Shown here: in pieces, positions 1 through 64,000 of the stretch
Numbering within the stretch: position 1 is the first letter of the stretch
Layout of the letters: each line of letters opens with the position of its first letter
From: Candidatus Tenderia sp.
GTDB taxonomy: Bacteria; Pseudomonadota; Gammaproteobacteria; Tenderiales; Tenderiaceae
Assembly (NCBI GenBank): GCA_031416075.1
Contig: JANOSY010000031.1
Location: forward strand, 1-64,000
Length of the DNA stretch: 64,000 nucleotides
Direction: 5' to 3'
The notes under the pieces: model-generated
The model's input: the letters and a program-made list of their open reading frames with translations, nothing else
Told to the model about the DNA's origin: nothing
Database searches by the model: none
Made by a program: the position numbers and the translations under genes

Positions 1-10
1 ACTTCGTTAC

Positions 11-290
11 CTATTTTGGGCGTCCATGCCCAAAATAGACTCACTTACGCGACAACTGATTCCTTTTGCCCCGACCGTCCTGCGTCCGCCGCGTCTCCGT
101 ATGGCATTGTCCATAAATGGACTCGCCACACTACGACACGGCTGCCACAATGACTCTACGGCGACTATACCCGCTGCCGCATCCTCTTCGTCGTTCGCTA
201 ACGCTCCCAACTACGAGTCTGCGGGCGGGGTCGCCTATCGGGGGACTAACTGCCCTCGCTTCGCTCTCCATGGCGGTTAGCGATTGTCGC
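11..290. repeat. GC-rich multi-hairpin non-coding element (REP/MITE-like or structured RNA)
   Basis: Inverted repeats: ctattttgggc 11-21 / gcccaaaatag 28-38; gcgacaa 49-55 / ttgtcgc 284-290; ggcgac 160-165 / gtcgcc 230-235; ctaactgcc / ggcggttag near 246-280. No credible ORF; abuts an AT-rich gene. Confidence 0.45.
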
Positions 291-319
291 ATTACTGATG
301 CGGCCATTGTTTAATATAG

Positions 320-1651
320 TCATTTTGTAAGTAAAGGGATATAAATTAAATTTATACCAAGCTCTTTTTTGACATAAACCACCCCAATACAATTACATAT
401 AATACTATCAACCAATAGGGCGTATGCTAATCCAATCGCCCCAAACCTATTGATCAGAATGAATGCAAGAATAAGAGTTATTATCGTGCTTATTAATAAA
501 ATATTTCTTCTAATATGCTGTCTCCCAACCATATCTAGGAGCACCCCACTAGGGCCGGTCATCGAATTTATCAAATTGGCAAGAGATAAAACAACTAATA
601 TCATTTGACCACTATCAAACTCATTTCCAAATAAGCGCATTAACCAACCAGACAACACAATTGTAATAATTGATATAGTGCCAGTAGTCCAAAATATTAT
701 TTTAGAACTAAATCTAACTGTTTTTTTAAACTCGTTAATATTGTTCAAATGCAATTCTGAGAACTTCGGTGCTAATATTGTTGTCACTGCACTAAAAACG
801 AAGGTGGTTAGTGCCGCTAGTTGAAAAGCAATATTGTAAATACCTACTTCTGCCGGATTTGAGTAATATGCCAGAACGAATACAGCGACATTGCTTGACA
901 TCAGCATTAACAATATTGATTGGTACATTGTGAAAGATGTAGAGAAATATTTATTTTTTTTAGTTCCAATATCCACAACATTTTCTACTTTTTTTAAATT
1001 TATAGCACTCACAACATAGAAAAGACTGAATAAAAAAGTAACTAATATTGCTACTTCGTAAGTTATCACTGGCCAATACACATTGTAATTAAAGAATGTA
1101 ACTAGCAATAAAAACAATACAAGATTCAAAAATCTAATAAAAAACACCCTTAAAAACTCACTTAATTTTATCTTTTTTAGCCCCCTAATAAATTCAACAT
1201 ACAATAGGTTGAGAGCATAAATCGGGATGGAAAATGAGATAAAAATAAATATGCCAGATAACTGATCGTCTTTTAACAAAGAACTAGCTAGTTCTTTTGA
1301 AAAGATAGCAACAAGTAAAGAGATAAGCACAGAAAAAGCAAAAGTAATAAGACTATAATTAATCACTACTTTCTTTAATTCAGATATATGCTTCTTAGAT
1401 GCTAATTGAGCAGAAAATAGGATGATAGCTTGGTTGAATCCCAAAAGGCTAATCATTGATATTACGAGAATGAATTGAACTGCTATTTGATAAATGCCAA
1501 CTGCTTCTGCTCCATATTTGTTCGACAACGTTGCAATAAATACAAGCCCTACCAAGAGGCCAGCAATTTTTATCAAAATCGTTTCAAACGAGCCTCTAAG
1601 TATTTCTCTTTTATGGTCATCTAATAAAAGTATTTTAACTTTATTAATCAT
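320..1651 (-). CDS. Wzx-like polysaccharide flippase (MOP superfamily)
   Basis: 443 aa, many TM helices, 'YGAEAVGIY' and 'EVGIYNIAFQLA' flippase-type motifs; very AT-rich. Confidence 0.85.
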   Translation of the reverse strand: MINKVKILLLDDHKREILRGSFETILIKIAGLLVGLVFIATLSNKYGAEAVGIYQIAVQFILVISMISLLGFNQAIILFSAQLASKKHISELKKVVINYSLITFAFSVLISLLVAIFSKELASSLLKDDQLSGIFIFISFSIPIYALNLLYVEFIRGLKKIKLSEFLRVFFIRFLNLVLFLLLVTFFNYNVYWPVITYEVAILVTFLFSLFYVVSAINLKKVENVVDIGTKKNKYFSTSFTMYQSILLMLMSSNVAVFVLAYYSNPAEVGIYNIAFQLAALTTFVFSAVTTILAPKFSELHLNNINEFKKTVRFSSKIIFWTTGTISIITIVLSGWLMRLFGNEFDSGQMILVVLSLANLINSMTGPSGVLLDMVGRQHIRRNILLISTIITLILAFILINRFGAIGLAYALLVDSIICNCIGVVYVKKELGINLIYIPLLTK

Positions 1652-2035
1652 GAGTTATTTTTTTGCATTTCTTACGTCATTATTTTAATGGCTATTATAT
1701 TTCAACTTTCCGATAAAATTGTTTACCTGCTTCCAAAAAGCGCGGAATTCAATACTTTTATTGCAAATAAATTTGCACTACGGTTTTTATTTGTCTACCG
1801 TCATATCTGAATGCTCATCCGCTACACAGTGAATTCTTCTACATTGGGAAATGTTAATAAATAAAGCGGTGGATTCAACTCTGAGGTGCAACTTTTGAGC
1901 ACGCCATCATATTTATAGAATATACCAATCAAAATATACAGCATCCAAAAAAGACTTCACCATAATGACCATCTAAGCAGTATTTGTACCCAAGCGAAAG
2001 TATCCGTTTTATTCAGACTAACTTTCCATCGGTAG

Positions 2036-3550
2036 TTACCCATTTTTACGACCAATCTTGTCGACCATCCGCTGCCCCATCGCAACCAGGCGTCCTATAG
2101 GCCCACCAAAATTACCCATCTGTACGAGTCTGGCTACTGTGTAAACCCCAAACGCCAAGGTCAACATAATCGAGACGATAGTCGCCCACCAATAGATAGT
2201 ATTTAAAATAGCCACCAAGATACAAAGTGCTAATATGGATATAAACAAGCGCGTTATTTTTGGCTGCCATTTGAATTCAATACTACGTTTGGCAAGTAGA
2301 TAAACAAGCGGTAAATAAACGGCATAACACACCAAAAATGCGATGCCGGTGATTTTTAACCCAACGCTAGATGATAAACCTGCAATCAAGCCGCCCATCA
2401 GCAATAACACAACTGAATCTGACCAAAAGAATGCCTTGCCTGCACCCGCTGCTAAAATGGCAAAACCGATCGGCCAACTGGCCACTTTAAATACATCCCC
2501 GAGTATTTGCCAGCGCAGCACCTCTACAGCAGGCATAAACTCGGATGAATAGAGCAGATGAATGACCCATGGTGTTAAACCGATCATGGCAATGAATACC
2601 GGCGCACTGAGCAGCAGGGCTATTTCGGTCTGCTCGTTCATTAAACGCGTTGCTGCTTTGTGGTCTTTGATTACTGTGGTTAAACGCGGGTAGTAATCCG
2701 CCGCCATGGCTGCCAGCACAAGGCCTATATATTGCATCGAGATCGCCCAGGCCGCCTGAAAGTGGCCAAGCGATTCTGCACCAAGGGTATTGCCGACTTC
2801 TACCCGTATCCAAAGTTGTACCAAAGCGCCAACCAGCCCCGCGCCCATGAATGGAACACCCAAGCGCAACAGTGTTTGCCATTGCTGCGCCATTTCTCGT
2901 GTCGAGATATCTGAAGAGGTAACCTTGGGCAGGCGTGATACATACCAATGTCCCAATATAAAATTCACCAAGGGGCCGATAAGTACATAGGCCACCAAGC
3001 CCGCTTGACCCCACTGCCACAACAATGTCACTCCGAGTACAGAATTCAATACCGCGCCAAATACACTCAGGCGTGCCATATCACCGATACGGCGCATACC
3101 TTGTATCACTGCACCCTGTGATGCACTGGCAACGGATAGTGCTACTCCCAACGACAACCAACCCACGATATAAGCATGTTCTGATCCGCCCAGTACATAC
3201 ACCGCCAGCACTTCACGTAGTGACCAAACTACCAGCGCGCCTGCGCCAGCAAGCAATAAGGTTCCCCATAACATTGCACGTCGCACCACGGCCAGGGCAC
3301 GCTCATCCTCTTGACTCTGCGCTTCGGCAACCTGTCGCGCACCTATCGTTCCAATGCCCATAGTTGCCATGGCTGTGGCCGTTAACATCAAGCCACTGTA
3401 AAGGCTGACAAGTCCAATACCTGCCGGACCAAGCAACACCGCAATGATTTTGGTACGTACCAAACCAAATACAATGTTGATAACCGATGCGCCGCCAATG
3501 ATGGAGGAACTTTTTAAAATGCGCCGGTAGGATGTGACCTGTTCGGTCAT
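2036..3550 (-). CDS. wzx: O-antigen translocase (WzxE-like flippase)
   Basis: 504 aa multi-TM; 'KIIAVLLGPAGIGL' and 'GHFQAAWAISMQY...ADYYPRL' motifs; directly downstream of the amino-sugar genes. Confidence 0.88.
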   Translation of the reverse strand: MTEQVTSYRRILKSSSIIGGASVINIVFGLVRTKIIAVLLGPAGIGLVSLYSGLMLTATAMATMGIGTIGARQVAEAQSQEDERALAVVRRAMLWGTLLLAGAGALVVWSLREVLAVYVLGGSEHAYIVGWLSLGVALSVASASQGAVIQGMRRIGDMARLSVFGAVLNSVLGVTLLWQWGQAGLVAYVLIGPLVNFILGHWYVSRLPKVTSSDISTREMAQQWQTLLRLGVPFMGAGLVGALVQLWIRVEVGNTLGAESLGHFQAAWAISMQYIGLVLAAMAADYYPRLTTVIKDHKAATRLMNEQTEIALLLSAPVFIAMIGLTPWVIHLLYSSEFMPAVEVLRWQILGDVFKVASWPIGFAILAAGAGKAFFWSDSVVLLLMGGLIAGLSSSVGLKITGIAFLVCYAVYLPLVYLLAKRSIEFKWQPKITRLFISILALCILVAILNTIYWWATIVSIMLTLAFGVYTVARLVQMGNFGGPIGRLVAMGQRMVDKIGRKNG

Positions 3551-3552
3551 GC

Positions 3553-4650
3553 TTAAACTGCTGCTTTGAGCGCTGCAATCACAACTGATGTGCTCGCCTC
3601 ATCCAGGTGCGGCCCCATGGGTACACTGAGCAGTTGATTGGCCATCTGTTCTGCAATGGGATACTGGCCTTTGACGTAACCAGATGATGCATACGCTTGC
3701 TGTAGATGAGGCGGTATGGGGTAGTGGATCAGTGTGCCAATACCTGCTTCACCCAATTTTTTATGCAAGGCGTCACGCTGCGGGTGTTGCACGACATAAA
3801 GGTGCCATGCAGGTTCGGCCCATTCAGGTACGAAAGGCAGGGTGATTCCAATATTTGCCAGACCTGTTTGATAGCGGTTGGCAATCTCGGCCCGTCTTTC
3901 ATTCCATACATTCAACACATTGAGTTTGACGCATAGAGCAGCGGCTTGAATCGGATCAAGACGGCTATTAAAGCCGCGCACGTCGTTGATGTATTTCACC
4001 CGCGAACCGTAATTGCGCAATACTCGGATGCGCTCGGCAATTTCTGCATCATTGGTGGTGATCGCGCCACCATCACCAAATGCACCGAGATTCTTGCCGG
4101 GATAAAAACTCCACGCGACCACGTCGCCATGGGCACCTAGACGTTTGCCTTTGTAACGTGCGCCGTGTGCCTGGGCACCGTCTTCCAGCACTTTCAAACC
4201 ATGTTTGCGCGCAATCGCCAAAATCGAGTCCATGTCAGCGGGTTGGCCATACAAATGAACGGGCAGAATCACTTTGGTGCGTGGCGTAATCGCGGCTTCT
4301 ATCAGTGCTGGATCGATGTTGTAAGTTGCTACATCCGGCTCCACTGGAATCGGTGTTGCGCCACACTGGCAGACTGCCAGCCAGGTGGCGATGTAGGTGT
4401 TGCTGGGGACAATGACTTCATCACCGGCCCCTACTCCCAGCGCCAGCAGTGACAGATGCAGGGCATCCAGCCCATTAGCCAGCCCGACACAATGCTGTGC
4501 TTCACAGTAGGTTGCATATTCTTGTTCAAAGGCATCCACCTCTGCGCCAAGGATGTACCAGCCGGAGTCCAGTACGCGCTTAACTGCCGCATCAATTTCA
4601 GGTTGTAGTTCGAGGTAGGCGGCATGTAAATCCAGGAAATGAACACTCAT
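3553..4650 (-). CDS. fdtB: DegT/DnrJ/EryC1/StrS aminotransferase (dTDP-3-amino-3,6-dideoxyhexose transaminase)
   Basis: '[11 protein letters not shown]', 'PVHLYGQ', '[15 protein letters not shown]' PLP-Lys motif; next to the FdtA-type cupin. Confidence 0.88.
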
Positions 4651-5054
4651 TTTTTTATCGCTCTTATATATTCGTTGTAATCGCGGTAATAATCAGACTC
4701 ATCATATACGTTTGAAGCCAAAACCATACAAACCGAACCTGAAGAAAAATTATCCAGCTCACGCCACATCATCGGACAGATATAAAGCCCCTGATACGAG
4801 CGATTCAAATGGAATCGTTTTTTTTCATTACCCTCGTCCAAAATAACATCAAAGCTTCCCGACATCGCGATAATCAGCTGGTTCAGTCCTTTATGTGCAT
4901 GACCGCCACGCTCTGCGCCCCCTGGAACATCGTACAAATAATAGACACGACGTATATCGAAGGGAATGTGTTGACCACCTTCGATAAAGGTTAAATTTCC
5001 ACGTGGATCTGAAATTTTAGGCAAATCGATTATTTTGCACTGTTCTAAACTCAT
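4647..5054 (-). CDS. fdtA: dTDP-6-deoxy-3,4-keto-hexulose isomerase (FdtA/QdtA cupin)
   Basis: '[10 protein letters not shown]', 'RGGHAH', '[16 protein letters not shown]'. Confidence 0.9.
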
Positions 5055-5512
5055 ACTTGCCTCACAATTTTTGCCGGATTGCCAATCACCACGGCACCGG
5101 CAGGCACATCTTTTGTCACTACGGCTCCGGCCCCCACCATAGCATTCTCACCAATAGTTATACCGGGCAGGAGAGTCGCGTTTGCACCTATTGAGGCACC
5201 CGCTTTTACTACGGTTTGAAAAAACTCCTCTGGATACACCTTTGAGCGGGGAAACATGTCGTTGGTGAAGGTGGCGTTTGGTCCGATGAAGACGTTGTCT
5301 TCAATGCGCACGCCATCCCACAACTGCACGCCGCTTTTGATCGTAACGTTATCGCCTATCACTACATCGTTTTCGATCAAGACCTGTGCGCAAATATTGC
5401 AGTTATCTCCAATTTTTGCATTGGGAAATACAACACAAAATTGCCAGATGCGCGTTCCTTCACCAATAGTTTTGCTTTGTACATCCGCTAAAGGATGAAT
5501 TTGTGTTGTCAT
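5051..5512 (-). CDS. WxcM/QdtC-like left-handed beta-helix sugar N-acetyltransferase
   Basis: Hexapeptide repeats; '[19 protein letters not shown]', '[10 protein letters not shown]'; start moved to ATG at 5512. Confidence 0.85.
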
Positions 5513-5566
5513 TTTGTCGATCGTCTTTGAATTACGAAAAAACATCTTGCACGTTAATATCAATCA

Positions 5567-6577
5567 CTACGATGTTGGAATCACAGAGTCATTTATTTTT
5601 TCCCGAAAATCCATATAGGCTTCGACCAACCCAACCCTGAATGTAGTCGGCGCCTGCCACCCCTTATCAGCCAGTCGTGTGACATCAAGTAATTTACGCG
5701 GGGTACCATCCAGCTTGCTCGCATCAAACACCATTTCACCCTGGTAGCCCACTACTTCTTTCACGGCTTCTGCGAGTTCTTTGATGGTGAAGTCGGTTCC
5801 CACGCCAATATTGACTAGCGGTGCAAGCCCCAAGACAGAAGATTCATCGGGCGAACCGGCCGGCCAGAGCAGTATGGAAAATTTTTCGTCGGATAGATTC
5901 ATCAGGTAGACACAGGCGTCTGCCATGTCTTCGCTGTACAAAAATTCACGCCTTGGTGTACCACTACCCCAAACAGTTACCGTCGGGTTGTTGTTTGTTT
6001 TTGCCTCATGAAACTTGCGGATTAGTGCGGGTATTACGTGGGAATTCTCCGGGTGGTAGTTATCGCCTGGGCCATAAAGGTTGGTGGGCATGGCCGCGAG
6101 GTACTGGGTACCGTACTGCCGATTGTAGCTCCAGCACATTTCGATGCCGGCAATTTTCGCCAGGGCATAGGGGCGGTTGGTGGGTTCTAACGGGCCGGTG
6201 AGGAGATGTTCTTCCTTCATGGGCTGTGGCGCGTTTTTGGGATAGATGCAACTCGAACCTAAAAAGAGCAGACGTTTTATATTATTTTGCCATGCAGCGT
6301 GGATGATGTTTGTTTGTATCGCAAGGTTATCGCGGATGAACTCCGCTGGGTATTCATTGTTGGCATGGATGCCCCCCACCTTGGCGGCAGCCAGGAAGAC
6401 ATAGTCAGGCTTTTCCTGCGCGAAGAAGGTTTCGACGGCGGCCTGATTTGTTAAATCGAGTTCGGCATGGGTACGCTTGACGATGTTGTCATAGCCTTTT
6501 GCCTGAAGGTTGCACATGAGGGCAGAACCTACCAGGCCTCTGTGGCCGACGACGTAAATCTTGTCGGTAGTTTTCAT
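5567..6577 (-). CDS. fcl: GDP-L-fucose synthase
   Basis: 'GHRGLVGSA', '[11 protein letters not shown]', 'LGSSCIYPK', YxxxK ('YALAK'). Confidence 0.95.
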
Positions 6578-6581
6578 GAAT

Positions 6582-7667
6582 TTACTCGTGGTAGTCTTTG
6601 GCCGTATAGCCGTGTTTTTTGACTAGTTCGTCACGCTCTGCTGTCTTTAGATCTTCCCGTACCATTTCCGCAACCAGTTCACTAAAAGTGATTTTAGGCA
6701 CCCAGCCAAGTTTGGCCTTGGCTTTGGAGGGATCGCCCAGAAGGGTCTCTACTTCGGTGGGGCGGAAGTAGCGTGCATCTACGGATACAATGCAGCGACC
6801 ATTTGCGTCAAACCCTTTTTCGTCGACGCCTACGCCTTCCCAACGGATGGTTATGCTTAGCTCTTTGGCGGCGGCGTCGACAAAATCACGCACACTGTAC
6901 TGAATGCCCGTGGCTATAACAAAATCTTCCGCTTGCTCCTGTTGCAACATCAACCATTGCATTTCGACGTAGTCCTTGGCATGACCCCAATCGCGTTTGG
7001 CGTCCATATTGCCGAGGTACAGGCAGTCTTGCAGGCCGAGCTTGATACGGGCTAGTGCGCGGGTGATTTTACGGGTGACGAAGGTTTCGCCGCGAACAGG
7101 GGATTCGTGGTTGAACAATATGCCGTTGCAGGCGTACATGCCGTAGGCTTCGCGGTAGTTGACGGTGATCCAGTAGGCATAAAGCTTGGCGACTGCGTAT
7201 GGGGAACGCGGGTAAAATGGGGTGGTTTCTTTCTGTGGAATCTCTTGCACCAGCCCATACAACTCGGAAGTTGATGCTTGGTAGAAGCGGGTTTTTTTCT
7301 CAAGGCCGAGAATACGGATGGCCTCTAGGACACGCAGGGCTCCCAGAGCATCAGAATTGGCAGTGTATTCGGGTTCCTCGAAAGAGACCGCAACGTGACT
7401 CTGAGCTGCCAGATTATAGATTTCATCCGGCTGTACTTGTTGGATGATGCGAATCAGACTGCTGGAATCGGTCATGTCGCCATAATGCAGAATGAAATGC
7501 CGGTCACTTGCATGTGGATCTTGATAGATATGATCTACACGATCAGTGTTGAACGATGAGGCGCGACGTTTGATGCCGTGTACGTCATAACCTTTTTTCA
7601 ACAGGAATTCTGCGAGATAGGAGCCATCCTGCCCCGTAACGCCGGTGATAAGTGCCGTTTTATTCAT
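6582..7667 (-). CDS. gmd: GDP-mannose 4,6-dehydratase
   Basis: '[16 protein letters not shown]', '[13 protein letters not shown]', '[11 protein letters not shown]'. Confidence 0.97.
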
Positions 7668-7827
7668 AGGTAGTCTGCTTTATTGTTTTCACTACATGGT
7701 TATCTAAAAGAATGTTTGATCAATTTATATTAAAAACCATTCTACGTTATAGCGATGTACTGCACTTGATAACACAAATGCGGGAGCACAAAGGCCAGCA
7801 TCATACCACGCAAAAACGACAATTATG

Positions 7828-9240
7828 TTAATAGGTGTTTTTCCCTGTGAATCCGGTAAACACAGTACTGAAAACAATCTTTATATCCCACCACAATGAC
7901 CAGTTACGGATGTAGTGCAGATCGTACTCGACCCGTTTTTCCATTTTATCCAGGGTATCTGTTTCACCGCGCCAGCCGTTTACTTGTGCCCAGCCTGTGA
8001 TTCCAGGTTTTACTTTGTGCCGTAGCATGTAGCCTGAAATGAGTTTGCGGTACTCTTCGTTATGGGCAACTGCATGTGGGCGTGGTCCTACGATGGACAT
8101 TTCACCTGTTAGTACATTGATGAATTGCGGCAGCTCATCTAACGAGGTGCGGCGCAGGAATGCGCCAAAAGGTGTGATGCGCACATCACATTTTTTGGCC
8201 TGCACAATACTGTCGCCATCGTCACACACTGTCATCGAACGAAATTTCCAGACTTTTATCGGTCGTCCATCCATTCCGTAGCGGCGCTGTTTAAACAGAA
8301 CAGGGCCAGGCGAGTTCAGTTTTACACCCGCTGCAATAAAGAACATGGGGATGATGATGAGCATGAGGATGAGTGATGAGAGCACAATGTCTTCAATACG
8401 TTTTAACCATCCATCGAGTCCCATAAAGGGGGACTCGTAAATACTGACGGTGGGTACTGGCCCTAGGTTGATCCAGCGTGAGTGCAGGAGGTCATACATT
8501 AAAAAATCGGGGACTAAGTATACGGAAGCGGTAGTGTCCGATAACTCTGATATCAACTTGACGATGTGCTCCTCTCCTTTCATGGAGATGGCGATATATA
8601 TGAGGTAATATTTGCCCTCTTTGGCACGTCGGATTAGCTCATTAAAATCACCCAGAATTGGCGCGGCCAGATTTTCAGCAACCCGCCCATCATCACCTTT
8701 GCGGTTGTCAAAATAACCTTTTAAATCTAATCCATAAGAGGGTGTCTCTTTAATTATCTGGCCAATACGCTGGCCAACTGTACCAGCACCGACAATCGCC
8801 ACAGAACGGGTGTTGTACCCTTTTGATCTATAGTGGGAGAGCAAGCCACGTACCGTTAAGCGCCACAAAATGAGCAGTGTTGGTGCAACAAAAAACCAAA
8901 GTCCAACAACAACACGTGAGTAATCCGCAGAGGACTTTAAGAAATAGGCTAACGAGGAGAGTATTGATACGGTGATACCCCACGCCACCAGCACAGGCCA
9001 TATCTGTTCTGATAGTGTGCTACCTCGCTGCGAACGGTAAAGGCCTGATTCACTGCCAACAAAGGCAAAACAGATAACCACCAGTAACGCTGCAAGCATA
9101 TACTGGTTTTCCACAGCAATGCCACGAGCAAAAAGTGCCACTAATAAAACCAGGAAGATGATGATGCCATCTGACATTTTAAAAACAAATGCCAGTTTTG
9201 ACCGATGGGGAAGAATCATGCCATTTGAGGAGTTATGCAT
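7828..9240 (-). CDS. wcaJ: Undecaprenyl-phosphate glucose phosphotransferase (priming glycosyltransferase)
   Basis: N-terminal TMs plus sugar-transferase domain: 'KFRSM', 'SLDELPQF.NVL.GEMSIVGPRP', 'KPGITGWAQVNG.RGETDT'. Confidence 0.92.
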   Translation of the reverse strand: MHNSSNGMILPHRSKLAFVFKMSDGIIIFLVLLVALFARGIAVENQYMLAALLVVICFAFVGSESGLYRSQRGSTLSEQIWPVLVAWGITVSILSSLAYFLKSSADYSRVVVGLWFFVAPTLLILWRLTVRGLLSHYRSKGYNTRSVAIVGAGTVGQRIGQIIKETPSYGLDLKGYFDNRKGDDGRVAENLAAPILGDFNELIRRAKEGKYYLIYIAISMKGEEHIVKLISELSDTTASVYLVPDFLMYDLLHSRWINLGPVPTVSIYESPFMGLDGWLKRIEDIVLSSLILMLIIIPMFFIAAGVKLNSPGPVLFKQRRYGMDGRPIKVWKFRSMTVCDDGDSIVQAKKCDVRITPFGAFLRRTSLDELPQFINVLTGEMSIVGPRPHAVAHNEEYRKLISGYMLRHKVKPGITGWAQVNGWRGETDTLDKMEKRVEYDLHYIRNWSLWWDIKIVFSTVFTGFTGKNTY

Positions 9241-9576
9241 TTTAATACTTCCTTGCTGCTCTATATCATGGTTGTTACGGGATAAATGCCAGCGTTAACT
9301 AGATGTTAACTGCAAAAACCACAACCCATCATCCTTAATAGTGCTTTCACTAATCAATGACTCAACGTATATGTATGCATGATGCATAATCATAAAAACC
9401 TACACTTATATAGCTCCATTACAGAAAGCAGTACTCGCAATAGGCTTCTTGGAGGAGTTGGTTAATTCGCCATTCTTAACCTAGTAGAGTATAGACACTA
9501 AATCTAATGTTTTGAACGCCGCACGATCAAATTTTTAACTGACTCCAGATGACAAAACACATTGACCAATGCCGTC

Positions 9577-10548
9577 CTAAATTGTTTTCACATCTGCTTC
9601 AATGCTTTTACAAATATTAACCAGATGCTCTTTACCACTGGGGTAAGTAATCCGTTTTATCTCTACAGACTCAAGCATTGATGCAAGCCTGTCTAATCTA
9701 TCTTTTTCAACATTCAGTGACCTGTATGCATCTGCCAACATACTATTTTGTAACAACACTATCATCGACTCTGACGCTGAAAGCTGTTCTATCCTTATCT
9801 CCGAATCGTTGCTATCCGTCCTATCCAGCAGATAAAGCCTCTTTAACCGACCACTTTTACTTGAGAAACGAAGTTCGTTTTGGGTACCAGATTCCACTAT
9901 TCGCTTTTCAAAACGATGATGAACACGTTGTAAAGTTTCAATATCCCTCACAAAGTGCTGGGCTACCTCTGGCCACATTCTCACTTGAGGCCAACCTGGA
10001 AAGACCTTTAGCCCCTCCGTAGTTTTATGTATGGCCATCATATCATCGCTCATCATGCCCATGCTACGCACCGCAAGCGCTGCGGTTAGTGTTGTTTTGC
10101 CTGTTTGACTCGGGGCTATTATACCAATGACCCCACGCTCGGTTTCAATTGCATTGGCATGAATGCACAGTACCCCGCGCATTTCCAGCCACAGACTCAG
10201 TCCGACTGTCTGAAGGTAATGCTCAAAGCTGGTACCCTCATCTTGCCATGCAACATTGATCTCATCGCCCAAGTATTGAAATGAGCCGGTGCCTTGACAC
10301 TTAATGTGCAACAGTTTTCCTGCCGACTCATCAAACAGCTCGACAACACTACTATATCGTTCACCTTGAGTTGAGAGACGCCAAATCGGTTTCTGCTGTG
10401 TCGGGACAAAGCACTCAGAGAAACTGAGCTTTAAAGACTCTATGTATTCGCCATCACAATCTAACCGGTCGGTCTCAGCTGGCTGGAATAGTCGCACACC
10501 ATGAAGGGGAATCGTGAAAATCCAGCTGGGTGACACAATCTTAGACAT
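9577..10548 (-). CDS. HPr kinase (HprK)-related Ser/Thr kinase, lasso-cluster type
   Basis: 'CIHANAI', Walker A 'APSQTGKTT', 'MMSDD', 'PGWPQVRMWP'; 36 nt downstream of the lasso-like precursor. Confidence 0.75.
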   Translation of the reverse strand: MSKIVSPSWIFTIPLHGVRLFQPAETDRLDCDGEYIESLKLSFSECFVPTQQKPIWRLSTQGERYSSVVELFDESAGKLLHIKCQGTGSFQYLGDEINVAWQDEGTSFEHYLQTVGLSLWLEMRGVLCIHANAIETERGVIGIIAPSQTGKTTLTAALAVRSMGMMSDDMMAIHKTTEGLKVFPGWPQVRMWPEVAQHFVRDIETLQRVHHRFEKRIVESGTQNELRFSSKSGRLKRLYLLDRTDSNDSEIRIEQLSASESMIVLLQNSMLADAYRSLNVEKDRLDRLASMLESVEIKRITYPSGKEHLVNICKSIEADVKTI

Positions 10549-10584
10549 GCATATGTCTTTATCGCAACACCCAGCTGCAAACTG

Positions 10585-10761
10585 TTAGCCCAGGAACGGG
10601 TTACGCTTTGTCTGGCCGCCTTGTTCATCAGGCACACTGCCCGCAAACCCTTGGGTCAACTCTGCCAGACTACCTACTTTTTTGAACTCTGGTTTACGAT
10701 AAGACTTCTTTGATACCGCTTCATCACCGTTATAAACCACATCATTAGTCGCCATTATCAT
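10585..10761 (-). CDS. Lasso RiPP precursor peptide (58 aa)
   Basis: GAGG RBS upstream of ATG 10761; leader 'YRKPEFKKVGSLAELTQ' fits YxxPxLxxxGxxxxxTx (F for L); core GFAGSVPDEQGGQTKRNPFLG with G1 and D8/E9. Confidence 0.75.
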   Translation of the reverse strand: MIMATNDVVYNGDEAVSKKSYRKPEFKKVGSLAELTQGFAGSVPDEQGGQTKRNPFLG

Positions 10762-10765
10762 TGTC

Positions 10766-11428
10766 TTAAGCCTCACTTTTAATAGTTGGCAGCTGTCTTT
10801 TAGCACGTGTGACAGCTAGGCCAAGGAGGCCTGCTGCAAATAACAATATTGTAGCAGGTTCTGGAATCGCATCGGTATCAGCCATAAACTGGAAGGTGTT
10901 GCCTGAAGCAAATCCTGTCACACCCCAATCAAGGGTCAACGAACCGTACAGGTCCGGTGCGCTATACACATTACTATACGAAAATGACCCCGGCGCATTT
11001 GTCAGGCCAGGTGTAAATACACGCCCTGGACCAGAACCTGGGGTCTCTTCAGCACCGAACATATTATCAAAAACAATATCCGCCATCAGGGCATCGATAG
11101 CGATTTTCATAAGAGAGTTGCCTGACGCATTGTTCAGTGTCCAAACCCCTAACAACTGACTTCCAGGTCCAAATTGACCAAATGTTTCACCCTGCTGGGT
11201 CAACGACCACCCGGTACCAAACGCTCCACCCGCATAGCCTTCTTGATAAGCTGGGGTTCCATTTGTGCTGGTAGTAACCCAAGTAGCAGTTTCAAATCCG
11301 CCGCCTGCAAAATATGCCGTTACATTAATGCCCGCCATATCAGCACCAGTGATATTGGATTTAATGACTGTAGAGTAAGCGGGGTTTACCCATGCAACCA
11401 AGGACAGTACCAGCAGTAGTTTTTTCAT
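10766..11428 (-). CDS. PEP-CTERM sorting domain protein
   Basis: Signal peptide; Gly/Thr/Ser-rich body; C-terminal 'IPEPATILLFAAGLLGLAVTRAKRQ' (PEP, TM, basic tail). Confidence 0.92.
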   Translation of the reverse strand: MKKLLLVLSLVAWVNPAYSTVIKSNITGADMAGINVTAYFAGGGFETATWVTTSTNGTPAYQEGYAGGAFGTGWSLTQQGETFGQFGPGSQLLGVWTLNNASGNSLMKIAIDALMADIVFDNMFGAEETPGSGPGRVFTPGLTNAPGSFSYSNVYSAPDLYGSLTLDWGVTGFASGNTFQFMADTDAIPEPATILLFAAGLLGLAVTRAKRQLPTIKSEA

Positions 11429-11488
11429 ATTTCACCCTATTATTTCATTGTTACTAAACATAGGCAATTGCCATTCGGTGCCATATAA

Positions 11489-11504
11489 TGCATTTTTTAC
11501 GCCA
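11489..11504 (-). promoter_or_regulatory. sigma-54 (-24/-12) promoter of the PEP-CTERM/lasso/kinase unit
   Basis: Minus strand TGGCGTAAAAAATGCA has GG-N10-GC spacing, 60 nt upstream of the ATG. Confidence 0.6.
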
Positions 11505-11577
11505 CAATAAAAACCACTCATAAAAACATGAAGTTAAAGACGGAAAGCATATTCCACAGTTGAAATCTTTATGCATC

Positions 11578-11594
11578 TGTAAAAAAAATCGACA
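11578..11594 (-). promoter_or_regulatory. Putative PEP-CTERM (PrsR-type) enhancer box
   Basis: 17-bp TGTCGATTTTTTTTACA (TGT-N11-ACA ending in TTTACA), 73 nt upstream of the sigma-54 site across an AT-rich spacer. Confidence 0.55.
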
Positions 11595-11815
11595 CACAGA
11601 GCTGGCTTTCAAAGCGCTCTAGGCATCCTCCTAGGCTCGATCACCTTACAAAGCCGCAAGCAAGAGAGTGGACTCGGGAATCAGTGCATTACCCGGACAT
11701 CACGGCCAGCATACTCACCCATGTAAAAAAACACAACAGCGAATACCACTGAGCAGAAATAGGATTACTGCAAAAAATGTTTGGAGTATACGATCGACAG
11801 AAGAATTGCTTATGA

Positions 11816-11889
11816 TGGAGGCTGAGGCCGGAATCGAACCGGCATTCACGGCTTTGCAGGCCGCTGCATAGCCATTCTGCCACCCAGCC
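11816..11889 (-). tRNA. tRNA-Cys(GCA)
   Basis: GGCTGGGTGGCAGAATGG...CTGCAAA...GGTTCGATTCCGGCCTCAGCCTCCA, 74 nt with CCA. Confidence 0.96.
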
Positions 11890-12008
11890 AGCGATACATG
11901 AAACACTATGACTTTGCTGCTTCCGCTAATAATACGCGCCACAAACAAACTGATGATTTTACAACTGTGTTGCCACCCCGAAAACATACCACCGAGGCAT
12001 ACTAAATT

Positions 12009-12083
12009 TGGAGCGGGAAACGAGATTCGAACTCGCGACCCCAACCTTGGCAAGGTTGTGCTCTACCACTGAGCTATTCCCGC
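12009..12083 (-). tRNA. tRNA-Gly(GCC)
   Basis: GCGGGAATAGCTCAGTGGTAGAGCACAACCTTGCCAAGGTTGGGG...TTCCCGCTCCA, 75 nt. Confidence 0.97.
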
Positions 12084-12104
12084 GCACCCTGTTAAGTGGC
12101 CGTC

Positions 12105-12132
12105 ATTATATAGCCTTTTTTATTCACGTCAA
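12105..12132 (-). promoter_or_regulatory. sigma-70 promoter of tRNA-Gly/Cys
   Basis: TTGACG-16nt-TATAAT followed by GC-rich discriminator GACGGCC. Confidence 0.7.
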
Positions 12133-12151
12133 CACCCACTTATATGTTTTT

Positions 12152-12712
12152 TTACACTTCTTCTTTACGCAATACTGGCCATGCCGCTTTCAGATAAATG
12201 ACCATGGACCAAAGGGTTAGAATAACAGCGGCGTAGAGGAAGATCATACCGAGCATGTGTATTGAAACACCTAGCAGCGGCGCGTCATAGAGCAGTATAA
12301 AAAGCGCTACCATCTGTGCGGTGGTCTTCCATTTACCCACATTTGAAACGGCTACCTGTGCACTTTCACCAATCTCGGCCATCCATTCACGGAGTGCTGA
12401 GATTGCAATTTCCCGACCGATAATCACGACTGTTGCGATGGTCATCCAGGGGGTGGGGTTTGCCTGAACCAATAGTATCAGCGCCGCCCCTACAATCAAC
12501 TTATCTGCCACAGGATCAAGAAACGCACCAAAGCGGGACATTTGATTCAATTTGCGCGCAAGGTAACCGTCAAGCCAGTCTGTGATGGCCGCTATACCAA
12601 AGATGATGGTGACAACTTCATTCACCCAGCTATAGGGCAGAAAAAAGATCACTACAAAGATGGGGATAAGGAGGATACGTAAATAGGTCAGGAGTGTTGG
12701 AATGCTGGTCAT
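12152..12712 (-). CDS. pgsA: CDP-diacylglycerol--glycerol-3-phosphate 3-phosphatidyltransferase
   Basis: 'TDWLDGYLAR...FGAFLDPVADK' motif; uvrC-pgsA-tRNA-Gly synteny. Confidence 0.96.
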   Translation of the reverse strand: MTSIPTLLTYLRILLIPIFVVIFFLPYSWVNEVVTIIFGIAAITDWLDGYLARKLNQMSRFGAFLDPVADKLIVGAALILLVQANPTPWMTIATVVIIGREIAISALREWMAEIGESAQVAVSNVGKWKTTAQMVALFILLYDAPLLGVSIHMLGMIFLYAAVILTLWSMVIYLKAAWPVLRKEEV

Positions 12713-12718
12713 ATCGCT

Positions 12719-14554
12719 TTAATTCTCTAAATGCAGGGCGTCGTAAATTTTTTGGGCCAAGTCACGGCTCACCCCTTTAACCTTGAGCAGATCATCCACA
12801 CCCGCCCGTGCGACCTCTTGCCAGCCACCAAACTGTCTCAATAGGTCACGCCGCCGTTTGGGGCCAACGCCTGGGATACCTTCCAGTGCGGACGTGTTGC
12901 GCGCCTTGGCACGTCGTTGCCGATGGCCGGTGATGGCAAAACGGTGCGCTTCGTCACGAATCTGCTGGATTAGATGCAGGGCTGGCGAATCGGTTGGCAG
13001 TATAGTCGGCTGCCCCTGCCCGCACAAGAAAAGCGTCTCCAACCCTGCTTTACGTTCTGGCCCTTTGGCGATCCCCACTAGCAGTACATCATTGACTTGC
13101 AGCTCCTCCAACACTTTTTGCGCCTCTGCCAGCTGTCCTTTACCACCATCAATAAAGAGTATGTCAGGCAACTTTCCTTCCCCCTCCTTTAAACGGGTAT
13201 ATCGACGGGTGAGCGCCTGATGCATGGCGGCATAATCGTCACCAGGGGTTATGCCCTCTATATTGAAGCGGCGGTAGTCACTCTTCAACGGCCCCTCTTC
13301 ATTAAACACCACGCAGGACGCCACGGTTGCTTCCCCCATCGTATGGCTGATATCAAAACATTCGAGCCGCTGGGGTGTGCTATCCAGTTTCAGGGCATCC
13401 TGTAACGCTTCATAACGTCTGTTCATGCCACTCTTGCTGGCCAGATGGCGTCGCAACGCGTCCTCCACATTGATAACTGCCATCTGCACCCAGCGTGCGC
13501 GGTCGCTACGCAGGCTGTGGCTGATGCTGACTTTGCGCCCTGCCTGTTCACCCAATACCGCCTCAAGCAGTTGTTGATCCTCGAGCGGCTGGTTGACCAG
13601 CACCTCTGTGGGTACCTGTTTGCCAATGTAGTATTGGGGCAGAAAAGCAGCGAGTATCTCCGCCTCGCTGGTGTCTTGGGTATGGCCGGGAAAGAATGTT
13701 TTGCTGCCCAACTGGCGGCCACCGCGAATAAAGACCACCTGCACACAACCAACACCTTTGTCATAGGCGCTCACGATCACATCCAGATCGCCGCCGGAAC
13801 CACTCACATATTGCCGTTCCTGAACACGACGCAGACTGGCAATCTGATCACGATATTGTGCGGCACGTTCAAACTCGAGTTTGGCGCTGGCCTCCTCCAT
13901 TTTGGTTACCAGCGTATCGATAACCTGGCTATCTTTTCCCTCAAGAAACAGTGTTGCCAGCCGCACATCGTCGGCATATTCCGCCGGTGTGATGTAATCA
14001 ACACAGGGGGCTGTGCAGCGTTTGATCTGGTACTGCAGGCAAGGCCGGGAGCGGTTGCTATAAAAAACATCTTCACACTGCCGGACACGAAAAACCTTTT
14101 GCAACAGATTCAAGGTCTCGCGCACAGCACCGGCGCTGGGGTATGGGCCAAAATAACGGCCACGAGCACGTTTTGCACCACGATGGTAGGCCAGTCGCGG
14201 AAACGGGTCTGATGAGAGAAATATATAGGGGTAGCTTTTATCATCGCGCAGCAAGACGTTGTAACGAGGGCGCAGCTCTTTGATCAGGTTGTTCTCAAGA
14301 ATCAGCGCCTCATTCTCAGTGTGTGTCACCGTGACGTCTATATTGGCAATCTGGCTCACCAAGGCTCGGGTTTTGGGGGTGGTGATATTGCGACTAAAAT
14401 AACTGCCCACCCGTTTGGCCAGATTGCGCGCCTTGCCAACGTAGATCACCTCCCCGCTCGCATTTAACATGCGATAAACACCGGGGCGTGTACTCAATGT
14501 TTTGAGATATGCCTTGGCATCAAAAACGATCTCCGACTGTTGATCAGTGGCCAC
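12719..14554 (-). CDS. uvrC: Excinuclease ABC subunit C
   Basis: GIY-YIG 'PGVYRM...IYVGKA', 'ECFDISH', 'IDGGKGQL', C-terminal HhH. Confidence 0.97.
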   Translation of the reverse strand: MATDQQSEIVFDAKAYLKTLSTRPGVYRMLNASGEVIYVGKARNLAKRVGSYFSRNITTPKTRALVSQIANIDVTVTHTENEALILENNLIKELRPRYNVLLRDDKSYPYIFLSSDPFPRLAYHRGAKRARGRYFGPYPSAGAVRETLNLLQKVFRVRQCEDVFYSNRSRPCLQYQIKRCTAPCVDYITPAEYADDVRLATLFLEGKDSQVIDTLVTKMEEASAKLEFERAAQYRDQIASLRRVQERQYVSGSGGDLDVIVSAYDKGVGCVQVVFIRGGRQLGSKTFFPGHTQDTSEAEILAAFLPQYYIGKQVPTEVLVNQPLEDQQLLEAVLGEQAGRKVSISHSLRSDRARWVQMAVINVEDALRRHLASKSGMNRRYEALQDALKLDSTPQRLECFDISHTMGEATVASCVVFNEEGPLKSDYRRFNIEGITPGDDYAAMHQALTRRYTRLKEGEGKLPDILFIDGGKGQLAEAQKVLEELQVNDVLLVGIAKGPERKAGLETLFLCGQGQPTILPTDSPALHLIQQIRDEAHRFAITGHRQRRAKARNTSALEGIPGVGPKRRRDLLRQFGGWQEVARAGVDDLLKVKGVSRDLAQKIYDALHLEN

Positions 14555-14557
14555 CCG

Positions 14558-15199
14558 CTAATACGCCACTGGACTCGTGCCCATCAGTACTTTGGTGCGG
14601 GCAAAAACATTGGCAAACATCTCAGGGGTTAACCGTTTTGTCTGGGTGTTGTAGCGACTGCAGTGGTAGGAGTCAAGCAACCATAACCCGTTGGGCAGTG
14701 GGTGCTCTGCGGCGTGGCCGAATTTATATGCCGCTGGTTTTAAACCAAACGCCCTCACTACGGCCCCATGGGCAATCGCCCCTAGCGCCAGCACCACAGT
14801 GCCTGGTTTTAGCTGTTGCAGCTCTTGCCGGAGAAAATCATTGCAGATTTTAACCTCATCCGTGGTGGGTTTATTTTGCGGTGGCAGGCATTTGACCGCG
14901 TTGGTGATACGACATTTTTTCAATACCAAACCATCGTCAACAGCGAGAGATACCGGCTTGTTGCTAAAACCAAAATCAAACAGCGTCTGGTAGAGCAGTA
15001 TGCCGGCATGGTCACCGGTAAATGGCCGCCCGGTGGCATTGGCACCGTGCATACCCGGCGCTAAGCCTACAATTAGCAGCTCGATATTTTTTGCGCCGAA
15101 GGGGGCTACCGGGCGGGCGTGATAGTCGGGGTATTCCTCCCCCACCTCATCCAGAAACAGGGCAAGCCGCGGGCAACGACGACAATGAAGATCAAACAT
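14558..15199 (-). CDS. Uracil-DNA glycosylase family 5 (UdgB-like, Fe-S)
   Basis: 'CRRCPRL', 'GLAPGMHGANATGRPFTGD', 'SYHCSRYNT'; start set at MFDLHC. Confidence 0.88.
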   Translation of the reverse strand: MFDLHCRRCPRLALFLDEVGEEYPDYHARPVAPFGAKNIELLIVGLAPGMHGANATGRPFTGDHAGILLYQTLFDFGFSNKPVSLAVDDGLVLKKCRITNAVKCLPPQNKPTTDEVKICNDFLRQELQQLKPGTVVLALGAIAHGAVVRAFGLKPAAYKFGHAAEHPLPNGLWLLDSYHCSRYNTQTKRLTPEMFANVFARTKVLMGTSPVAY

Positions 15200-15350
15200 A
15201 ACGGCTGAACCAATACAATAAGGGTGCAGAAATTTTAACATCAACGGCAGCTGTTGGGCCTGTTTTCAAACCACAGGGACCAAACTGGCTGGGTGATACA
15301 TTTACTCCCCCTCCCACAAGATCAACAATATGTGGACCGTTATCGCGCTG

Positions 15351-16319
15351 TTATGGCGTCAGGCTGGCGTGTGCCGCCGGTAGCTGATCTGCAGCGCAAC
15401 GAAACCCGACATCGGCATAACTACCCACCTGCGGAAACGCACCACGATAGGCTGCGCGTTCGAACAGGTGAAGTGTGTAGTGACCATTACCCCCCCAACC
15501 CGCGCCTTTGACTACCTTGAGCTTTTCGCCAAAGTCATCACTCATATAATCACTGCCGGGATAGGCTTGGTACCAATCTGCCACCCACTCCGACACGTTA
15601 CCGGTCAGGTCGTAAACACCATACTCAGACTTATCCGATGGATAGGCATCCACAGGGGCAATGCCATCATCCCACTGCTCATCTTCGGTATCGCTCATAC
15701 TGGCCTGCCAGACGTCACCCCAGGGGAACTCACGGCCATTGGGGCCACGGGCACTCTTCTCCCACTCCGCCTCTGATGGCAGATGTTTACCGGCCCAACG
15801 ACAATATTGATCCGCGTCACTCCACGCCACATAGTTCACCGGCAGGCGATCCATGTAGGTAAGACGTTCATTGATGGCAACCACCAGCGGTGCCTTATCC
15901 ATGCCACGGGTATCGAGGTCGAGATGAAAGGCCTTGGTTGCCAGCTTACGCAGCACCTCCACAGGCAGATGGTCCATGTCCGCCTGACGCAGGCTGAGTA
16001 GATAACCATTCTCCACCCACTGTATAGGAGGGGTTACACCTGTCGCCTTCACGTATTCGGCGTACTGTTGGTAGGTAACCTCGTAGGCATCGATATAAAA
16101 ATCGGGCAGCTCTACGGTATGTAACGGGTGTTCATCGAGATAGAGCGGTTTGACGTTGCCGTACTCCAGCCCCATCTTCTCCACGTCCCCTTTATCACTG
16201 CCCATGATGAACTTACCGGCAGGCACCAACACCATGTCACCAATGGCGGCATGGGCAATACTGACATTTAACAACAGGCCGGCAACAATAAAGGCGACTG
16301 CTTTGGCTGGACGCACCAT
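15351..16319 (-). CDS. SUMF1/FGE-sulfatase domain protein, exported
   Basis: 'MVLVPAGKFIMGS', 'YEVT..QY', 'LPSEAEWEKSARG', 'DLTGNVSEW', 'VGFRCA'; signal peptide from ATG 16319. Confidence 0.85.
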   Translation of the reverse strand: MVRPAKAVAFIVAGLLLNVSIAHAAIGDMVLVPAGKFIMGSDKGDVEKMGLEYGNVKPLYLDEHPLHTVELPDFYIDAYEVTYQQYAEYVKATGVTPPIQWVENGYLLSLRQADMDHLPVEVLRKLATKAFHLDLDTRGMDKAPLVVAINERLTYMDRLPVNYVAWSDADQYCRWAGKHLPSEAEWEKSARGPNGREFPWGDVWQASMSDTEDEQWDDGIAPVDAYPSDKSEYGVYDLTGNVSEWVADWYQAYPGSDYMSDDFGEKLKVVKGAGWGGNGHYTLHLFERAAYRGAFPQVGSYADVGFRCAADQLPAAHASLTP

Positions 16320-16423
16320 CTCTGACTCCCCAAAAAATATCGTTGATATGAACGGTTGGGGGGATAACACTTATTCAAACACCCTCAACACTATTGTTTT
16401 ATGGTTCTGTGATGATGTTCAAA

Positions 16424-18520
16424 CTACCCCGCCAACTGGGTCAACAATACTCCTTGTGCTGAGAATGTACACCCATTCGGTTCGCTGAGACGGCGGTAGC
16501 TACCATCATTCTGCAGCTCCCACGCCTGGCAACTCTCCTGTAGATAGCTATTCAGATCTTTGATGACGCGGTTGCGAATCGACTTCAGCTCCAGCGGGAA
16601 ACAGACCTCGACCCGACTGAACATATTCCGCTCCATCCAGTCGGCGCTTGCACCATATACCTCAGGATCGCCACCGTTTTCAAAATAGAAGATGCGGGCA
16701 TGTTCCAGGAAACGGCCAATCACGGAGAGCACCCGAATATTCTCCGAGACACCCACGATCCCCGGGCGCAGGCGACACATGCCCCGCACAATCAGGTCAA
16801 CCTTTACCCCGGCCATGGAGGCACGATAGAGCGCCTGGATCAAGGAAGGGTCAGTCAATGAGTTCATCTTCAAAATGATACGCGCCAATTTTTTATCTGC
16901 CTTGGCATTGGCAGTCTCACGCTCAATCTTCTCCAGCATCGCCTTGTGCAGGGTAAAGGGTGAGTGGAGAATTTTATTCAATTTTGGAATTTTTCCCAGG
17001 CTGGTCAGCTGGTTAAATACCAGATGTACATCGGCACCAATCACCTTGTCGGCGGTAAACAGACCGTAATCGGTGTAGATGCGCGACGTGCGGGGATGGT
17101 AATTGCCGGTGCCCAGATGAGTGTAGTAATTGATCTTCTTGCCGTCACGTCTGACCACCAGGATCATCTTGGCGTGAGTCTTGTAGCCAACCACGCCGTA
17201 GACCACATGAACCCCCGCCTCCTGCAGACGGGTCGCGAGCACCACGTTGGCCTCCTCATCAAACCGCGCCATCAGCTCGATGACCACCGTCACCTCTTTG
17301 CCTGACTGCGCCGCCTTGACCAGCGCCCCCACTACTGCGGAATCGGCACCGGTACGGTAGAGGGTCTGCCTAATCGCCAGCACCTTGGGATCTTCCGCCG
17401 CCTGGCGCACAAAATCAATCACCGGCAGGAATGATTCATAGGGGTGGTGCAAAAGGATATCCTGCTTATCGATGGCCTCAAAGATATCCTTCTTGCTAAC
17501 CACCTGCTTTGGCATGCCGGGAGTAAACGGGGGAAATTTCAACTCCGGTCTACTAACCAGGTCACAGACATCCTGGATTCGATTGAGGTTGACCGGGCCA
17601 TCCACCTGATAAACATCGCCACTTTCGATACGGAACTGCCCCTTCAGATATTCAACCAGTTCAACGGGACAGTTGTGGGCCACTTCAAGACGGACCACAT
17701 CGCCAAAGTGGCGTGTCACCAGTTCGCCCTGGATCGCCAGCTTGAGATCGACGATCTCTTCGTCATCGACAAACAGTTCGCTGTTGCGGGTGACGCGAAA
17801 CTGGTAGAACCCCTCCACATTCATGCCATAGAAGATGGCATCGGCGTTGGCGTGAATGACAGAGGAGAGAAAGACAAAGTCATGCGGCCCACCGCCAGTC
17901 TCGGCTGCTGGTAGCTGAATGATACGCGGCAGTGAACGTGGCGCCTGCAACACTGCCAGACGGCTGTTGCGACCAAAGGCATCCTTACCCGTCAGGGAGA
18001 TGATGAAGTAAAGCCCCTTGTTGATGATGCGCGGAAAGGGGTGCGCCGGATCGAGTCCCATGGGGCTGAGCATCGGCTGAATTTCAGACTTGAAATAGTT
18101 ACGTAACCAAGCCGCCTGTGATTCGCTCCATTCAATACGACGTACGAAACGGATCTTCTCAACCTCACACTGCGGCAGCAATACCTCATTGAGAACACGG
18201 TACTGATCCGCCACCAGCTCATGCGCCCGCAGGCTTACTTCACGCATGGTTTCGACGGAAGACATATTGTCCGGCCCGGTCTGGGTTGAACCAAGTGCAA
18301 TCTTCTGCTTCAACCCCGAAACCCGTACCTCAAAAAATTCGTCAAGGTTGGAGCTGGAGATGGATAAATAACGCAGTCGTTCCAACAACGGCACGGTGCC
18401 GTCCTCGGCCTGCGCCAGGACACGACGGTTAAACTCAATCAGGCTAAGTTCACGATTAATATAGTAATCAGACTGTTTTAGATCAGGGTCACTCATAAGC
18501 GGGGAATTGTTCTCATCCAT
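16424..18520 (-). CDS. ppk1: Polyphosphate kinase 1
   Basis: 'INRELS..FNRRVL', 'LLHHPYESF', 'KTHAK', 'GRFLEH'. Confidence 0.97.
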   Translation of the reverse strand: MDENNSPLMSDPDLKQSDYYINRELSLIEFNRRVLAQAEDGTVPLLERLRYLSISSSNLDEFFEVRVSGLKQKIALGSTQTGPDNMSSVETMREVSLRAHELVADQYRVLNEVLLPQCEVEKIRFVRRIEWSESQAAWLRNYFKSEIQPMLSPMGLDPAHPFPRIINKGLYFIISLTGKDAFGRNSRLAVLQAPRSLPRIIQLPAAETGGGPHDFVFLSSVIHANADAIFYGMNVEGFYQFRVTRNSELFVDDEEIVDLKLAIQGELVTRHFGDVVRLEVAHNCPVELVEYLKGQFRIESGDVYQVDGPVNLNRIQDVCDLVSRPELKFPPFTPGMPKQVVSKKDIFEAIDKQDILLHHPYESFLPVIDFVRQAAEDPKVLAIRQTLYRTGADSAVVGALVKAAQSGKEVTVVIELMARFDEEANVVLATRLQEAGVHVVYGVVGYKTHAKMILVVRRDGKKINYYTHLGTGNYHPRTSRIYTDYGLFTADKVIGADVHLVFNQLTSLGKIPKLNKILHSPFTLHKAMLEKIERETANAKADKKLARIILKMNSLTDPSLIQALYRASMAGVKVDLIVRGMCRLRPGIVGVSENIRVLSVIGRFLEHARIFYFENGGDPEVYGASADWMERNMFSRVEVCFPLELKSIRNRVIKDLNSYLQESCQAWELQNDGSYRRLSEPNGCTFSAQGVLLTQLAG

Positions 18521-18609
18521 ACACCTTGATATAAGGTGTGTTAGTGACAGATTTATAAAACATTGTTATTTACAAAGTTGTATCGGTCTTAAATGCCAAT
18601 GGTTAAAGG

Positions 18610-19977
18610 TTAAAACGCGTCAATCGCCTCACTCAACCGCTGCACAGCAATCACTTCAATATCCTCACTCATCTTTTTGGGTAGATTTGCTTTAGGCACA
18701 ATGGCCCGTTTAAAACCATGCTTGGCCGCCTCCTTAAGGCGATCCATGCCCCCCTGCACCGGTCGAATCTCACCGGCCAGACCCACCTCACCAAAAATCA
18801 CCGTATCCTTGGGCAATACCCGGTTACGCAGACTGGAGAGCACGGCCAGCAGTAGCGGCAGATCAGCGGCAGTCTCGGAGACACGCACCCCACCGACCAC
18901 GTTAATAAAGACATCCTGATCATAGGTAGCAATGCCGCCGTGGCGCTGCAATACCGCCAGCAACATCGCCAGACGGTTCTGGTCCAGCCCCACCGCCACA
19001 CGACGCGGATTGCCCATGTGGCTCTCCGCCACCAGCGCCTGCACCTCCACCAGCAGTGGCCGACTCCCCTCACGGGTCACCATAATGGCACTACCGGGCA
19101 CCTCTTGGTCATGGCGCGAAAGAAAGATCGCCGACGGGTTATTAACCTCACGCAACCCCTTCTCCGTCATGGCAAATACACCCAACTCATTCACCGCGCC
19201 AAAACGGTTTTTGATGGCCCGCACCACCCGGAACTGGCTGCTGGGGTCCCCCTCAAAATAGAGCACCGTATCCACCATATGCTCCAGCACCCGTGGCCCC
19301 GCCAGTGTCCCCTCTTTGGTCACGTGTCCCACCAGAAACAGCGCTGTGCCGCTCTGCTTGGCGTAACGGACCAGCTGTGCCGCACTCTCACGCACCTGGG
19401 CCACAGAGCCAGGGGCCGACTGCAACTGCTCGGTATAGATAGTCTGGATAGAGTCGACTACCATCGCCTGCGGCTGCTCATGTTGGGCATGGGCAATAAT
19501 CGCCTCAACGTTGGTCTCGGCCAGCAGCCGCACCTCATCCGCTGCCAGACTCAGGCGATGGGCGTGCATACTGACCTGCTCCAGCGACTCCTCCCCTGTC
19601 ACATATAGGGTTTTGATCTGCTCGCTGAGTTGAGCCACCGTCTGTAACAGCAGAGTCGACTTGCCAACCCCCGGATCACCGCCGATCAAAATGACAGAGC
19701 CCGGTACTAGGCCTCCACCCAATACCCGGTCAAGCTCACGCTGCCCCGTAGGAGTACGTGCCACATCCCCCGGCTGAACCGCCGACAGTTTCTGCACCGC
19801 CGCCCGCTCCGTGGCACCGGCGTAACCGGCAAAGCGGGGATTTGCCTTAGCCACCGCAGCGACTGCCGCTACTTCAACCAGGGAGTTCCAGGCGTTGCAG
19901 TCGGGACACTGCCCGCCCCACTTCGGCTGCTGAGCGCCACATTCGGTACAGCTATAGAGTACTTTTGGTTTGGCCAT
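18610..19977 (-). CDS. radA: DNA repair protein RadA/Sms
   Basis: C4 Zn finger, Walker A 'GDPGVGKS', 'KNRFG'. Confidence 0.97.
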   Translation of the reverse strand: MAKPKVLYSCTECGAQQPKWGGQCPDCNAWNSLVEVAAVAAVAKANPRFAGYAGATERAAVQKLSAVQPGDVARTPTGQRELDRVLGGGLVPGSVILIGGDPGVGKSTLLLQTVAQLSEQIKTLYVTGEESLEQVSMHAHRLSLAADEVRLLAETNVEAIIAHAQHEQPQAMVVDSIQTIYTEQLQSAPGSVAQVRESAAQLVRYAKQSGTALFLVGHVTKEGTLAGPRVLEHMVDTVLYFEGDPSSQFRVVRAIKNRFGAVNELGVFAMTEKGLREVNNPSAIFLSRHDQEVPGSAIMVTREGSRPLLVEVQALVAESHMGNPRRVAVGLDQNRLAMLLAVLQRHGGIATYDQDVFINVVGGVRVSETAADLPLLLAVLSSLRNRVLPKDTVIFGEVGLAGEIRPVQGGMDRLKEAAKHGFKRAIVPKANLPKKMSEDIEVIAVQRLSEAIDAF

Positions 19978-20047
19978 CGATATTTACTTAAATAAAACTG
20001 TAAGGGGATCGTTAATAACACGACAATAACCACATAGCCACTCTACC

Positions 20048-20710
20048 ATGGTAAATAGAATGCGTCGAAAACCTACCTATATCATTTACTTCCTGCTCCT
20101 GGTCGGGCTGCCTGCAATACTCCAGGCAGAGGAGATAAAGATCGGCCAGTTTAGCGCCGGTGAGCTGGTCGGCTGGCAAGAGAAATCCTTTGCCGGCCAT
20201 ACCCAGTACCAGATTATCACCCTGCCCCAAGGCAAGGCACTGCAGGCCAAGAGCAACGGCACGGCGTCGGGGTTATTCAAAGAGGTCACCATCGATCTCA
20301 CCAAAACCCCATGGCTCAACTGGTCATGGCGCATCGACAATACCCTGAGCGGCAATAACGAACGCAACAAAAAAGGGGATGACTATCCAGCCCGAGTCTA
20401 CGTGGTTGTCTCTGGCGGCCTCTTTTTCTGGAAAACGTTAGCACTCAACTACGTCTGGTCCAACCAGCAGGCCATCAACTCCCGCTGGGACAACCCCTAC
20501 ACCAGCAACGCAAAAATGGTCGCCGTACGCTCAGGTACAACTGAGACCGGGGAATGGGTCAGCCAAAAGCAGAATGTATTAGAGGATTTGCAGAAGGCCT
20601 TTGGCAAAGAGATCACCACAATCCACGCCATCGCTGTGATGACCGACAGCGACAATACTGGCATACCCACCACCGCACTATACGGTGATATTTTTTTCAG
20701 CGACCGCTAA
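20048..20710 (+). CDS. DUF3047 domain exported protein
   Basis: 'WQEKSF.G.T.Y', 'GDDYPARVYVV', 'LNYVW', 'AVMTDSDNTG...YGDI.F'. Confidence 0.8.
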   Translation: MVNRMRRKPTYIIYFLLLVGLPAILQAEEIKIGQFSAGELVGWQEKSFAGHTQYQIITLPQGKALQAKSNGTASGLFKEVTIDLTKTPWLNWSWRIDNTLSGNNERNKKGDDYPARVYVVVSGGLFFWKTLALNYVWSNQQAINSRWDNPYTSNAKMVAVRSGTTETGEWVSQKQNVLEDLQKAFGKEITTIHAIAVMTDSDNTGIPTTALYGDIFFSDR

Positions 20711-20796
20711 ACAACCTTAAAACAGCACCGTAAGCTGAAGTTTTTAAAGATATATGGATAAAAAACAGAGGTGGAGAATAAAAAGAAGATATTGAC

Positions 20797-20873
20797 TGGT
20801 CGGAGCGGGGAGATTCGAACTCCCGACCCCCACAACCCCATTGTGGTGCGCTACCAAGCTGCGCTACGCTCCG
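20797..20873 (-). tRNA. tRNA-Pro(GGG)
   Basis: CGGAGCGTAGCGCAGCTTGGTAGCGCACCACAATGGGGTTGTGG...CTCCGACCA, 77 nt. Confidence 0.96.
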
Positions 20874-20983
20874 AAAATTTTACGCTTTAATGCAGATTTA
20901 ACACAGTCGATGAAAATTGTTTGGGGTTAATCATCGAAGGTCGGCATGATACTGAATTTAAAACCATTACACCAGCGGGAATA

Positions 20984-21340
20984 CTACTTTTTTAACAATA
21001 CCAGCAGCGCTTCAAGCTCAAGCAACATCTCTTGCACCATGGTCTGATGGTGGCTGACATCGCTCTTTGTCTCTGGCCCCGATAGCTGTTGTCTGGCACC
21101 ACCAATCGTGAACCCCTGCTCGTACAACAATCCACGTATCTGACGAATCATGATGACGTCGTGGCGCTGATAATAACGCCTATTGCCACGCCGTTTTAAC
21201 GGTTTGAGCTGTGGAAACTCCTGTTCCCAATAACGAAGAACATGGGGTTTAACCCCACACAGATCCCCTACTTCACCGATGGTAAAGTAACGTTTTGCCG
21301 GGATCTGTGGCAGTTCACTATTGTTTGCGGCTTCCAGCAT
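20984..21340 (-). CDS. MerR family transcriptional regulator (ihfA-linked)
   Basis: '[25 protein letters not shown]'; conserved ihfA-merR-tRNA-Pro arrangement. Confidence 0.92.
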
Positions 21341-21620
21341 ACGCCTCCACCCTCGCCTTCAGCTTTTGCCCAGGATGAAACGTCACCACACGCCGTGCGG
21401 TAATCGGAATCTCTTCACCCGTTTTAGGATTACGTCCTGGTCTTTCGTTTTTATCGCGCAGATTAAAGTTACCAAAACCGGATAGCTTTACCTGACGGCC
21501 ATTTTCCAAGGCCCCGCGAATCTCTTCAAAAAACATCTCGACGAGCTCCTTGGCTTCACGTTTGTTGAGTCCAAGTTCCTCAAACAGCCTTTCGGCCATC
21601 TCTGCTTTTGTTAACGCCAT
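21318..21620 (-). CDS. ihfA: Integration host factor alpha
   Basis: '[10 protein letters not shown]', 'KLSGFGNF', '[14 protein letters not shown]'. Confidence 0.97.
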
Positions 21621-21627
21621 GGGTTAA

Positions 21628-24006
21628 TCACTCTCTTAGCGTTGCATTAAAATCTTGTTTTAGTTGTTTTAGTACATTAGAAATGAGGCCATCCACTTCC
21701 TGATCCGTTAGAGTGCGTGAACTATCTTGAAAGGTCAAGCCCAATGCTAGGCTTTTACTACCAGATTCAATACCTTCGCCACTATAAACATCAAACAGAT
21801 TCAGTTTCAGCAGATACGGTTTTGACGCCGCAACAATACTCTGCTGCACTTGTCTGGCTGGCACACTGCTCGCTACCACCACGGCCAAATCCCGCCTGAC
21901 CGTGGGGTATTTGGAGATTTCAACAAATGCTGGCTTGGCCGCCACATCCAGTACATGAGCATCCACCTCGAACAGATAAACCGGGCCGGTTAATCCCAGC
22001 TCTTTTTCAAGGGCAGGGTGTAATTTCCCCAACCACCCTAACGGCTTGCCGTCACAACTCTTGATAGCGGCGGACTGCCCTGGATGGAGTGCCGGGTGTG
22101 CCGCTGCCACAAATTCATGGCTTGTACCACTGCCAACCAGCCCTAACAGTGCCTCCACATCGGCCTTGATGTCATAAAAGTCGACTTTACGGGCGGGTAT
22201 CCCCCACTGTTCCGCAACTAGCTCTCCGGATATCAGGCCTGAAATAATCTTCTCTTCAACAATGGCACCGCCCTGGCGTGAAAATTTAACACCAAACTCA
22301 AACAGCCTGATGCGCGCCTGCTGCCGCTTCTGATTATGCGAAAAGACCTGCAACAATCCCGGCCAGAGGGAAGTACGCATCACCGACATGTCCGCTGAGA
22401 TCGGATTGGCCAAGGAGATAGATTTAATCCCGGGGTTCACCCGCTCTTGCAGCTGCTCATCAACAAAGCTGTAGGTGATGGCCTCCTGATAACCACGATC
22501 AACCAGCAGCGTGCGGCCACGAGATTGGCTCACCTGTAGCTCTGTCGGCAGTCTAACCTCCATGGATATCGCTGGCATCTCTGTTGGCAGACGGTCATAG
22601 CCGTAAATACGACCAATCTCCTCAATCAAATCAGCCTCAATTGTGAGATCAAAGCGGAAACTGGGCGGGGTTACCAACCACTGCTCAGGCTGTTTCTGAA
22701 TCTCCATACCTAACGACAGCAATATTTTTTCAATCTGTACCGGCGATAACTCAAGCCCCAAAATACGCTCAACCCGCGCTAAACGCAGGGCAATCGGTGT
22801 CCGTTTTGGTAGGTGCTCATCAATGCTCACCTCGGTCAACGCACCAGCCTCTCCCCCCACAATCTCCAGCAACAGCTCGGTGGCACGTCGCATCGCCTTA
22901 ACCGGCAGCTCATAATCAACCCCGCGTTCAAAGCGGTGTGAGGAGTCCGTATGCAGGCCATATTGGCGGGCACACCCCATCAACCCAGAAGGTGTAAAAA
23001 AGGCACTCTCCAAAAATATCTCTGTTGTGTTGTCTGTTACCGCTGACTCATCGCCGCCCATCACACCGGCCATCGCCAACGGTTTGCGATGGTCAGCAAT
23101 GATCAATGTCTCCGGGGTCAATTCAACACTCTGGCCATCGAGTAGCTTCAGCGACTCTCCTGCCAGCGCATGCCGCACATTGATACCGCCTTCGAGTTTG
23201 CTCAGATCAAAGGCGTGCATCGGCTGTCCCAGCTCCAGCATCACATAGTTGGTCACATCCACAATGGGGCTAATACTACGGACATCACAACGACGAAGGC
23301 GCTCCTGCATCCAGTTTGGCGTCTCTGCTGTGGGGTTTACCCCTCTTATGATACGCCCCACATAACGTGGGCACGCCTCAGGGGCCGATATCACCACCGC
23401 AAACTGATCCTGATGACTTGCCACGTCCACTTTAATCTCAACAGCCTGCAATGGCAGCTGATTAATCACCGCAACCTCACGGGCAATGCCCTGGATACTG
23501 AGGCAATCGCCACGGTTGGGGGTCAAACCTATCTCAATGGTCACATCATCGAGCTGCAGGTAATCACGAATACTCATACCAGGGGTGGCATCAGCAGGCA
23601 GTATCATCAACCCATCGGCGCTCTCTGCCAAGCCAATTTCCACTGCGGAGCAGAGCATGCCAAACGACTCCACACCACGCAGTTTTGAACGTTTAATCAC
23701 CAACCCGCCAGGAAGCACGGCACCGATCATGGCCACCGGCACCTTCAGCCCATTAGCGACGTTGCTGGCGCCACAGACGATGACCAATAGCTCAGTGCCC
23801 ACATTGACCTGACAGAGACGTAGGCGATCTGCATCAGGGTGCGGCTCGACTGACATCACCTCACCAATCACCACGTTGGAAAACGGCACCGCCACCGGCT
23901 CAATCGCATCCACTTCCAAGCCACACATGGTCAGCTGATGTGACAACTGCTCGGTATTAACGGAAGGGTTTACCCACTCACGTAGCCACTGTTCGCTAAA
24001 TTTCAT
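21628..24006 (-). CDS. pheT: Phenylalanine--tRNA ligase beta subunit
   Basis: 'MKFSEQWLREWV', 'TPNRGDCLS', 'RFERGVD'. Confidence 0.97.
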   Translation of the reverse strand: MKFSEQWLREWVNPSVNTEQLSHQLTMCGLEVDAIEPVAVPFSNVVIGEVMSVEPHPDADRLRLCQVNVGTELLVIVCGASNVANGLKVPVAMIGAVLPGGLVIKRSKLRGVESFGMLCSAVEIGLAESADGLMILPADATPGMSIRDYLQLDDVTIEIGLTPNRGDCLSIQGIAREVAVINQLPLQAVEIKVDVASHQDQFAVVISAPEACPRYVGRIIRGVNPTAETPNWMQERLRRCDVRSISPIVDVTNYVMLELGQPMHAFDLSKLEGGINVRHALAGESLKLLDGQSVELTPETLIIADHRKPLAMAGVMGGDESAVTDNTTEIFLESAFFTPSGLMGCARQYGLHTDSSHRFERGVDYELPVKAMRRATELLLEIVGGEAGALTEVSIDEHLPKRTPIALRLARVERILGLELSPVQIEKILLSLGMEIQKQPEQWLVTPPSFRFDLTIEADLIEEIGRIYGYDRLPTEMPAISMEVRLPTELQVSQSRGRTLLVDRGYQEAITYSFVDEQLQERVNPGIKSISLANPISADMSVMRTSLWPGLLQVFSHNQKRQQARIRLFEFGVKFSRQGGAIVEEKIISGLISGELVAEQWGIPARKVDFYDIKADVEALLGLVGSGTSHEFVAAAHPALHPGQSAAIKSCDGKPLGWLGKLHPALEKELGLTGPVYLFEVDAHVLDVAAKPAFVEISKYPTVRRDLAVVVASSVPARQVQQSIVAASKPYLLKLNLFDVYSGEGIESGSKSLALGLTFQDSSRTLTDQEVDGLISNVLKQLKQDFNATLRE

Positions 24007-24063
24007 CGTCCAAAGCCTTATATTGAATCACACCCCACGCGACGGCGGCGGCTGTATAGTTGT

Positions 24064-25098
<1,035 letters not shown>

Positions 25099-25121
25099 TT
25101 ATTTTTAGCGGCGCTTAATAC

Positions 25122-25150
25122 AAAAAGGGGAAGGCTTTGCCTTCCCCTTT
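25122..25150 (-). terminator. Rho-independent terminator after rplT
   Basis: AAAGGGGAAGGC-AAA-GCCTTCCCCTTTTT. Confidence 0.75.
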
Positions 25151-25198
25151 CAGATACACTCAACTCACACCACCATATTTACGGTGTGATGAGAGGGA

Positions 25199-25552
25199 TT
25201 ACAGGCTCGCTTTTGCTTTATCCGCCAAAGCGCCAAAGGCAACCTTGTCGTACACTGCCAGATCGGCCAATACCTTCCGGTCAATCTCAACCGCTGCCTT
25301 CTTCAGACCATTAATCATACGGCTGTATGACAGGCCACACTCACGGGCTGCAGCGTTGATACGCGCAATCCAGAGCGCACGGAACTGACGCTTGCGTTGA
25401 CGACGGTCACGATAGGCATATTGACCTGCTTTGGTCACAGCCTGCACAGCAACACGGTAGACATTTCTACGCATGCCACGGTAGCCCTTAGCCAGCTTCA
25501 TCACCTTTTTGTGACGTGCTCTGGCAGTAACACCACGTTTAACTCTTGGCAT
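25199..25552 (-). CDS. rplT: 50S ribosomal protein L20
   Basis: '[14 protein letters not shown]', '[12 protein letters not shown]'. Confidence 0.98.
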
Positions 25553-25573
25553 TTTTCTTTACTCCAAATCCAA

Positions 25574-25771
25574 TTAGCAATAAGGCAACAATCTGCGTAC
25601 TGATGGTTTGTCAGCGGCAGAGACCATGGCAGGGTTGCGCAGCTGACGCTTACGCTTGGTGCTCTTTTTGGTCAAAATATGTCTACGGAATCCTGAGCCA
25701 CGTTTAAAATGGCCAGAACCCGTCGCCTTAAAGCGTTTGGCAGCGCCTCTATGAGTTTTCATCTTCGGCAT
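25574..25771 (-). CDS. rpmI: 50S ribosomal protein L35
   Basis: '[15 protein letters not shown]...HILTKK'. Confidence 0.98.
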
Positions 25772-25818
25772 CTTCTATTTCTCCGAACTACTTTGTTAAT
25801 CAGCAGCAGTAGGTAGGT

Positions 25819-26343
25819 CTATATGACCTTTTTCTTTGGTGATAACACCATAACCATCTGCCGGCCTTCCATCTTGGGGAACTGCTCAACCTGGCCAATC
25901 TCAATAAGATCAACCTCAACACGTTTAAGCAACTTCATACCAAGTTCTTGATGGGCCATCTCACGTCCGCGAAAACGGAGTGTGATCTTGGCCTTGTCTC
26001 CTTCAGTCAGGAAACGCACCAGATTACGTAACTTAATCTGATAGTCTCCCTCCTCGGTGCCAGGGCGAAACTTCACCTCTTTCACCTGAATCTGTTTCTG
26101 TTTTTTCTTGGCTATCTGGCGCTTTTTGTTCTCTTCGAACACATATTTGCCATAATCCATAACACGGCAAACTGGCGGCACCGCCGTGGGGGAAACTTCA
26201 ACCAAGTCATGCTCAGATTCGCTGGAAAATTGCAGCGCCTGTTCAATCGTCATGACCCCCATCATATTGCCCTCAGCATCAATGACACGTACCTCGCGAG
26301 AGGTTATCTCATCATTAATCCGGACCTTTTTTTCAGCAGCGAT
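25819..26343 (-). CDS. infC: Translation initiation factor IF-3 (non-canonical AUC start)
   Basis: Frame stays open upstream of the tracked ATG to ATC at 26343, after GGAGG at the end of thrS, adding '[22 protein letters not shown]'; 'KEVKFRP', 'FRGREMAH'. Confidence 0.93.
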
Positions 26344-26346
26344 ACT

Positions 26347-28272
26347 TTATTCCTCCAAAACGGCGCGACCATAGCGCGCGGACTCAGTGGTTAACAGGGT
26401 CAAAAGGGTATCCACATCCATAACCCCCAGATCCTCACCACTACGCGTGCGAACAGCCACTGTTCGATTTTCCACCTCCCGGTCACCCAGAACCAGGAGA
26501 TATGGTACCTTCAAAAGCGTATGTTCGCGGATTTTAAAGCCTATTTTCTCATTTCTCAAGTCCGTCTTGGCCCTGAAACCACGATCTGAGAGTGTTTTTG
26601 CTATCTCTTTAGCAAATTCCGTCTGACGATCGGTAATACTCATCACCATTGCTTGGGTAGGAGCCAACCAAAGTGGCATCGCACCTGCACAGTTTTCAAT
26701 CAGAATCCCGATGAATCGCTCCAGCGAACCCAAGATGGCGCGATGCAGCATAACAGGCACTTGGCGAGTGCTATCTTCGTCGATAAAACTGGCCCCCAAA
26801 CGCCCCGGTGTTGAGAAGTCGACCTGAATAGTACCGCACTGCCAGACCCGACCGATACAGTCCTTAAGCGAAAACTCTATCTTTGGTCCATAAAAGGCAC
26901 CTTCGCCCGGCTGCAAATCCCAAGCCAAGCCTTTATTATTCAACGCCATCTCGAGGGCTTGTTCAGCTTTATCCCAGACTTCATCTGAACCTACCCGGCT
27001 TTCCGGACGGGTGGAGAGTTTGATGATGACCTCGTTAAACCCAAAATCCGCGTACACATCATAGAGCAGATCAATAAACGTAGAGACCTCAGCCTGTACT
27101 TGTTCTTCGGTACAGAAGATGTGGGCATCATCCTGCACAAAGTTCCGTACACGCATCAAACCGTGCAATGTACCGGAGGGTTCATTGCGATGGCAGGAGC
27201 CAAACTCCGCCATACGTAGCGGCAGATCCCTGTAGCTCCTCAACCCCTGGTTGAATATCTGCACATGACACGGGCAGTTCATCGGTTTAACGGCGTAGTC
27301 CCGATTTTCTGACGATGTAGTGAACATCATATGCTGGAATTTCTCCCAGTGACCTGAACGCTCCCACAAACTACGATCCACCACCTGTGGTGTTCGCACC
27401 TCCTGATAATCGTGCTGGCGCAGCTTTTTACGGATGTACTGCTCAACTTCCTGCCAAATTTTCCAGCCGTTGTCATGCCAGAAGACCATGCCGGGAGCCT
27501 CTTCCTGGGTATGGAACAGGTCAAGCTGCTTGGCGATTTTACGATGATCGCGTTTTTCAGCCTCTTCCAGGCGGTGCAGATACTCCTTCAGGTCTTTTTT
27601 ATTGTTCCAGGCGGTGCCATACACACGCTGCAGCATCTCGTTTTTGGAGTCGCCGCGCCAGTAGGCCCCCGCCAGCTTCATCAGCTTGAATGCCTTTAGC
27701 TTGCCTGTAGAAGGCACATGCGGGCCACGACAGAGGTCCGTAAAATCACCCTGTTTGTAGAGTGATAACGCCTCGCCCTGGGGAATATCTTCGATGATCT
27801 TGGCCTTGTACTCTTCGCCAATACTGCGGAAGAATGCAACCGCTTCATCACGAACCATCACCGAGCGCTCGACTGGAATATCCTGTTTCACCAGCTCTTC
27901 CATACGTGCTTCAATGGCCGCCATGTCTTCAGGCGTAAATCCCGCCTTATAGGCAAAATCATAGTAGAAACCATTGTCAATCACCGGGCCAATGGTCACC
28001 TGGGCCGAAGGGAATAGCTGCTTAACCGCCTGGGCCAGCAGATGTGCGCTGGAGTGGCGCACCACTTCCAGCCCCTCTTCATCCCGCTCTGTAACAATGG
28101 CAAGGGCAACGTCGGACTCGATAAGATAGGAGGCGTCTACCAACACACCATCCACTTTGCCTGCCAGCGTCGCTTTGGCCAGTCCCGTACCAATATCAGC
28201 CGCCACATCATAAACAGTGAGCGATTGGTCAAAGGTGCGTTTGCTTCCATCCGGCAGAGTAACAACTGGCAT
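26347..28272 (-). CDS. thrS: Threonine--tRNA ligase
   Basis: TGS domain, '[11 protein letters not shown]', 'KPMNCP.H', '[12 protein letters not shown]'. Confidence 0.98.
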
Positions 28273-28308
28273 CTATCTGTATCCCATTGCAAGTATGACT
28301 GCGGTCCC

Positions 28309-28339
28309 AAAACAAAAATACCGCGTATAAACGCGGTAT
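28309..28339 (-). terminator. Terminator hairpin after tRNA-Val
   Basis: ATACCGCG-TTTATA-CGCGGTAT followed by TTTTGTTTT on the minus strand. Confidence 0.6.
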
Positions 28340-28352
28340 CTTCCCAAATTTA

Positions 28353-28429
28353 TGGTAGGCGCGATTGGACTCGAACCAACGACCCCCACCATGTCAAGGT
28401 GGTGCTCTAACCAGCTGAGCTACGCGCCT
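28353..28429 (-). tRNA. tRNA-Val(GAC)
   Basis: AGGCGCGTAGCTCAGCTGGTTAGAGCACCACCTTGACATGGTGG...GCGCCTACCA, 77 nt. Confidence 0.97.
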
Positions 28430-28443
28430 ACTAAGAAGGCGAT

Positions 28444-28471
28444 ATTATACGGCGTAAAATATTACTGTCAA
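28444..28471 (-). promoter_or_regulatory. Consensus sigma-70 promoter of tRNA-Val
   Basis: TTGACA-16nt-TATAAT, 14 nt upstream of the tRNA. Confidence 0.8.
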
Positions 28472-28700
28472 CACTCCGATAAATTGCGTTATGTCGCTAA
28501 TGTAATTACAAAAAATGACGTAAACTTAATTCCGTGACATCCGATACATGAGCCGTTAAACCAGACCCATACACATCAATTCGAGGGGTTGTTATGATAA
28601 ACGGAGATGTACCTCAAGCGTTATTCATCACTCAGCCCATGGTTGTGAGCTGTTTCTCCCCCAAAGGAGTAGCCCCCTTTCATCACATCGACATACGCTA

Positions 28701-30851
<2,151 letters not shown>

Positions 30852-30890
30852 ATGATAGGCCCGTGCCACTTAGACCCATGCCCCACCAAC

Positions 30891-30917
30891 AAAAAGCGGC
30901 CATAAAGGCCGCTTTTT
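30891..30917. terminator. Bidirectional terminator between glgX and thrC
   Basis: aaaaagcggcc-ataaa-ggccgcttttt between convergent genes. Confidence 0.8.
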
Positions 30918-30938
30918 ACAACTTAACTAGTGGCGTGA

Positions 30939-32021
30939 TTAACCAACCATGTTATCCAGTATCGCTTTTTTCACAGCCAGCATAGTCGCATCCACCGTCA
31001 TCAGTGGTGAGGTGCTCTGTTTGATTGCGGTGTCAGGATCTTTCAGACCATGCCCTGTCAGGGTGCAGACAATCTTGCTCCCTTCTGGGATCTTGCCGTT
31101 GTTGACGTCACGCATTGCACCGGCCAGTGCAGCAGCGGAAGCGGGCTCGCAGAAGATCCCCTCTTTTTCAGCCAACAGTTTCTGGGCGGCGAGGATATCT
31201 TCATCGCTACATTCATCAAACCAGCCGTTGGACTCCTTTTGGAGTTTCCAGGCCAGATCCCAGCTCTGGGGATGGCCGATACGGATGGCGGTGGCAACAG
31301 TTTCAGGATCATCCACCATGTGGCCACGGATGAACGGTGCAGAACCCGCTGCCTGGTAACCCACCATACGTGGCAGGTTGTTGACGATGCCGTGGTCGTG
31401 ATACTCCTTGTACCCCATCCAGTGGGCGGAGATGTTGCCCGCATTGCCAACCGGCAGGCAGTGGAAATCTGGTGCTGAGCCCAGCTCCTCCACGATCTCA
31501 AATGCGGCGGTTTTCTGCCCCTGCAGGCGGTATGGATTGATGGAGTTAACAATGGTCACCGGTGCCTCTTTGGCCACATCTTTCACCAGCTGCATGCCAA
31601 CATCAAAGTTACCCTTGATCTGAATAACCACCGCGCCGTGCATCATCGCCTGCGACAGTTTACCTAGGGCGATCTTCCCTTCAGGTATCAATACAAAAGC
31701 AGTGATGCCCGCACGTGCAGCGTAGGCGGCAGCGGCGGCAGAGGTATTACCAGTAGAGGCACAGATAATCGCCTTGCTGCCTTCTTCTACCGCTTTGGTC
31801 ACGGCCATACACATGCCACGATCTTTAAACGAACCGGTAGGGTTCAAACCTTCATACTTGACGTAGATCTCAACCTTTTTGCTCATCATCTTAGGGATGT
31901 TGTTCAGGCGGATTAACGGGGTATTACCCTCGCCAAGGCTGATGATGCGGGTATCATCGCTGATCGGCAGACGGTCACGATATTTTTCGATCAGTCCGGT
32001 GTAACGGGAACGGAAGGGCAT
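30939..32021 (-). CDS. thrC: Threonine synthase
   Basis: 'NPTGSFKDRGM', 'CASTGNTS', 'TGHGLKDP'. Confidence 0.96.
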   Translation of the reverse strand: MPFRSRYTGLIEKYRDRLPISDDTRIISLGEGNTPLIRLNNIPKMMSKKVEIYVKYEGLNPTGSFKDRGMCMAVTKAVEEGSKAIICASTGNTSAAAAAYAARAGITAFVLIPEGKIALGKLSQAMMHGAVVIQIKGNFDVGMQLVKDVAKEAPVTIVNSINPYRLQGQKTAAFEIVEELGSAPDFHCLPVGNAGNISAHWMGYKEYHDHGIVNNLPRMVGYQAAGSAPFIRGHMVDDPETVATAIRIGHPQSWDLAWKLQKESNGWFDECSDEDILAAQKLLAEKEGIFCEPASAAALAGAMRDVNNGKIPEGSKIVCTLTGHGLKDPDTAIKQSTSPLMTVDATMLAVKKAILDNMVG

Positions 32022-32103
32022 GTTGGACTCCTTAAGTACACTATATATATTTGGATAATTCGGTTTTACACCCCCCCACTCATGGAAGGGGTGAGGGATA
32101 GTT

Positions 32104-33420
32104 TTATTTTCCGTCTAATGTCTCAAGACGAATACGCACCACCTTGCCGGTGATGCTTGTCAGCGCCTCAATACAGCCGATGGCATCATTCATCTGCTTC
32201 TCACAAATGCGGTGAGTCAGGATGATCACGGGCACAGTGGCAACACCCTCGGCCTGCTCCTTCTGCAGGATCGCTTCGATACTGATACCGGCATCGGAGA
32301 GAATACGGGTCACATCGGCAAGCACGCCGGGTTTATCCTGTGCCTCCAGACGCAGATAGTAGGCGGTTTCAACGTCATCCATCGACAGTATTGGCAGATC
32401 AGAGAGCGCATCAGGCTGGAAGGCAAGATGGGGCACACGGTTTTCAGGGTCTGCCGTCAAGGTACGCACCACATCTACCAGATCAGCAACTACGGCTGAA
32501 GCGGTTGCCTCGGCCCCCGCGCCGGCACCGTAGTAGAGTGTTGCCCCGACGGCATCACCTTTGACGAGAACAGCGTTCATCACACCATCCACATTGGCAA
32601 TCAGACGACGTTCGGGGATCAGCGTCGGATGCACACGCAGCTCCACCCCTTTGTCCGTACGGCGTGAAATCCCCAAACTTTTAATACGATAACCCAGCTC
32701 TTCGGCGTAACTGACATCGGCGGCGGTGATATGGCTGATGCCTTCGGTATAACACTTCTCAAATTGCAGCGGAATACCAAACGCAATGGAGGAGAGAATA
32801 GTGAGTTTATGGCCGGCATCGATCCCCTCAACATCAAAGGTCGGATCCGCCTCGGCGTACCCCAGCGCCTGTGCCTCGGCCAGCACATCGGCAAAATCAC
32901 GCCCCTTGTCGCGCATCTCGGTCAGAATGAAGTTGCCGGTACCGTTGATAATGCCCGCCAGCCACTCAATCTTGTTACCCGCCAACCCTTCACGAATCGC
33001 CTTGATGATGGGAATACCACCGGCAACCGCCGCCTCAAACGCCACCATCACCCCTTTTGCATGGGCCGCCGCAAAAATCTCGTTACCATATTTGGCAATC
33101 AACGCCTTATTGGCCGTGATCACATGTTTGCCGTTATCAATGGCTCGCATCACCAGTGTATAGGCGTCACTGGTACCACCGATCAGCTCAACCACCACCT
33201 CAACATCGGGGTGATCCACCACGGCTTGGGTGTCGCTGGTCAGGGTAATGTTGCTGGCATCAAAGGCACGGGGCTTTTTAATATCTCTGGCGGTGGCAAT
33301 CACCACCTCAATGCCACGCCCTGCACGGCGCTGTATCTCATCTGCATTGCGCTGTAAAACAGTGACCGTGCCACCACCAACAGTGCCAAGCCCTAACAAT
33401 CCCACTTTTACCGGTTTCAA
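32104..33420 (-). CDS. hom: Homoserine dehydrogenase (with ACT domain)
   Basis: 'GLGTVGGG', '[11 protein letters not shown]', '[13 protein letters not shown]'. Confidence 0.96.
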
Positions 33421-34643
33421 ACGTTATCTCCTAACCTTGCTTGCTCTTCTGAACTATTCTGTTTGGCATCTTTTCGGAACATGTCGCGGATGCCGCGCAC
33501 TGCCTGACGGGTGCGATGTTCATTTTCAATCAACCCAAAACGGACATGGTCATCACCATACTGACCAAACCCAATGCCCGGTGCAACCGCCACCTTGGCC
33601 TCTTTGAGCAGCTTTTTGCAAAAATCCAGCGACCCCATATGGCGATACTGTTCCGGAATCTGAATCCAGACAAACATCGTAGCCTTGGGCGGCTCAACAT
33701 GCCAACCAATGGCGTTTAAGCCGCTGCACAACACATCACGACGGGCCTGATACATGTCACAGATCTCTTTAACACACTCTTGTGGCCCCTCCAACGCGGT
33801 AATCGCCGCAATCTGAATGGGGGCAAAAGTACCATAATCAAAGTACGACTTGAGTCGCGCCAGCGCCGCCACCAGCGTCGGGTTGCCACACATAAAACCT
33901 ACCCGCCAACCGGGCATGTTGTAGCTTTTAGAGAGTGTGAAAAACTCCACCGCCACCTCTTTGGCCCCCGGCACCTGCAGAATGGAGGGGGCAACATAAC
34001 CATCAAAGACGATATCCGCATAGGCCAGGTCATGCACAACCCAGATCTGATGCTCTTTGGCGATGGCCACTACCTTTTCAAAAAACGCCAGATCAACACA
34101 CTGGGTGGTTGGATTGCCGGGAAAGTTTAGGATCAACATCTTGGGTTTGGGCCAGGAGTCCTTGATCGCCTTCTCCAGCTCATCAAAAAAACAGCCACCC
34201 GGCACCATCGGCACGTGGCGGATATCGGCACCGGCAATCACAAATCCGTACGGATGGATTGGGTAAGAGGGGTTGGGAACCAACACCGCGTCCCCCGGCC
34301 CCACAATCGCCAGGGCCAGATGGGCCAGCCCCTCTTTAGAACCAATGGTGACAATCGCCTCGGTCTCAGGGTCCAGCTCCACCTCAAACCGGCGTTTGTA
34401 CCAAGTGGCAATAGCACGCCGCAGACGAGGAATCCCCTTAGAGACCGAGTAACGATGTGTATCTTCCCGCTGCGCCGCCTCCACCAGCTTTTCGACTATA
34501 TGTTTGGGGGTCGGTTGATCGGGATTGCCCATGCCAAAGTCGATGATATCCTCACCACGGGCACGGGCCTTGGCCTTCAGATCATTGACGATATTGAATA
34601 CATAAGGCGGTAAGCGCTTAATTCTAGGAAAGTCGTCAATCAA
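33417..34643 (-). CDS. alaC: Alanine transaminase
   Basis: '[12 protein letters not shown]', '[12 protein letters not shown]'; alaC-hom-thrC synteny; start uncertain (TTG 34643 or 34667). Confidence 0.88.
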
Positions 34644-34690
34644 AATATGCGTTCCAGATAGTGACAAAAGGGGGTAATTCAGAGGGCGTA

Positions 34691-34719
34691 ACCTTACCGG
34701 TGCCCCCTGATGCTGTCAA
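34691..34719 (-). promoter_or_regulatory. Candidate sigma-70 promoter for alaC-hom-thrC
   Basis: TTGACA-17nt-TAAGGT. Confidence 0.45.
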
Positions 34720-34798
34720 TTATCCTACAGATTAGCCCTTGAACACAGCCCCTCTCTCAGCAACAATGTCGCCATAGCCATCAATAAAGATAAATCAG

Positions 34799-35233
34799 AT
34801 GCAAGTTAACCACGAATTCGACATCCACCTTCACCGCATCAAAAGTGTTGATGAGGGGGAGATCGTCATCACCCTCCCCTTTGAAGTGGGCACGCTGGAA
34901 GAGAATAGCGGAGAGACACTGCCCAAAAGTGTGCAGACGGAAAAGCTGAGCAGCAGCGCCATTATCATGCCCCGCCTGCTGGTGAAGGACTGGCCGCCTC
35001 AACAGGTAGCGCAACTGAGCCGAAACGATATCCAGCAACTAGCCGCCCTTAAACCTGAGCTTGTCCTCATCGGCACAGGCAAACGTCTGCAATGGCCCGA
35101 CCGCGCCCTGCTGGTACCGCTTATGGAGGCCGGCATCGGTTACGAAATCATGGATACCGCCGCCGCCTGCCGCACCTACAACATCCTCTCCTACGAAGGA
35201 CGTGTGGTCGCGGCAGCGTTAATGATGATCTGA
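34799..35233 (+). CDS. Mth938-like (DUF498) protein
   Basis: 'PELVLIGTG', 'E.MDT.AACRTYNIL..EGR.VAAAL'. Confidence 0.9.
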   Translation: MQVNHEFDIHLHRIKSVDEGEIVITLPFEVGTLEENSGETLPKSVQTEKLSSSAIIMPRLLVKDWPPQQVAQLSRNDIQQLAALKPELVLIGTGKRLQWPDRALLVPLMEAGIGYEIMDTAAACRTYNILSYEGRVVAAALMMI

Positions 35234-36019
35234 CCTTATATAATGAGCGACCGGTTCATCGCTCAAACGCCTGCCTCCACACCACGCAAACAAAACTCCA
35301 CCCATCGACAGCGTCCAGACCACTACCGCGCCCGAAGGGAGATCAAACACGGCAGAGAGCACCAGCCCAACGGCATAGCCCAGTACACCTACGCTGTAAC
35401 CCACCATGAGTTGACGGCGTGCCACATGGAAACGGCTGGCCAGCGCCGGGATGATAAGGCTAGCAAAGACCAGATAGACCCCCACCAGCTGTACCGACAC
35501 CGTCACCACCACGGCAAACAGCGCATAAAACCCAATCACCCCAAGCCTGTCGCGCAGACCAAACCAGAGCACCAGTACCACTACCGTCAACAAGGCAAAG
35601 GGCAGCAGCTGTGTGTAGTTAACCCACAGAATCTGCCCCACCAGCAGCTCCTTAAGCTGTTCACCACCATGAGGATTATTGGCCAGCAGCAACATGCCAG
35701 CACAGGCGGCCAATACAAATAGCACACCGATCAGCGCCTCCTGGATCTCGGGCCACCGTTTTTCGGTGAAGGTCAGCAGCAACGCCCCCAGCAGTGCTGC
35801 CGTGACGGCAGAGAGTTGTACTGCAAACCCTTGCGGCCCCCACCCCAAGGCATCCGCCACAATCACCCCCAGCCCGGCAATCTGGGCGATGGCAAGATCG
35901 ATAAAGACAATGCCACGCGCCAACACCTGCTGCCCCAGCGGTACATGGCTGGCCAGCACCAGCAGCCCCGCGCAAAAGGCGGGGCCGAGGATGGCAACAT
36001 CTAACCCGTCCAGATTCAT
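35219..36019 (-). CDS. Zn/Mn ABC transporter permease (second system)
   Basis: 'HVPLG.QVL.RGIVFIDLAIAQIA', 'VQLVGVYLVFASLIIPA'. Confidence 0.85.
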   Translation of the reverse strand: MNLDGLDVAILGPAFCAGLLVLASHVPLGQQVLARGIVFIDLAIAQIAGLGVIVADALGWGPQGFAVQLSAVTAALLGALLLTFTEKRWPEIQEALIGVLFVLAACAGMLLLANNPHGGEQLKELLVGQILWVNYTQLLPFALLTVVVLVLWFGLRDRLGVIGFYALFAVVVTVSVQLVGVYLVFASLIIPALASRFHVARRQLMVGYSVGVLGYAVGLVLSAVFDLPSGAVVVWTLSMGGVLFAWCGGRRLSDEPVAHYIRSDHH

Positions 36020-36921
36020 TTCAGCGCTGCCAACAGACGTTGCACCGTGTCATCAAACAGACCAAACAGATCCTTGGCCTGACCTGAGCCACCGACAGTG
36101 CCCGGCAACATCACCGCTGGAGTCTTGGCCCGCTCACTCAACCACTCGGAGGGGCGGGCGCTGTTGTACGGCGTACGCAAAACCATTCGTGCCGGTTGCC
36201 GCTGCAACTGCTCCAGCACTCCGGCAAGATGGCTGCTGCTCGGTTGCACACCCGGTTTGGGTTCGAGCTGCGCCACCTGAACCAGCCCCAGCCAGTTTTC
36301 AAGATAGGCGAAGTAGTTGTGGTGGACCACCACCGCTACACCACGTAGCGGTGCGGCCTCCCGCTCCCAGCGCTTCATTGCCGCATCCCAACGCGCCGCA
36401 AAATCGCGGTAACGTGTCTGATAATGGAGTGCATTGACCGGGTCGATCTCAGCCAGTCGTTGCGCCAACGCCGCTGCAATACGGGCAATGTTGCGTGGGT
36501 CAGTCTGGATATGTGGATTGCCCGACGCGTGAATATCACCGGCGGCACGATCAAGCTCTGTCGCAACACCTACCCGCTGCACATGCCTGGCGGCCTCAAA
36601 ATAACCGGGCCTGCCGGGCTGGATGACAGCGTTACCCGCTTGCTGCAATACCAGCGGTAACCATGCCGCTTCAAGTTCCGCACCACTGCAGACCAACAGG
36701 TTGGCGCGCCGCGCCTGTGCCAGCAGGCTGGGTCTGGCCTGGACCTGATGTGGATCCTGCATCGCATTAGTGGCGACGTAGATCGAGAGCCGATCACCGC
36801 CCAGCTCCTGCGCCAGCGCACCCCACTCCGGTTCACAGGCAAAGAGGTTGAGCGCCGCTGCATTGGCAGAGAAGATTAGCGCTGTCACGCACATAGAAAA
36901 TACAGTTAGAATTTTTTTCAT
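36016..36921 (-). CDS. Zn/Mn ABC transporter substrate-binding protein (second system)
   Basis: 'QDPHQVQARPS', 'GDIHASGNPH', 'LEPKPG..PS..HL'; RBS GGAG before MKKIL. Confidence 0.88.
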   Translation of the reverse strand: MKKILTVFSMCVTALIFSANAAALNLFACEPEWGALAQELGGDRLSIYVATNAMQDPHQVQARPSLLAQARRANLLVCSGAELEAAWLPLVLQQAGNAVIQPGRPGYFEAARHVQRVGVATELDRAAGDIHASGNPHIQTDPRNIARIAAALAQRLAEIDPVNALHYQTRYRDFAARWDAAMKRWEREAAPLRGVAVVVHHNYFAYLENWLGLVQVAQLEPKPGVQPSSSHLAGVLEQLQRQPARMVLRTPYNSARPSEWLSERAKTPAVMLPGTVGGSGQAKDLFGLFDDTVQRLLAALK

Positions 36922-36939
36922 AATAGTTGCTCCTGACAA

Positions 36940-38226
36940 TCAGAATTGATGGCTGCCGTGAGCACCCAGGCTCATGTGGTATTGGAGAAACGCCTGATTA
37001 TCGGTGAGATCCTGACGCGACTTGTCCTGCGTAAACTGCAGGCGGATGCGGCCAAACTCACTCGGACGGTAATCCACCATCACACTCTGCTTCGACGGGT
37101 TGAAACTTGGTGCTGCCATATTGGCGCTGTTGGCACCATATTCCAACGTGCCAACATTAAGACGTTCACCGCGCAGCCCCACACGCCAGTTGGGCATAAA
37201 CTGATAGATGCTCTGGAGATACCAGCCGGACTGTTTGGCATCATAGGCTGCGGTATTGTCGCTGCCACCCACATCGTAGGTCAGCTCACCACTCTCATTG
37301 CGATGCAGATACTCCCCCTGCAATTTGAAATTGCTGTAGGCGGCGTTACCGCTGGGGGCGTACTTCCAGACAAAATCAGCAATCCAGAGACGACTGTCAC
37401 CGCTGAAGCTGTTGGTCACCTCAGCATCGACCAGATCAACATCAGATACCTCACGCCCCTGCGCCACACTACTCAACATGGAGAGGCCGGCACGCCAGCT
37501 ATTGCTGATCCCCACGTCACCGCCAAAATGGGCAAAAAAGGCCGCCGCGCCGCTGCCATTTTTGTCGCGCTCACTGGCAGGAAACCCCGAGCCGCGCATA
37601 GCCTCCACACCAATCTCAACAAAAGTTTCAGTAGGGGCCAGCCACTTCAGCTGCACACCATCATCACCATACTGCCCGCCCAACAGCGTCTGATAGACCA
37701 GTGGCGCATCGACAAAATCCCAAGCGTGCGGATGTTGCACATTGAGGTAACCAATACCGGAGAAGAGCCTCCCCGCCTTGATGCTGAGGCCATGCGAAAG
37801 CGCGATAGTCTGGATGTACCCCTCCTCCAGCTCCACCTCGCCCTCCGACGTTAATACCAGCGCGAGATTACCAAAGAGATAGGGGTCGATATTGGCGGAA
37901 ATAACCAGCTCACTTTCACCCAGACTGAAACCACGACCGCCCGGCCCGGTCTCGCTATCCTCCGGCAAGGCAAAACCGCCGATGCGATAACCCTCCGGTG
38001 ATTGGGAGAGATTGGTATATAACCCGGAAAGGATTAGCGCGATGACGGGGTTGAAGGCGTTTGCCGATGATGCGGGCACTTTCACTAACAACTCATTTTC
38101 AAAACGTTCAAGCCGCTGTTCAAACGCCTGCAACCGTTGATCGTCACTCCCCGCAGCGACCTCCGCTGCCACCACCGCACCAGAAAACAGCGCCAAAGCC
38201 GCTACACTCAACTTGTAATGAAACAT
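36940..38226 (-). CDS. Outer-membrane beta-barrel metal receptor/porin (Zn-regulated type)
   Basis: Signal peptide, 'NAFNP.I..IL', 'GYLN.QHPHAWDF.D.PL', C-terminal 'LGAHGSHQF'. Confidence 0.8.
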   Translation of the reverse strand: MFHYKLSVAALALFSGAVVAAEVAAGSDDQRLQAFEQRLERFENELLVKVPASSANAFNPVIALILSGLYTNLSQSPEGYRIGGFALPEDSETGPGGRGFSLGESELVISANIDPYLFGNLALVLTSEGEVELEEGYIQTIALSHGLSIKAGRLFSGIGYLNVQHPHAWDFVDAPLVYQTLLGGQYGDDGVQLKWLAPTETFVEIGVEAMRGSGFPASERDKNGSGAAAFFAHFGGDVGISNSWRAGLSMLSSVAQGREVSDVDLVDAEVTNSFSGDSRLWIADFVWKYAPSGNAAYSNFKLQGEYLHRNESGELTYDVGGSDNTAAYDAKQSGWYLQSIYQFMPNWRVGLRGERLNVGTLEYGANSANMAAPSFNPSKQSVMVDYRPSEFGRIRLQFTQDKSRQDLTDNQAFLQYHMSLGAHGSHQF

Positions 38227-38320
38227 AAATACTCCCTACGCAAGAATAGATTTAACCGAGCCATGTCGGCTCATCACCATGGCAACAGCCACGGCGACCT
38301 AGATAAAGATGAAATCGGAG

Positions 38321-38602
38321 TTAAAACGAGACGTTAACGGGAGGCGCGCGGGCACTATAAAAATCGCTGGCAATGGAAGCCTGTAACCACGTAACAGGCT
38401 GGAATAGAGTAACCTCATCAGCACGCAGCAGTGCAAATGAGAAGGTTCCGACGACCACACTGGCCAGTGGCGTTCCATGGAGGCAGACAGAGCAGCTGGC
38501 CCCCTCTTTATGGGCAGAAAAATCATACTCGTGGACAAGCAGAGTCGCCTGCCCCAAGAGCAGCGACAGCGCCAATACCAGGCTAGAGAGGCGTTGCATC
38601 AT
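38321..38602 (-). CDS. DUF2946-like leader protein with CxxC and RAPP motifs
   Basis: N-terminal hydrophobic segment, His residues, 'CSVC', C-terminal 'ARAPP' (RAPP at 38339-38350); directly upstream of the OM receptor. Confidence 0.72.
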   Translation of the reverse strand: MMQRLSSLVLALSLLLGQATLLVHEYDFSAHKEGASCSVCLHGTPLASVVVGTFSFALLRADEVTLFQPVTWLQASIASDFYSARAPPVNVSF

Positions 38603-38623
38603 TCACACCGTCAACAAAACAGA

Positions 38624-39538
38624 TCACCGTAAACATCCCGCCAGATTTTGCGCCAAGCCACGCATCAGCTTGAAATAGAGATCCGGCCCCGGTTGTAAGC
38701 CGCTGCCAATACCATCCAGTACACCGCTTTTTATCCCAGTGCCAGCCGTCACCAGCTGTACAGCGGCGGCAGAGTATTGCGGCTCACTAAAGATACAGCG
38801 CACCTGCTGCTGTTTGACCATGGTACTGATTTCGCTCAACCGTTTAGCACCCGGTTTATGCTCCGCATCAACACTAATCGCGCCAGCGGCACGCAGTTTG
38901 AAACGATCTTCAAAGTAGTGGTAGCCGTCATGAAATACCAGATAAGGAACAGTACGTACCGGCGTTAGGGTGGCATCAATCTCTCGGGTGAGTTCATCGA
39001 GCTGCTGTAATAGTACTGTACTGTTACGGCGATACTGCACCGTGTGGCCGGGATCAATCTCACTCAGCCTTGCTGCCACCGCTGTCACAATGACCTTGGC
39101 ATTAGTGGTATCCAGCCAGAGATGGCCATCCATCTCCCCTGCCCCGTGATCATGCAGTGAATGCTCATGCGCCTGCCAGAATCCACCACTGCGACTGGGT
39201 AGCAGCGCCATACCCGGCAGTGTCACCAGCTTGATCACCCGTTGGTCGCTGTTGATAGAGCGCAAGGTACGAGGCATAAAGCTCTCCACACTCTCGCCAT
39301 TCCAGACAATCAGGTCAGCACGTTGCAACGCCTTGATCTGGGATGGTTTGAGCATGTAACTGTGGGGCGATGCTGCGCCGCTGATCAGCAGCTCCGGCGT
39401 TGTGACCCCCGCCATCACAGCGGCGACCAGTGAATGTATCGGGGCGATGCTCACCACCACTCGCGGACCTTCGGCAGCCTGCAGTGGCAACACTACCAGC
39501 AGCGTTAACACACCTATAATAGAGAGACGACAAAACAT
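38624..39538 (-). CDS. znuA: Zinc ABC transporter substrate-binding protein
   Basis: 'VVVSIAPIHSLV', 'SPHSY.LKPS', His loop 'HEHSLHDH', 'DGHLWL', 'VFHDGY.YFE'. Confidence 0.9.
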   Translation of the reverse strand: MFCRLSIIGVLTLLVVLPLQAAEGPRVVVSIAPIHSLVAAVMAGVTTPELLISGAASPHSYMLKPSQIKALQRADLIVWNGESVESFMPRTLRSINSDQRVIKLVTLPGMALLPSRSGGFWQAHEHSLHDHGAGEMDGHLWLDTTNAKVIVTAVAARLSEIDPGHTVQYRRNSTVLLQQLDELTREIDATLTPVRTVPYLVFHDGYHYFEDRFKLRAAGAISVDAEHKPGAKRLSEISTMVKQQQVRCIFSEPQYSAAAVQLVTAGTGIKSGVLDGIGSGLQPGPDLYFKLMRGLAQNLAGCLR

Positions 39539-39563
39539 CGATTATCAGCAGCCTTGAATGATT

Positions 39564-39586
39564 GATATGTTATAGTATAACAACTT
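39564..39586. promoter_or_regulatory. Zur box
   Basis: Perfect palindrome TGTTATA-G-TATAACA (39568-39582) between divergent znuA and zur. Confidence 0.88.
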
Positions 39587-39608
39587 CCACCATTAATATA
39601 GCTACGTC

Positions 39609-40103
39609 ATGCCTAAAATCACTGACCAACGCTTCACCCCGCACGACCACCGCCGCTGCATCAAAGCAGCCATGGAGGAGGCGATACGCATCTGTCATGA
39701 ACGGAATGGCCGCCTCACCGAGCAGCGCAAACGGGTACTGGAGCTAGTATGGAGCAGCCATCAGCCCATCGGCGCATATACCATTCTCGAACAGCTGCGT
39801 GGCGAAGGGTTTAATGGTGCCCCCCCCACGGTCTACCGCGCCCTGGAGTTTCTGCTCGATCATGGTTTGATCCATCGCATCGAAAGCCTTAACGCCTACA
39901 CCGGTTGCTCCCACCCGGGTGATGAACATACAGGGCAGTTTCTAATCTGCTCCCGCTGTCATGAGGTGGCTGAACTGGATGATCCCGCCGTCAGTCGTGC
40001 CATCACCCACAGCAGCGCCAGCATCGGTTTTGCCGCGGCCCATCAGGTGATTGAAATTCGTGGCCTCTGCTCCCACTGTCAGGCACTACCCCATGACCAA
40101 TAA
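39609..40103 (+). CDS. zur: Zinc uptake regulator
   Basis: Fur fold: 'RLT.QR..VL', 'PPTVYRAL.FL', 'HRIES.NAY', two CxxC motifs. Confidence 0.93.
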   Translation: MPKITDQRFTPHDHRRCIKAAMEEAIRICHERNGRLTEQRKRVLELVWSSHQPIGAYTILEQLRGEGFNGAPPTVYRALEFLLDHGLIHRIESLNAYTGCSHPGDEHTGQFLICSRCHEVAELDDPAVSRAITHSSASIGFAAAHQVIEIRGLCSHCQALPHDQ

Positions 40104-40878
40104 CCACGAACCGCTGCTGGAGTGTTCCGGTGTCAGCCTCTCGCTACAAGGCCGGGTAATTCTGGACAATGTGGATCTCACCATCCGTCGTGGCGAAATC
40201 ACCACCCTAATCGGCCCCAACGGCGCGGGCAAATCCACCCTGGTACGGGTGGCACTGGGATTGATGAAACCAGACCGTGGCAGCGTCAACATCGCCGCCG
40301 GCACCTGTATCGGTTATATGCCACAACGGCTCACCATCGACCCGGTACTGCCACTCACAGTGCAGCGCTTTTTAACCCTGGCCAGCCATCACCCCAAAAG
40401 CAGATTGCTTGAAACCTTGAACGAGACCGGTGCCGCGCACCTGCTCGACTCGCCGATGCAGACACTCTCCGGCGGCGAAACACAACGGGTACTACTGGCG
40501 CGGGCCATGCTGCGGAACCCCACACTATTAATATTGGATGAACCGGTACAAGGGGTAGATATCACCGGTCAGGAGGAGCTGTACCGCCTGATTGGCAACA
40601 TTCGCCAACGCCACCACTGTGGTATTTTAATGATCTCTCACGATCTGCATCTGGTGATGAGCGCCACAGATCAAGTGCTCTGCCTCAACCGCCACGTCTG
40701 CTGCTCCGGCCACCCCGACAGCGTTCGCAACGACCCCAGCTACGTAGCATTGTTTGGTCAATCCGGGGCTAAAACACCCATATTAATGCCGTACAACCAC
40801 CACCATGACCACAGCCACGACGTACACGGCGATGTTGTGGCGGACAAAAATCAACACAAAGGGTGCAACCATGGATGA
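40093..40878 (+). CDS. znuC: Zinc ABC transporter ATPase
   Basis: 'GPNGAGKS', 'LSGGE.QR', 'LDEPVQGVD', His-rich tail. Confidence 0.93.
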   Translation: MTNNHEPLLECSGVSLSLQGRVILDNVDLTIRRGEITTLIGPNGAGKSTLVRVALGLMKPDRGSVNIAAGTCIGYMPQRLTIDPVLPLTVQRFLTLASHHPKSRLLETLNETGAAHLLDSPMQTLSGGETQRVLLARAMLRNPTLLILDEPVQGVDITGQEELYRLIGNIRQRHHCGILMISHDLHLVMSATDQVLCLNRHVCCSGHPDSVRNDPSYVALFGQSGAKTPILMPYNHHHDHSHDVHGDVVADKNQHKGCNHG

Positions 40879-41677
40879 TTTTCTGCTGCGCGCCCTGCTT
40901 GCGGGACTTGGCGTCGCACTGATCGCCGGACCACTCGGCAGCTTTGTGGTCTGGCGGCGCATGGCCTATTTTGGCGATACCCTCGCCCACGCTGCACTGC
41001 TTGGGGTGGCGCTCGGTTTTCTGCTGGAGTTCAACGCCAACATTGGTGTGATTGTGGTCTGCGTAATTCTCGCGCTGCTGCTAGTGGCGCTACAGCAGCA
41101 GCGCCGCCTTGCCAGCGACACCTTGCTGGGTATTCTCTCCCATACCACCCTCTCCCTCGGACTGATCGCTATTGCCTCCATGGAGACCCTACGTATCGAC
41201 CTGATGAGCTATCTGTTTGGCGATATTCTGACCGTCAATACCACTGATCTCTACTGGATATGGGGCTGTGCCATCATCGCGCTAGCAGTACTCATCAAAA
41301 TCTGGCGGCCACTGCTCGCCATCACCGTACATGAAGAGCTGGCACAGGTTGAAGGGGTACCTGTCACCCGAATCAGATTGATGTTGATGTTACTGATGGC
41401 GCTGGTGATTGCCGTGGCTATGAAGGTGGTGGGCATATTGTTAATCACCTCACTGCTGATCATCCCCGCCGCCACCGCCCGCACCTTCGCCCGCAATCCG
41501 GAACAGATGGCCCTATTTGCCGCACTCATCGGCAGCATCGCTGTAAGTGGTGGCCTCGGTGCCTCACTTAAGTGGGATCTACCGGCAGGGCCTGCCATCG
41601 TTGTCAGTGCCGCCATCCTCTTTTTTATTAGCCACCTCTGGTGGAGTCGCCGTGCTCAGGCCAGCGGGGCCATTTAA
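40871..41677 (+). CDS. znuB: Zinc ABC transporter permease
   Basis: 'GPLGSFVVWRRMAYFGDTLAH', 'YLFGDIL'. Confidence 0.94.
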   Translation: MDDFLLRALLAGLGVALIAGPLGSFVVWRRMAYFGDTLAHAALLGVALGFLLEFNANIGVIVVCVILALLLVALQQQRRLASDTLLGILSHTTLSLGLIAIASMETLRIDLMSYLFGDILTVNTTDLYWIWGCAIIALAVLIKIWRPLLAITVHEELAQVEGVPVTRIRLMLMLLMALVIAVAMKVVGILLITSLLIIPAATARTFARNPEQMALFAALIGSIAVSGGLGASLKWDLPAGPAIVVSAAILFFISHLWWSRRAQASGAI

Positions 41678-41724
41678 GGCATGGCCTTCACCATGCCCAC
41701 TCAATCCCATGCCGTAAGTCAACC

Positions 41725-42396
41725 ATGAATCCTTGGGAACTGCTCGACAGCTGCAGCGTATCCGGGGAGGGTGGCGAGATGCGCCTCTACCGTCGTGATC
41801 AGGAGTACTCCATTCGAACCGGAAATCAAGAGTTGATGAATAGCCGCGTCCACGGCTCCGAAGAGGCACTGGCCGAACTGGCTTGCAAACGGGTCAACAC
41901 CCGCCCACAACCGCGCATCCTGATCGGTGGACTTGGCATGGGGTATACACTCGCCGCCGCACTCAACAATCTGGGCGCAACCGCCGAAGTGGGCATCGCA
42001 GAGCTGGTACCTGCGGTCATAAAGTGGAACCAGACGCTATTGGGGCCATTGGCGGGCACACCATTAAACGATAAACGGGTGACGCTGTTTGAAGGTGATG
42101 TTGGCAAACTGATCCGCAGTCAAAAGAACAACTACGACGCCATCCTGCTCGATGTCGACAACGGCCCCGAAGGGCTAACCCGCAAAGAGAACAACAGCCT
42201 CTACAGCCCCACAGGGCTCAGCGCCGCCGCCGCCGCACTTCGACCCGGCGGCATTTTTGCCGTCTGGTCCATCACACCCGACTCGGCCTTTACCAAAAAA
42301 TTGCAACGTGCAAGATTTAACGTGGAAGAGGTACGGGCACGGGCACGAGGTAACCGTGGTGCACGCCATATGATCTGGCTTGGCAGCAAACGTTAA
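41725..42396 (+). CDS. Spermidine synthase-like SAM-dependent transferase
   Basis: 'ELMNSRVHGSEEALA', 'LIGGLGMGYTL', 'ILLDVDNGP'. Confidence 0.8.
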   Translation: MNPWELLDSCSVSGEGGEMRLYRRDQEYSIRTGNQELMNSRVHGSEEALAELACKRVNTRPQPRILIGGLGMGYTLAAALNNLGATAEVGIAELVPAVIKWNQTLLGPLAGTPLNDKRVTLFEGDVGKLIRSQKNNYDAILLDVDNGPEGLTRKENNSLYSPTGLSAAAAALRPGGIFAVWSITPDSAFTKKLQRARFNVEEVRARARGNRGARHMIWLGSKR

Positions 42397-42464
42397 CCGC
42401 GTGCAGCTATTACGATAAAAATACCCCGCTTTTTTTACACTACCCGCCTCCGCAGATAATAACC

Positions 42465-43148
42465 TCAATAGTCATCACACACCGTTGCTAAAAAGTCCTG
42501 CAACGTACGCCCCACGGTTGACTCATAACGCTCCGTTAACAGCACCACCGCCTCCATACGATCCAGCCTGAAGTGGCGAAACTCATCCCTCAGTTCACAC
42601 CAGGCAACCAAGGTCCACACCCTCCCCCAATAGAACAGTCCCAATGGATGCACAATGCGATTGGAGTGCTGCCCATCGGCACGTACATAATCAAAACTGA
42701 CCTTGCGTTGTAACCGCGCCGCATCACGCAGCAGCGGCATATGCAGCCCCGCCTGGGTATTCATTGAAAAATCGGGAACTATAATCTGCTGGCGGCCCAA
42801 CTCTGGCTTCAACCGTTCAGGTACAACCGCTTCGATCTTTTTCAATACCTGGGTGGCCGCTGCTGCCATCTGTTGATCTGTCCACGCCTGCACCATACGC
42901 ACACCCAACAACAGCGCCTCCAGCTCCTGCACCGTAAACATCAGCGGTGGCAGCTGAAACCCTTTCATCAATTTGTAGCCAACACCCGCCTCACCCACAA
43001 TAGGTACGCCGTTCAGGCAGAGGTCCTGGATATCACGATAGATGGTGCGTTCAGAGACTTGCAACAGCTCTGCAAGTGTACGGGCAGTGGTCACACGCTC
43101 ATGGTGCAACTGCTGAACAAGTTGAAAAAGGCGGTCAGCACGGCGCAT
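42465..43148 (-). CDS. YafY family HTH-WYL transcriptional regulator
   Basis: 'MRRADRLFQ', 'VSERTIYRDI', 'WTLVAWCELR..FR.FRLDR'. Confidence 0.92.
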   Translation of the reverse strand: MRRADRLFQLVQQLHHERVTTARTLAELLQVSERTIYRDIQDLCLNGVPIVGEAGVGYKLMKGFQLPPLMFTVQELEALLLGVRMVQAWTDQQMAAAATQVLKKIEAVVPERLKPELGRQQIIVPDFSMNTQAGLHMPLLRDAARLQRKVSFDYVRADGQHSNRIVHPLGLFYWGRVWTLVAWCELRDEFRHFRLDRMEAVVLLTERYESTVGRTLQDFLATVCDDY

Positions 43149-43152
43149 TTAA

Positions 43153-43839
43153 TTAATAGTTAAACGCCAGAGACTTACATAAAAAACGCATCAGCGGGTC
43201 CGCCGTAACAAAGCTATCCACCACTGTTGCCAGCAGTTTTTTACCGGTGACGTCACTCTCTTTCAATGGTGCAATGGCGATAAAGTCCTTACGTTTCAGA
43301 TCATCAATGAGGGCATGATCCTTTGCATAACCTCGTGGTGCGTTTACAAGTGCATCACCTTCGAGCTTGAATCTTTTTTTAAACGCCGGGTTCTCTTTAG
43401 CCTTCACCCACTCTTTGTCATTCTCAACAATCGCATCACGAATCTTGCCCAACGTCAACGCATCGGGGTGCCAGATGCCTGCACCAACAAAACAGCCATC
43501 TGTCTCAATATGTAGATAAAACCCCGGGGCATGCACATCCTTACCCAACTGGTGCCGGAACTGGATGCCAATATTGGTTTTATAGGGACGTTTATCTTTC
43601 CCAAAACGCACATCACGATGTACACGCATCAATGAGCCCCCCACCTTCTTTGACACTGCCAGAAAATGGGGGGATATGGCGGGTAACTCATCCGCCATAT
43701 CTTCAATCAACCTCAATGCCGGTGTGCGGACCACCTCTTCATAGCGCGACTTATTCTCCATAAACCAGTCACGATGATTATTCGCCGCCAGTTCACGCAA
43801 AAAATCAAATGTCGCCGCTGAAAAGTAGTGCCCCGCCAT
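43153..43839 (-). CDS. DUF2461 family protein
   Basis: 'FLRELAANN.RDWF..NK.RY', 'R.HRDVRF.KDK.PYK', 'PRGY.KDH..I.DL.RK'. Confidence 0.88.
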   Translation of the reverse strand: MAGHYFSAATFDFLRELAANNHRDWFMENKSRYEEVVRTPALRLIEDMADELPAISPHFLAVSKKVGGSLMRVHRDVRFGKDKRPYKTNIGIQFRHQLGKDVHAPGFYLHIETDGCFVGAGIWHPDALTLGKIRDAIVENDKEWVKAKENPAFKKRFKLEGDALVNAPRGYAKDHALIDDLKRKDFIAIAPLKESDVTGKKLLATVVDSFVTADPLMRFLCKSLAFNY

Positions 43840-43844
43840 ACCCG

Positions 43845-44255
43845 TTACTCCGTATCAAAATAGGTAATCAAAGAGACCGCCGCCCCCTGTGGATCAGTAA
43901 TCACCGAGAAGCGCCCAACATTGGGGATATCCTGCGGCGGCACACAAATCTTACCACCCAACTTCACCACCCTCAAAACCATGGCATCAACATCGTCCAC
44001 TGTAATGTAACTGCCCCATGTCGGCGGCATACCATTGGCCTTCGCCTCTGCGGGAATCTCCATGATACCGGCCCTCTCAACGCCTCCTACCTTGGCCATC
44101 GTATAACTCATGCCCTCGGGCATACAATCTGACTCCATATCGTTCAGCACCCACCCCAGCAGCTCACCATAAAAAGCCTTCGCCCCCTGCACATCCGAGG
44201 TCATTAACTCATTCCAGCTGAATGCACCCTGCGTCTTCATCACTTCTGTTTTCAT
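43845..44255 (-). CDS. VOC/glyoxalase/bleomycin-resistance family protein
   Basis: 'FSWNELMTSD...AKAFY..LLGW', 'W.SY.TVDDVD', 'GRF....DPQGA'; RBS GGAG before ATG 44255. Confidence 0.88.
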   Translation of the reverse strand: MKTEVMKTQGAFSWNELMTSDVQGAKAFYGELLGWVLNDMESDCMPEGMSYTMAKVGGVERAGIMEIPAEAKANGMPPTWGSYITVDDVDAMVLRVVKLGGKICVPPQDIPNVGRFSVITDPQGAAVSLITYFDTE

Positions 44256-44278
44256 ACTCTCCTCCTTGGAGATTTGGT

Positions 44279-44334
44279 TGTCAGGAGCCATCAGTATAGG
44301 CAGCCACTCCTGACAGCGTAGTGTCAGGAGTGGC
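44279..44334. promoter_or_regulatory. Palindromic operator upstream of VOC-DUF2461-yafY
   Basis: gccactcctgaca-N6-tgtcaggagtggc (44303-44334) plus an extra half-site tgtcaggag (44279-44287). Confidence 0.6.
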
Positions 44335-44382
44335 ATAGTGATAAAAAAATATTTTACGCCAACAGCAACAACGCCTGTTCAC

Positions 44383-44709
44383 TCACTGTTCCAATGAAAA
44401 ACCCGACTCCTTCCACCCCTGCTTTCCATCGGTATATTCGAAAACTTTAACATACCCCATCTGCCGCAACTCGGCGGCGGCCTGCTGTGAGTTCTTACAC
44501 AACGCACTTGCACAATACACCACAACCCTCCTGCGTTTATCCGGAATCAACAAAGCCGCTTTATCAGCAACCTCATCCAGCGGAATGTTGATAGCCCCTG
44601 GGATATGCTCAGTATTGTAATAGTGCGCTGGTAGCGCCTCTATCACCACTGGCGCATTATCAGAATTGATCATGCTATATAAATCACTACTCGATATGGA
44701 CTCATTCAT
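44383..44709 (-). CDS. Rhodanese-like domain protein
   Basis: 'HIPGAINIP', 'VVVYC....C..S', 'Y.DGK.GW'. Confidence 0.85.
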   Translation of the reverse strand: MNESISSSDLYSMINSDNAPVVIEALPAHYYNTEHIPGAINIPLDEVADKAALLIPDKRRRVVVYCASALCKNSQQAAAELRQMGYVKVFEYTDGKQGWKESGFSLEQ

Positions 44710-44735
44710 ACTACCCTCCTCACATCATTAATTTA

Positions 44736-44797
44736 GTTGCACATGCAACAACACAAATGTAGCAGCATATAATTGCATTTGCAACCAGATGCAATTA
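44736..44797. promoter_or_regulatory. Candidate MarR operators
   Basis: gttgca-ca-tgcaac (44736-44749) and ttgca-tt-tgcaa (44773-44784) in the divergent intergenic region. Confidence 0.5.
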
Positions 44798-44808
44798 AAC
44801 TTGCGCTA

Positions 44809-45261
44809 ATGGAAAAAAATAGACAAAAAAAAGCAGAAACAGCCTGGGTACTACTACTACGCTCCCAACAGGTATTGATCGATATTGTTGAAACCAAATT
44901 AAAAAGTGCCGGATTCCCACCACTCTCCTGGTACGACCTGCTGCTTGAGTTGGATAGAGAACCGGGCCGTGGTCTCAGGCAATATGAGATTGGTGAACGT
45001 GTTCTGCTAAACAAACACAACCTCTCGCGCCTCATAGACCGGTTAGAGAATCAGGCTCTTGTACAGCGAGTGGCATGTAATACTGATGGACGAGGCAACG
45101 TTATAAAAATAACGGAAAAAGGGGTGCATATGCGAAAAGCGATGTGGCCCATCTATGAACAGGCGATTCAAGAGGTGATTGCAAATCCCCTGACCGTCAA
45201 ACAGATCGACTCCCTCACCGATATAATGGGCGCACTCTTAAACCGGCATATTGATGTTTAA
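44809..45261 (+). CDS. MarR family transcriptional regulator
   Basis: 'PPLSWYD.LLEL', 'LSRLIDRLE...LV.R....DGRG...ITEKG'. Confidence 0.88.
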   Translation: MEKNRQKKAETAWVLLLRSQQVLIDIVETKLKSAGFPPLSWYDLLLELDREPGRGLRQYEIGERVLLNKHNLSRLIDRLENQALVQRVACNTDGRGNVIKITEKGVHMRKAMWPIYEQAIQEVIANPLTVKQIDSLTDIMGALLNRHIDV

Positions 45262-45270
45262 GCGCCATTA

Positions 45271-45726
45271 ATGACCCATATATTCAAGCTTCTTTTACCC
45301 ACACTCTTCCCATCCTGGCGCTTTTTCGACGTTATTGCCCCCTCACCACGTATTCAATACGCACTTCTAAACGCTGCGGGTGAGATCACCGATGAGTGGC
45401 AGGAGTTTCGCCCCCATCCAGCCCACCTCCCCTTCAAGCAGATTCTGCAACGCATGGTGTGGAATCCTGACTGGAACGAATCCCTGTTCTTAACCAGTTG
45501 CGCCGAACGACTGCTGGAAAAATCGACCGCCCATAGTGAGGATGAGATATTAAACCGAATAATGGCCGATCTACGAAAAACCGCCACCCATACCCGTCTG
45601 AATACAGCAACACAGCTACAGTTTCGTCTACAGCTTATCCAGCGTAATGGGCAGACCATTGAGCAAGAGATCGTCTTCTACTCCCGTATTCAGCCCATAC
45701 ATAAAGATAAAAAAAGATGGAGTTAG
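45271..45726 (+). CDS. Hypothetical protein, SdpA/DUF5819-like partner of the HTTM protein
   Basis: 'LFPSWRFFD.IAPSP' resembles the W-x-F-F...P motif of HTTM partner proteins; overlaps the next gene by 10 nt. Confidence 0.6.
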   Translation: MTHIFKLLLPTLFPSWRFFDVIAPSPRIQYALLNAAGEITDEWQEFRPHPAHLPFKQILQRMVWNPDWNESLFLTSCAERLLEKSTAHSEDEILNRIMADLRKTATHTRLNTATQLQFRLQLIQRNGQTIEQEIVFYSRIQPIHKDKKRWS

Positions 45727-46406
45727 ACAACGCCATTCGTCTCACGGAGATAGCCCTAGGGTTTGCATTTATCCAACAAAGCATCGAGCACTTTAAATCA
45801 ACCACCTACGAAAAAACGCTGTTCATTCCCAAGCTAATACTATCGCTAGTATTAATCGCCGGTTTTCAAACACCGTGGATCACACTGTTGCTACTGGTCA
45901 TCAGTCTGGCCATGTTAATCCGCTTTCAAGGCCCCTACAACGGTGGTGCCGATCGCATGAGTCTGCTCATCGTTAGCTGTTTATCTCTGGCTCACTTTGC
46001 CCCAACGCATTACTGGAGAGAAGTTGCATTTGGCTATCTAGCCCTGCAACTACTGCTCTCGTACTTTATTTCGGGATGGGTGAAAATTGTCAATCCAGAG
46101 TGGCGCAGTGGTCGCGCCTTATCGGATGTCTTTCAATTTTCCGCCTACCCTGTCAGTGACGCTTTGCGGCAGCTCGCCCATTCACCACAACTTATTTTTA
46201 TAATGTCCTGGGCAGTTATCCTGTTTGAAATACTGTTTCCGCTATCACTACTCTCAACCACCACACTGATTATTGCCCTATTCATAGCCGCAGGCTTCCA
46301 CTTTGCAAATGCCTGCCTATTTGGCCTTAACCGCTTTTTCTGGATATGGATTGCCGCCTACCCTTCAATACTCTGGTTTCAGCAACGGGTTATAGCTACG
46401 TTTTAA
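45717..46406 (+). CDS. HTTM domain membrane protein (SdpB/VKGC-like)
   Basis: 'YNGGADRM', 'SYFISGWVK....W.SG.AL', 'FEILFP', 'FH......GLNRF'. Confidence 0.8.
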   Translation: MELDNAIRLTEIALGFAFIQQSIEHFKSTTYEKTLFIPKLILSLVLIAGFQTPWITLLLLVISLAMLIRFQGPYNGGADRMSLLIVSCLSLAHFAPTHYWREVAFGYLALQLLLSYFISGWVKIVNPEWRSGRALSDVFQFSAYPVSDALRQLAHSPQLIFIMSWAVILFEILFPLSLLSTTTLIIALFIAAGFHFANACLFGLNRFFWIWIAAYPSILWFQQRVIATF

Positions 46407-46509
46407 AAACATCTCGTCGCCGCTACTGCCTTAACAGACGTGGTCACGATAAAACAGTACTCACCTTACACAACTGCAAACTACCCGCCCCAACCAATGT
46501 CACCCGTAT

Positions 46510-46540
46510 TGTTGGGGTTCGTTCCTCACCCCCAACCTAC
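46510..46540 (-). repeat. GTAG-type REP element (family B)
   Basis: GTAG-GTTGGGG-GTGAGGAACGAA-CCCCAAC hairpin. Confidence 0.65.
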
Positions 46541-46710
46541 AAACTCAACTTACAGGCCGGATATACGTGTGCAGTCAAACCTTAAAACTAAAAATGTGGC
46601 AGGCTTGAAAATCGGAAGGAGTCCACATACACATGCGGCTGTGCGGAGTGTGGGGGTCAGTAGCATGCTAACAATCCCTGGGACTTTGACCATCAGCAGT
46701 AAGTGGTTTA

Positions 46711-47904
46711 TTACTCTCCCAGCAGTGAACCGACTGGTTTTAAATCATCCACATGGTCACATACAGCCTTGATGGCCATAAGGATGGGAATACCTAACAG
46801 TAGACCCCATACACCCCACAACCAGCCCCAAAATAGCACCCCTGCAAAAATCACCACGGCGTTCATCTGGCTTGCTCGGCTCGTCAGCCAGGGGGTCAGC
46901 AAAAAACCTTCGAGACTGGTAATAACCAGTGCCGTGCCAGAAACAAATAGCCCCATAGCTATGGTTCCAAACTGGAAAAAAGCGACTAGTGCAACGGTAA
47001 CGGTAAAAATTACCGCGCCGAGATAAGGGATGGTATTTAATATCGCGGCGGTGATACCCCAAATGGCGGCATGTTCCAAGCCGATCCAGAGAAATGCCAA
47101 CCATGTGGCCACGCCTACAAGGGCGCTGGTGAAAAGTTGCACCAGTAGATAACGTTGAATCTGGCCTGTGATCTCATCTAAAACGTGAAGGGTTATTTTT
47201 TTCTTGCTAAAGGTAGGGCCACTAATTTTGACAAGTTTGCGTCGGAAGCTATCGCCGGAAACAATTAGAAAATAGGCGAGAAATAATACGATGGTAACTT
47301 GGCCAGCAAACCCGATTGCCCCCATCGTTCCGGACAAAAGATAATCTTGGATAATGAATTTGGGTTTTTCGATCTGTACCCGTGTTACCCCCCGCGGGGT
47401 GACGGGCGTCGCGGTGGGTGTGTCACTTGCTGCTTTTTCTAACTCGGCGGTTGCTTTTTGCACCTTTTCCATCGCGCTTTCGGAGGTGCCGCGCTCCTCA
47501 CGTAGCAGGTGACGGAACTTCTGTGCAGCCTGGGGAAGACTCTCTATAGTCGCGGCGGCATCATCACTGAGTGAATAAGCCAGTGAGCCTGTACCACCCA
47601 CTATGCCAATTAACAATACTGCAGCACCGATGGCGCGGGGAATTTTCCATTTTTGCATCAAGTTGACAGGCGGTGACAGTGCATAACTGATCATCAAGCC
47701 AAACATCAGCGGGATGAAAAATGCACGCGCCCAATGCAGCGCGAAGATGACGGCAATCACTGTGAGCAGGATAAGTGTAATGCTATGTGCCTCTACCGAA
47801 ATGCGGGGCATAGGTGATTGAGTAGTGCCGGGCACGGTCGTCCGCTGCTGCAATAGGTGTTTAGAGCTCGTGGGGGTGGGTGATGAGGTGGAGGTGGTTT
47901 TCAT
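46711..47904 (-). CDS. AI-2E family transporter
   Basis: 'LNTIPYLG', 'LEG.LLTPWL', 'FWGWLWG.WG.LLGIP'. Confidence 0.88.
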   Translation of the reverse strand: MKTTSTSSPTPTSSKHLLQQRTTVPGTTQSPMPRISVEAHSITLILLTVIAVIFALHWARAFFIPLMFGLMISYALSPPVNLMQKWKIPRAIGAAVLLIGIVGGTGSLAYSLSDDAAATIESLPQAAQKFRHLLREERGTSESAMEKVQKATAELEKAASDTPTATPVTPRGVTRVQIEKPKFIIQDYLLSGTMGAIGFAGQVTIVLFLAYFLIVSGDSFRRKLVKISGPTFSKKKITLHVLDEITGQIQRYLLVQLFTSALVGVATWLAFLWIGLEHAAIWGITAAILNTIPYLGAVIFTVTVALVAFFQFGTIAMGLFVSGTALVITSLEGFLLTPWLTSRASQMNAVVIFAGVLFWGWLWGVWGLLLGIPILMAIKAVCDHVDDLKPVGSLLGE

Positions 47905-48214
47905 TGCGCATTGCCTCTGGCAGGGTAGTGAAATGTAAACACGCTGATGCTGGAGTTAAGCCTTCACCAAGCCTATCATGTAGCTATGCTGGATAGTATC
48001 TCATTGAGAGGTTTCTGGTTCTGAAATTCAGGTTACAGGTAAGTGACTTATTGTTTTATTACCTGCCTGCCATCGTCGACAAAGTGCGACGGCAGTGTCG
48101 TTAGGGTGAATCACTCTATGGGGTAAGCGTTTTATAGCGTAATTCTAACCGTAATGTGTATACATTATTGTCTCTCCTGGCATCAGGCCAATCTCATCAA
48201 CTGGAGTTATCTCG

Positions 48215-48973
48215 ATGTGGTCATTTGAGCACTGGCGTCAGCAGCGCATTTTGAAACGCAGTGCCATCGACGACGCGCTCTGGAATACACTCTGGAGCCA
48301 GTTACCGTTGCTACATGGGCTGACAGCAGCAGAGGGTGAGCGGCTGCGCGCTCTGGCACTGCTGTTTCTGCACGACAAGGTGATCGAACCCGTGCAAGGG
48401 TTGGCGCTGGATGAGGCGGCGCGTTTGCGTATTGCGGTGTTGGCCTGTCTGCCAATCTTGAATCTTGGTTTCGAGTGGTATGACGGCTGGGTCGAGGTGG
48501 TGGTCTATGCCGACGACTTCATTAACGGCCGTGATGAAGTCGATGAGGCGGGGCTGATCCATCGTAATCACAATGTGTTAAGTGGTGAGGCGTGGAGTCA
48601 TGGGCCGGTGATCTTCTCCTGGGCCAGCGTATTGGCAGCCGGGCAGGGAGATGGCCACAATGTGGTAATCCATGAGATGGCCCATAAGTTGGATATGCTC
48701 AATGGTGTCGCCAATGGTTTTCCGCCGCTGCATGTCGAGATGAAACAACAGGCATGGAGTAATGCCTTTGCCGCGGCCTATGGCGATCTCAGCCGTCGTA
48801 TTGCCAATGGTGAGCGCAGTGAGATCAACAGTTACGCAGCCACTAATCCGGCTGAGTACTTTGCAGTCTGCAGTGAATATTTTTTTGATGCGCCCTGGCA
48901 ACTACTGCATCACTACCCCGACGTCTATCATCAACTGAGTCTCTTCTATCGCCAGACGCCAGTAGGACGGTAG
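48215..48973 (+). CDS. mtfA: MtfA-like zinc peptidase (M90)
   Basis: 'GEAW..GPVI.SW', 'NVVIHEMAHKLD', 'YAATNPAEYFAV.SE.FF'. Confidence 0.88.
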   Translation: MWSFEHWRQQRILKRSAIDDALWNTLWSQLPLLHGLTAAEGERLRALALLFLHDKVIEPVQGLALDEAARLRIAVLACLPILNLGFEWYDGWVEVVVYADDFINGRDEVDEAGLIHRNHNVLSGEAWSHGPVIFSWASVLAAGQGDGHNVVIHEMAHKLDMLNGVANGFPPLHVEMKQQAWSNAFAAAYGDLSRRIANGERSEINSYAATNPAEYFAVCSEYFFDAPWQLLHHYPDVYHQLSLFYRQTPVGR

Positions 48974-48976
48974 CAA

Positions 48977-49046
48977 GCAGCCTGGAAGCAGCGCTGCGGA
49001 TCTCGGGAAACAGCTCCCGAATCACACCGCGTTTCATCCAAGCCAC
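48977..49046. repeat. Degenerate REP doublet (family A)
   Basis: gcagcctggaagcagcgctgcggatctcggga ... tcccgaatcacaccgcgtttcatccaagccac; a decayed match to 53572-53641. Confidence 0.55.
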
Positions 49047-49100
49047 ACACTGCATTAACACTACACAATTACAAACCACCCGCACCGCCCAATCGTTACA

Positions 49101-50000
49101 CTACAGCGCAACGACCTCTTCTAACCGCCGAATATTGTTCACCTGTAAAGAGTCGCTCAGCGCATCCAGTGCAGCGCCCGGTTCATAATCAAACTGAATA
49201 GTCACGTAATCACCTGCACTCACAGCCATCGGCTTGGCAAGCGGAACAATCAGGTACTGATTATACCAATCAACCGTACGTTGCTCAGCCATCAATATTG
49301 CCAGGATGTTTTTTGTCACCATACGAATAGCATTTAAGTGGCCATCCTTGGCAATTTTTATCGTCCCATCAAAGCTGCATCGCTGCGGTAACTCAGCATC
49401 ATAAGTAAAACTCTGGAATAGCGCCGGATCACTCAACTCACGACTCTTTTCATGAACCGCCGTAGGCTCCTGAAACAAAATTGTCTGGGCGTAATAACCC
49501 TCAAAATTAAAATCCTGCTCAATCGGCTGCACCGCCTGAATACACGCCTCCGGCACAAAGATTGGCAATGGGCCGCCAAATTTTTCCAGGTAACGCTGTT
49601 TAAACTGATCTATCATCGCAACCTGTTTCTCACGCAGCAGCCCCACATGCAACATCTCACAAATCACCACATCAACAGGCTCAGGCGGCAGATAACGGCT
49701 TGCATCCGCCTGAACGATCTCCACCCTATCGCCATTGTTGTTCTGCCGCATAATGCGCCGTGCAGCCGCCACCAGTTCAGGGTTGCGCTCCACACACCAA
49801 ACATGCCCCGCCTGCTGCGCCGCAAAAAAAGATAACACCCCCGTACCACCGCCCAGCTCCAGCACCCGCGCACCCGGCCGCACCACCTCTTGCAACGCAC
49901 GTTTGAAGCCCTGCATACGCGCAGTATCGTTAAGCATGTTGTAGTGATACTGCAACGGGATAAACTGGCCCAACTCCAGATGGTCATATCTACTCTTCAT
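49101..50000 (-). CDS. PRMT-like class I SAM-dependent methyltransferase
   Basis: 'YHYNMLND..R', 'VLELGGGTGVLS', 'DVVICEMLHVGLLRE' (double-Glu loop), beta-rich C-terminal domain; RBS GGGAG before ATG 50000. Confidence 0.75.
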   Translation of the reverse strand: MKSRYDHLELGQFIPLQYHYNMLNDTARMQGFKRALQEVVRPGARVLELGGGTGVLSFFAAQQAGHVWCVERNPELVAAARRIMRQNNNGDRVEIVQADASRYLPPEPVDVVICEMLHVGLLREKQVAMIDQFKQRYLEKFGGPLPIFVPEACIQAVQPIEQDFNFEGYYAQTILFQEPTAVHEKSRELSDPALFQSFTYDAELPQRCSFDGTIKIAKDGHLNAIRMVTKNILAILMAEQRTVDWYNQYLIVPLAKPMAVSAGDYVTIQFDYEPGAALDALSDSLQVNNIRRLEEVVAL

Positions 50001-50110
50001 ACACACTCCCCGATCAGATTGATTACAAACAGCCATCAAAAGTGGAGTTATTCGACTCAACACCCTGCACCAGCCATTGTTTTTATAACCCAAACTACTA
50101 AAGCCTATAA

Positions 50111-50126
50111 AGCAAGGTGCGGGCCA
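50111..50126 (-). promoter_or_regulatory. sigma-54 promoter upstream of the methyltransferase
   Basis: TGGCCCGCACCTTGCT, one mismatch to TGGCACG-N4-TTGCW. Confidence 0.6.
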
Positions 50127-50301
50127 ATCAAAAAAACAGGATAGATCCAGGGTGTAACCGATCTATTGCGGCAGCACGTTGCCGCAACAATTAGAGAACA
50201 ATGGCAAGTGCGGAGAAAAATTGCCTATTCAAGAATCGGTTTCAGAGGTAAGTACGTAACAATATAACCAGACAAAACATCCATCAAACCTACTGTACAG
50301 A

Positions 50302-51159
50302 CTACTTTAACCAATCACCAAATTCAGGTGGTAAAGGCGTAATCGTACCCGTGGTTGGCCAGTTCTGTTTGTTTGCCATTGCGGCAATGTTTTCAATCCG
50401 GTTAGCCGTTTGCGGGTGACTATTAAAAAATTCCGGAGGCTGGCCACCAGTCTCCTGCAACTGGTCCAATACATTAAACAGCGTGTCGGCACCCGCCACA
50501 TGGCCATAGAGCTGTGCCAGGGCCTGCAACGCAGTTTCATCAGACTGCTGTTCTTGTTCGCGGCTGAATTTAAGCGCCGTCAACAGCCCCGCTCCACCCA
50601 GCACATCACTCATTATAGAAGCACCGGCCGCACTACTAACCACGGCAATAGCGGTTCCCGTAATCACACCACGCCCCAGCGACTTGATTGGATGGCGATA
50701 CTTAACATGGGCAATTTCATGGGCCATCACCATCGCCAGCGCATTTTCATTAGAGACGTTCTGCAACAAACCACGAAAGAAAAACAAATGGCCACCCAGT
50801 GTGGCAAAGGCATTCACCGTCTCATCATTGATGTAATGAACCGTAATAGTCATCCCTTCCGGCAACCCCTCCGCCACCGCCACACGCTCCGCCAACGACT
50901 GCAGGTAGCCTGTCATCGCGGTCTCATCTGGCGTCACATGCTCATCTTTGAGCTGGTCGACAAATATATTTGCCATCTTCTGTTCCGCACTAAACGGAAT
51001 AAAAGGTGCCAGCAGATGGGCAGCCAGGCCAAGTGAGACAACAATCACCACAATAAACAACACAACAGCCGCCAGCAGCAAGCCAAACTCTTTGAGTGGA
51101 TGCTCCTTGCTGGTATTGATGCCTTCCGGCGGTTGGACCTGTCGGTATTCCAGGGTCAC
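50302..51159 (-). CDS. M48 family metallopeptidase
   Basis: 'VNAFA..GG', 'HEIAH', 'FSREQE..SD', 'SHP....RI'. Confidence 0.9.
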   Translation of the reverse strand: MTLEYRQVQPPEGINTSKEHPLKEFGLLLAAVVLFIVVIVVSLGLAAHLLAPFIPFSAEQKMANIFVDQLKDEHVTPDETAMTGYLQSLAERVAVAEGLPEGMTITVHYINDETVNAFATLGGHLFFFRGLLQNVSNENALAMVMAHEIAHVKYRHPIKSLGRGVITGTAIAVVSSAAGASIMSDVLGGAGLLTALKFSREQEQQSDETALQALAQLYGHVAGADTLFNVLDQLQETGGQPPEFFNSHPQTANRIENIAAMANKQNWPTTGTITPLPPEFGDWLK

Positions 51160-51638
51160 TCTCCTATTGCAGTGGGTAGTGCAGCGGGCGCAACAACGGG
51201 AATAATGGCAGTGCCATAAGCCAACACCTCCACCGAACCAATATTGTTCTTGCGCCCCTTGTAGATACTGGCAGTCTCTAACTTGATATTAAAAACCATC
51301 TTGGCACCCAAGCCATCGGCCTGCTCCTTCATACGCAACACCGCCTCGCGGCGGGCACGGTCAAGCAGCGTCTCATAACTCCTTATTCGCCCACCCACCA
51401 AACTACGCAAGCCAGCGGCAATACGTTTAAAGTAATCAATTGAAATCACCACACTGCCCGTCACCAGCTGAGTGCGTTGGGGAACAAGCGATGGCGGCGG
51501 CAGACGTAGCGCAATCGCAGGGATACGATTCAGATCAATCTCACGTTCAATAATGGATTTGTAGTGGCGCTGCTCAGCAACCCGGCCAAAGCCATAACCC
51601 AGCCCCAACAGCACCAGAAAAACAATCAGATCAAACAT
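51156..51638 (-). CDS. Membrane-anchored YbjQ (UPF0145) family protein
   Basis: N-terminal TM; 'LRSLVGG.I.SYE.LLDRARREA..RM', 'EVLAYGTA'. Confidence 0.85.
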   Translation of the reverse strand: MFDLIVFLVLLGLGYGFGRVAEQRHYKSIIEREIDLNRIPAIALRLPPPSLVPQRTQLVTGSVVISIDYFKRIAAGLRSLVGGRIRSYETLLDRARREAVLRMKEQADGLGAKMVFNIKLETASIYKGRKNNIGSVEVLAYGTAIIPVVAPAALPTAIGE

Positions 51639-51644
51639 AAGGGT

Positions 51645-51959
51645 CTAATCCAGAATCACGGCAGTGCCGTAGGCATACAGCTCTGCTGCACCTTGGGTGA
51701 CCGACGACGTAGAAAAGCGAATATTCAGCACCGCATTTGCCCCCGCCGCCTCCGCCTGCTGCACCATGCGCGAAACTGCCTCTTCACGCGACTCCTGCAA
51801 CAACTCTGTATATCCCTTCAGCTCACCGCCAAAGATATTTTTAAGGCTCGCCATAATGTCACGCCCCACATGTTTGGCGCGCACAGAGTTACCTTGCACC
51901 AACCCCAGGTGTTCTTTCACCATCCGGCCCGGTACGATTTCAAGGTTAGTTAACAGCAT
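51645..51959 (-). CDS. YbjQ (UPF0145) family protein
   Basis: 'GRDIMA.LKNIFGGELKGYTELL..SREEA..RM', 'YAYGTAV'. Confidence 0.9.
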   Translation of the reverse strand: MLLTNLEIVPGRMVKEHLGLVQGNSVRAKHVGRDIMASLKNIFGGELKGYTELLQESREEAVSRMVQQAEAAGANAVLNIRFSTSSVTQGAAELYAYGTAVILD

Positions 51960-52038
51960 GTTGTTTCCTTTGATATTTTCAAAACCATTGTTTAAAAAGT
52001 AGCTTAAAAGCAACGCCGGAGATTAAAGAGAGGCAACT

Positions 52039-52069
52039 CCCGGATTGCGCTACGCTTCATCTGGGCTAC
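52039..52069 (-). repeat. GTAG-type REP element (family A)
   Basis: GTAGCCCAGATGAAGCGTAGCGCAATCCGGG; its TAG is the Fic stop codon. Confidence 0.7.
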
Positions 52070-53547
52070 CTTGCTTGTAGTGACCGCTTCCACTCTGCGA
52101 GTGCAATTGCGGTAGAACTCTCAAGCCATTCCGCGAAGCGTTTCTCTGTACTTTCGTATGACTCGACATAGTTGAATTGAAAAAGATCAGTCGCTGCGGG
52201 GCGCAAACTGACAATTTCCGTACCGCCATCTTCGCGAGGAACCTTCACATAGGTGAACGCAGAGGCCACAAGAACCCCCGTGTCCCCAGGGCCGTAGCCA
52301 TGAAAACTTACTACATAGTCAAACTCTTGCTCTGTCGCGAGAGTTATTCTGACCCAAGAGCGGTACTGCTCAAAATTGGCGAAATAATCGAATTGATTGG
52401 CCGCCTCAACAATATGTTTTTGGAAATAGTGACGCTGCGCCGAGGCGTTGTTCGCGGAGTTTGTGCGAGCTTGATACTTCTGCTTTTGTTGTGGCGGCGT
52501 TACTGCTTGAAGCTGCCCATCCAAGCTTGTGACGAGCAGCCTGAATTTTCCTTCAACCGTCGAGAAGAGCTTCTCAGCATGCTCGTAGACAACAGATACC
52601 TTGTGCTTTTCCTTGCTAAATTTTGTTTTTAGCAGTTCAAGCGCCGAACTAATGATCTGATCAGCGTACTTGCTTTGTTGGACTTGTTGCTCCAGACCAA
52701 GCGCTTTAAGAATTGCTTCCTTTTGGCGACGCGCAAAGAAGGAAATCAACGGCGAAAGATCACCGACATCCGCTGACTCAAGTGCGCCGATGTACTCTTC
52801 TCGATCGGACTCTCTAACAACCAACGGGAACAATCCTTCGCGAAGAAATACTAGCGATGCAAGTGCGCGCGCTACGCGACCGTTGCCGTCTTGGAACGGG
52901 TGAATTTGAGTAAATCTATGATGTAACCATGCAGATTTTACTTCTGGCGTATACGTGTCATCTGCCTCGCGATACAAACGGATCAGGCTCTCCATCTCCT
53001 CCTTTGTTAATTCAGGCGGGCAGTATCGGTGTATTTCGCCGTCTGATCTTCGTGGATTGTTCGGTAGAGTCTTGTATTCTCCCTTTAGCAGCGTGACATG
53101 AACCAAATCACCTGATTCAGTTACTGCCTCGGTGTAGTCTTGATGCGCAGTAAACTGAGCCTGAAGCCCGCGAACGAAGTACTCCGAAAGTGGCTCTTCC
53201 CCTTTGATGTAGCTAAACAAACCTTCGACAATGCCAAGATGATCGTTGATCAGCGCGTGTATGTGCTCCGCGTCACGCTGAGAAACACCCCCACGGTGAG
53301 AGATTATCGAGGATTCAATCCCCTGCTCGATTAGTACCTCCGTTACGCCACGGTCCCACGCGTACAGCCGCTCGATAATTCCGGTTTCAATTGCCCACTC
53401 GCGCTGTAACTTCTTGATGAATTCTTTGTATGCGCCATTCTCTTCGAGTGCGGACTTTTTCTCCTGCCATACAGACGTTAGTGCCCGAAGTTCCGGGAAC
53501 TCATATGCCTGAAGACTAGGGAATGGCTGGATACGCTGGTATTTCAT
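52066..53547 (-). CDS. Fic family protein with uncharacterised C-terminal domain
   Basis: Canonical 'HPFQDGNGRVAR' motif; start MKYQRI at 53547. Confidence 0.9.
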   Translation of the reverse strand: MKYQRIQPFPSLQAYEFPELRALTSVWQEKKSALEENGAYKEFIKKLQREWAIETGIIERLYAWDRGVTEVLIEQGIESSIISHRGGVSQRDAEHIHALINDHLGIVEGLFSYIKGEEPLSEYFVRGLQAQFTAHQDYTEAVTESGDLVHVTLLKGEYKTLPNNPRRSDGEIHRYCPPELTKEEMESLIRLYREADDTYTPEVKSAWLHHRFTQIHPFQDGNGRVARALASLVFLREGLFPLVVRESDREEYIGALESADVGDLSPLISFFARRQKEAILKALGLEQQVQQSKYADQIISSALELLKTKFSKEKHKVSVVYEHAEKLFSTVEGKFRLLVTSLDGQLQAVTPPQQKQKYQARTNSANNASAQRHYFQKHIVEAANQFDYFANFEQYRSWVRITLATEQEFDYVVSFHGYGPGDTGVLVASAFTYVKVPREDGGTEIVSLRPAATDLFQFNYVESYESTEKRFAEWLESSTAIALAEWKRSLQAR

Positions 53548-53571
53548 CTTGGCACCTTTGTCGATAAGCAA

Positions 53572-53641
53572 GTAGCCCGGAAGCAGCGCAGCGAATTCCG
53601 GGGATCAGATACCGGATTGCACTACGTTGCATCTAGGCTAC
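53572..53641. repeat. Inverted REP doublet (REPIN-like, family A)
   Basis: gtagcccggaagcagcgcagcgaattccggg (53572-53602) and ccggattgcactacgttgcatctaggctac (53612-53641). Confidence 0.7.
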
Positions 53642-53699
53642 CCCACTGAACTGTTGTTTTGACGTAACTACTCACCGTTTGCATCACAGCTGTAACTAA

Positions 53700-55217
<1,518 letters not shown>

Positions 55218-55243
55218 TTTATTAGATCTTCGTTGTGATTGAT

Positions 55244-56342
55244 TTAGAGGCCGCTTTTCAAGCTGGCTTCAATAAATTGGTCCAGGTCGCCATCCAGTAC
55301 CGCCTGGGTATTGCCGGTCTCAACGCCGGTACGCAGATCTTTGATGCGCGACTGGTCAAGTACGTAAGAACGAATCTGGCTGCCCCAGCCAATGTCGGAC
55401 TTGGTCGCCTCTAGCGCCTGCTGCTCGGTGCGACGTTTCTGCATCTCCAGCTCATAGAGTTTGGCCTTGAGCTGCTTCATGGCGGTATCTTTATTTTTGT
55501 GCTGTGAACGGTCGCTCTGACACTGCACCACGGCATTGGTAGGCAGATGGGTAATACGCACCGCCGATTCGGTACGGTTGACGTGCTGACCACCGGCGCC
55601 ACTGGCGCGGTAGACGTCGATGCGCAGATCGGCGGGGTTGATCTCGATGTTGATATCGTCATCCACTTCAGGCGAAACAAACACCGAAGCAAACGAGGTG
55701 TGACGACGATTGCCTGAGTCGAACGGTGATTTGCGTACCAGGCGATGTACGCCGGTCTCGGTGCGCAGCCAGCCGTAGGCGTATTCACCTTCAAAACGGA
55801 TGGTGGCGCTTTTGATGCCTGCTACTTCGCCGTCGGAGACTTCGATCAGCTCGGTCTTGAAACCACTGCGTTCGCCCCAGCGCAGAAACATGCGCATCAA
55901 CATGCTGGCCCAATCCTGCGCCTCGGTGCCACCGGAACCGGCCTGCACGTCGAGAAAGGCGTTGTTGGGGTCCATTTCGCCGGAGAACATACGACGGAAT
56001 TCGAGGGTGGCGAGACGTTTCTCCAGCTCGTCCAGATCTTTGACCACGGAGGCGACGGTCTCCTCGTCTCCCTCCTCACCCGCCATCTCCAGCAGCTCGG
56101 TGGCATCGGTCAAGGTGGCTTCCAGGTCGGTGATGGTTTTGACTACCTGCTCCAGCTGCACCCGTTCTTTGCCCAGCGCCTGGGCGCGTTCCGGGTTATC
56201 CCAAACATTGGGCTGCTCCAGCTCACGCTCGACTTCGGTCAGACGCTCCTGTTTGATCTCAAAGTCAAAGGTACCCCCTAAGAGCGGCAGTGCGCTCTGC
56301 CATCTCTTTGATTCTACGAACGATGAGATTGATTTCTAACAT
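55244..56342 (-). CDS. prfB: Peptide chain release factor 2 (programmed +1 frameshift)
   Basis: ORF1 ATG 56342 'MLEIN...LRGYL' ends at CTT-TGA-C; the +1 frame carries the SPF and GGQ motifs. Confidence 0.97.
56264..56279 (-). other. prfB frameshift site
   Basis: AGGGGG-TAC-CTTTGAC (internal SD plus slippery stop). Confidence 0.95.
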
Positions 56343-56454
56343 GTTGGGCCTTCTTGCCTAAAAACCGCGCATTTTACTACAGCCCGAGAATTCAAGGAAC
56401 CTGTGATAAAGAGATGACTCGACCAAACTGACCCTTGCCAACCATTCGTGCCTA

Positions 56455-57135
56455 TTATCCACCGAGCTTGGCTGCACCCGTTGCTAACGCCTTTGCCCCC
56501 ATCACGTCCGCCTCCTGCTCAAGCCCTTTATCATCATTGACGGGCACACTCTCTTTCATCTGAGTGGTTGGTTTAACCCGCCCTTGTGCCTGTTGCACCA
56601 CGTGCCAGGCCTCATGAGGCAGATGTTTCTCTTGTCCAGAGGCGACGTGGATATCACTGCCCTGGGCATAGGCCAACGCGTTAAGCTGCGCCGGTTTGGC
56701 TGAGTTGTAGTGAACTTGAACGTGGTCCATCGACATGCCGGAGAGTGATTCAATGCCGGACTTAAGTTGATTAGGCAGACCAGTGTTATTGGCTTTCGTC
56801 ACAGCCCCCTCTTCAAGTTGGGCAGTCTGTTCTGTTGCAAACTTACCCTGCAACAGTTCGTCCTCTTCCATCCGCTGGACTGTTTCAAACTTCCCTTGCA
56901 ACAACTCATCCTCTTCCATCCGCTGTACGGTGCCGAACAGGGTGCCCATTTTTTTGAGCTGTGCCGCCGCATAGGGGCTGTTCTCTAGCGCTTCTATCTG
57001 TTTGCGTTGGGCAATCATCGCTGGGCTGCTGTTTATTCTGGCAGCCAGCTGGTGTTGCATCTCACCACCTGTAATGGCCTGTTGTACCGTGGAGCGGTTA
57101 AGCCCTTGTCGCTGCTGAAGCTCGGCCTTTTTCAT
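56455..57135 (-). CDS. DUF4157 (eCIS core domain) protein
   Basis: 'NNTGLP..LKSGIE.LSG.SMD.V.VHYNS.KPAQL.A.AYAQG..IH...GQE.HLPHEAWHVVQQ'. Confidence 0.85.
   Translation of the reverse strand: MKKAELQQRQGLNRSTVQQAITGGEMQHQLAARINSSPAMIAQRKQIEALENSPYAAAQLKKMGTLFGTVQRMEEDELLQGKFETVQRMEEDELLQGKFATEQTAQLEEGAVTKANNTGLPNQLKSGIESLSGMSMDHVQVHYNSAKPAQLNALAYAQGSDIHVASGQEKHLPHEAWHVVQQAQGRVKPTTQMKESVPVNDDKGLEQEADVMGAKALATGAAKLGG
56836..56931 (-). repeat. Tandem 48-nt coding repeat, 2 copies
   Basis: TVQRMEEDELLQGKF(E/A) occurs twice. Confidence 0.85.
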
Positions 57136-57266
57136 CCATATCCCCTTTAAACATCAAACAAAATGCAGTTTCACTCTAACACGAGGCCCGCAAACCTAAT
57201 CCTAAATATAGATTCCGAGCATACTGATGGCCAGGGCTCTGTTCAACCCGCAACAATCAGCCACTG

Positions 57267-58010
57267 TTAAAGCAACGGTACCAGTTTGGCAAACATTGCA
57301 CGAATCCCGTCCATTCCCTCTTTAAGGCACCGTTCAATATCCACCATGGTGATCAGGTTTTCGCTGCGCCCCGCCGCCCAGTTAACACTCACCGCACAGG
57401 TGGCATAGGCCATGCCCAGTTCGCGGGCCAACACCGCTTCCGGCATACCGGTCATGCCCACCATGGTGCAACCATCCCGCTCGTAACGGTTGATTTCAGC
57501 GGCACTCTCCAGACGTGGCCCCTGGGTGGCACCGTAAGTACCGCTATCACAATACTCAACCCCTGCCTGCTGACACGCCTGGATCAAAATCTGGCGCAAC
57601 GACTCATCATAAGGGAAGGTGAAATCGACATGCACCACCTCTTCCAAGCCCTCTTCAAAGAAGGTGTTTTTACGTGACCAGGTGTAGTCGATGATCTGAT
57701 CAGGAATGGCCAGTTTTTTGGGTGGGAAGTCACTGGCAATCCCGCCCACCGCCGCAATGGCAATAATGCGCTCCACGCCCACATGTTTAAGTGCCCAAAG
57801 GTTGGCGCGATAGTTAATCTTGTGCGGCGGGATGGTGTGACCGTAGCCATGACGGGCGATGAAGACAACCTCTTTGCCACACAGCACACCGTGGGTCAGC
57901 GCGCCTGAGGGTTCACCATAGGGGGTTTGCACCACTTCACGTCTGATGATCTCCAGATCGGCGAGATTGGTTAAACCTGTACCACCAATGATTGCTACAT
58001 TGCCCATCAC
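57267..58010 (-). CDS. mtnP: S-methyl-5'-thioinosine/thioadenosine phosphorylase
   Basis: 'AIIGGTG', 'RHG.GH.IPPH.INYRAN', 'QGPRLE..AE', 'VGMTGMPE'. Confidence 0.9.
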   Translation of the reverse strand: MMGNVAIIGGTGLTNLADLEIIRREVVQTPYGEPSGALTHGVLCGKEVVFIARHGYGHTIPPHKINYRANLWALKHVGVERIIAIAAVGGIASDFPPKKLAIPDQIIDYTWSRKNTFFEEGLEEVVHVDFTFPYDESLRQILIQACQQAGVEYCDSGTYGATQGPRLESAAEINRYERDGCTMVGMTGMPEAVLARELGMAYATCAVSVNWAAGRSENLITMVDIERCLKEGMDGIRAMFAKLVPLL

Positions 58011-58020
58011 TATTTCCTTT

Positions 58021-59370
58021 TTAAACGACTGTTGTTAGCAACAACCCGGTGACGGCAGCGACTGCAATCACCTCAATGACATTGCGTTTGAAACGAAACA
58101 GGGCCACTGCCGCCGCCACGGCTATGGCCGCAGATCCCCAATCAAACTCGGCCCCAAAGCCCTGTGGCCACATGACATGGTAGCCAAAAAAGAGTGCCAG
58201 ATTAAAAATAGCCCCCACCACAGCAGCGGTAATGGCGGTAAGCGGCGCAGTAAATTTAAGATTGCCATGGGTTGATTCAACCAGCGGTCCGCCCACAAGG
58301 ATAAAAATAAATGATGGCAAAAAGGTAAACCAGGTCACCACCATCGCCGCAACCGCCCCGGCCATAAACAGCGCATCCGGACCAAACAACTCATTTACAT
58401 AGCCACCGATAAAACCAACAAAAGCGACCACCATAATGAGTGGCCCAGGCGTCGTCTCGCCCAGCGCCAGCCCGTCGATCATCTGTGGTGCCGTCAACCA
58501 ACCGTAGTGATCAACGGCCCCCTGATAAACATAGGGCAATACCGCGTAGGCACCACCAAACGTAAGCAGTGCCGCTTTGGTGAAGAACCACCCCATCTGG
58601 GTCAGGGTATCTTGCCAACCATTCAATATAAACAGCAGCCCCATGGGCAGTGTCCACAACAGCATACCCACCGCCACAACGGATATCAGCCGTGGGCGGG
58701 AGAAACGGGCATGTTCTGGTGTGGGTGTCTTATCATCAATCAGCGCCGGACCAACAGAGCTGGCTGCCGCGCCATGACCACCCCCCACCCTGAATTTTTC
58801 CGGCGCAAAACGGCCACCGATATATCCCACTAGCGCAGCCACCGCAATAATCAGCGGGAACGGTAGGTGCAACGCAAATATCGCCACAAAAGCGGCCACC
58901 GCCACAGCCCATAGCAGACCGCTTTTCAGGACCCGCGAACCGATACGATGTGCCGCCTGTACAACAATGGCCGTTACGGCGGGTTTGATACCATAAAACA
59001 GCCCCGCCACCAGTGGCGAATCCCCAAAGGCAATATAGATCCACGACAGCGCAATCAATATAAAGAGTGAAGGAAGCACAAACAGCGTACCGGCCACAAT
59101 GCCACCCCAGGTGCGGTGCATCAACCAGCCGATGTAGATGGCAAGCTGCTGCGCCTCTGGCCCTGGCAATACCATGCAGAAATTAAGCGCATGGAGAAAC
59201 CGTTTTTCGCTGATCCAGCGCCGCCGCTCCACCAACTCGGCATGCATAATGGCAATCTGCCCTGCCGGACCGCCAAAACTGATAAAGCCAAGTTTGAGCC
59301 AAAAACGAAAAGCTTCCCAAAAACTGACCACTGGCGGAACGACAGGAGCCTCGTGCGGACTCTGCGTCAT
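58021..59370 (-). CDS. chrA: Chromate efflux transporter
   Basis: 'SFGGPAGQIA', 'LPGPEAQQLA', 'TFGGAYAV', 'ETTPGP'. Confidence 0.92.
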   Translation of the reverse strand: MTQSPHEAPVVPPVVSFWEAFRFWLKLGFISFGGPAGQIAIMHAELVERRRWISEKRFLHALNFCMVLPGPEAQQLAIYIGWLMHRTWGGIVAGTLFVLPSLFILIALSWIYIAFGDSPLVAGLFYGIKPAVTAIVVQAAHRIGSRVLKSGLLWAVAVAAFVAIFALHLPFPLIIAVAALVGYIGGRFAPEKFRVGGGHGAAASSVGPALIDDKTPTPEHARFSRPRLISVVAVGMLLWTLPMGLLFILNGWQDTLTQMGWFFTKAALLTFGGAYAVLPYVYQGAVDHYGWLTAPQMIDGLALGETTPGPLIMVVAFVGFIGGYVNELFGPDALFMAGAVAAMVVTWFTFLPSFIFILVGGPLVESTHGNLKFTAPLTAITAAVVGAIFNLALFFGYHVMWPQGFGAEFDWGSAAIAVAAAVALFRFKRNVIEVIAVAAVTGLLLTTVV

Positions 59371-59456
59371 GATTCAATTCCTTATTTGCGCTACTGCGCC
59401 TGGATCATCCTGCTACCAAGCAATCTAACCGGGTATTCAACATCAACGCTGTGGAC

Positions 59457-60008
59457 TCATGCCCCCTTAACCGCATAAATGCCCGCCGCGTTACGCAAGT
59501 ATCCCTTGTAGTCCATGCCAAAACCAAACAGGTAACGATCCTCAACCTCGACACCGACAAAGTCAGCTTTGATGTCGATGGCTCTATCCCTGATCTTCTC
59601 GACCAGCACGGCACTGTAGACCGCCTTGGCACCGGCACTTTTGCAATCGTGAACAATCGCCTCCAGGGTCAGCCCCTCATCGAGAATGTCGTCTATCAAC
59701 AGCACAACACGATCTTTGAGCGGTTTTGATGGTTTGACGATCCACTCCAGCTCGCCACCCTCGGTCTTATGGCCGTAACGGGTGGCGTGGATGTAGTCAA
59801 GATTAAGCGGGAAATCGAGGCGCGGCAGCAGCATGCCCGCCGGCACCAGGCCGCCGGTCATCACACACAATACCAATGGATTTTGATCGCCCAGCTGCTG
59901 TTTGATCTTAACGGCCATCACATCGAGTGCGGCGTCGATCTGCTGCTGTGAACAGAGCAAGTCTGCCTCTGCCATTACTTTTGTTGATTCTTGAAGATAG
60001 TCAGCCAT
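59457..60008 (-). CDS. hpt: Hypoxanthine-guanine phosphoribosyltransferase
   Basis: PRPP motif 'VLLIDDILDEGLTL', 'FGFGMDYKG..RN'. Confidence 0.92.
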   Translation of the reverse strand: MADYLQESTKVMAEADLLCSQQQIDAALDVMAVKIKQQLGDQNPLVLCVMTGGLVPAGMLLPRLDFPLNLDYIHATRYGHKTEGGELEWIVKPSKPLKDRVVLLIDDILDEGLTLEAIVHDCKSAGAKAVYSAVLVEKIRDRAIDIKADFVGVEVEDRYLFGFGMDYKGYLRNAAGIYAVKGA

Positions 60009-60029
60009 CTGTATGATTTCTTTGATTAG

Positions 60030-60398
60030 TTAATAGGTAAATGTCACGGTTGCATCATCCATCGCTTCGCTGATGATATAGGCACCACCCACCGTCTCTT
60101 CCACTTCCGGGATAATATCTTCACCCCAATATTCCAGACTGGTGGCACAGACCTTTATTCTAACGCCGGCCTGCACCGCCTCTTTGATGAGATCATGCAC
60201 TGTGCTGGTGCGGTTGGCCGCCAGAGGCAGCTCCGCCGCCACCCCCTTTTTCAACAATCCGGCACTGCGTCCGGTGAAGACCAGCTCAACCTCAAACTCC
60301 ATCGCTGCCGCCACAATCGCCTGGGAGATGGGTGGAATAATCTCCATCACCATCTGCGGGTCACTATTCATTACAACTATCAGCAGTTTATCTGCCAT
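60030..60398 (-). CDS. DsrE/DsrF-like family protein
   Basis: 'A.VAAAME.EVE..FTG', 'GV.I.VC'; 122 aa. Confidence 0.75.
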   Translation of the reverse strand: MADKLLIVVMNSDPQMVMEIIPPISQAIVAAAMEFEVELVFTGRSAGLLKKGVAAELPLAANRTSTVHDLIKEAVQAGVRIKVCATSLEYWGEDIIPEVEETVGGAYIISEAMDDATVTFTY

Positions 60399-60415
60399 CT
60401 CTATGCTCCCGGTTG

Positions 60416-61486
60416 TTAGTGGTCATGGCCCGCCACCGCACTCCTGTTGGCAGTTTCAGGCAGACGTGGCAATGTCTGCTCCGGAAACTCACCGGTGAGT
60501 GTATTAAGAAAGGCCACAATATCACTCACCTGCTGCTCAGTGAGTTCACGAGCCAGCTGGGTTTTAGCCATCACGCGTACCGCTTCATCAAGGGTTTTAA
60601 CTGTGCCGTTGTGAAAATAGGGGGCGGTAATCGCGATATTCCGCAGCGATGGCATACGCCACATACGGGTATCGGTCTTCTCCTGGGAGAAATAAACACG
60701 CCCTAAATCATCGACCAGATTGTATCGACGTTCATAATCAGTATCGGGGTAGTTAGGAAAGAGTTCGTAGAACCCTTCACCCTGCTGCAGTGCCAACCCT
60801 GGAATCGGCCCCGCCAGGTTGATCCAAAAGTGGCAAGAGGCGCAACGCACCTCAATAAACTCCTGTATGCCACGTTTGGCAGCCGGAGAGATGGCCTTGT
60901 CGTCGCCCTTCAGATAGCGGTCAAACGGGCCATTGGGCGTGGTGAGTGCACGTTCGTAACTGGAGAGCGCCATCGCCACCGTCTTCAGGCTGATACCTTC
61001 CTTGCCAAAGCTCTTTTCAAACTGTTTTTTGTAACCGGGAATAGTGTTCAGGCGCGCCACCAGGGTCTCGGCATCAGGCATACCCATAATGTTGGGATCC
61101 AAAATGTGGCGCTCGGCCTGCTCTTCCAATGTTTTAACACTGCCATCCCAGTTATAAACGGTATGAAAAGCGGCGTTCCAGACCGTCTGCGTGCCCCGTA
61201 TGCCCTTACGGCCATACACACCCACCGGTTGGGCGCGGCCATCCTCCCCCCCTGCCGCCAGGTTATGGCAGCTATTGCAGGAGTGGGTGCCGGTAATCGA
61301 GAGCCGTGCATCAAAAAAGAGCTGTTTGCCCAGCGCTAGCTTCTCTTTGGTGGCCGGATTATCCTTGGGCGAATCAGCCACCGCTGGCAACGGTTTAAAC
61401 GGCCACGGCAGATCCGCCGCCACAGCCCCCCCCGTCACACTCACCATCAACAGCGCAATACCGCCCATTACAGACTTCAAACCCAT
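60416..61486 (-). CDS. Di-haem cytochrome c peroxidase
   Basis: 'LGKQLFFD.RLS', CNSCH and CASCH haem motifs, 'PSLRNIA.TAPYFHNG'; RBS GGAGG. Confidence 0.9.
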   Translation of the reverse strand: MGLKSVMGGIALLMVSVTGGAVAADLPWPFKPLPAVADSPKDNPATKEKLALGKQLFFDARLSITGTHSCNSCHNLAAGGEDGRAQPVGVYGRKGIRGTQTVWNAAFHTVYNWDGSVKTLEEQAERHILDPNIMGMPDAETLVARLNTIPGYKKQFEKSFGKEGISLKTVAMALSSYERALTTPNGPFDRYLKGDDKAISPAAKRGIQEFIEVRCASCHFWINLAGPIPGLALQQGEGFYELFPNYPDTDYERRYNLVDDLGRVYFSQEKTDTRMWRMPSLRNIAITAPYFHNGTVKTLDEAVRVMAKTQLARELTEQQVSDIVAFLNTLTGEFPEQTLPRLPETANRSAVAGHDH

Positions 61487-61513
61487 CGTCCCTCCTCCAT
61501 TCATCATCAAACG

Positions 61514-61865
61514 TTAATCGCCACTGCTCTCAACCTTAACCCCATCCGGTACATGCAGTGTGGTCGTTGGAAACGCCACCTCAGCGCCATGACTGGCGAT
61601 AATATCGTGAATCTGCAACAAAATACGGTGTTTAATCTCGTGGAACTCGGTCCACTCAGTAGTACGGGTAAAGGTGTAGATAAAAAAGTCGAGCGACGAC
61701 GGCCCAAAGCTGTTGAAGTTCACCATCAGGGTCTGCTGCTGATCTAAGCACGCGCTTCTGAATAAAGTTCACCAACAGCGTCAGAAACACCACCACAAAT
61801 ACCTGGATAGTCCAACCGCCCCAGCCGAGGTATTGATCAAGTCCCGTGGTTATCTGCTCTAACAA
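61514..61865 (-). pseudogene. MscS mechanosensitive channel remnant (internal deletion plus frameshift)
   Basis: About 40 aa of N-terminus joined near 61741-61745 to the C-terminal 'QTLMVNF..FG.SSLDFFIYTFT.T..W..FHE.K...LL.I..II..HGAE.AFPT' in another frame. Confidence 0.8.
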
Positions 61866-61899
61866 AACCCGCTATCTCCTTATTTTCAGAGGAGAGATT

Positions 61900-62979
61900 C
61901 TACAACAGATCAACCGGCTTCGCCTCCAGCCATGGCCCTAACGCATGCAGCGCCTGGTGCCACTGCGGGTCATTGTGCAGCTGATCACGGGTAATTGGAT
62001 GGCGGCCGTGCATACGTGCGAGACGCAGATGTGAGGCGGGAGAGCCTGCCCCGCGAGCCGAGCGAGTGCATTGGGCATTATCAAATTTTTTGAGGTGATC
62101 CAGCGTCCGGCAGATGGCGTTAAAGTCGCTACAAACCAACGCCATATCGCACCCTGCTGTCAGCGCGGCGGCGGCTCGCTCGCAAACATCGCCAGCAACG
62201 GCGGCCCCCTCCATCAACAGGTCATCGCTGAAAATCACCCCCTGAAACTGCAACTGTTGGCGCAGAATCTGCTGCAACCAGAAACGTGAAAATCCAGCCG
62301 GTTTGTCATCCACCTGCGGATAGATCACATGGGCCGCCATCACCCCGGCCAAGCCGTTGTGGATCAGCCGTTCAAACGGGATCAGGTCTTCACTCTCGAT
62401 ATCGACCAGTCGGCGTTCATCGCGGGCGATGCCGAGATGGGTGTCGACCTCCACCGCGCCGTGGCCGGGAAAGTGTTTGGCGGTGGCGGCCATGCCGGCC
62501 CGCTGCATCCCTTTAATGTAGCTCTGGGTCAGCTCCGCCACCGCCTGTGGATCACGATGAAAAGAGCGATCGCCAATCACCGTGCTGACGCCATAATCGA
62601 GATCAACCACCGGCGCAAAGCTGAAATCGACACCCACAGCGCGCAGCTCCACCGCCATCAACCAACCGGCTGTTTCGCAATTACGTTTGGCCCGTTTAGA
62701 ATCTTGATCATAGAGTTGGCCAAAGTTACGCACCGCTGGCAAACGGGTAAAATCGCTGCGAAAACGCTGCACCCGACCGCCTTCATGGTCCACCGCCACC
62801 AGCAGCTTAGGTTGCCGCAGTGCATGAACTTCATCAATCAACGCCTTGACCTGTAGGGCATTTTCAAAGTTACGACTAAAGAGGATCACCGCCCCCACCA
62901 TCGGGTGTTGCAGCATCTCGCGCTCTTCCGCAGTCAGGGTCAAACCCGACAGCCCCACCATGACTGGACCTAACGACAT
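61900..62979 (-). CDS. nagZ: Beta-N-acetylhexosaminidase (GH3)
   Basis: 'VDHEGGRVQRF', 'KHFPGHG.V..DTH', 'FSDDL.M'. Confidence 0.95.
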   Translation of the reverse strand: MSLGPVMVGLSGLTLTAEEREMLQHPMVGAVILFSRNFENALQVKALIDEVHALRQPKLLVAVDHEGGRVQRFRSDFTRLPAVRNFGQLYDQDSKRAKRNCETAGWLMAVELRAVGVDFSFAPVVDLDYGVSTVIGDRSFHRDPQAVAELTQSYIKGMQRAGMAATAKHFPGHGAVEVDTHLGIARDERRLVDIESEDLIPFERLIHNGLAGVMAAHVIYPQVDDKPAGFSRFWLQQILRQQLQFQGVIFSDDLLMEGAAVAGDVCERAAAALTAGCDMALVCSDFNAICRTLDHLKKFDNAQCTRSARGAGSPASHLRLARMHGRHPITRDQLHNDPQWHQALHALGPWLEAKPVDLL

Positions 62980-62981
62980 AT

Positions 62982-63797
62982 CTATTCCCGTGGTCTCGTT
63001 CTTACATCGAGGCGATCACGCAGCCGATCACCCAACAGATTCACCGCCAGCACCACCAGCATCAACGCCGCCCCCGGCACCAGCACCATGTGTGGCGCTA
63101 CCAGCAGATAGCGGGCGCCGTCGCGGATCATACTGCCCCATGAGGAGTCGGGCGGCTGCACACCCAGACCCAGGAACGAGAGCCCCGCCTCGGAGATCAC
63201 CGCACCGGCCACCGCAAAGGTCGCCTCCACAATCAGCGGCGCCATGATCAACGGGATGATGTGACGCCAGATGATCATCAGCGGTCGTGTGCCCAGCGCC
63301 TGGGCCGCCTGCACATGTTCGCGATGTTTGATGGTCAGCACCTGGGCGCGCGCCAGCCGCGCAAAGCCGACCCACCCCACCACACCCAACGCGATGATGA
63401 CGTTGTTGATGCCCGGCCCGAGCAGCCCGGCCAGCGCGATGGCCAGCAGAATGCCGGGGAAGGCGAGGAAGATATCGATAATGCGTACGATAACGTGGTC
63501 CCACCAGCCGCCCAGGTAGGCGCTGACAGCACCAATGGCCGTACCAACAACGGTCGAGATCAACACTACCAACACCGCCACCAGAAACGAGGTCTGCGCC
63601 CCGGCCACCAGCCGATCCCACAGCGGCCGCCCCAGATCATCGTAACCGAGCCAGGCGTCACTGCCCGGCGCCAGCAGAATCTTCGACAGTTCGATGTGGT
63701 TTGGGTCAAGCCCAAACCAACCACCGCCCACGGCAAACAGCGCCCAGAGCAGCATGATCGCCGCTGGCCAGCCGTAACGAATCACACTACGGATCAT
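62982..63797 (-). CDS. Peptide ABC transporter permease (DppC/OppC type)
   Basis: 'LG.DDLGR', 'FPGILLAIA', 'EAGLSFLGLG..PP..SWG.M'; ATG 63797 overlaps the upstream stop. Confidence 0.9.
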   Translation of the reverse strand: MIRSVIRYGWPAAIMLLWALFAVGGGWFGLDPNHIELSKILLAPGSDAWLGYDDLGRPLWDRLVAGAQTSFLVAVLVVLISTVVGTAIGAVSAYLGGWWDHVIVRIIDIFLAFPGILLAIALAGLLGPGINNVIIALGVVGWVGFARLARAQVLTIKHREHVQAAQALGTRPLMIIWRHIIPLIMAPLIVEATFAVAGAVISEAGLSFLGLGVQPPDSSWGSMIRDGARYLLVAPHMVLVPGAALMLVVLAVNLLGDRLRDRLDVRTRPRE

Positions 63798-64000
63798 CGC
63801 CCGCCCTCCAGCCGCACGCGCGGATCGAGCCAGCCGTAGACCAGATCGGTCAATGTATTGACCACCACATAGGCGAGACTGATCAACAAGACACACGCCT
63901 GCACCACCGGATAGTCGCGGCGCTGGATTGATTCAATCGTCAATGAACCAAGCCCCGGCCAGGAGAACACAACCTCAGTAATCACCGCACCACCCAGCAG
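63794..64000 (-). CDS. Peptide ABC transporter permease (DppB/OppB type), 5' end outside the window
   Basis: 'GAVITEVVFSWPGLG...RDYPVVQ...DL.Y..LDPRV'. Confidence 0.9.
   Translation of the reverse strand: MLGGAVITEVVFSWPGLGSLTIESIQRRDYPVVQACVLLISLAYVVVNTLTDLVYGWLDPRVRLEGGR

Follow-up and report, generated by a model that had tools for sequence, protein, structure and literature searches.

The window (the whole stretch of DNA analysed, 64,000 nt) carries three minus-strand genes, encoding a PEP-CTERM surface protein, a lasso-peptide precursor and a kinase, upstream of a series of exopolysaccharide (EPS) genes. The features are as follows, in the direction of transcription.

11816-12712, minus strand: tRNA-Cys, tRNA-Gly and pgsA, the upstream border, outside the system
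11578-11594, minus strand: PrsR-type enhancer, motif 1 of the PEP-CTERM regulon, TGTC-N7-TTTACA
11488-11504, minus strand: sigma-54 -24/-12 site, GG-N10-GC, following motif 1 at a distance of 73 nt
10766-11428, minus strand: PEP-CTERM surface protein gene, 220 aa, matching profiles TIGR02595 and PF07589
10771-10774, minus strand: GAGG ribosome-binding site inside the 3' end of the PEP-CTERM gene
10585-10761, minus strand: lasso precursor gene, 58 aa, with a match to lasso leader profile NF033521
10588-10650, minus strand: predicted 21-residue core with Gly1, Ser5, Asp8, Glu9 and a conserved KRNP-F-x-G tail
9577-10548, minus strand: HprK/PEPCK-fold kinase gene, 323 aa
7828-9240, minus strand: wcaJ, the first of the EPS genes, for undecaprenyl-phosphate glucose phosphotransferase (TIGR03023, 551.7 bits, cut-off 410.75)
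6582-7667, minus strand: gmd, GDP-fucose pathway
5567-6577, minus strand: fcl-like gene, GDP-fucose pathway
5051-5563, minus strand: acetyltransferase gene
4647-5054, minus strand: FdtA/WxcM-like isomerase gene
3553-4650, minus strand: DegT-family aminotransferase gene
2036-3550, minus strand: Wzx-type flippase gene
320-1651, minus strand: second Wzx-type flippase gene, 31% G+C

The three co-oriented reading frames are tightly packed, with 4 nt between the PEP-CTERM stop codon and the precursor ATG and 36 nt between the precursor stop codon and the kinase ATG. The GAGG motif, located in the sequence within the end of the PEP-CTERM gene, lies 9 nt ahead of the precursor ATG, an arrangement that makes translational coupling to the precursor probable. 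A gap of 336 nt separates the kinase gene from wcaJ. Thus, the sequence-only reading was correct in describing a compact unit, a ribosome-binding site buried in the upstream gene, and a run of EPS genes downstream on the same strand. Scans for sigma-70 promoters and terminators inside the unit gave no clear signal (9 promoter-like sites versus 8.3 expected). The contig end, at position 1, falls in a dispersed repeat.

The precursor scored 21.1 bits against NF033521 (cut-off 19). Its leader, with Tyr(-17), Pro(-14), Gly(-8) and Thr(-2), is of the YxxP type, and the Tyr, Pro and Thr residues are invariant in 45/45 unique homologs. In a set of 29 cores found from the PEP-CTERM side with a leader-only pattern, Gly1, Asp8 and Glu9 are present without exception, 14 of the 21 positions are invariant and identity averages 88%, the figure for four-fold third positions being 40%; synonymous sites are near saturation. 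Across 22 complete units, identity ranged from 88% in the core and 75% in the leader down to 46% in the kinase and 42% in the PEP-CTERM protein. A core held this constant points to a binding partner or chemical role that is itself fixed. The last residue is Gly in all unique cores of two sets (46/46 and 29/29). Since no C-terminal Ser is available, any phosphorylation must be internal. Ser5 is the sole fully invariant Ser or Thr of the PEP-side set; Thr14 is replaced by Ala in two of the 29 cores, both of which have Ser13. For the core encoded in the window, calculation gives monoisotopic masses of 2143.05 after cyclisation, 2223.01 with a phosphate added and 2385.06 with both phosphate and hexose.

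As stated in the sequence-only reading, the window holds no cyclase, RRE or B2 gene. That reading had placed these genes elsewhere, possibly to the left, and RRE and B2 genes and a candidate cyclase gene were indeed found in the genome. The sole RRE match and the sole B2 match both lie on contig C33. The RRE protein (B1, C33:12065-12334) scored 65.8 bits against PF05402, its best solved relative being TbiB1 (E 8e-10), and the B2 protease, with its Cys and His motifs present, scored 69.3 bits against NF033537 (cut-off 33). The cyclase candidate (C33:14266-16137) has the ATP-pyrophosphatase motifs and lacks an N-terminal Cys; its best family, NF033535, gave 313 bits, below the cut-off of 525. 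Homologs of this candidate adjoin B2 and a precursor in most long loci, and the five other strong PF00733 matches in the genome are all distant from any B gene. The genes for RRE, protease, candidate cyclase, exporter and nucleotidyltransferase, on a separate contig here, are located in a close relative at the opposite end of the same EPS locus; by synteny, the halves found on two contigs would join into one locus. B2 scored above its cut-off in 27/27 genomes with the PEP-CTERM gene and precursor, in 0/3 with the PEP-CTERM gene only and in 1/20 without that gene. An NTP_transf_5 gene occurs in 26 of the 27 genomes with the pair (within 30 kb in 21), as one copy in each of the three PEP-only genomes, on a contig other than that of the PEP-CTERM gene, and also in 9/20 genomes without the system. 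We regard this as very probably a genuine lasso pathway.

An HprK-type kinase and an NTP transferase accompany the lasso peptide in the paeninodin and pseudomycoidin clusters of Bacillota as well, and the sequence-only reading had drawn on the kinases of paeninodin-type clusters. Membership of that type did not hold. The kinases of those clusters need a C-terminal Ser (PMC8498205, PMC6993621), which the core here lacks; paeninodin RREs are described as favouring WxxP leaders and as confined to Bacillota (PMC13381572), whereas the present system is gammaproteobacterial with a YxxP leader. Moreover, the PEP-CTERM partner present here is not noted for those clusters in the text available from PMC8498205 and PMC6993621. 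A closer parallel is the bsf cluster of the marine Gram-negative Bradymonas sediminis (PMC10368454), which likewise comprises A, B1, B2, C, D, kinase and nucleotidyltransferase genes, with a YxxP leader and no C-terminal Ser. BsfK is reported to phosphorylate a ring Ser, aided by B1 (PMC10368454). From this precedent and its conservation, ring Ser5 is most likely the phosphorylation site here. The bsf cluster differs in being compact (7.2 kb) and in having Ile(-2) and Ser3 (PMC10368454), whereas here Ser5 stands in a different, near-invariant core and the Ile/Val(-2) of the bsf subfamily gives way to Thr(-2) in 45/45 unique homologs. Unlike bsf, the present system also includes a PEP-CTERM gene dedicated to it and is predicted to be under PrsR/sigma-54 control, and its genes are spread about an EPS locus of the Wzy type; the main text on bsf does not contain the word "polysaccharide" (PMC10368454).

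Polysaccharide loci do figure in the study of Popov et al. 2026 (PMC13381572), where paeninodin-like/LPP clusters of Bacilli, likewise with an RRE, a kinase resembling HprK, an NTP transferase and also an exporter resembling MsbA, are described within capsular polysaccharide loci and as co-induced with an EPS gene, a biofilm role being offered as speculation. Those clusters are Gram-positive and the LPPs linear with highly variable C-termini, in contrast to the near-fixed core and attached surface-protein gene found here; neither "Proteobacteria" nor "Pseudomonadota" occurs in the main text of that article. The present system thus appears to be a new variant of bsf/paeninodin-like clusters, one not found in the literature searched.

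The kinase has His130, a P-loop at residues 146-152 and Asp168-Asp169, and the folds that match it best are those of PEPCKs, enzymes with small-molecule substrates. Membership of the HPr-rel-A system (TIGR04352/TIGR04353), which also combines an HprK-like kinase, a PqqD-like chaperone, NTP_transf_5 and an upstream motif-1 site, was rejected: the kinase scored 25 bits against TIGR04352 (cut-off 200). The true HPr-rel-A kinase of the genome (373 bits) lies on contig C13, in a separate cassette without cyclase, B2 or lasso precursor. Among metagenomic loci of the kinase clade, 41/46 contain the core, the five misses having the kinase at a contig edge, so that the core accompanies the kinase in 41/41 loci with upstream room. 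The kinase, perhaps along with the NTP_transf_5 enzyme, could instead serve the polysaccharide pathway, with a sugar or WcaJ as substrate; the lasso peptide would then be unmodified and merely co-regulated. Kinases that have become separated from the precursor still precede wcaJ (5/5), which agrees with such a role, as do the PEPCK matches and the lack of the C-terminal Ser on which most characterised lasso kinases act (PMC8498205). We nonetheless consider this very unlikely in view of the constant company of the core, the invariance of Ser5, the action of BsfK on a ring Ser with the help of B1 (PMC10368454), and the fact that most of the more distant kinases have B1, B2 or cyclase homologs close by.

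Upstream of the PEP-CTERM gene, the enhancer box and sigma-54 site claimed from sequence alone were identified as motif 1, described for PEP-CTERM genes in PMC1569441, and an appropriately spaced GG-N10-GC site. The combination arose by chance in 6/20000 shuffles of the 400-nt upstream region. A TGGCAC site closer to the PEP-CTERM gene looks better, but its spacing falls short by one base and it is unlikely to be the sigma-54 promoter. Motif 1 precedes 62/70 PEP-family genes having enough upstream DNA, and 58 of these 62 also have the spaced sigma-54 site, with homolog spacings clustering near 64, 74, 84 and 95 nt. Judging from these motifs, the promoter type is conserved among homologous loci. 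PrsR is encoded in the genome (TIGR02915, 727.6 bits, cut-off 502.6), as are exosortases. The present system shares its sorting signal, exosortases, PrsR and the two promoter motifs with the PEP-CTERM/exosortase/PrsKR system (PMC1569441, PMC9850573). In the latter, the majority of PEP-CTERM genes are said to form operons by themselves (PMC1569441), whereas the present one heads a predicted RiPP operon. A stand-alone PEP-CTERM clade also has the PrsR promoter. Since the promoter is thus generic to PEP-CTERM genes, the precursor may merely be using a convenient promoter. Motif 1 was absent upstream of the ABC-B1-B2 operon in the 11/11 cases scanned and upstream of the cyclase gene in this genome; two of six scanned displaced or rearranged kinases carry a motif 1 and sigma-54 site of their own.

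A PrsR promoter would create an autoinduction loop if the peptide were an exported signal, recognised by a conserved receptor such as the PrsK sensor and feeding back on the EPS/PEP-CTERM regulon, with the PEP-CTERM protein capturing or presenting it. The presence of PrsR and a core near-invariant across genera are compatible with this idea, yet peptide signals usually vary between species, the cluster genes recognised or listed include no recurrent receptor or regulator gene, and in the samples the peptide turned up much less often than PEP-CTERM genes. We judge a signalling function improbable.

The order of PEP-CTERM gene, YxxP peptide, kinase and wcaJ, whose recurrence in related loci had been anticipated, was found widely. 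Two outcomes that would have spoken against the sequence-only reading, a genome lacking the lasso machinery and kinase homologs lacking a similar neighbouring peptide, thus did not occur. The gene wcaJ follows the kinase within 3 kb in 34/39 loci with room. The loci behind this and the other counts are related, several being near-duplicates, so that the counts are not independent. The system was present in 27/401 genomes of another gammaproteobacterial family (f160) and in 2/400 of a class-wide sample, both in the source genus; such patchiness implies that EPS or PEP-CTERM biology can generally do without it. Patchy distribution and losses, together with the tRNA genes adjoining the locus here, might also point to a lasso peptide with antimicrobial or antiphage activity and a conserved target, encoded in a variable island of the EPS locus, the PEP-CTERM protein providing surface immunity or nothing but a promoter. 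Many lasso peptides are antimicrobial (PMC6993621), and Popov et al. see the patchiness of paeninodin/LPP clusters as typical of conflict genes (PMC13381572). However, core conservation exceeds that of its own leader, and the wcaJ link outlasts rearrangement and differing glycan gene sets. The chromosomal site differs between lineages, yet EPS genes lie nearby in 11/12 genomes with 20-kb context, and the twelfth retains the kinase before wcaJ. An antimicrobial or antiphage function therefore seems unlikely.

The PEP-CTERM protein scored 22.3 bits against TIGR02595 (cut-off 16) and 25.6 against PF07589 (cut-off 20.7), and above cut-off for no named NCBIfam PEP-CTERM family. It comprises an N-terminal hydrophobic helix, likely a signal peptide, an acidic beta-sandwich and an IPEP sorting signal. 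In its unnamed, lasso-linked clade the gene directly precedes the precursor in 58/62 rows, and the two were duplicated or relocated as a pair at three loci (L060, L068, L194). Seven extra precursor copies have no adjoining PEP-CTERM gene. Conversely, three genomes keep the lasso-clade gene without adjacent precursor or above-cut-off B2, in one case directly before wcaJ, and another genome has a stand-alone paralog; thus the protein can be kept in the peptide's absence. Its structural model (pLDDT 91.7) had no Foldseek match at E<=0.001. The best VIA hit (Z 5.7, rmsd 5.0, 130 aligned) was to beta-sandwich domains of carbohydrate-active enzymes, a score that common arrangements also reach, so that no function is deduced from the fold. 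The ESM Atlas gave one unnamed cluster at 0.76, which we regard as a lead only.

On balance, we think it reasonably probable that the lasso pathway is integral to the PEP-CTERM/EPS programme of marine Gammaproteobacteria and yields a phosphorylated, probably sugar-decorated product with a role at the surface or in the matrix. PrsR and sigma-54, acting at the promoter seen in the sequence, would transcribe the PEP-CTERM gene and the precursor jointly. B1 would present the precursor to the kinase, which would phosphorylate an internal hydroxyl residue, most likely Ser5. By analogy with the family, B2 would then cut off the leader and the cyclase would join Gly1 to Asp8 or Glu9. The NTP_transf_5 enzyme would probably add a sugar to the phosphate, like PsmN, without which pseudomycoidin does not receive its one or two phosphate-linked hexoses (PMC8498205, PMC6993621), and the ABC exporter would secrete the product. 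Because of the linkage to EPS genes and to the PEP-CTERM gene, the product most likely works on the cell surface or within the slime matrix, together with the co-expressed protein, rather than as a diversifying antibiotic. The locus predicts a new clade of ring-Ser kinases, defines a candidate substrate for NTP_transf_5, and unites two questions, namely what phosphorylated lasso peptides do in nature and how PEP-CTERM proteins keep EPS on cells. In Aquincola, a PEP-CTERM protein (PepA) raises cell-bound EPS (PMC9850573).

A more specific proposal, which we put forward tentatively and as somewhat doubtful, is that the peptide is a connector of the slime layer: its Ser5-phosphate would be joined to a sugar or polysaccharide made by the locus and its KRNP-F-x-G tail docked on the PEP-CTERM protein, tethering EPS. 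A complex prediction for the PEP-CTERM domain and precursor residues 29-58 scored 0.20, below the mark of 0.32, a value that speaks neither for nor against such docking. Should the proposal be right, a RiPP would serve as a building part, a protease-proof knot in a Gram-negative slime layer, and the HprK/NTP-transferase RiPPs that Bacilli and Proteobacteria encode in polysaccharide loci would share a common purpose.

As for further relatives, a scan of the genome collection with a single kinase query returned one relative only, searches centred on one genome (G113) found nothing in 6 genomes, and a plasmid collection gave 5 distant kinase matches (<30% identity). Close kinase or PEP-family homologs occur in Alteromonas, Paraglaciecola, Colwellia, Aestuariibacter and Aliiglaciecola, genera that are in general culturable.

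Three co-oriented minus-strand genes make up the studied unit, which is preceded by an enhancer and a sigma-54 site:

10766-11428, minus strand: PEP-CTERM protein, 220 aa, passing models TIGR02595 and PF07589
10585-10761, minus strand: lasso precursor, 58 aa, 21.1 bits against the lasso leader model NF033521 (cut-off 19)
9577-10548, minus strand: kinase, 323 aa, an HprK-type ORF
11578-11594, minus strand: motif 1, the PrsR-type enhancer of the PEP-CTERM regulon (sequence motif)
11488-11504, minus strand: sigma-54 site, GG-N10-GC, 73 nt beyond motif 1

The intergenic gaps measure 4 nt (PEP-CTERM/precursor) and 36 nt (precursor/kinase), and a GAGG is situated within the 3' end of the PEP-CTERM gene. 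The sequence-only reading had described this packing, the internal ribosome-binding site, the upstream enhancer and sigma-54 pair, and the lasso nature of the peptide, and all were recovered in place. The same-strand gene order that it reported behind the kinase also matched: past a 336-nt gap lies wcaJ, followed by gmd, fcl, an acetyltransferase, an FdtA-like isomerase, an aminotransferase and two flippases. Genes for tRNA-Cys, tRNA-Gly and pgsA lie upstream of the PEP-CTERM gene. The motif pair agrees with the two-motif promoter described for PEP-CTERM genes by Haft et al. 2006 (PMC1569441), and arose in 6 of 20000 shuffles of the 400-nt upstream region. Copies of the repeat at the contig start (1-330) occur at several further genomic sites. 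The flippase beside this repeat (320-1651) has 31% G+C, against 53% for the genome.

The lasso machinery absent from the window had been supposed to lie elsewhere, and candidates for it do. The source genome has a single PqqD-like RRE (B1) match and a single leader protease (B2) match, both on contig C33, where an asparagine-synthetase-like gene 1.5 kb from B2 has the lasso cyclase model as its top NCBIfam match, below cut-off. This contig further carries an MsbA-like exporter, epsL-like, wza, wzc, PHP phosphatase, vpsP-like and O-antigen-ligase-like genes and the nucleotidyltransferase gene NTP_transf_5. A search for exosortase and PrsR returned two exosortases and PrsR, along with 13 PEP-CTERM matches. 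The window begins at the end of its own contig, C31, and C31 and C33 each start in dispersed repeats. In a close relative (G001), whose kinase is 94% identical, a single contig holds within about 37 kb the PEP-CTERM, precursor, kinase and wcaJ genes, glycan genes unlike the window's, the nucleotidyltransferase and export genes, exporter-B1-B2 and the cyclase. G002 repeats the span from kinase-wcaJ to wza. From these layouts, a single Wzy-type EPS locus has lasso genes at both of its ends; on synteny, we infer that C31 and C33 join in the source genome. At locus L021 a Fic-family gene (12880-14022) interrupts the stretch from B2 to the putative cyclase (14266-16137), a spot holding other inserts in G001 and elsewhere. 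That putative cyclase begins 4 nt behind the ABC ATPase of a solute-uptake operon, of iron type by our reading, as if read through.

A profile built from 58 kinase homologs retrieved 79 metagenomic loci, the best 46 of which (34-68% identity) formed the main analysis; the remaining 33 were handled separately. The core was present in 41 of these best 46, the other five having the kinase at a contig edge. The usual order, surveyed as the sequence-only reading had proposed, was exporter-B1-B2; the cyclase on the opposite strand; then PEP-CTERM, precursor, kinase, wcaJ and often NTP_transf_5. Loci L145 and L054 are rearranged, with the kinase on the opposite strand facing the precursor and wcaJ upstream of the exporter. 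More distant kinases lie mostly near B1, B2 or cyclase homologs, without the lasso-linked PEP family. Strong kinase matches occurred in 2 of 400 genomes sampled across the class, both of the source genus. The PEP-CTERM profile matched 35 of 401 genomes in one other gammaproteobacterial family (probably Alteromonadaceae, judging from named homologs) and 4 of 401 genomes from the order of that family. B2 scored above cut-off in all 27 genomes with PEP gene and precursor, in none of three with the PEP gene only and in 1 of 20 others. Of the 27, 26 have NTP_transf_5, at a distance of no more than 30 kb in 21, as do 9 of the 20 others. Such counts describe a pattern rather than a statistical test since the genomes are related to one another.

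Of 39 loci with enough sequence behind the kinase, 34 had wcaJ at most 3 kb past it; one exception (L035:1416-2930) has a wecA-like initiating transferase there and no wcaJ. Glycan genes past wcaJ vary between loci. Five genomes carry the kinase away from the precursor, in every case still before wcaJ. Two of these, with the kinase-wcaJ module about 20 kb off, have a motif 1 and sigma-54 site belonging to that module. Such placement could suggest a kinase acting for the polysaccharide pathway; with the precursor as its usual neighbor, we regard this as very unlikely.

The PEP-CTERM gene encodes an acidic beta-sandwich protein that matches no named family. A precursor lay directly downstream of 28 of 39 PEP-profile genes examined (one weak fragment excluded). 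In a tree of 69 proteins, seven stand-alone members (support 100/98) split from a clade of 62, of which 58 are precursor-adjacent. PEP gene and precursor are duplicated as pairs at L060 and L068, with motif 1 before each pair, and relocated as a pair at L194. Of 70 PEP-family genes, 62 have motif 1 upstream; in 58 of these it is accompanied by a spaced sigma-54 site, and the distances fall into groups about 10 nt apart. Against a strict partnership stand three genomes whose PEP gene comes with neither precursor nor B2, seven additional copies of the precursor without a neighboring PEP gene, a promoter common to stand-alone PEP genes, and motif 1, which was looked for before exporter-B1-B2 and not found there. 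The three genomes (L164, L165 and L173, in G1075, G1087 and G1134) have a lasso-clade PEP gene with no adjoining precursor and no B2 above cut-off, immediately before wcaJ in G1075, and as natural loss variants are useful comparators. In G1080 (L194:9383-10178 and L197:17033-17674) a PEP-precursor pair and the machinery lie on separate contigs; this genome also has a stand-alone PEP paralog and a main cluster with two precursor copies. The stand-alone sister-clade genes (L146, L147, L148, L190-L193), matched by the same profile, lie outside EPS loci, and six of the seven are preceded by this type of promoter. Longer lasso-linked proteins of 415 and 489 aa (L041:8506-9753, L062:2089-3558) bear an extra acidic region and a second domain ahead of the sorting signal.

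The kinase has the His, P-loop and Asp-Asp motifs of HPr kinases, invariant across the alignment, and a confident structure model of it matches the PEPCK/HprK fold. The paeninodin-type precedent named in the sequence-only reading fits an HprK-fold kinase beside a lasso precursor and fails on the substrate: most characterised lasso kinases require a C-terminal Ser (PMC8498205), which the window core lacks. In the bsf lasso cluster of Bradymonas sediminis, BsfK phosphorylates a ring Ser, aided by B1 (PMC10368454). Given this precedent, the missing C-terminal Ser, and an invariant Ser5 beside a Thr14 that becomes Ala in 2 of 29 cores (both with Ser13), Ser5 is the best candidate phosphorylation site. 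Sugar decoration is predicted because the hexose on the pseudomycoidin phosphate needs the nucleotidyltransferase PsmN (PMC6993621). The bsf and pseudomycoidin clusters have the same enzyme set as the system described here; by family precedent, the peptide would be phosphorylated, freed of its leader, cyclised, given a sugar and exported. Identification of the window kinase as an HPr-rel-A (TIGR04352/TIGR04353) kinase was rejected on family-model comparison. A separate HPr-rel-A cassette lies on contig C13 (L144:1315-4400), with a TIGR04353 chaperone, TIGR04352 kinase, NTP_transf_5, a 243-aa ORF whose N-terminal leader contains SRRKF, and a motif-1 site at C13:1098; the genome therefore carries two RRE/HprK/NTP-transferase systems that share one type of upstream box.

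The predicted core has 21 residues, with Gly1 and, as candidate ring acceptors, Asp8 and Glu9. A leader-only pattern found 29 unique cores on the PEP side, which do not vary at 14 positions; their mean identity of 88% with only 40% agreement at four-fold third codon positions shows strong purifying selection. For the cores found from the kinase side the two values were 91% and 39%, the search pattern there having fixed six positions. RiPP cores are usually more variable than leaders; across 22 complete units, identity was 88% for the core, 75% for the leader, 46% for the kinase and 42% for the PEP-CTERM protein. An antimicrobial carried in a variable island is improbable beside so constant a core. 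That the peptide is a signal, which such constancy would allow, also seems unlikely to us. With gene content, synteny, promoter motifs, core selection and co-occurrence observed directly, a real, conserved lasso pathway linked with the PEP-CTERM/EPS regulon is well supported. On context, we lean towards a pathway belonging to the PEP-CTERM/EPS programme, whose product would work together with the PEP-CTERM protein, on the cell surface or within the matrix.

To connect RiPPs with polysaccharide is in itself nothing new, as Popov et al. 2026 (PMC13381572) report paeninodin-like and LPP clusters of unknown role within capsular polysaccharide loci of Bacilli. The cluster was not found described in the literature searched (main texts, few subscription papers). 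Within the reach of these searches, four features are new: the occurrence in Gram-negative bacteria, a PEP-CTERM clade dedicated to the system, control by PrsR/sigma-54 and a core that is nearly invariant. These precursors may well appear in genome-mining catalogues, and automatic annotation probably already labels them lasso leaders. Among 1.84 billion representatives searched, nine short precursor-family proteins matched at E<1e-12, a few of them with more divergent cores, and below them match quality drops to other lasso-like leaders. The precursor profile also matched P0200, which is 199 aa long, contains four repeats resembling lasso leaders and is possibly a multi-core precursor.
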